Source of the DNA: an uncultured virus (IMG/VR IMGVR_UViG_3300050035_000427) | Lineage: Duplodnaviria > Heunggongvirae > Uroviricota > Caudoviricetes | Direction: 5' to 3' (one strand) | Length of the DNA stretch: 20,000 nucleotides | IMG/VR virus record: IMGVR_UViG_3300050035_000427 | Shown: piece after piece, positions 1-20,000 of the stretch | Layout of the letters: each line of letters begins with the position of its first letter | Numbering within the stretch: position 1 is the first letter of the stretch | The notes under the pieces: model-generated | Databases searched by the model: none | The model's input: only the letters and a program-made list of their open reading frames with translations | What the model was told of the DNA's origin: nothing | Made by a program: the position numbers and the translations under genes

Positions 1-2
1 CG

Positions 3-1946
3 TCAATCTGTGCAAGAGTGAATGCAACAAAGTACATCAAGCAGACGACTGCTGTGAACATTGATCCCTGGAATTCAACATGTGGATCTACTGGAGGAAC
101 CTTTGGGATTCTCTGGTGCACTGGAGGCACGGATTATCAGCCCTCGTCTTCGTCGAGCAGCTATGTCTCGGCGGAAACTCTGGACAACACGGCTGTACAG
201 AATGCACTGAACTCTTGTCCCAGTGGTCAGGGAGTTGAATTGATCCCGGGCACAAGTGGTCAAAATGCTTTCGTCCTCGCGCCGTTCAGCATCGTAAACA
301 GTTCTGGAGCAGGAGTAAATCTCATTGTTGATGCAGGCATTCACGTGTTTGCCTCGCGCAATCTGTCTGACTACGGTGGCACCAACTGTGGACTGACAAC
401 TAACTCTACCAGTGATTGCAATCACTGGATCACTTCGCCCAGCACGACTGGCGCTGGCATCTATGGCTATGGAGTGCTTGATGGACGTGGATGGTCTGCT
501 TACATCGGGCAAACAACTCATGGATTCTATGCCAATCGCATTCTAGCCTACTGTGATGCTCATGGTGGAGCCATAGCTGGATCTCCCGGTTGCCCGAACA
601 CAACTTCTGGTGTGAACTCTTACGGGCCAAACGGGATCAATCTGATTGGCACAACCAATTTCACCATGTACAAGATCTCATTGTGGAACAGTGGAAACTT
701 CCTTATTAACTGGCAGAGTGGCAATGGGTTCACTGCCTGGGATGTGAAGCTGATCGCTCCGTTCGAAGTTTCGAATACGGATGGTTGGGATCCTCTCAAC
801 TCGACTAATGGTACGTTCACTCACAGCTTCATAAGTGTTGGTGATAACCATATGGCTGTGAAAGCAACATCAGGAGCTTCCTCCAACATCACGTTCTCAA
901 ATTCGCAAACCGGCGCTGGAATTGGAGTGGCAATTGGCACGAATGCTACAAACGGGATATCCAACGTCCTGGTAGATACTTTGGTGCAAAATGGAAATCT
1001 CTACAGCACTCAGAGCGCAGGAATAATGATTGGATCGAGCACCGCAGACGGTGGCCTTGTCAACAAAGTGACCTATCGGAACGTCTGCATGGTGAACGAG
1101 TACAACTCGATTCGTTTATACACCAACTATGGCGGTAACACTGGGTCAAATATTCCTGTCTATCAAAACATCCTGCTGCGTAACATCACTGTGTTGCCCA
1201 GTACTGCTCCCTACACCACAGGCAACTCAGGCAGATATACCTTCCAGGGATTAAGTGGACATCCAATAATTGCCCAAATCGACAACTTGCACATCCTGGG
1301 TACAAATCAAGGTGTCGCTGCTCAGTCAGGAGTAACGACTGATCAGTACTCGGCCATATACCTTGGTCCTGGGACGGTCGATTCCACGCTTCTAACCCAG
1401 TTTTCTGGTGGTACAGGAGTCACTACCTCTGGATCCACCACTTCCACTACGCAGTACGCTTGCACCAGCACAACCTGGCAGCCACTGATTGGCGAATTGA
1501 ACATCAAGACTTCGGTTTCCAACAACAATCAAACAGCGACTGTGATAGCCTTGGCTCCGTTCACCCTACAGGCCGTCCTACAGCCATCGACAGCAATCAG
1601 CACAAAGGAATCTCCGGCTCTCACAGCCTCAGTGAATTTCTATGACAATTGTTTCACAACTCCGACAAGTTGTTCACCAATCGGAACTGTTGCGCTTTCA
1701 GGAGATGGGACATATGCTGCCTATACTCTATCCAGCGGAACTTCACTGGGAACTCACAACTACATAGCTTATTATCCAGGAGATTCGAATTATCCAGCAT
1801 ACACATTTGGATCAGTCACGGTCACTGCAGTAACAGCGCCACCTGCTGCAAAGTCGTATGCACCCATTGTGATTGGTGAATTGGTGACCCCGGCAGGTTT
1901 CGAACCTGCGACCCTCTGCTTAGAAGGCAGATGCTCTATCCACTGA
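3..1946 (+). CDS. GH28 polygalacturonase-like beta-helix protein with C-terminal Ig-like domain (probably 5'-partial; possible virion depolymerase)
   Basis: Motifs NTDGWDP and GDNHMAVK match GH28 NTD/GDD. Beta-helix repeats are present. The C-terminal YIAYYPGDSNYP is typical of bacterial Ig-like group 3 domains. The frame is open to the window start. The last ~21 codons run antisense through tRNA-Arg. Confidence 0.75.
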   Translation, partial: SICARVNATKYIKQTTAVNIDPWNSTCGSTGGTFGILWCTGGTDYQPSSSSSSYVSAETLDNTAVQNALNSCPSGQGVELIPGTSGQNAFVLAPFSIVNSSGAGVNLIVDAGIHVFASRNLSDYGGTNCGLTTNSTSDCNHWITSPSTTGAGIYGYGVLDGRGWSAYIGQTTHGFYANRILAYCDAHGGAIAGSPGCPNTTSGVNSYGPNGINLIGTTNFTMYKISLWNSGNFLINWQSGNGFTAWDVKLIAPFEVSNTDGWDPLNSTNGTFTHSFISVGDNHMAVKATSGASSNITFSNSQTGAGIGVAIGTNATNGISNVLVDTLVQNGNLYSTQSAGIMIGSSTADGGLVNKVTYRNVCMVNEYNSIRLYTNYGGNTGSNIPVYQNILLRNITVLPSTAPYTTGNSGRYTFQGLSGHPIIAQIDNLHILGTNQGVAAQSGVTTDQYSAIYLGPGTVDSTLLTQFSGGTGVTTSGSTTSTTQYACTSTTWQPLIGELNIKTSVSNNNQTATVIALAPFTLQAVLQPSTAISTKESPALTASVNFYDNCFTTPTSCSPIGTVALSGDGTYAAYTLSSGTSLGTHNYIAYYPGDSNYPAYTFGSVTVTAVTAPPAAKSYAPIVIGELVTPAGFEPATLCLEGRCSIH

Positions 1947-1957
1947 GCTACGAGGCC
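1882..1957 (-). tRNA. tRNA-Arg(UCU)
   Basis: Reverse complement GGCCTCGTAGCTCAGTGGATAGAGCATCTGCC-TTCTAA-GCAGAGGGTCGCAGGTTCGAAACCTGCCGGGGTCACCA folds as a full cloverleaf with encoded CCA. Confidence 0.96.
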
Positions 1958-2187
1958 ACGACTTCTTCAGGTAATGGATCGCGGCAATACTGCCTTAGAT
2001 TCCGATCACAAGACCCGATGCTCTTGTAATTTATCCTACCCTCTCGCAGTGTCATGTGATTGCAATCACTGGGAGTGTCCTCATTCTCGAGACATTCATC
2101 TTCCCAGTAGCACACTGGACAGATTTCATACACATGACGCACGTCTTCGAGAGTGTGATTACCGCAACAAGGACAAGGAAATAGCAT
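1948..2187 (-). CDS. CPCC-family cysteine-rich protein
   Basis: CPCCG...EICPVCYWED motif. The stop codon lies inside the 5' end of tRNA-Arg(UCU). Confidence 0.85.
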   Translation of the reverse strand: MLFPCPCCGNHTLEDVRHVYEICPVCYWEDECLENEDTPSDCNHMTLREGRINYKSIGSCDRNLRQYCRDPLPEEVVAS

Positions 2188-2200
2188 GTCTCACCAAACT

Positions 2201-2277
2201 TGGTGACCGTGGAGGGGATTGAACCCCCGACCTGCGGTTTAGGAAACCACCGCTCTATCCAACTGAGCTACACGGTC
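2201..2277 (-). tRNA. tRNA-Arg(CCU)
   Basis: Cloverleaf with GACCGTG/CACGGTC acceptor, anticodon loop TT-CCT-AA and CCA end. Confidence 0.95.
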
Positions 2278-2438
2278 ATGCCTAACTTCTCTTTCAGGTA
2301 CTCTCTCATCTGATACACTTCGTTCGGCTTGCACCAGATGTACACCGGACCCGTTGGTGCGGGTATAAGGCTCTCAGCAAATGCTCTTTGGAGCATCTCC
2401 AACGTGATATCTCCCGCATTGGATTGTTTCAGTTCCAT
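2268..2438 (-). CDS. Hypothetical protein (56 aa, MELKQSNAG...)
   Basis: ORF between two tRNAs. The ATG at 2438 was chosen because the longer ORF would read through tRNA-Lys. The stop lies inside tRNA-Arg(CCU). Confidence 0.55.
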   Translation of the reverse strand: MELKQSNAGDITLEMLQRAFAESLIPAPTGPVYIWCKPNEVYQMREYLKEKLGMTV

Positions 2439-2446
2439 GGATGTTA

Positions 2447-2522
2447 TGGTGCGCCCGAAGGGACTCGAACCCCCAACCAACTGGTTAAAAGCCAGATGCT
2501 CTGACCATTGAGCTACGAGCGC
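2447..2522 (-). tRNA. tRNA-Lys(UUU)
   Basis: Cloverleaf with anticodon loop CT-TTT-AA, GGTTCGAGTCC T-arm and CCA. Confidence 0.96.
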
Positions 2523-2590
2523 ACAGTGCGTTTGCCAGGCTCGTCTGAAGGTTTTCGCATTGTGACACTCCTCTCTCAAAACTGATCTTA

Positions 2591-2634
2591 GAACCGGATC
2601 AGGGATTCCGGCAGGTTGTTAGCTGATCCGGTTC
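2591..2634. repeat. 12-bp perfect inverted repeat (GAACCGGATCAG / CTGATCCGGTTC) with 20-nt loop
   Basis: Arms read directly at 2591-2602 and 2623-2634. Confidence 0.7.
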
Positions 2635-2772
2635 CTCGATTGATCAGGAGCGTTGAACTAGGTTTACCGAACTAGACGATCCGGATTACATGAGCACGGA
2701 GTGCTCGATGCGCGAATAGCCTCATCCTCTGTCTGAACCTCTACCTGAACAACTCTCCTGAACCTCTAAACT

Positions 2773-2821
2773 TGGGGCCGAATCGCCTCGTGCACAGACG
2801 ATATCTACCTCCGACTCGGCC
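2773..2821 (-). ncRNA. 49-nt mini-tRNA-like RNA with His identity elements
   Basis: GGCCGAGUCG/CGAUUCGGCC stem directly followed by CCA (G-1:C73-like). Inner hairpin UCGU-CUGUGC-ACGA. Same CCA-AGTTT trailer as neighbouring tRNAs. Confidence 0.5.
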
Positions 2822-2834
2822 AACATCGGTCATC

Positions 2835-3365
2835 TCAATAGAACAGGTACTTCTTCCACTTTTCCATGCCGGCACCCATAGAACGAATCAGGTTCCGGTT
2901 GGTGTGAATGGTCAATGGACGAGGGTAGCGAATCAGTTTCATGTCCTTGATATCGCTCAGATCCCTGTCGCCCTTCTTCTGGTTGCAAGCCTGACAAGCC
3001 GTGACCAGGTTCTCCCAGCAGTTCCTTCCACCCTTGGACTTCGGTACAACGTGGTCCCAGGTGAGATTCTTTGCTGAGAACTGAACACCGCAGTACTGGC
3101 AGGTGTAACCGTCGCGAAGGTAGATGTTCCGTCTGCTCAACTCCTGCTGACGGTGTGGCACCTTCCGGTACTTCACCAGCCTGACTACGCAAGGAAGAAA
3201 GAATCCTGGACGAACCAAGAGGTCATACTCTTCCTCAGACTTGGCAACTCCCTTGATTACCATGCACAGTGCCCGCTGAGCACTCGCATAGCGCAGCGGC
3301 TCGTAACTGGCATTCAGTACGAGAACCGGAGTCGACTTGATGAGAGTGTTGGTTGCGGACAACAT
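2835..3365 (-). CDS. HNH endonuclease (VLVLNASYEPL family)
   Basis: RDGYTCQYCG...DHVVPKSKGG...WENLVTACQACNQKKG motifs, with upstream SD AAGGA. Confidence 0.92.
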   Translation of the reverse strand: MLSATNTLIKSTPVLVLNASYEPLRYASAQRALCMVIKGVAKSEEEYDLLVRPGFFLPCVVRLVKYRKVPHRQQELSRRNIYLRDGYTCQYCGVQFSAKNLTWDHVVPKSKGGRNCWENLVTACQACNQKKGDRDLSDIKDMKLIRYPRPLTIHTNRNLIRSMGAGMEKWKKYLFY

Positions 3366-3387
3366 GGTGGTTTCCTTTCTTGAAAAA

Positions 3388-3421
3388 TGGTGGAGGATCG
3401 GTCCGGAATGACTTCACCCCC
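3388..3421 (-). ncRNA. 34-nt Ala-type (G3:U70) minihelix resembling fused tmRNA termini
   Basis: GGGGGUGAAGUCAUUCCGGACCGAUCCUCCACCA: G1-C72, G2-C71, G3-U70, G4-C69, G5-C68, then A73-CCA and a U-rich trailer. Confidence 0.45.
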
Positions 3422-3425
3422 AAGT

Positions 3426-4052
3426 TCAGGCTGCCGACTTGATAGAGTCTAAAATTCTCACACATCTGGTCAAGTACCTGCTTCCTGAAGAATCACTCAA
3501 TCCGACTTTTCTTAATGCTTGAGAAACAGTTTCAGACGTTCTTAGAGCTTCAAGCAACTGTTCATCTGAAATTCTTCCTTCGCTACTTCTACCCACTTTG
3601 TTTCCGCAATAGGTGGGCAACTGACTGTCACAATTGGGACAAATACCTCTGAAGTTACTGCGAGAATTGTTGGATCGCACACCATCTATGTGATCTAGCC
3701 GAAGAGATATGGGTTTTCCATTCCACTCGTCAATCCCACAGATTAAGCACTTTCCTCCTTGTTCCCTTACAACCCTTTCCTTCTTACTGCCATACCCTAG
3801 ATCTTCAAAGGGAGTAGCAGCTGATCTGGCGAGTATCTTGGCAGCCCGTTTCTTTATCGCCTCTGCTGACTGAGAATTTTCTCGAAAGGTGACGTACTTT
3901 TCATGATGTTCGGAGTACGCCTTCCTGCTCTTCTCACTCCTGCTCCGATTTACCTCCGGAGTCCAGGTCCTTGAATGACTACATTTGGAAGAGCAGAAAT
4001 TTCCTTCTCCGTATGAGCCATCATGTTCCTTACCACACTTCTTGCAGATCAT
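3426..4052 (-). CDS. Free-standing HNH homing endonuclease with N-terminal Cys cluster
   Basis: CKKC...FCSSKC N-terminus and CLICG...LDHIDG...NNSRSNFRGICPNC. SD AAGGAG. Lies directly 3' of tRNA-Met. Confidence 0.88.
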   Translation of the reverse strand: MICKKCGKEHDGSYGEGNFCSSKCSHSRTWTPEVNRSRSEKSRKAYSEHHEKYVTFRENSQSAEAIKKRAAKILARSAATPFEDLGYGSKKERVVREQGGKCLICGIDEWNGKPISLRLDHIDGVRSNNSRSNFRGICPNCDSQLPTYCGNKVGRSSEGRISDEQLLEALRTSETVSQALRKVGLSDSSGSRYLTRCVRILDSIKSAA

Positions 4053-4093
4053 TCTAAGGGACTCCTTATACTAAAGAATCCCCTAGTTCAAAT

Positions 4094-4171
4094 TGGTCGC
4101 AGTGAAGGGATTTGAACCCCCGACATCTTTCTTATGAGGAAAGCGTTCTCACCAGGCTGAACTACACTGCG
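4094..4171 (-). tRNA. tRNA-Met(CAU), elongator-type
   Basis: Cloverleaf CGCAGTG/CACTGCG with loop CT-CAT-AA. C1:G72 is paired and there is no GGG/CCC anticodon stem, so it is not an initiator. Confidence 0.9.
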
Positions 4172-4206
4172 ATTTATTCTTCGAACTACACTGCGATTTA
4201 TTCTTC
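4159..4206. repeat. 24-bp perfect tandem duplication (GAACTACACTGCGATTTATTCTTC x2) spanning the tRNA-Met 5' end
   Basis: Copies at 4159-4182 and 4183-4206. Confidence 0.9.
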
Positions 4207-4207
4207 G

Positions 4208-4538
4208 TCATTTCCGTTCATCAAGTTTCTCCTGGTGGCATTCCAAACACTTCTGCTTGAGAGGCCACTCGTTGTTACACGTCGTGACCTCTGTTGAGTT
4301 GCATGAAGGACAGTGAATCGAGGCCTTATCCAGCCATGCGAGCAGTTCCTGAAACTTCCTGTCGTCCTGCATATTCGGCCTTGATGTACTCAACTTCCTT
4401 GCTGTTGCAACTCTCGAGCTTCCGCCCGACCTTCCAATCCTTCTTGCGCTGCTCGATGACAAACTGAGTCCAAGTGTAAGAAGACGAGTAACTCGACTTC
4501 TCCTCGTAGCAGCGGAACCAAAGACCGTTGAAGTTCAA
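4208..4538 (-). pseudogene. Hypothetical CxxC/CxxC protein, possibly split by a frameshift near 4372 (or two small genes)
   Basis: ORF 4326-4538 reads plausibly to ...YIKAE. It appears to continue in another frame as MQDDRKFQELL...CPSC...CLEC. Confidence 0.35.
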
Positions 4539-4541
4539 ATA

Positions 4542-4817
4542 CTATCCGTCATACCACGAACGAGGGACCTCCCCACCTGGGAGACTTACCTGCAGTTCTT
4601 GACAGATGAACCTTGCAACATCTTCCGGATGGACTTCTCCGTCGCTCGTCTTCTTCCAGCGACCCCGGTCGATGTTGTCTTGTGACAAACCCATCAACTC
4701 ACTCAAATCCTTGTGATGCATCCGACCATCCGGAAATCTCACGAACAAGTCGGCCTTGCCAATCTTGAAGAGGAACGTCACTCCTCGAACTACGATCCTA
4801 CGCATGCGGGACTTCAT
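4542..4817 (-). CDS. Hypothetical protein (91 aa)
   Basis: ORF with SD AAAGG, co-oriented with the operon. Confidence 0.65.
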   Translation of the reverse strand: MKSRMRRIVVRGVTFLFKIGKADLFVRFPDGRMHHKDLSELMGLSQDNIDRGRWKKTSDGEVHPEDVARFICQELQVSLPGGEVPRSWYDG

Positions 4818-4971
4818 GAGGACCTTTCAGTGTCTTTTCCATCCTGGAGAAGCACCCTTCGAGTTGAATCAACGCCACGACACCAACTACAGCCAGACTG
4901 ACAAACATCCCCACTAAACATCCGAACAGAAAGGCAAGATGCACCAGAGCGGAAATCTCATCAGGGTTCAT
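4798..4971 (-). CDS. Small membrane protein (57 aa, MNPDEISALVHLAFLFGCLVGMFVSLAVVGVVALIQ...)
   Basis: Translated by hand (not in the ORF track). One hydrophobic segment; overlaps the next start. Confidence 0.55.
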   Translation of the reverse strand: MNPDEISALVHLAFLFGCLVGMFVSLAVVGVVALIQLEGCFSRMEKTLKGPHEVPHA

Positions 4972-5121
4972 GCCATTCTGATACTGCGTTTCGCTTCTCC
5001 AGCGAACTTTTACCTGCTGCGAGAGAGAGACGGACGGTTGTCGATACGTTTCAACCCACGCTCAAAAGAGCGACATTTGATCGAGGCCAGGTGCCGGTTG
5101 ACAATCCACCACGTGCCTCTT

Positions 5122-5180
5122 CCCAGGATAGACGCGCCTCTCCGATCAGGACTGTTCCGACCACCGGAGACTACCCTAGA
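5122..5180 (-). ncRNA. Two-stem hairpin within the RNA operon
   Basis: CUAGGGUAG/CUAUCCUGG and UCUCCGGU/AUCGGAGA stems. The G-U pairs work on the minus strand. Confidence 0.35.
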
Positions 5181-5188
5181 CTAAACTT

Positions 5189-5596
5189 TCACCACTCGAA
5201 GTCCTTTGCAAGATGAACATTCTTCACCTGCATATTCTTCGTCGGAGTAAATCTAAGTGTCACAGTTCCGCCTCCTTGAAATTGTTGGATCGGTAACCAG
5301 TAGCACTTTTCTGTAGCGGGCAAGTAAGCAACTACCACATCAATCTCTTCAGACGTGTACTTCTTCTTGTATCCGCTATTTCGGCATTCAGCCGATAGAC
5401 CCACTTCAACAGAATCCTTCGTCAAGCTACAGCTGCAATACTTCACTTGAACCCTGAGAAGTTCCTTTCCGTTGTCGACCACCAAGTCGTACCTGGCGTC
5501 TACAGAAGGAACGCTCACAATCCATCCCAACTCGGTGGCTCGGAGCATGACTTTCAGCTTTCCGATCTCACCCTTTTGATGAGTGCTTGCTAGCAT
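5189..5596 (-). CDS. PD-(D/E)XK endonuclease, group I intron-associated (I-Ssp6803I-like) family, free-standing
   Basis: HQKGEIG...SVP...RYDLVVD...RVQVK...Y...EID motif pattern, adjacent to tRNA-Lys. Confidence 0.88.
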   Translation of the reverse strand: MLASTHQKGEIGKLKVMLRATELGWIVSVPSVDARYDLVVDNGKELLRVQVKYCSCSLTKDSVEVGLSAECRNSGYKKKYTSEEIDVVVAYLPATEKCYWLPIQQFQGGGTVTLRFTPTKNMQVKNVHLAKDFEW

Positions 5597-5618
5597 ATCT
5601 CATCAATACTCAAAACTT

Positions 5619-5694
5619 TGGTGCGAGCGGAGGGGATCGAACCCCCGACGTCCCGGTTAAGAGCCGGTTACTCTACCAACTGAGTTACGCTCGC
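5619..5694 (-). tRNA. tRNA-Lys(CUU)
   Basis: Cloverleaf GCGAGCG/CGCTCGC with loop CT-CTT-AA and CCA. Confidence 0.96.
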
Positions 5695-5707
5695 ACATCT
5701 ACAAAAA

Positions 5708-5788
5708 GGCTCTCCGGGGAGGTGGGCCATCCCTCCATACACTCCTCGCGAAAGAGAGTGTGTCTTGCCACTATGAAACGACCGGAAA
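5708..5788 (-). ncRNA. Degenerate tRNA-Glu(UUC)-like RNA
   Basis: Acceptor UUUCCGG/CCGGAGA + G-CC(U). D-arm with AGUGG. Extended anticodon arm ACACUC/GAGUGU around CUUUCGC. T-stem GGAGG/CCUCC with a non-canonical 9-nt loop. Confidence 0.55.
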
Positions 5789-5798
5789 CTTACAAATT

Positions 5799-5976
5799 CA
5801 ACGCCGGTGCTCTATCCAGGCTGAGCTACCACCAAGCGAATGGACCGTTCCGCCGACCTTGATTCCCCTCTAGAAAAGGAATCCTGGGACTCTTAGGGCA
5901 TGGTCACTTGCTCTGTCTAAACGGGTGGGTTGGATTCGGACCAACGACCACCGGCTGCTTGTTGGGCGGAATGATC
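5799..5976 (-). ncRNA. Circularly permuted tRNA-like RNA (T-arm, acceptor stem closed by a 90-nt insert, D-arm), YrlA/Y-RNA-like architecture
   Basis: The tRNA 3' half (GCCGGUGGUCGUUGGUCCGAAUCCAACCCACC, 5955-5924) precedes the 5' half (GGUGGUAGCUCAGCCUGGAUAGAGCACCGGC, 5833-5803). GCCGGU/ACCGGC and CCACC/GGUGG pair. Confidence 0.75.
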
Positions 5977-5989
5977 ACACCCGAATCTT

Positions 5990-6064
5990 TGGCTCCTGAG
6001 GAGGGATTCGAACCCACAACCATTCGGTTAACAGCCGAACGCTCTGCCGTTGAGCTACCCAGGA
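5990..6064 (-). tRNA. tRNA-Asn(GUU)
   Basis: Cloverleaf with loop CT-GTT-AA and G73-CCA. Confidence 0.96.
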
Positions 6065-6071
6065 ACACTTG

Positions 6072-6266
6072 TTATACTGCAACTTCCTCAATCTCGATCT
6101 GAACCTTCTTGCTGCTCATCACTTCGTCAGCAACACCGAAGGCAACCTCATAATCCTCAAATCTGGTTGCCTCGTAGCGATATCCAAACCTCAAAGTGCG
6201 GGTGATCGCAGCATCGTCTGAGATGACATAGTTCGATGTATTCGGTACTCTCAAGATGTGCTGCAT
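6072..6266 (-). CDS. Hypothetical protein (64 aa)
   Basis: ORF with SD-like GGTAAGG, between tRNAs. Confidence 0.6.
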   Translation of the reverse strand: MQHILRVPNTSNYVISDDAAITRTLRFGYRYEATRFEDYEVAFGVADEVMSSKKVQIEIEEVAV

Positions 6267-6312
6267 GACCTTACCCTCTACTCCGATTTATGAGATCGGG
6301 TACTGCTGAATT

Positions 6313-6388
6313 TGGGGAGTCTAGAGGGATTCGAACCCTCGACTACTGGTGCCACAGACCAGCGTTCTACCGCTGAACTACAGACTCC
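6313..6388 (-). tRNA. tRNA-His(GUG)
   Basis: Cloverleaf with encoded G-1:C73, loop CT-GTG-GC and CCA. Confidence 0.96.
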
Positions 6389-6399
6389 ATGAAATTGTT

Positions 6400-6473
6400 T
6401 GGCTGCCTCTGTAGGATTCGAACCTACATATCCTGGTCCAGAGCCAAGTGTCCTGCCATTGAACGAAAAGGCA
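6400..6473 (-). tRNA. tRNA-Gln(CUG)
   Basis: Cloverleaf with U1-A72, loop CT-CTG-GA and G73-CCA. Confidence 0.95.
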
Positions 6474-6494
6474 ACATGTGAAACCGAACTTGTT

Positions 6495-6573
6495 GGGCAG
6501 GAACGGTGGGAATCCATTGACCTCCTGGTTGGAGCCAGAAGGCGTGGAAACCCATTCTTCCGCTGAACTGCCC
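6495..6573 (-). ncRNA. ~80-nt rod-like hairpin RNA with apical CUCCAA loop
   Basis: Successive stems GGGCAG/CUGCCC, GCGG/CCGU, UGGG/CCCA, UCCA/UGGA and CCUUCUGG/CCAGGAGG. Confidence 0.5.
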
Positions 6574-6575
6574 GA

Positions 6576-6743
6576 CCGGGCAATGACTTCTAAGCTACAT
6601 TCGCCGAAGCGAATGCTGGTCAACCTTCTCACCAGATCCCCGCCGTTGAAGGCGGTGCTTTGTTCGGACTCGCCACGGAGGTTCCAGCCTCATGGGTCTG
6701 TCCTGGTCTAGTCGCACTGGCCCCTGGAAGGTCCATTGCCCGG
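6576..6743 (-). ncRNA. 168-nt structured RNA, apparently a circularly permuted raiA-motif-like RNA
   Basis: Closing stem CCGGGCAAU/AUUGCCCGG and a cUUCGg hairpin. Blocks CUUCCAG.GGC.AGUG...AGACCAGG, AGUC...CAAAG and GCUUAGAAGU resemble recalled raiA conserved blocks, in permuted order. Confidence 0.6.
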
Positions 6744-6788
6744 AAACTTTATTGCACGAACGAAAAGTAGACTAAGAGGCGGTGCAAA

Positions 6789-6935
6789 CTACTTGATGAA
6801 CAATCCGTCAATCACGCTCTTGGCTTTGTCTTCCGTTCTGACATAGTTCCGGACCACGTAGGTCTCGGCTATGATGCGAAAGCCGCCATCTCGTAAAGGA
6901 TGAATCGTATACCCGCGATATATTGTGTCTTCCAT
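6789..6935 (-). CDS. Hypothetical protein (48 aa, MEDTIYRGYTIHP...)
   Basis: Small phage-type ORF. The start was trimmed to avoid reading through tRNA-Trp. Confidence 0.55.
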   Translation of the reverse strand: MEDTIYRGYTIHPLRDGGFRIIAETYVVRNYVRTEDKAKSVIDGLFIK

Positions 6936-6976
6936 ACGAATCTCTACTGGAAAACCCAGCATATCGGTTAATCTTT

Positions 6977-7051
6977 TGGCGGGAAATAGAGGAATCGAAC
7001 CCCTGAGTTCTGATTTGGAGGCAGACAGTTTACCAACTAGCTTAATTTCCC
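6977..7051 (-). tRNA. tRNA-Trp(CCA)
   Basis: Cloverleaf GGGAAAT/ATTTCCC with loop CT-CCA-AA and G73-CCA. There is one anticodon-stem mismatch. Confidence 0.92.
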
Positions 7052-7091
7052 GTTGAATCCAGACTTTCGGAACCATTACTGGAGGTTCCAA

Positions 7092-7622
7092 TTGAAATCT
7101 TGCGAAAATTGCACTACTCTTCACGATGGTACTTATGGTTCTGGTCGTTTCTGTTCAATTGGCTGTGCTAGAGGCTTTGCCACCAAAGCATCTAGGTTAA
7201 AAATCAACCAAGAAGTGAGTGCTAAACTGAAGGGTAAACCTGTTCGTAATCGTAGTCCTCATAGTAAAGAAGTGAAGGAAAAGATACGCAGAAGCATCAA
7301 TCAAGGATTTCAAATCAAATTCCAAAAGTGGATAGATGACTGGCTTTCCGGAAAGATACATCCCACAAGAGCCAACTATAGAGTAGTGCACAAAGCATTA
7401 GCCATTTTAAGAGGAGATAAGTGTGAACAATGCGGTTGGAAAGAGGTTCATCCGAAAACTGGACTTATCCCAGTGCAACTTCATCATATTGACGGTGATG
7501 GAGATAACAATTCACCAGATAATGTGAAACTGTTGTGTCCAAGCTGTCATTCACTCACTCTCAATTTCATGGCTTTGAACTACTACAACAAATTGTCAAA
7601 GATCACGCCGTTGTTCGCCTGA
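7092..7622 (+). CDS. Free-standing HNH homing endonuclease, paralog of 3426-4052, antisense to the tRNA operon
   Basis: GGAGG + TTG start at 7092. Motifs CENC...HDGTYGSGRFCSIGC and CEQCG...LHHIDGD..NN.PDN..LLCPSCH. Confidence 0.88.
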   Translation: MKSCENCTTLHDGTYGSGRFCSIGCARGFATKASRLKINQEVSAKLKGKPVRNRSPHSKEVKEKIRRSINQGFQIKFQKWIDDWLSGKIHPTRANYRVVHKALAILRGDKCEQCGWKEVHPKTGLIPVQLHHIDGDGDNNSPDNVKLLCPSCHSLTLNFMALNYYNKLSKITPLFA

Positions 7623-7639
7623 GCGAATCAATTCAAACT

Positions 7640-7716
7640 TGGTCGGGCCACTAGGGTTCGAACCTAGGACCTTGGGATTATGAGTCCCTTGCTCTAACCA
7701 ACTGAGCTATGGCCCG
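7640..7716 (-). tRNA. tRNA-CAU, probably Ile2 (lysidine) type
   Basis: Cloverleaf with loop CT-CAT-AA. The GGGCC acceptor, TGGTTAGAGC D-arm and GACTCATAATC anticodon context resemble Ile2. Met cannot be excluded. Confidence 0.88.
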
Positions 7717-7744
7717 AACTCGAACTCGGCTCGTGCAAAAACTT

Positions 7745-7821
7745 TGGTGATCCCGGAGGGAGTTGAACCCCCAACCTTATGGTTCGTAGCCATACGCGCT
7801 ATCCAGTTGCGCCACGGGACC
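7745..7821 (-). tRNA. tRNA-Arg(ACG)
   Basis: Cloverleaf with loop CT-ACG-AA, an A20-containing D-loop and CCA. Confidence 0.96.
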
Positions 7822-7840
7822 ACTCTCAAAATCCATCCCT

Positions 7841-7876
7841 AAAAACCAAATCCCGCCAGCTTGTGGGCTTGGCGGG
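7841..7876 (-). terminator. Intrinsic terminator (attenuator) upstream of the first tRNA
   Basis: CCCGCCAAGC-CCACAA-GCUGGCGGG followed by AUUUGGUUUUU. Confidence 0.75.
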
Positions 7877-7933
7877 TGGAAACTCTGAAAATACCAGGTA
7901 GGATTACGCACTACCTCCAGAATCCAGACCGCC
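7871..7933 (-). promoter_or_regulatory. Antiterminator helix overlapping the leader-peptide 3' end and the terminator 5' arm
   Basis: GGCGGUCUGGAUUCUGGAGGUA (7933-7912) can pair with UAUUUUCAGAGUUUCCACCCGCC (7893-7871), sequestering CCGCC of the terminator. Confidence 0.7.
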
Positions 7934-7999
7934 GATGGCATGCTGATTTCGCTGCCACTGCTTATGCTGTCTCATCGAATTGGTCTGTATCTGTTTCAC
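7904..7999 (-). CDS. Leader peptide, 31 aa (MKQIQTNSMRQHKQWQRNQHAIGGLDSGGSA)
   Basis: SD AAGGGAG, GTG start, and TAA inside the antiterminator loop. Its codons match the downstream tRNAs. Confidence 0.75.
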   Translation of the reverse strand: MKQIQTNSMRQHKQWQRNQHAIGGLDSGGSA

Positions 8000-8020
8000 A
8001 GTACTCCCTTGACAAATTTC

Positions 8021-8054
8021 ATAATACTACGGTTTCCTCTGATCGGGGAAACTA
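8021..8054 (-). promoter_or_regulatory. Putative promoter of the leader/tRNA operon (-10 TATTAT; upstream TAGTTTCCCCGATC)
   Basis: The -10 lies ~11 nt upstream of the leader SD. The upstream motif is shared with 9601-9614. Confidence 0.45.
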
Positions 8055-8061
8055 TTTTTGC

Positions 8062-8185
8062 CAGTGATTACGGAATCCTTTGTAACAAAACACTCAACCA
8101 TGAAGGATTCGAACCTTCGCTATGAATGCACCCAATCATGACACTGTTCAGCACCAGGGGTCTACAAAGGATTCCGTAATCACTG
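8062..8185. repeat. 23-bp perfect inverted repeat enclosing 78 nt that contains an isolated tRNA T-arm
   Basis: CAGTGATTACGGAATCCTTTGTA (8062-8084) pairs with 8163-8185. Minus-strand GAAGG-TTCGAAT-CCTTC at 8102-8118. Confidence 0.9.
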
Positions 8186-8477
8186 TACATTACACTCTAC
8201 CGAACAACTTCTCAAAACGGTTAATGATGCCTTTAGACAGATTCAGGGAGGTACTCGCGTCTTTTATCTCCCAGCCCGGTGGCCACCAGACAATTAGAAG
8301 ATTGGCCTGACGCTTTCGCTCCCTGTCACTGCTCGAGTCTATCCTGTGTACTTTAGGAAGCAAGGCTCTGTTGGCTCCACCGCGCAATGGGTGATGAAGA
8401 CCTGCCCCTCACTCACTTGTCAACTCAATGGATTCCTCTACGGTGGTCTGTGGAGGAACGGTTAGGCGGTCACTGGC

Positions 8478-9551
8478 TCATCGGTCAGTTGGGCATCGGC
8501 CATCGTTCAGACGAAGAGTGAACTGAGCGATATGAACTGGCTCATTCTCTTTGATGGCCTTCTGCCAGTAGAACTGATACTGACTGGCGTAACCTGCCAG
8601 CTGGGCATCCTCCAGTGTGAACTTCACAAAGGGGATGAGATTTTTGCCTCCCTCGATGCCGAACAAACGGGGACCAAGAGCCTTCCTGATTCTGGCATAG
8701 GTGTAGCTGATGTAGATGCCAGGACTGGTGACGTTGCACCAGTTCTCAATGTCGAGGATGGTGTTCTTCCCGACTGCAGCTGAGTTGAACTGCCAGGCCA
8801 GGACGTTCCATGCCAACTGAGGAGAGACTACAGCGTTCTCGCTGGGCTTGATCACCTTGCTAACTTCTTCGAACAGTTCCTCAGCCGCCACAAGGTTCGC
8901 TTCTGCTCCCTCCTTCTCCCGGGAGCGCATCTTCTTGTAGTCCTTGCCCAGAACCAGACCCATCGGCTTGTGCTGATCTCCCAATCCCAGGCTCTTGAAA
9001 TGTTCGTGTTGCTCATACCCTGTCAGATATAAGTCCGGAGCACAGAATTCTACGAAGCTCAGATCGTGTGCTGCATAGGTTGGACGACCGTCAGAGCGGT
9101 ATATCACGACACCGTTGAACATCTTACAGCCTTCGTACTCTCCGGTGCCGGGAGTCAGTGTGTATCCTGTGGGCGGCTTCATGTCCCTATCAAATAAGAT
9201 GAATGGCTGATATCCGGAGATGTGACACCAGTTGTTGAATGCCGTGTACGCTCCCTCTTTCTCGCCAATGGTGACTCCCAGCATTGCGACTGGCTTGGCT
9301 TTGGTGATATTTGCCAGCGCGGCGGCGATTGCCAGGTTCTTGATGTGCCCGACATGAAGGTCTTTGTTGAGGTTAGGTGAGAATCCATCCAGAGTTATCT
9401 CGGATGGTTTGGCTTTCTCAGGCCATTCCCAGACGGTTGGCGTTACATGGTAGTTGTGGTAAATACCCACAGATTCATAACGAAATCCCTTGAGATCGAG
9501 TGGAGTGAGTGAAGTGACACCAACTCCCACTTGTTCAGGTATAGGATGCAT
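8478..9551 (-). CDS. argS: Arginyl-tRNA synthetase-like protein, compact and C-terminally truncated
   Basis: FSPNLNKDLHVGHIKN (HIGH), RSDGRPTYAAHDL, EQHEHF, KKMRSR (KMSKS-like), GIYISYTYARI and EPVHIAQF. SD GGAGAGG precedes the ATG at 9551. Confidence 0.85.
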   Translation of the reverse strand: MHPIPEQVGVGVTSLTPLDLKGFRYESVGIYHNYHVTPTVWEWPEKAKPSEITLDGFSPNLNKDLHVGHIKNLAIAAALANITKAKPVAMLGVTIGEKEGAYTAFNNWCHISGYQPFILFDRDMKPPTGYTLTPGTGEYEGCKMFNGVVIYRSDGRPTYAAHDLSFVEFCAPDLYLTGYEQHEHFKSLGLGDQHKPMGLVLGKDYKKMRSREKEGAEANLVAAEELFEEVSKVIKPSENAVVSPQLAWNVLAWQFNSAAVGKNTILDIENWCNVTSPGIYISYTYARIRKALGPRLFGIEGGKNLIPFVKFTLEDAQLAGYASQYQFYWQKAIKENEPVHIAQFTLRLNDGRCPTDR

Positions 9552-9572
9552 GAGATCTTCCTCTCCAACCAC

Positions 9573-9635
9573 ATTCTACCAGAAGATGCCGGAATAAGGC
9601 TAGTTTACCCGATCTCTGGTACCGCAACGTAGAGT
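9573..9635. promoter_or_regulatory. Divergent promoter region: extended -10 TGGTAGAAT (minus strand, argS-like gene) and -10 TAGAGT (plus strand, probably leaderless macro-domain gene)
   Basis: Read by eye. The plus-strand -10 ends 5 nt before the ATG at 9641 and there is no SD. Confidence 0.45.
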
Positions 9636-9640
9636 GAAGT

Positions 9641-10348
9641 ATGAAAAAGACAATCCGTCTCACCGTGGGCAATGTCGAAACCTCTGGCGCGGAAGCTATT
9701 GTCAACGCAGCGAACAGGCATCTCAAGACTGGTCGCGGTGTATGCGGTGCGATCTATGCCGCCGCTGGCGTGACAGAGCTTGAAACCTATGTAGCAGATC
9801 ACTTTGAAGGCTGCCGCACCGGCAGAGCCGTGGTGACTCCAGCGTTTGGCATCAGCGGATCCAAGTATGTCCTCCACGCTGTTGGTCCGATCTACTCCGA
9901 ATACACTCCCCTAGAGGCGGCTCGCCTCCTCCGCAAAGCCTATCACTCGATCTTTGAACTCTGCTACTCGCTGGGAGTCAAGAATGTCGGCGTCGTGGCG
10001 ATCTCGTCTGGTATCTACGGGTATCCGGTTGAAGACGTTGCGAACATCGCGGCTGACGAGGCCATGCGCACCCCTTACAAGGGCGACATCACCTTCTACG
10101 TCTGGCAGGACAATCTGGCCGTCTTCGAGAAAGCCTTCGCTTCGATCCTCACTCCAGCAGTTCCTGTGATCGTCGATAAGTGCGCTGTATGCGATTTGCC
10201 GGCTGACCACATCGACCATATCGGCCTTCTTGGAATGGGAATTGACCATCCTTTCAAAAGTTCACTGCAGCCAGTTACACCAGTATCTGATCCTGTGGAC
10301 GCGAGCACGCGCAAGGTCTTCACGATGGATGACCCAGCAGTAGTCTGA
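9641..10348 (+). CDS. Macro-domain protein (ADP-ribose hydrolase, YmdB/MacroD-like) with C-terminal extension
   Basis: AIVNAAN..L..GRGVCGAIYAAAG, HAVGP and AISSGIYGYP motifs. Confidence 0.93.
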   Translation: MKKTIRLTVGNVETSGAEAIVNAANRHLKTGRGVCGAIYAAAGVTELETYVADHFEGCRTGRAVVTPAFGISGSKYVLHAVGPIYSEYTPLEAARLLRKAYHSIFELCYSLGVKNVGVVAISSGIYGYPVEDVANIAADEAMRTPYKGDITFYVWQDNLAVFEKAFASILTPAVPVIVDKCAVCDLPADHIDHIGLLGMGIDHPFKSSLQPVTPVSDPVDASTRKVFTMDDPAVV

Positions 10349-10352
10349 CACT

Positions 10353-10607
10353 ATGGCGCCAACGAAGTGGAAGAAAATTCGCTGGTTCTTCAAGATCGGC
10401 ACTGACTACTTTGCCCGGTCTGAGATCAAGTCTGTTCGGCAGTTGAAGACTCCGTCTCCTGATCGAGACGGAGGACCTGATCGTACCTGGATTGTGACGG
10501 TCACCCCTGAGTCAGTCGGTGGTGACCCTCGCTACAGCAAGATCTGGGTCACTGAAGAACAGGTTGCGCCTATCCTGGTTGCTCTCGAGGAAGAGGTCAA
10601 CGGATGA
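10353..10607 (+). CDS. Hypothetical protein (84 aa)
   Basis: Tightly packed ORF whose stop overlaps the next ATG (ATGA). Confidence 0.65.
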   Translation: MAPTKWKKIRWFFKIGTDYFARSEIKSVRQLKTPSPDRDGGPDRTWIVTVTPESVGGDPRYSKIWVTEEQVAPILVALEEEVNG

Positions 10608-10927
10608 TTGAATTAAAAGAACATCAGATTAAGGTTTCTGGTCTGAGGAAGCTCAGTGCCAAGGTCCTTAGAACCAAACTACGACTTGCTCCTGGGTCTA
10701 CCGCAAACATGCGAACGTCATGCAGTCTCGTAGCGAGATTCTGGAGTTTCTTGAGATCTTCTTGTATCTGCAGGTATGTATTGTAATTCACCATGACCGC
10801 CAGCTTCTCGCCCTTTGTACTTATGACGAGAACCTCTTCGGCCTCAATGGACAAGGCGATTCGTACTGCAAAGCCGGTAACTGAGGCGGCCAAGGTCAAG
10901 GTCGACAACGACAACGCACTCATATAG
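10604..10927 (+). pseudogene. Phd/YefM-like protein gene interrupted by a 177-bp internal inversion (10674-10850)
   Basis: Re-inverting 10674-10850 gives one stop-free 107-aa ORF, MIELKEHQIKVSGLRKLSAKVLRTIEAEEVLVISTKGEKLAVMVNYNTYLQIQEDLKK...DNDNALI. Confidence 0.75.
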
Positions 10928-10952
10928 GGATTCAAGATGGGGAAGTGGGACA

Positions 10953-11177
10953 ATGATGTATCCGTGCTTAGGCTGGGTCGATATCTACGAAAGAATGCCA
11001 CAGCCAGGGGATCACGTTGAACTTAGAATGTCCGACGAACCTCATGGAAACTCGGGAAGCATATGTGGAATCACGAAAGTGAACAAGACTCCGAAGTTAG
11101 GAGAACACTGGCCAATCCCGGATCCCAGGTCAAAGGGTAGGATGGTCTGGGTTAGGTACTGGAGAAGAGTTCAGTGA
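10953..11177 (+). CDS. Hypothetical protein (74 aa)
   Basis: ORF with WVDIYERMP, a common small-phage-protein motif. Overlaps the next start. Confidence 0.6.
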   Translation: MMYPCLGWVDIYERMPQPGDHVELRMSDEPHGNSGSICGITKVNKTPKLGEHWPIPDPRSKGRMVWVRYWRRVQ

Positions 11178-11383
11178 ATTTGTCTCGTTCAGTTCAGCGT
11201 CGTGTTGCAGCCCAGAAAGGTGAGCCTGCTCCAACTTTTGAGAACAAGGCCATAGAGGAGTCTGCAACTGGGGGAAGAATACATGAAGCAGTTGAGGCTA
11301 TTCGCCAACTCAGAGAGAAGAGAAAGCTCGCTGCTCCAGTCATCCTACCCGATCCTTCAACCGACTCAGTAGAAGATGTGTAA
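11174..11383 (+). CDS. Hypothetical protein (69 aa)
   Basis: GTGA start/stop overlap with the previous ORF. Confidence 0.55.
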   Translation: MNLSRSVQRRVAAQKGEPAPTFENKAIEESATGGRIHEAVEAIRQLREKRKLAAPVILPDPSTDSVEDV

Positions 11384-11403
11384 CTATTCAGGAGAACCCG
11401 CAC

Positions 11404-12084
11404 ATGAGTAAACTCACCGAAGCATTGCATCATATTCCTGGTGCAAACCTCGTCGTGGACTTTGACGATGATAAACCAGAACCCAGTCATCACCCCGATC
11501 GCGCTGCTGCTCCACCAGCTGCCTCTCAGGGATATCAGCCTCAGCAGCCTCAACCGGCCTCCTATCAACCCAATGCCTACACTCCAGCTGTTGGTGTAGT
11601 GGGAGTTTCCACTGTCGATCCTAACAACGATGCCTACCAGCGTCTGCTTGCCAAGACTGACTTCAAGACCTCCAAGGCTTCGGTGGTCATCGAGGGATGT
11701 CTCGCTCTTCTTGCCAATGTACCAATGGATGATCGTCTCAAGTTCAAGGCGGCGGTCGCTCAGGCCGGAGCACAGGGCATCACAGCGGACGTTATTCTGT
11801 CCACCTTTGACCAACTCAAGCAGGCACTGCAGGATGAAGGCGAGAAGTTCGCCAAGTTCATTCAGAGTCAGCTGGACAAAGAGGTCACAGGCCGGCAGAA
11901 CCAGATCCAGCAGCTTACTGCTCAGGCTCAGCAGATTCAGGCTCAAATCAATCAACTGAACGAAGATTCGTTCGCTGCTCAACAGAAGATTCAAGGCGCA
12001 CAGCACACGTTCGACACCGCGTTCACTGCTCGTTCGGCTGAATTGGACAACGAAAAAGCAACCAAGGCAAATCTACTCAATTAA
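11404..12084 (+). CDS. Coiled-coil protein of the ABC-transporter-associated module
   Basis: SD AGGAG, Pro/Gln-rich linker and Gln-rich C-terminal coiled coil. Confidence 0.8.
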   Translation: MSKLTEALHHIPGANLVVDFDDDKPEPSHHPDRAAAPPAASQGYQPQQPQPASYQPNAYTPAVGVVGVSTVDPNNDAYQRLLAKTDFKTSKASVVIEGCLALLANVPMDDRLKFKAAVAQAGAQGITADVILSTFDQLKQALQDEGEKFAKFIQSQLDKEVTGRQNQIQQLTAQAQQIQAQINQLNEDSFAAQQKIQGAQHTFDTAFTARSAELDNEKATKANLLN

Positions 12085-12118
12085 CAAGTTCGCTGGGAAG
12101 GCGAAACGGAGAAACACC

Positions 12119-13171
12119 ATGGCTATGGAACTGCCCACCGTTGATACTGCAAAATCCTTCTGGTCTCGACCGGAAGGAAAAGTCGGTGCCCTTATCCTTT
12201 TGTTGATCGCGGGTCTGGGCATCTATGAATACTCACTAATCCTGCCCTGGTTTGTCACGATGCTCGAGGATACCGTTCACATGGTGTTTCTCGGATGCGT
12301 TTTGGTAGCCATGGGTTGGCTGCTGTTCAGCAAGACTTCGCACATGATGTTCCGGGTTCTCATGCGCGTCTTCACTGGCTTGTTTGTCAGCGTCTATCCG
12401 ATTGAGATCATCGAAGACAAACTCACGGAGATGAAGAAACGGCGCGACAAGATGAACGCACAGATCTCGGAGGTCTCCGGTCAGATTGTCACTCTACAAC
12501 GGGTCATGACCAAGAATCATCAGGATGCTGTGCAGGGTTTCAACATGGCACATGCTGCCCAAGATCAGGCCGCTCGAGCCAGTGACGATGCTGAGAGACT
12601 CCGCAAGCAGCTACAGATACAAGCCAATGCGCGCAAGGCCCAGAGACGTGAGAACGCCAATGTCGGCTATGCCACACTGCTCCAGAAACTGCAGGGCATC
12701 TACAGCTTCCTGTCCAAGTACGCTGCCCACATCGACTTCTTCATCGATGACACCACAGACGAAGTTGAGCAGAAGAAGATCGAGTACAAGACGACCAACA
12801 CTGCCTTTGGCGCCATGACCATGGCTATGAAGGTGATGAAGGGCAACGCGACTGAAGAAGACATCTACGGCCAAGCGATGGATTACATCGAGTCCGATGT
12901 CAGCCGCAAACTGGGAATCATGGATGATCTACAACGGGTCAGCCAGAACTTCATGGATGGTCTTGACGTTCAGGAAGGTGCTGTTGACACCCAGGCTCTC
13001 CAGGCTCTCAACGATTATGAGCACAAGCTGCTCACTTCCGGCGACACTGAACTCGCAGTGATGCTACCGGGATCAACCCCGCAGAAAGTACCAGTGGCTC
13101 GTGGGTCAGTGACAACGATGCCTTCGTTCAGCAACTCAGGCGGCGACGACTATTCCAGTCTCCTCAAGTAA
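12119..13171 (+). CDS. Membrane-anchored long coiled-coil protein (PspA-like architecture)
   Basis: SD GGAG, N-terminal SFWSRPEG plus 2-3 TM helices, and a long helical region. Confidence 0.75.
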   Translation: MAMELPTVDTAKSFWSRPEGKVGALILLLIAGLGIYEYSLILPWFVTMLEDTVHMVFLGCVLVAMGWLLFSKTSHMMFRVLMRVFTGLFVSVYPIEIIEDKLTEMKKRRDKMNAQISEVSGQIVTLQRVMTKNHQDAVQGFNMAHAAQDQAARASDDAERLRKQLQIQANARKAQRRENANVGYATLLQKLQGIYSFLSKYAAHIDFFIDDTTDEVEQKKIEYKTTNTAFGAMTMAMKVMKGNATEEDIYGQAMDYIESDVSRKLGIMDDLQRVSQNFMDGLDVQEGAVDTQALQALNDYEHKLLTSGDTELAVMLPGSTPQKVPVARGSVTTMPSFSNSGGDDYSSLLK

Positions 13172-13215
13172 CCACCGCTCAGGCGGAATTCAGCAACAGA
13201 AAGAAGAGAGAACAC

Positions 13216-13518
13216 ATGAAAATCAAGAAGGGTCCCGGAATCATATTGGGCATCCTGGTGGTGGGTCTTGGACTGTACTTCGGTCGTCCGTTCTTACTGG
13301 CCCACCTTCCCTCCAACTTCCTCAAGAGCATCGGTGTCAGCAAAGTTGTCATGCCTGACATCAAGGATGCAACAATCAAGAACGTCACTCCGGTTGCGTT
13401 CCCCAGCACTTCTGCAGCCGAAACCTCTGCGACTTTATTTCGCGGCGGCATCTGGGAGTGGAATGCTCAGAGGTTGTTCATACTTAGGGTCTTGAAGTCA
13501 AAAGACCTTATAGATTGA
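13216..13518 (+). pseudogene. N-terminal fragment of a probable ABC substrate-binding (NMT1/TauA-like) protein
   Basis: Signal anchor, linker and IWEWNAQ, then an abrupt compositional change at 13471. It sits upstream of a TauT-type permease and ATPase that otherwise lack a binding protein here. Confidence 0.5.
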
Positions 13519-13550
13519 ACAAAAGAGTATCATTGAGAAAGGTGAAAATC

Positions 13551-13808
13551 ATGACAACTGGAGTATTGGAAATCGAAGGCAATGGCCTACTGATCATGCT
13601 CGACAAAACTGGCGATTCGAGGATGCAGTGGGATCGCGATAACCCTGAAGAAGTCACCAAGGCCGAAGCTCGATTCAAGGAGTTGAAGGGCAAGGGTTAT
13701 CTGGCTTACAGCGTGGGCAAGAAGGGTGACCGTGAAGGCGAGGTCATCAACAAATTTGATCCCAGTCTTGAGCGCATCATCATGCACTCTCCGATGCAAG
13801 GAGGCTAG
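13551..13808 (+). CDS. Small protein ending in Gly-Gly (ubiquitin-like terminus)
   Basis: SD AAAGGTG before the ATG at 13551. The C-terminus is [10 protein letters not shown]. Confidence 0.75.
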
Positions 13809-13810
13809 TC

Positions 13811-14035
13811 ATGTCGGAAGCACCTAAATACAAAGGTAAGGTCAAGTGGTTCAATAACGCCAAAGGATATGGATTCATTGGGCGTGAAGATGGGCCAGAT
13901 GTATTCGTTCACTACTCGGCAATCCAGTTGAACGGATACAAAACTCTCAAAGAAGGTGATGATGTCGAGTTCGGCATTGTCGAAGGACAGAAAGGTCCCC
14001 AGGCGGATTCAGTTATTCGTTTGCAGGATGTGTAA
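13811..14035 (+). CDS. cspA: Cold-shock domain protein
   Basis: [15 protein letters not shown] (RNP1) and DVFVHYSAI (RNP2). Confidence 0.96.
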
Positions 14036-14049
14036 GGAGGAGATCGAAC

Positions 14050-14559
14050 ATGTGTCTTGATGCGGTCACCGAAACCTATGACCATCCTTCCACGCTGATT
14101 GTAGATGGCTGGAAGGAATTCGGAGGGTCAACCAAGCAGCCAACCTTCCAAAACTACACATACAAAGGATCCAATGTTGTCCCTCTCGACACCTGGATTC
14201 CGGCTTCCAACGAGCATTCAGCGCAAATCAAAGCCAACGACGGCAAGAAGTATGAGCCAGGGTTTCACACCTACTTTGATGAGACCGAATTCAAGGGCAT
14301 GGGCAGGTCTAATTCAAATTCATATCGCCGCGTGTTCCTCCGCAAGGTCTCTTGTCTTGGCCGGCAGTCCAGTCTGAAGACGGTTATCGCTCTGGAGATG
14401 TATGTTCCATCTGACCAGAACGGATGGCCTCCAAAGAAATCCAGGGATGACGACGATCCCATCACTCCTATCACTCCCAGCGATCCTTCAGCGAAGAAGA
14501 GGACGCCCAGGAAGAGCATCATGGAACGCTTCAGAGGAATCACTCCGGGGAATGCCTAA
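14050..14559 (+). CDS. Hypothetical protein (169 aa)
   Basis: Strong SD AAGGAGG, and a YEPGFH motif seen in phage hypotheticals. Confidence 0.75.
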   Translation: MCLDAVTETYDHPSTLIVDGWKEFGGSTKQPTFQNYTYKGSNVVPLDTWIPASNEHSAQIKANDGKKYEPGFHTYFDETEFKGMGRSNSNSYRRVFLRKVSCLGRQSSLKTVIALEMYVPSDQNGWPPKKSRDDDDPITPITPSDPSAKKRTPRKSIMERFRGITPGNA

Positions 14560-15515
14560 TGCCTAACGCCGAAGCAGTCACTCACGGATACAATCCCACT
14601 CCCTTTCCGCTCATGCTCACGGATGGAACTGCCACCACCGCACCCAATCGAGCTACCCTCGCTCCTCTCACTGTTCCTCTGGACATGTGTGTAGCTTCGA
14701 GTTGGGAACTTCCTCCAGGAGGTCCGTATGCAGGGCCTGATGCTGACCCCAACTGGGCTGGTCTGGATCTCGTTGCGACTAACAATTCTCATCCCTACTA
14801 TACCGGATGGGATTATGGAGTCGGATCAGGTCAATCGGTGGTAACCATGAACTACAAGATCGATTACCCGACCATAACGACCACCAATGCCAGCAACTAT
14901 GTGTACTATTACAACCTGGGCAACTATGAGTACACTCCGGCAGAAGCATCGGTCGTCAACGTCAAGTACAACTATCAGAACTACATGCAACAGTACCAGA
15001 ACATGATGGTCCAGAACTACCAGAATTATGTGGGGAACGTGATCGTCACCAACGATTATGTTTGCACTCCGGATCAGGTCAACTGGCAGTATGTCAATGT
15101 TTCTCCTGCCTATCACGAGTCGGAGGAACAGAAGGCTACAAGGCTGGCTGCCCAGCAGTTGCGTGAAGAGGAAGAGAAGGCTGCAGAGACTCGTGCAGAG
15201 GATCTGTTGATCGCTCTTCTTACGGACGCACAGATCCTTCAGTACCAGATGCACGGATACTTCGAAACCGAAGTCAATGACAAGATCTACCGCATCAAGA
15301 AGGGGCGGTCAGGGAATGTCGAATTGATCGAGGAAGGGAAGCCCAAGTTCCGGTATTGCGCTCATCCATCCGAATGGACTCCTAATCAGGACGTCATGAT
15401 CTCCCAGCTGCTGATGCTCAAGACTGACGAAGCTCGGTTCCTGAAGACTGCCAATCGGACTGTGCTCTATCAACCGGCTGTGGCTCAGGCCATGGCAGCA
15501 CTGGACAGGTTGTAG
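14559..15515 (+). CDS. Hypothetical protein: Tyr/Asn-rich low-complexity N-terminal half plus a globular C-terminal domain (YCAHP...DVMISQLLML.TDE..FL..AN)
   Basis: TAATG coupling to the previous ORF; 318 aa. Confidence 0.8.
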   Translation: MPNAEAVTHGYNPTPFPLMLTDGTATTAPNRATLAPLTVPLDMCVASSWELPPGGPYAGPDADPNWAGLDLVATNNSHPYYTGWDYGVGSGQSVVTMNYKIDYPTITTTNASNYVYYYNLGNYEYTPAEASVVNVKYNYQNYMQQYQNMMVQNYQNYVGNVIVTNDYVCTPDQVNWQYVNVSPAYHESEEQKATRLAAQQLREEEEKAAETRAEDLLIALLTDAQILQYQMHGYFETEVNDKIYRIKKGRSGNVELIEEGKPKFRYCAHPSEWTPNQDVMISQLLMLKTDEARFLKTANRTVLYQPAVAQAMAALDRL

Positions 15516-15516
15516 C

Positions 15517-15810
15517 ATGAAACTTCACTTGAATGAATCCTCCAGGGAGATTGTAACTGGTATGGCTGGGCTCCTTGGAGGACGCGTCATCGCGGTCTAT
15601 TCCAGCAAGAGCGCGGCGGAAGAGATTGTCCGTCTCGTGAATGGAAGTGAAGCCCAGCTGGCTGCGCTCACAGGAGTGAAAGCCTGGTTTCAGAAGTTGG
15701 AAGATGACACTGATGACATGGATCCTCTCAAGGCCATGCGTCAACTCTATCATGCTCCGGTTCATGCCATGCTGGACAAAGGGATCGCTGCCACCAAAAA
15801 GAGTCGTTAA
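15517..15810 (+). CDS. Hypothetical protein (97 aa)
   Basis: Tightly packed ORF. Confidence 0.65.
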   Translation: MKLHLNESSREIVTGMAGLLGGRVIAVYSSKSAAEEIVRLVNGSEAQLAALTGVKAWFQKLEDDTDDMDPLKAMRQLYHAPVHAMLDKGIAATKKSR

Positions 15811-15836
15811 CCGATCTCATTGCTGAGTCGGTAGAT

Positions 15837-15935
15837 CGAGTCTACAACAGAAAGCATTCTCAAAGAGTACCGTGCGAGCTTAGGCTCAAAACTCATGAGG
15901 CGGAGGGTATGAGGGTGCTTTCTGTTGTAGATTCG
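15837..15935 (+). ncRNA. 26-bp stem enclosing a 47-nt branched loop
   Basis: CGAGTCTACAACAGAAAGCATTCTCA pairs with TGAGGGTGCTTTCTGTTGTAGATTCG. All three deviations are G-U pairs on the + strand. Confidence 0.6.
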
Positions 15936-15949
15936 TCAATGGAGAAACA

Positions 15950-16738
15950 ATGCACGTCGTCAAAAGAATGATCACCCCTAACGGGAAACTCGACAAGAGA
16001 ACTGTTTCGGCTATGATAGTGGTCGAGATTGCGATCTTTGCAGCAGTGTGGGTGACTTCACCCTTCGTGTTCCTTCCAAAGCCTCAGGATGTCCTCAGCG
16101 CCATGGGTGACCTATGGCAGCAGGGTTTGGCCCTGGAACTCATAACGAGCCTCACGCTCAACTTCCAGGCTCTCCTGGTGGCCTCGCTCCTCTCTCTGGT
16201 CATGGCTTATCTCGGCACCGTGCCCCTCTTCCGACCTGCCATTCAGATGATAGGCAAGCTGAGATTTCTGAGCATGGTCGGGTTGACATTCTTCTTCACC
16301 CTGATGACGAACTCAGGTCACCAACTCAAGTTGTCTCTCCTGGTATTCTCAGTCTCGGTCTTCTTCGTGACTGGCATGGTGGATGTGATCAATTCCGTTC
16401 CCAAGGAGAAGTACGATCTATGTCGAGTCCTTCACATGGGACCCTGGCGGACTCTCTATGAGGCGGTCATCCTCGGTCAGTTCGACAAAGCCTTCGATGT
16501 ACTCAGGCAGAACGCGGCCATCGGCTGGATGATGCTCTCCATGATTGAGGGCATGAGCCGTTCGGAGGGTGGAATTGGCGCGATGCTGATGACCCAAAAC
16601 AAGTATTTCCATCTATCCGAAATCATGGCCATTCAGATAATCATCCTGGTCCTTGGCTTGCTCCAAGACTTCGTTCTCGGCTGGCTGAAGAGTCTGGTAT
16701 GCCCATATGCCAATCTTGTACTGGAGAATAACAAATGA
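15950..16738 (+). CDS. ABC transporter permease (NitT/TauT family)
   Basis: LPKP..V motif, about 6 TM helices, EAA-like loop and W...E...SEGGIG motif. Confidence 0.9.
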   Translation: MHVVKRMITPNGKLDKRTVSAMIVVEIAIFAAVWVTSPFVFLPKPQDVLSAMGDLWQQGLALELITSLTLNFQALLVASLLSLVMAYLGTVPLFRPAIQMIGKLRFLSMVGLTFFFTLMTNSGHQLKLSLLVFSVSVFFVTGMVDVINSVPKEKYDLCRVLHMGPWRTLYEAVILGQFDKAFDVLRQNAAIGWMMLSMIEGMSRSEGGIGAMLMTQNKYFHLSEIMAIQIIILVLGLLQDFVLGWLKSLVCPYANLVLENNK

Positions 16739-17013
16739 ACCCTCTCATGCAGCAGTTTCTTCACCTGGATTTTGGCTCTGGTGCATTTTGGATCATCATG
16801 ACCGCTGTTGGCGGCCTGGTCTCCATGGGACACACGCTCATCAACAAGAAGTATCCCGGGCACCGGCACACCTTTGACCCCAACAAGTGGGAGATGACCA
16901 ACGAGATTGAGTATGTCGACGATAGCATCGACAAGTTCTACATCAACACCTGCTTGGGCTGTGGAATGCTCATAGAGAAGACAATCGAGATTGAATCCAA
17001 GTCAGAGGAGTAG
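16735..17013 (+). CDS. Hypothetical membrane protein inserted between permease and ATPase
   Basis: ATGA overlap, one TM segment, HxH...CxxC. Confidence 0.65.
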   Translation: MNPLMQQFLHLDFGSGAFWIIMTAVGGLVSMGHTLINKKYPGHRHTFDPNKWEMTNEIEYVDDSIDKFYINTCLGCGMLIEKTIEIESKSEE

Positions 17014-17015
17014 GA

Positions 17016-17870
17016 ATGTTCGTTCAGTATGAGTACAAAGAGACACTCTTGAAATTGGATAATTTGTGTCTGAATTTTGGGCCGAAGCCAATTCTCAAGG
17101 GAGTATGTGCTGAGATCAAGGATATCTACATTCCTGGCAGAACGACAGGTCAAATTGTCGGATTCCTTGGCCCATCCGGAGTTGGTAAGACTCAGTTGCT
17201 TCGTCTTCTGGCTGGCCTGCATGACCCCACCAGCGGACAGGTTCTTCTTGCTAATGGAGCAGAGACTGGCAAATACGACGGAACCTTTCATCCCGTGTCT
17301 GCTGGAGAAGTCGGAGTTGTGGCTCAGAACTACCCTCTGTTCGAGCATCGTTCGGTATTTGGCAACCTGATGTTGCCGGCGCTCGCTCATGAACAGAATC
17401 GTGCAACAGCCAAGGATACGGTCCTCACTCACCTGGACAAGTTCGGGTTGCTTGACAAGAAAGATCTCTATCCCTGTCAGCTTTCTGGCGGTCAGCGCCA
17501 GCGGGTTGCCATTCTCCAAATGATCATCTGCAAAGAGAGATTCATTCTCATGGATGAACCTTTTTCTGGACTTGATCTGATTGCCATTGAAACCATCATG
17601 GAGACTATTCAGGAGGCAGCAAACTTGCGTGAGGACAACACTGTTATCATTGTCACTCACGACGTCACAGCGGCTGTCTCGATTGCCGACCACATCTGGC
17701 TGCTGGGTAGGGACCATGATGCTGAGGGCAAGGTAATTCCTGGTGCACGCATTGTCGAAACTTACGATCTGCTCGCTCGTGGTCTTTGTTACGAGCCGGG
17801 AATTATCACTGCCAATCACGGGTTCACAGACACAGTGCGTGAAATCAAAACCAGATTCAGAACTCTATAA
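17016..17870 (+). CDS. ABC transporter ATP-binding protein (NitT/TauT family)
   Basis: Walker A GPSGVGKT, signature LSGGQ, Walker B ILMDEPF and H-loop VTHD. Confidence 0.96.
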   Translation: MFVQYEYKETLLKLDNLCLNFGPKPILKGVCAEIKDIYIPGRTTGQIVGFLGPSGVGKTQLLRLLAGLHDPTSGQVLLANGAETGKYDGTFHPVSAGEVGVVAQNYPLFEHRSVFGNLMLPALAHEQNRATAKDTVLTHLDKFGLLDKKDLYPCQLSGGQRQRVAILQMIICKERFILMDEPFSGLDLIAIETIMETIQEAANLREDNTVIIVTHDVTAAVSIADHIWLLGRDHDAEGKVIPGARIVETYDLLARGLCYEPGIITANHGFTDTVREIKTRFRTL

Positions 17871-17926
17871 ATTGGCCATTTTCTGAGTTTGGCAGTATTG
17901 GGCAAACGCATGGAGGAATCTCAGTC

Positions 17927-18097
17927 ATGCGGCGGAAGATGATTCAGCCCACGAAGGAGATATACAAGCTGGCATTGGAGCTTGCTTGCCGAAACGCTGG
18001 AAAGAATTTTCAGTACAATCGTGACGCTGGATATTACATTCAATGGGCTGAACGGATCATCACTGAAAAGGAAAAGAAGAAAACCTTAAAAACTTGA
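17927..18097 (+). CDS. Hypothetical protein (56 aa, MRRKMIQPTKEIYKLALELAC...)
   Basis: Translated by hand; SD GGAGG. Confidence 0.6.
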   Translation: MRRKMIQPTKEIYKLALELACRNAGKNFQYNRDAGYYIQWAERIITEKEKKKTLKT

Positions 18098-18157
18098 ATC
18101 CCCAGTATCATAGCGATGGAGCCGTTGCTCTACAAATCAAACTGAGGATAATCCAAA

Positions 18158-18430
18158 ATGTCGACCACACCAGTCGTACCTATTGGCCCACCTGAAAAGG
18201 TCAAGCTGTCACCCTCCCAACAGAAGTATGTCGCCCTCCTACAGAAGAAAGTCCTCGACTACCAGGCCTCGGCTCAGTCCGAACTGAATCGCTTGACCGG
18301 TCATCTGCAGGACGCCCTGGCCTATGTCCGCGAAGAGCTCGGAATTCCGGAGGGTCATCCGTATTCCCTGACTGAAGATGCTTCGCATCTGGTCCACACT
18401 CCTCCTCCCGCTCCAACAACCGAACAGTAG
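18158..18430 (+). CDS. Hypothetical protein (90 aa)
   Basis: SD GAGG. Confidence 0.7.
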   Translation: MSTTPVVPIGPPEKVKLSPSQQKYVALLQKKVLDYQASAQSELNRLTGHLQDALAYVREELGIPEGHPYSLTEDASHLVHTPPPAPTTEQ

Positions 18431-18432
18431 AG

Positions 18433-18717
18433 GTGGAATACGTGGTGCTCATTCTCCTAGTTTGCGGGTTGGCCGGTCTCTTCTTAGGATTTGGAGTGAT
18501 CTCAGGAGTCTATTTGGCGCAATGGGTATGGAAGAAGCTGCGCCAACCCACGGAGAGGGAGATGTATGTCTGGGAATGTTGTGTGTGCCGTTATCGAGTG
18601 CAGTCAAATCACGACCTTCACATCAACGATAGACTGATTTGTGTGCAATGTAATGCTGAGATGGAGCCTTACGTTCCAAAACAGCAGTCTGATGCTACAA
18701 CAGTCGTTCTCAGCTAA
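18433..18717 (+). CDS. Membrane protein with CxxC/CxxC zinc ribbon
   Basis: N-terminal TM segment and CCVC...CVQC. Confidence 0.65.
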   Translation: MEYVVLILLVCGLAGLFLGFGVISGVYLAQWVWKKLRQPTEREMYVWECCVCRYRVQSNHDLHINDRLICVQCNAEMEPYVPKQQSDATTVVLS

Positions 18718-18725
18718 GGAAAGTC

Positions 18726-18932
18726 ATGCCCTTTCCCAAAACATTTGATGACCTCAAAGCAGCCGGATACACTTTCCTGGACGATGCCACTTGTCGGGAT
18801 TGCGGAGAAGAGATAGAGTGGTGGGAAACTCCCAATGGGAAGAAGATGCCCATCGACCACATGACTCGTGGTTCTGATCCTGTTAGAGTTCATTTTGACA
18901 CCTGTGCAGAGAGATCCGACGACAAATGGTGA
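18726..18932 (+). CDS. Small zinc-binding phage protein
   Basis: SD AAGGA and CRDCGEEIEW...GKKMPID...HFDTC. Confidence 0.75.
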   Translation: MPFPKTFDDLKAAGYTFLDDATCRDCGEEIEWWETPNGKKMPIDHMTRGSDPVRVHFDTCAERSDDKW

Positions 18933-18965
18933 GCGAAGAACTGTTCCCGAGATGAGGAGGCTGAA

Positions 18966-19376
18966 ATGGGTGGTGGACCAGAATGCAGCGTTGAATCGGT
19001 GAGAATGTACTTGTATGGAAATATAGAAGGTCCTGGAAAAACCCAGTATCAGAGGCAAAGCAGTAAAATTGATCACCAGGAGTTTCCCATGGACTTTAGT
19101 TCACTTTCGTCGAATTCCGTTATTCGCTTTGCCGCCACAATGATTGCTGTAGATCATGGAGAGAGCAATCTCAAGACCGACAAAAAAGAGGTTCGGAGAG
19201 AGGTTCTCGATCTGGCCAAGAAGTTGACCGGATTGAAACACAGCAAGCTGATGACCGCTGATCGCATCTATATCAACTCTACCTTGACACCTACAATGGC
19301 AAGGATGAGTACGACAGCCGAGTCAATGACAATCCCGAACTTTGGGAAGACTTCTGTGTTCGGCTTTATCGTGTAA
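18966..19376 (+). CDS. Hypothetical protein (start at 18966 or 19089)
   Basis: Both ATGs have SD sequences. Confidence 0.6.
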   Translation: MGGGPECSVESVRMYLYGNIEGPGKTQYQRQSSKIDHQEFPMDFSSLSSNSVIRFAATMIAVDHGESNLKTDKKEVRREVLDLAKKLTGLKHSKLMTADRIYINSTLTPTMARMSTTAESMTIPNFGKTSVFGFIV

Positions 19377-19399
19377 CCAACTAGCAGGATTGCATCGAG

Positions 19400-19484
19400 G
19401 GACCGCAGGGTGCTCACAAGTACAGTCGAAGGCTAACATCCGGGAGTTGTGGTCCAGGACCAAGCGGCTGACTGCGGTTCGCCA
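19400..19484 (+). ncRNA. Intergenic multi-hairpin element ending in GCCA
   Basis: GGACCGCAG/CUGCGGUUC closing stem followed by GCCA. Inner stems GUGCU/AGUAC, CAGUCG/CGGCUG and UGGUC/GACCA. Confidence 0.35.
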
Positions 19485-19493
19485 AAGGAGCAT

Positions 19494-19799
19494 ATGGACG
19501 AGTTGTTCAGAATCGATGAGAATGGGCAGAAGTGGGTCACCGCTACTGATGGGAAAGAGTACAAGGTGACCGGGTATCCTGGCCAAGTGAAGTCAGGATA
19601 CATGTGTGCTGTTGATTTCCAGCATGAGGTCGGAGAGGCTCCCCAAACCGGACCAATCTGTGCGAGTCTAGAGAGTTTGTTTGCGGCGAAACCCTGCATC
19701 TCAGAATGCGGCTGGGTTCGAGTTCTCGTGATCGGAGTGGAGTTTGGGAAGCCAACAGTGGATCTCACTGTCCCAGAGAAAGAGCCAACTATCCAATGA
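19494..19799 (+). CDS. Hypothetical protein (101 aa)
   Basis: SD AAGGAG before the ATG at 19494. Confidence 0.65.
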   Translation: MDELFRIDENGQKWVTATDGKEYKVTGYPGQVKSGYMCAVDFQHEVGEAPQTGPICASLESLFAAKPCISECGWVRVLVIGVEFGKPTVDLTVPEKEPTIQ

Positions 19800-19963
19800 G
19801 CTATATGCAATTCCAGCAGCGTTGCAAAGCCTGTCAGAAGTCCTGGAACGCTGCGTTTGGAATTGTCCCTCTGGATCGATTCATGGAGGCTATCATCATT
19901 CGTGATACGCGCTGGCTCGGGCAGGAACGCCGCAAGGCTGAGCGCAGAAAAGGGGAACTGTGA
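19796..19963 (+). CDS. Hypothetical protein (55 aa, MSYMQFQQRCKAC...)
   Basis: ATGA overlap with the previous ORF. Confidence 0.5.
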   Translation: MSYMQFQQRCKACQKSWNAAFGIVPLDRFMEAIIIRDTRWLGQERRKAERRKGEL

Positions 19964-20000
19964 GCTGCTCTTATCACAAAGAAGGTTGTGCATCTACTGG

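Follow-up and report, generated by a model that had tools for sequence, protein, structure and literature searches.

A codon-matched leader and terminator suggest attenuation control of a tRNA block in a jumbo peat phage

Gene content of the tRNA block

The window, that is, the whole stretch of 20,000 nucleotides analysed here, contains one of the four tRNA blocks of a jumbo peat phage, whose genome record is 60% complete and whose host probably belongs to the Acidobacteriota. As the initial annotation had counted, 11 tRNA genes lie between 1882 and 7821, every one on the minus strand. tRNA-Arg(ACG) is the first gene of the block (7745-7821), followed by a tRNA with a CAT anticodon, Met or Ile2 (7640-7716), and by the genes for Trp(CCA) (6977-7051), Gln(CTG) (6400-6473), His(GTG) (6313-6387), Asn(GTT) (5990-6064), Lys(CTT) (5619-5694), Met(CAT) (4094-4171), Lys(TTT) (2447-2522), Arg(CCT) (2201-2277) and Arg(TCT) (1882-1957). 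Genome-wide, 31 tRNAs spread over the four blocks cover 17 amino acids, and the sets of related phages reach 19 to 20. The block with the Arg/His/Asn/Lys/Gln/Trp set is conserved and complements others that cover up to 20 amino acids. In Rfam searches of four loci, the window among them, tRNAs alone exceeded the cut-off. An RNA ligase gene is present elsewhere in the genome.

The block contains four nuclease genes, not one. The HNH gene with a VLVLNASYEPL start, already recognised in the initial annotation, is at 2835-3365 on the minus strand (PF14279, E 1e-17), and its 11 best viral relatives all lie within tRNA arrays. It is no general array marker, at least five tRNAs being found at just 18 of 80 viral and 2 of 80 bacterial loci, and a fixed partnership with a structured RNA was also rejected, as relatives show a tRNA after the HNH gene. 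A PD-(D/E)XK nuclease gene occupies 5189-5596 (minus strand; PF11645, E 4e-28). Two further HNH genes are exchangeable cassettes. The one at 3426-4052 (minus strand; PHROG 14736, E 2e-23) is replaced by 252 other letters in an RNA contig of X16. The other (7053-7622) runs on the plus strand, so that the locus is one-stranded for its tRNAs but not throughout; it is skipped in an RNA contig of X17, and in the related strain L209 an ORF that looks GIY-YIG-like by eye takes its place. Nuclease cassettes are thus exchanged or missing between strains. The RNA runs were used as contigs only, and depth did not serve to rank genes.

Upstream of the block is the announced ArgRS-like gene (8478-9551, minus strand), which proved to be cut short: it matches the homologue P0001 over 348 of 394 residues, diverges from it at 8508 and lacks the last 46 residues, leaving the anticodon-binding domain incomplete. 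Strain L209 has 901 more bases at 8508, holding the ArgRS C-terminus and further genes, and shows that a 901-bp deletion at 8508/8509, rather than an intron, accounts for the loss. The same truncated product is encoded on five contigs. The motifs HVGH and KKMRS (HIGH-like and KMSKS-like) are conserved in 24 aligned homologues; even full-length P0001 scores 70 against TIGR00456, below the cut-off of 262. The gene has its own promoter-like site at 9580. A search of viral_contigs for ArgRS returned no locus, and RNA bins without cover in the gene prove nothing. The divergent macro-domain gene was found as described, at 9641-10348 on the plus strand (PF01661, E 7e-29).

Structured RNAs in and around the block

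Six non-canonical structured RNAs had been proposed, with no coordinates. Folding was applied to 13 stretches (some nested) and three more, with boundaries set by eye, which inflates all z-scores given here. Five RNAs, all on the minus strand, hold up: A, C, G2 and D by stability, and B by motif only. Candidates E, F and G1, a mini-helix and the whole of H were no more stable than shuffles; sub-hairpins F1, F2 and H2 had z-scores of -1.7 to -2.2.

RNA A (8059-8185; z -7.0) consists of a T-arm flanked by the two halves of a perfect 23-bp inverted repeat. It lies upstream of the unit that we propose to be attenuated, with a separate promoter-like motif at 8201; among 228 loci searched with nhmmer, homologues were found in strain L209 only. 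RNA C (6490-6578; z -5.3) is a rod or a degenerate tRNA-Trp-like element, and RNA D (6575-6745; z -2.6) a multibranch RNA within a 10-bp closing stem, covered by RNA-library contigs from three runs. Single-sequence models of C and D found no convincing homologue in 55 other loci, a motif scan for D gave one chance match, and in the window no non-tRNA Rfam family exceeded the cut-off, leaving D without a known family. RNA G2 (2586-2765; z -3.7, sub-hairpin -3.5) is a structured module that has moved as one unit in a related strain, with pairing kept on the minus strand at five of the six paired-site changes listed. Apart from the same phage, a BLAST comparison of the locus with 36 related records returned tRNA-sized matches only.

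RNA B (5793-5965) resembles a circularly permuted tRNA body, with the T arm first and the D arm last, 117 nt apart, and with neither an anticodon loop nor CCA; its fold is not significantly stable (z -0.65). A T-loop scan gave 37 matches, which on reading were ordinary tRNAs or unrelated; an orphan-arm filter let true tRNAs through, and the resulting list was used by eye only. In the order of T-arm, acceptor and D-arm, RNA B is like the YrlA Y RNAs (RF02553), as depicted in the part of PMC4201824 consulted, but by reading it lacks the GNCGAAN0-1G motif, and no YrlA match appeared up to E 5. A Ro60 gene would be expected within 4 kb of a YrlA RNA; the record, at its 60% completeness, contains no TROVE domain, which is present in 3 of 27 related records.

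A leader and terminator ahead of the first tRNA

The attenuator of the initial annotation is borne out by a leader ORF and a terminator ahead of the first tRNA gene, all on the minus strand. A promoter-like -10 motif at 8020-8031 is common to the other three tRNA blocks of the genome; it precedes all four leaders but has 62 matches genome-wide, and a 31-nt stretch is nearly the same upstream of the Val/Gly block. The leader ORF (7904-7999), putatively translated, has 31 codons, a GTG start and an SD-like site, and its control codons are those for Lys, Gln, Asn, Met, Arg, His and Trp. An intrinsic terminator with an imperfect U-tract follows (7841-7876; hairpin 7876-7852, -15.1 kcal/mol), 27 nt past the leader stop and 31 nt ahead of the first tRNA. 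Three features expected of a ribosome-mediated leader-peptide attenuator, namely a short ORF with a ribosome-binding site, control codons tied to the product and an intrinsic terminator, are present in the window. A generic promoter and terminator scan performed at chance level and missed them.

A predicted antiterminator (7871-7933) pairs the end of the leader with the 5' arm of the terminator, with a nascent-RNA fold of -26.3 kcal/mol. In predicted folds the terminator arm is sequestered at about 0.5 to 0.6 with the ribosome in the control codons, against about 0.1 with the ribosome at the stop. Since the terminator persists in the full-length equilibrium fold of the window even when the ribosome is stalled, any switching must be kinetic. 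This pairing ranks 7 of 38 among the leaders assembled below, which lends it moderate support only.

Leader codons match their blocks across phages

Within codons 2-20, 16 of 19 codons of the window leader are cognate to the tRNAs of its block (expected 0.25, P 9e-8), and over its full length the count is 16 of 30 (P 7.5e-4); against the amino-acid sets of the other blocks, 0 to 1 of 19 are cognate. Each of the other three blocks has its own matched leader, and of the 24 pairings of leaders with blocks in this genome the true one scores best. Strain L209 keeps the window leader with one change.

Across 38 leader-block pairs the match excess was 0.287, against 0.004 +/- 0.027 in shuffles, none of 20,000 being as high; these and the other P values overstate independence, because the pairs are related, the codon window 2-20 was picked after inspection of this genome's leaders, and 21 of 59 candidates had been dropped before the count (13 for a weak hairpin, 5 without an ORF, 3 duplicates). 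In the other two reading frames the excess was -0.05 and -0.01. Where blocks have merged or split, leader composition has changed with them: the L317 leader, with 18 of 19 cognate codons, has Pro, Phe and Met added, and the L300 leader has a Ser run and one TTA over four Ser tRNAs plus Leu(TAA). The match extends to single anticodons. Of 9 leaders whose block has Leu-TAA, 7 contain a TTA codon, against none of 6 without that tRNA (P 0.007); a Cys codon occurred in 11 of 13 against 7 of 25 leaders (P 0.002), and Gln CAG:CAA counts were 10:1 against 3:4 (P 0.047). In the cultured phage Tunturi 5, matched leaders stand before all three of its blocks, with 16/25, 21/25 and 18/25 cognate codons. 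Of 33 tRNA runs, however, only 19 had a leader at their head that a script search could detect; the search detected none in the complete relative G008 and no terminator at the Pro/Phe block of this genome.

The distance from stop to hairpin is 19 to 29 nt in 35 of 38 leaders. The leader's own upstream region is the best partner of its terminator arm in 12 of 38 cases and among the top three in 21. A sequestration test passed 32 of 38 leaders and 18 of 24 control hairpins, which hardly tells them apart, and a duplex test gave 12 of 38 against 3 of 24. This weak discrimination, with a window equilibrium that favours the terminator, would suit a hairpin that is a fixed leaky terminator or a processing signal, the leader having no role in switching. 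We regard that as very improbable, since it leaves unexplained the codons that track the block, their frame specificity and the fixed spacing.

Is the locus one counter-defence island?

The initial annotation saw in the whole locus a single co-regulated island against host defence, in which the tRNAs were selected as substitutes for those attacked by anticodon nucleases (PrrC, colicins, VapC), the odd RNAs served as decoys, and ArgRS and the macro-domain gene were partners. Several observations are in its favour: a sensor would fire upon tRNA cleavage, RNA B resembles a tRNA elbow, ArgRS lies in or beside an Arg-containing block in L218 and L254, the genome encodes an RNA ligase, and phage tRNAs acting against host tRNases are an established idea (PMC10264068, in the part consulted). 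We nevertheless consider such an island improbable. ArgRS (9580), RNA A (8201) and the leader (8031) each have a copy of one promoter-like motif in front of them, strains differ in the nuclease cassettes by exchange or absence, the ArgRS gene of this record has lost its C-terminus, and any tRNA was found at only 22 of 79 ArgRS loci, many of them short contigs. The structured RNAs are not conserved, and RNA B has no anticodon loop, the part that such nucleases cut. As for the choice of tRNAs, overlap with nuclease targets exists, but no more than by chance in a genome that covers 17 amino acids with matched leaders on all four blocks; the window set is a conserved slice of that complement and was not enriched for nuclease targets. 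Colicin E5 targets the tRNAs for Tyr and Asp, which are encoded in other blocks of the genome. For the nucleases and the odd RNAs, the best reading is that they travel with the array as passengers.

Proposed mechanism

From the ORF, the terminator, the codon match, its recurrence and the predicted folds, we infer that the block is probably an operon of tRNA genes controlled by ribosome-mediated transcription attenuation. RNA synthesis would start near 8015, and a ribosome would translate the leader. With tRNAs for Lys, Gln, Asn, Met, Arg, His and Trp plentiful, decoding would be fast, the ribosome would reach the stop and cover the antiterminator strand, and the terminator would halt RNA polymerase ahead of the first tRNA. 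Were any cognate tRNA scarce, the ribosome would lag in the control codons, the antiterminator would form and the matching tRNAs would be made. With a separate sensor per block, the phage would replenish the limiting tRNA group whatever the cause, be it a host nuclease, host RNA decay or heavy demand. The earlier terms 'inducible' and 'replacement tRNAs' find inferential support here, as the leader uses the codons of the downstream tRNAs and the design recurs in relatives.

The trigger may be of another kind. Classic leaders sense uncharged tRNA, and a stalled ribosome is blind to the difference between a missing and an uncharged one; the attenuator could thus be real and yet respond to amino-acid starvation or to general ribosome slowing (cold, antibiotics), much as the Anabaena array responds to general translation stress (PMC8421152, part consulted). 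A general sensor would not need a match to single anticodons, and extra tRNA would presumably be no cure for a lack of amino acid; we rate this trigger as unlikely, if a good deal less so than the readings set aside above. Somewhat more credible, although still tentative, is a wider form of the attenuation model, in which large phages would keep a near-complete tRNA set as a thermostat: per-block leaders would sample codons to the anticodon level, the ribosome would detect a cut host tRNA and matching replacements would be made, leaders being rewritten as blocks reshuffle. Such a system would counter tRNA-destroying immunity in a general and self-targeting way, and structured RNAs in the attenuated unit could be co-released as tRNA mimics.

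Comparison with known systems

The leaders thrL, hisL and trpL and that of ilvGMEDA are multivalent leader-peptide attenuators of amino-acid operons, and pheST also has a leader. As in these, a short, putatively translated leader with control codons and a predicted antiterminator overlapping an intrinsic terminator stand here ahead of the first gene. The phage leaders differ in that their output is tRNA genes, that one leader reads up to seven or more amino acids, and that they match to the isoacceptor level, are phage-borne and are repeated per block. His leaders also stand before hisS paralogues, according to the part of PMC2965389 consulted.

Long tRNA arrays such as the Anabaena trn operon are mobile, linked to HNH genes and induced by translation stress, as the consulted part of PMC8421152 describes; the phage block shares the same-strand array of 11 tRNAs and the linked HNH. 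The Anabaena array is controlled by promoter repeats and a repressor, as given there, whereas the phage array is split into amino-acid blocks. At 8020-8060 a general repeat listing, rather than a dedicated search for tandem repeats of the -10 box, showed no repeat family. When defence nucleases cut host tRNAs, those of a phage can take their place (PMC10264068, PMC11555353); in the parts of these papers covered no sensing element is described, and the window set differs in lacking nuclease-target enrichment. Our literature searches found no description of codon-matched attenuators ahead of phage tRNA blocks; the words 'attenuat', 'leader' and 'uORF' are absent from the main text of PMC8421152, and 'attenuat' and 'leader' from the consulted text of PMC11924767, the supplements of both being parts that could bear on novelty.

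Judged by its capsid protein (76% over matched pieces), Tunturi 5 (PP885688), a phage of Tunturiibacter, is the closest relative in culture. For this phage 43 tRNAs were counted (PMC11924767, in the text consulted); it has the same HNH in a tRNA block and three matched leaders, with a different block composition. Why phages carry tRNAs has been debated for decades, between codon compensation and counter-defence. A sensor that names its tRNAs codon by codon would mean that these genes are made on demand, so that the trigger becomes testable, and Tunturi 5 on Tunturiibacter offers a cultured phage-host pair with the same design. Leader attenuation would thereby extend from enzymes to tRNA genes, and could provide a compact reporter of tRNA shortage.

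The phage, its probable host and its tRNA set

The virus record that holds the window is 187 kb long and about 60% complete, and includes a major head protein; the sequencing runs containing the window come mostly from peat and permafrost samples. Nearly all of the best 80 bacterial relatives of the window's HNH protein belong to Acidobacteriota, and Tunturi 5 of Tunturiibacter is the nearest cultured phage on both capsid and HNH, so that sequence affinity makes an acidobacterium the probable host. The phage also carries a cold-shock protein gene and ABC transporter permease/ATPase genes (window 13811-14035 and 15950-17870, plus strand), as well as two genes like TnpB/Cas12f (virus record G000, C1:9902-11044 and 24773-25378).

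The 31 tRNAs identified by ARAGORN fall into four blocks, each with its own group of amino acids: Arg/Met/Trp/Gln/His/Asn/Lys in the window, and Tyr/Leu/Ser, Val/Gly/Asp/Ala/Glu and Pro/Phe elsewhere in the virus record. The initial annotation had noted that the window's tRNAs overlap known targets of anticodon nucleases, and had inferred a counter-defence module. That inference does not stand: the block is one slice of a set reaching 19 to 20 amino acids in complete relatives, and recurs in three related loci (L301, L311 and L218). A plus-strand GH28 gene overlaps the minus-strand tRNA-Arg(TCT) and has its stop inside it (1882-1946), and an exact 24-nt tandem duplication (4159-4206) spans the 5' end of tRNA-Met. 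The Pyl(CTA) tRNAs called by ARAGORN in relatives L289, L293, L294, L299, L305, L307 and L313 are possibly Trp or suppressor types.

A codon-matched leader before the tRNA block

Reading the DNA revealed a common layout before each block: a promoter-like motif, a short ORF, a hairpin with a U-run, then the first tRNA. In the window (minus strand), the leader ORF (7999-7904) precedes a terminator hairpin (7876-7852) and the first tRNA (7821-7745). Among its codons 2-20, 16 of 19 are cognate, that is, encode amino acids of the tRNAs behind it (expected fraction 0.25, P = 9e-8); the entire ORF has 16 cognate codons out of 30 (P = 7.5e-4). The Tyr/Leu/Ser, Val/Gly/Asp/Ala/Glu and Pro/Phe leaders have 16/19, 14/19 and 5/18, respectively, and the true leader-block pairing ranks first among the 24 possible in this genome. 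Gln is written as CAG at each of its five positions in the window leader, and Gln(CTG) is the sole Gln tRNA of the block.

Relatives were sampled from the tRNA regions of 10 related virus records (8 found via the capsid protein, 2 via a T-loop pattern), to which tRNA-bearing ArgRS and HNH loci were added. Position criteria only gave 59 candidates, of which 21 were removed (13 with a weak hairpin, 5 lacking an ATG ORF no longer than 45 codons, and 3 that were duplicates), some of them matching by eye. The 38 remaining pairs have a cognate-codon excess of 0.287, against 0.004 +/- 0.027 for shuffled pairings (0 of 20,000 shuffles); the remaining two reading frames give -0.05 and -0.01. Because the pairs share descent, the P values do not represent independent counts. 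Misses were kept, with poor ORFs picked by script for L296, L218, L011 (third block) and L317 (late Arg block), as were three uninformative mixed arrays (L305, L013, L040). Leader codons track altered block composition in L317, L300, L250 and L273, and TTA occurs in 7 of 9 leaders ahead of blocks with Leu(TAA) and in none of 6 without. The leader stop lies 19-29 nt upstream of the hairpin in 35/38. By script, a leader heads only 19 of 33 tRNA runs, and none was found at any run of the related record G008. All three blocks of Tunturi 5 have matched leaders, two script-found and the third (annotated gp308, 49 codons) found by reading; two arrays of Acidobacteriota assemblies (L357, L384) also have leaders.

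In nascent-RNA folds of the window, the leader end pairs with the terminator 5' arm at about 0.5-0.6 when the ribosome sits in the control codons, and at about 0.1 when it is at the stop; the full-length fold retains the terminator. Both states occur in 25/38 leaders, and the arm is sequestered in 32/38 versus 18/24 control hairpins, which makes the fold test weak. In cross-pairing, the own partner ranks first in 12/38 (1 expected); the window's ranks seventh, weaker than the family-wide result. Long stretches of the block occur with 0-2 differences in three metatranscriptomes, as contigs that lack strand, level and ends and may stem from DNA. Judged on sequence, a codon-matched attenuator heading the phage tRNA operon appears real, and the inducible part of the proposed translation-rescue island stands as a probable reading. 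An 11-nt motif also recurs in tRNA-block spacers (window 8416-8426, minus strand; G000 C1:181804; L317:8896), with 6 matches, two from the same phage, versus 0.9 expected.

Neighboring genes and nuclease cassettes

The 11 tRNAs, the HNH and the macro-domain gene are present as initially described. The leader, RNA A and ArgRS each have a promoter-like motif of their own, which argues against a single island, and nothing connects the macro-domain gene to the tRNA block.

The ArgRS-like gene (8478-9551, minus strand) belongs, with the full-length relative P0001, to a family of short, ~390-residue proteins (190 matches) that lack the usual N-terminal part and whose catalytic role is putative. Its product lacks the last 46 residues because 901 bases found in strain L209 are missing. 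This is likely a true strain deletion, and only likely since the 5 contigs with the shortened product may be one sample set. A short HisRS-like ORF, identified by eye (L301:3295-3950), lies within a His-containing block of the related record G013, paralleling ArgRS beside Arg-containing blocks.

The window block also contains two more HNH genes and one PD-(D/E)XK gene. Two nuclease cassettes vary between strains: L209 has a different nuclease-like ORF behind the CAT tRNA, and RNA-library contigs skip 7036-7595 or replace 3424-4228. Such variation would fit mobile homing nucleases, which passages of PMC8421152 propose for tRNA arrays.

Structured RNAs

At least six structured RNAs had been proposed; of the candidates folded, five hold on the minus strand: A (8059-8185), C (6490-6578), D (6575-6745) and G2 (2586-2765) are clearly more stable than shuffles, and B (5793-5965) is recognized by motif as a permuted tRNA body; the remaining candidates fail. 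Among 40 listed of 127 strain changes, those at paired sites keep pairing in 5/6 cases for G2 (minus strand), 1/1 for D and 1/2 for the further candidate H. A decoy role is possible; the island-with-decoys reading as a whole is not supported.

One RNA contig runs into adapter where the 3' end of C is predicted (6494), a weak hint from a single contig, and modules 2767-2835 and 2586-2765 (window 2586-2835) are in exchanged order in RNA contigs of two runs. A bulged stem (7736-7727 and 6763-6752, minus strand) is split around 983 nt comprising the CAT tRNA, HNH and tRNA-Trp; stems of the same type surround permuted tRNA bodies in two of the other blocks (G000 C1:55981-56133 and 154080-154216). 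In a viral scan of 80 loci, similar elements numbered about 11; five scored weakly as YrlA (33-41 bits, cut-off 69).

Comparison with known systems

RNA B is similar to YrlA's tRNA-like head, but does not pass the YrlA motif, Rfam and Ro60 tests. For leader attenuators of tRNA genes, no paper was found among titles and abstract starts in open-licence PMC and bioRxiv; term look-ups found no 'attenuat' in PMC8421152, PMC10264068 or PMC11924767, and no 'tRNA gene' in PMC2965389. The attenuation proposed in front of phage tRNAs is a known mechanism with a new target.

Follow-up and report, generated by a model that had tools for sequence, protein, structure and literature searches.

The window, meaning the whole 20,000-nucleotide stretch of DNA analyzed here, covers positions 58359-78358, read on the reverse strand, of a 187,058-bp IMG/VR virus record, the completeness of which is estimated at about 60%. 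Near-identical DNA is present in peat and wetland metagenomes. The minus strand of the window carries an array of 11 tRNA genes (1882..7821) on which ARAGORN and Rfam agree, and their calls are the same as the anticodons that the earlier note had listed. In transcription order the genes are Arg-ACG, CAU, Trp, Gln-CUG, His, Asn, Lys-CUU, CAU, Lys-UUU, Arg-CCU, and Arg-UCU, the first of them starting at 7821, and genes for HNH and PD-(D/E)XK endonucleases are interspersed among them. The CAU tRNA at 7640-7716, for which the best matches were features annotated as tRNA-Ile in E. coli records, is likely an Ile2 tRNA; the second CAU tRNA of the array gave no match in the same kind of search. A short leader ORF precedes the array, and directly upstream of this leader lies a compact arginyl-tRNA synthetase (ArgRS) gene (8478-9572, minus strand), with homologues on contigs as long as 648 kb. 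Altogether, the record contains 31 tRNA genes, which share a single strand and are sorted by isotype into four arrays. Besides the array in the window, one array holds Tyr, five Leu, and Ser-GCU tRNAs, all of the long-arm type; another holds Val, two Gly, Asp, three Ala, and two Glu tRNAs, all for GNN codons (the GNN array); and the fourth holds three Pro tRNAs and one Phe tRNA.

The interval between the ArgRS gene and the array contains an ordered series of elements, all on the minus strand. The most upstream is an 11-nt motif (8052..8062), which resembles the distal part of a promoter and of which an exact copy precedes the leader of the GNN array. This 11-mer occurs only twice in the genome, at 70297 and 153772, and both copies begin 32 nt before a second shared 11-nt motif. 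The latter (8020..8030 in the window) includes the sequence TATTAT at 8026-8021, a putative -10 element, and with up to one mismatch allowed, both of its two genome-wide matches precede these two leaders. The two-part motif, that is, two 11-nt elements with starts 32 nt apart, was therefore found only at the window and GNN leaders in the whole record. No sigma-70 -35 element was found at 17 nt from the putative -10, and a consensus scan listed no promoter at this position. A Shine-Dalgarno-like AAGGGAG follows (8004..8010), separated by 4 nt from a GTG codon that opens a predicted ORF of 31 sense codons and a TAA stop (7904..7999). Codons 2 to 20 (7940..7996) form the predicted sensor segment, with CAG six times, AAT and CAT twice each, and AAA, AAG, ATA, ATG, AGA, CGA, and TGG once each. 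A candidate antiterminator hairpin (7871..7933) is closed by pairs between GGCGG in codons 23 and 24 and CCGCC in the 5′ arm of a predicted intrinsic terminator (7841..7876). This terminator consists of a 9-pair stem with one bulge (7852-7876; −15.1 kcal/mol, with a probability of 0.94 in the free RNA) and a T-run (7841-7851) that is interrupted by GG; a simple consensus terminator scan of the window did not list the hairpin. Between the T-run and the first tRNA lie 19 nt, close to the distance of about 20 nt given in the earlier note, and the ORF, the AAGGGAG sequence, the GTG start, and the putative -10 are all in the DNA as that note described them. A tRNA-like hairpin upstream of the leader was also considered and is not detectably a tRNA.

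The codons of the leader closely follow the anticodons of the array. Under strict wobble rules, 16 of the 19 codons from 2 to 20 are read by array tRNAs, and the match rises to 17 of 19, the number first proposed from the letters, if one of the CAU tRNAs is a lysidine-type Ile2 that reads ATA. As had also been proposed, the segment addresses 10 of the 11 tRNAs, the exception being Arg-CCU, although the array reads only 14 codons (15 with ATA, matching the earlier estimate of about 15). None of codons 21 to 31 is read by the array, as the earlier note also stated. No other of the 374,004 windows of 19 codons in all six frames of the record reached 17 of 19. At the amino acid level and with a 15-residue window, the leader ORF ranked 3rd of 3,645 short ORFs.

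The 400 bases preceding each of the four arrays were inspected, and two of the other three arrays were found to have leaders of their own. In front of the array of Tyr, Leu, and Ser tRNAs lies an ORF of 30 codons (genome positions 55297-55389); leaving out the start, Leu, Ser, and Tyr account for 18 of its 29 residues. The GNN array follows an ORF of 34 codons (153824-153928), with Val, Gly, Asp, Ala, and Glu making up 20 of 33 residues. Each sister leader is the top-scoring 19-codon window of the entire genome for its own amino acid set, with 17 of 19 matches (next best, 15 and 16). Both have a Shine-Dalgarno sequence, and in both the ORF is followed by a GC-rich hairpin and a T-run. Furthermore, each contains a 10-base stretch that is exactly complementary to the 5′ arm of its own terminator; when the upstream RNA was shuffled, equally good pairing to that arm was obtained in 3 of 1,000 shuffles for the GNN leader and in 28 of 1,000 for the Tyr/Leu/Ser leader. 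At the codon level the sister leaders show gaps, namely, six Ser TCN codons and three GTC codons for which the record has no reading tRNA. From these leaders, a Ser tRNA that reads TCN and a Val-GAC tRNA would be predicted in the missing part of the genome. A candidate before the Pro/Phe array (5 Pro or Phe residues of 18, no terminator) was not counted as a leader, and the counterpart of this array in a close relative (G002; see below) has no leader either. Two candidates inside arrays, one before tRNA-Trp and the other before tRNA-Asp, were likewise set aside; they have TTG or GTG starts and no terminator.

To follow the predicted effect of a translating ribosome on folding, either a 28-nt footprint or all RNA up to the front edge of the ribosome was masked at every codon, and the probability of the terminator pairs was computed. 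For the GNN leader, this probability was 0.90 in free RNA, 0.00 to 0.06 with the ribosome at codons 2 to 19, and 0.96 from codon 26 to the stop. For the Tyr/Leu/Ser leader, it was 0.01 to 0.2 with the ribosome on codons 8 to 16, 0.96 afterwards, and at least 0.9 in free RNA. In these models, the predicted folds of the two sister leaders follow the textbook pattern of an attenuator. The window leader behaved differently in the fold check that the earlier note had proposed, with and without a ribosome footprint: the terminator probability was 0.89 to 0.94 at every ribosome position, and no equilibrium switch was predicted. When the window RNA was cut before the 3′ arm of the terminator, a hairpin of −26.3 kcal/mol was predicted in which GGCGG pairs with CCGCC. 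This is the helix from codon 23 onward that had been proposed to sequester CCGCC; it is 5 bp long and holds 5 of the 10 terminator-arm bases, which 733 of 1,000 shuffles did equally well, a result not beyond chance. In the models, the antiterminator is present as long as the A site has not passed codon 18 and is gone once it reaches codon 20, in keeping with where the sensor segment ends. In the E. coli trp leader and other classical attenuators, the terminator is more stable than the antiterminator, and the switch operates kinetically. Because terminators of this classical kind also outstabilize their antiterminators, the lack of an equilibrium switch at the window leader is a gap in the support rather than a contradiction.

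Taken from the sequence, the element in front of the array is likely a ribosome-mediated (leader-peptide) transcription attenuator, and the array tRNAs would probably be made only when ribosomes decode the sampled codons slowly. In the proposed sequence of events, a transcript starting upstream of 8020 would carry the 31-codon ORF, the first 20 codons of which would sample codons of 10 of the 11 downstream tRNAs. A fast ribosome would reach codons 20 to 31 and cover the 5′ strand of the antiterminator, so that the terminator at 7852-7876 could form and transcription would stop before the tRNAs. Slow decoding of any sampled codon, as a result of little charged cognate tRNA, would leave the ribosome lagging behind and allow the antiterminator to hold the 5′ arm of the terminator, in which case RNA polymerase would enter the array. 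The direction of the response, in which a stall leads to read-through, follows from the positions of the antiterminators. Since the products would be the very tRNAs that are sensed, the arrangement would constitute a negative feedback loop on decoding capacity, and since isotype-sorted arrays have their own matched leaders, the window leader would be one module of a set. Translation of the ORF, termination at the hairpin, the existence and sign of regulation, and, for the window leader, kinetic competition between the helices are what we infer. The attenuator reading of the earlier note is thus strengthened by the sister leaders and by the covariation across phages described below, whereas its structural part is weaker at the window leader, where the antiterminator is at chance level and shows no equilibrium switch. 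The input to the sensor may be a mismatch between phage and host codon usage early in infection, loss of host tRNAs, poor charging, or the action of defense nucleases.

Relatives of the locus were sought in several ways. A megablast search against published phages found no similar DNA, and a distant blastn search against the same phages matched the tRNA genes only. A pattern scan of viral contigs retrieved two relatives, one near-identical (G001) and one close (G002), which are too similar to the window genome to serve as a covariation test. G002 carries an identical GNN leader, and its array additionally holds a Val-GAC tRNA that reads five GTT or GTC codons of this leader that are unread in the window's genome. 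A less stringent promoter pattern matched 114 stretches. Of 80 loci examined, only L016 and L071, the two relatives already known, had the motif in front of a matching tRNA array. For ArgRS, a single-sequence scan of viral contigs gave no match, an alignment-based search retrieved 45 huge-phage loci, and tblastn of published phages yielded just two huge phages, both uncultured, and no cultured relative.

Distant phages were then screened for leaders. Wherever a tRNA followed a gap of 130 nt or more, the best short ORF in the 400 nt before it was taken, scored for the amino acids that match the tRNAs behind it, and ranked against every short ORF in that DNA. Top-ranked leaders were found in five huge-phage records in which ArgRS is 30 to 35% identical, and once the other tRNA clusters of these five distant records were included, about 20 leaders had a composition that follows the array. 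Good examples of this are a leader of Leu and Ser repeats before an array of Leu, Ser, Ser, Ser, Leu, Leu, and Ser tRNAs, a leader of Ile, Tyr, Gly, Ala, and Glu before Glu, Tyr, Gly, Ile, and Ala tRNAs, and a leader of His, Lys, Phe, Ser, and Trp before a matching array. In the strong external cases, the distance from the stop codon to the tRNA was 52 to 83 nt. Six of the seven external leaders inspected by eye were followed by a GC stem and a run of 7 or 8 U's, and the distal part of the leader repeated the 3′ arm of the terminator. Among the well-matched external leaders, a clear switch was predicted in roughly half and none in the rest. One external leader contained Thr and Tyr residues that were at first unmatched, and when the array was extended, Tyr, Tyr, Thr, and Thr tRNAs were found further downstream; here, a prediction made from the leader came true.

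As a guard against circularity, leaders were also chosen by structure only, by requiring an ORF stop 45 to 95 nt before the tRNA and a T-run, and 23 of 116 gap starts passed. These 23 include neither the window leader nor the GNN leader, both of which were removed by the T-run filter. The mean leader-array match of the set (n = 23) was 0.479, compared to 0.212 ± 0.029 when leaders and arrays were permuted across genomes and 0.283 ± 0.038 when they were permuted within genomes; of 20,000 permutations, none reached the observed value, across or within genomes. Leaders in distant huge phages therefore track the content of their arrays, which is the covariation that the earlier note had suggested looking for. 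In 16 good leaders, 221 of 316 codons at positions 2 to 21 matched at the amino acid level, and 202 of these were also readable by the anticodons, with the unreadable codons concentrated in the sister leaders of the window genome. The screen gave no rank 1 among 27 gap starts in the cultured jumbo phages Klebsiella FBKp24, Stenotrophomonas RAS14, and Pseudomonas phiHQ. In four more huge phages with an ArgRS gene, one of them the closest by this protein (58%), no ORF at any of the 72 scored gap starts ranked above 11th, but the screen has little power in these four because their arrays mix most amino acids. With seven large phages in which leaders were not found, the design is patchy and not universal.

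Six metatranscriptome runs contain part of the stretch, and four of them were examined as assembled contigs, which show no transcript ends, strand, or level. In three of the four runs, contigs span the leader, the terminator, and the first tRNAs (7384-8149, 7739-8140, and 7739-7993). These contigs weakly support transcription from the leader into the tRNAs, and DNA carry-over is possible. Neither uncovered parts of the stretch nor the points at which contigs stop were counted as evidence. Three contigs from three studies have ends at 8140-8149, upstream of the motif taken as the promoter.

Other explanations for these features were weighed against attenuation as a general control of tRNA supply. 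One of them, an extension made in the earlier note, is that the attenuators mainly detect cleavage of host tRNAs and switch on a replacement array, as a counter-defense. Phage tRNAs can offset anticodon nucleases, a sensor of this type would report slow decoding whatever its cause, the sorting of the arrays means that one leader addresses one tRNA set, and the window leader would sense Lys, Arg, Gln, Asn, His, and Trp tRNAs. However, no defense or anti-defense gene is linked to the arrays in the window, and the leaders cover all classes of amino acids, including some that are not known to be nuclease targets, which is a better fit to general supply control. The sequence evidence also does not separate tRNA loss from low charging or from a mismatch with host codon usage, nor a defense sensor from plain feedback on tRNA supply. 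Overall, a mainly counter-defensive role seems rather unlikely. We attach a similarly low probability to the wider proposal that some huge phages carry a modular decoding homeostat, in which a multivalent leader at each isotype array would form part of a distributed sensor of host tRNA depletion, including depletion by anticodon nucleases, and of a counter-defense circuit that switches on only the needed set.

Two further explanations would remove attenuation itself. In one, the ORF is translated and tuned to the codons of the array, but control acts on how the tRNA precursor is processed, on its stability, or on the access of Rho, and the hairpin is a fixed partial terminator or a processing signal. 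This would account for a window leader that lacks an equilibrium switch and a significant antiterminator, for several external leaders that likewise lack a switch, and for RNA-library contigs that run through the terminator. It would not account for the sister and external leaders in which clear, statistically supported antiterminator and terminator pairs have the classical placement, and the missing equilibrium switch is a weak argument when the trp terminator is also the more stable structure. We therefore consider this explanation improbable. In the other, the leader is a chance short ORF before an ordinary terminator that ends the upstream ArgRS transcript, and there is no regulation. A terminator after the ArgRS gene is expected anyway, short ORFs are abundant (the window contains 249 ORFs of 30 amino acids or more), and the antiterminator of the window is at chance level. 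Yet the leader is the unique best of the 374,004 windows, matches of this kind would also have had to arise by chance at two further arrays in this genome and at about 20 in other phages, with none of 20,000 permutations reaching the observed match, and controls without leaders give no such hits. Chance is accordingly a very improbable explanation, the least credible of those considered.

Read as an attenuator, the element resembles those of enterobacterial amino acid operons, such as trp, his, leu, and pheA, and in particular the multivalent leaders of thr (Thr and Ile) and ilvGMEDA (Ile, Leu, and Val). Common to both are a leader rich in regulatory codons, which is translated in the operons and predicted to be translated here, and a terminator, here a predicted one, just downstream of it. 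The operons further use an alternative helix that pairs with the 5′ arm of the terminator and is masked by a ribosome at the end of the ORF; the window leader has a candidate for this helix, and the two sister leaders have clearer predicted ones. As in the thr and ilvGMEDA leaders, more than one amino acid would be sensed per leader. In contrast to these systems, the regulated genes here are tRNA genes instead of genes for biosynthetic enzymes, so that the product is the sensed molecule; a single leader addresses up to ten tRNA species; and the elements are borne by a virus, as a set of modules with one per sorted array. Leader-peptide attenuation also occurs before aminoacyl-tRNA synthetase genes, as in E. 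coli pheST. For bacilli, a His leader upstream of hisS paralogs is mentioned in a survey of bacterial attenuators (PMC2965389). In these synthetase systems, as in the one proposed here, a component of translation is set by the speed of ribosomes on cognate codons, but each controls one protein enzyme and senses one amino acid, whereas the phage leaders precede tRNA genes and would sense many. A term search of the same survey (PMC2965389) returned no instance of "tRNA gene," "tRNA operon," or "phage." The proposed response is also like that of T-box riboswitches, in which the terminator is read through when a particular tRNA is inadequately charged. Unlike the phage leaders, a T-box binds the uncharged tRNA directly, involves no ribosome or ORF, and senses one tRNA. 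In Rfam searches, tRNA was the one family in the window to attain its gathering score, and the four leader regions gave no T-box or cis-regulatory leader family (His, Thr, Leu, and Trp leaders) at E values of up to 1.

The class of mechanism is classical, and what would be new is the targeting of tRNA genes, the viral carrier, the number of inputs to one sensor, and the layout of one leader per array. To our knowledge, ribosome-mediated attenuation has been known for biosynthetic and synthetase genes and not for tRNA genes or in viruses. Searches of the full-text literature, from which subscription journals are largely absent and in which an older description could therefore be missed, found no leader peptide or attenuation before tRNA genes, in phages or otherwise. 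If the attenuator reading is correct, it would explain how phage tRNAs are dosed and why tRNA genes are sorted into isotype blocks, and each leader would be a direct sequence readout of the codons that limit the phage in its host. The question of why phages carry tRNAs would then become testable through the trigger of each leader, be it compensation for codon usage, host shutoff, or evasion of defense. The element would also represent a compact natural multi-input sensor of decoding capacity.

A minor observation concerns sequence variation within the leader. A T-to-C change at 7984 was found in all four metatranscriptome runs examined. It alters codon 6 (ACC), which is one of the two nonsensor codons between positions 2 and 20, and leaves the sensor codons intact.

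The tRNA genes of the 187,058-bp phage record that contains the window are sorted among arrays at 55.4-57.2, 70.5-76.5, 154.0-156.2, and 181.6-182.2 kb, and all 31 of them lie on the same strand. One array holds only tRNAs with a long variable arm (Tyr, Leu, and Ser), another holds only tRNAs reading GNN codons, and another is made up of Pro and Phe. In a related viral contig (G002), the GNN array has a different tRNA complement that includes an added Val-GAC; this difference suggests that tRNA genes have been gained and lost within arrays. A tRNA-like match also lies just after Val-UAC, at 1084-1148 of the fetched locus L172 (154083-154147 of the phage record), but it is weak, its score of 23.5 bits falling short of the cut-off.

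The leader of the Tyr/Leu/Ser array, which lies outside the window at 55297-55389 of the phage record, contains seven Ser TCN codons, six of them in codons 2 to 21. Despite these codons, the only Ser tRNA in the record is Ser-GCU. Either a tRNA for TCN codons is encoded in the missing part of the genome or has been lost, or host tRNAs are sampled by the leader as well.

An identical 14-nt motif follows the first tRNA gene both in the window's array (about 7725-7740, minus strand) and in the GNN array (about 3305-3320 of the fetched locus L008), and could represent either a repeat or a signal for processing. On the other side of the leader, the upstream motif common to the leaders of these two arrays adjoins a perfect 23-bp inverted repeat (8062-8185, minus strand). 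The predicted fold of this repeat, at -57.8 kcal/mol (z = -6.25), was equalled by none of 200 shuffles. The arms enclose 78 nt, within which there is a T-arm-like hairpin of the GGTTCGAATCC type; neither ARAGORN nor an Rfam search at E values up to 1 identified the region as a tRNA. Three contigs assembled from RNA libraries end inside the repeat, at 8140-8149.

Within the leader itself, a T-to-C change at 7984 was present in all four of the RNA-library runs examined. It converts codon 6 from ACC to GCC, and this codon is one of only two in the sensor segment (codons 2 to 20) that no tRNA of the array reads. Sequencing-adapter letters adjoin phage sequence in RNA-library contigs at 7021, 7376, 7998, and 8276, one of these junctions being beside the start codon of the leader.

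Directly upstream of the array, whose first gene is a tRNA-Arg, is a gene for a compact arginyl-tRNA synthetase (8478-9572, minus strand), homologues of which are carried by contigs as long as 648 kb. Because a 100%-identical database protein is longer than the ORF as called (394 versus 364 amino acids), the true start may be further upstream. Four endonuclease genes, three of the HNH type and one of the PD-(D/E)XK type, are scattered among the tRNA genes (2835-3365, 3426-4052, and 5189-5596, minus strand; 7053-7622, plus strand). Genes for a glycosyl hydrolase family 28 protein (18-1946), a macro-domain protein (9641-10348), and an ABC-type ATPase (17016-17870) are on the plus strand, opposite to the array.
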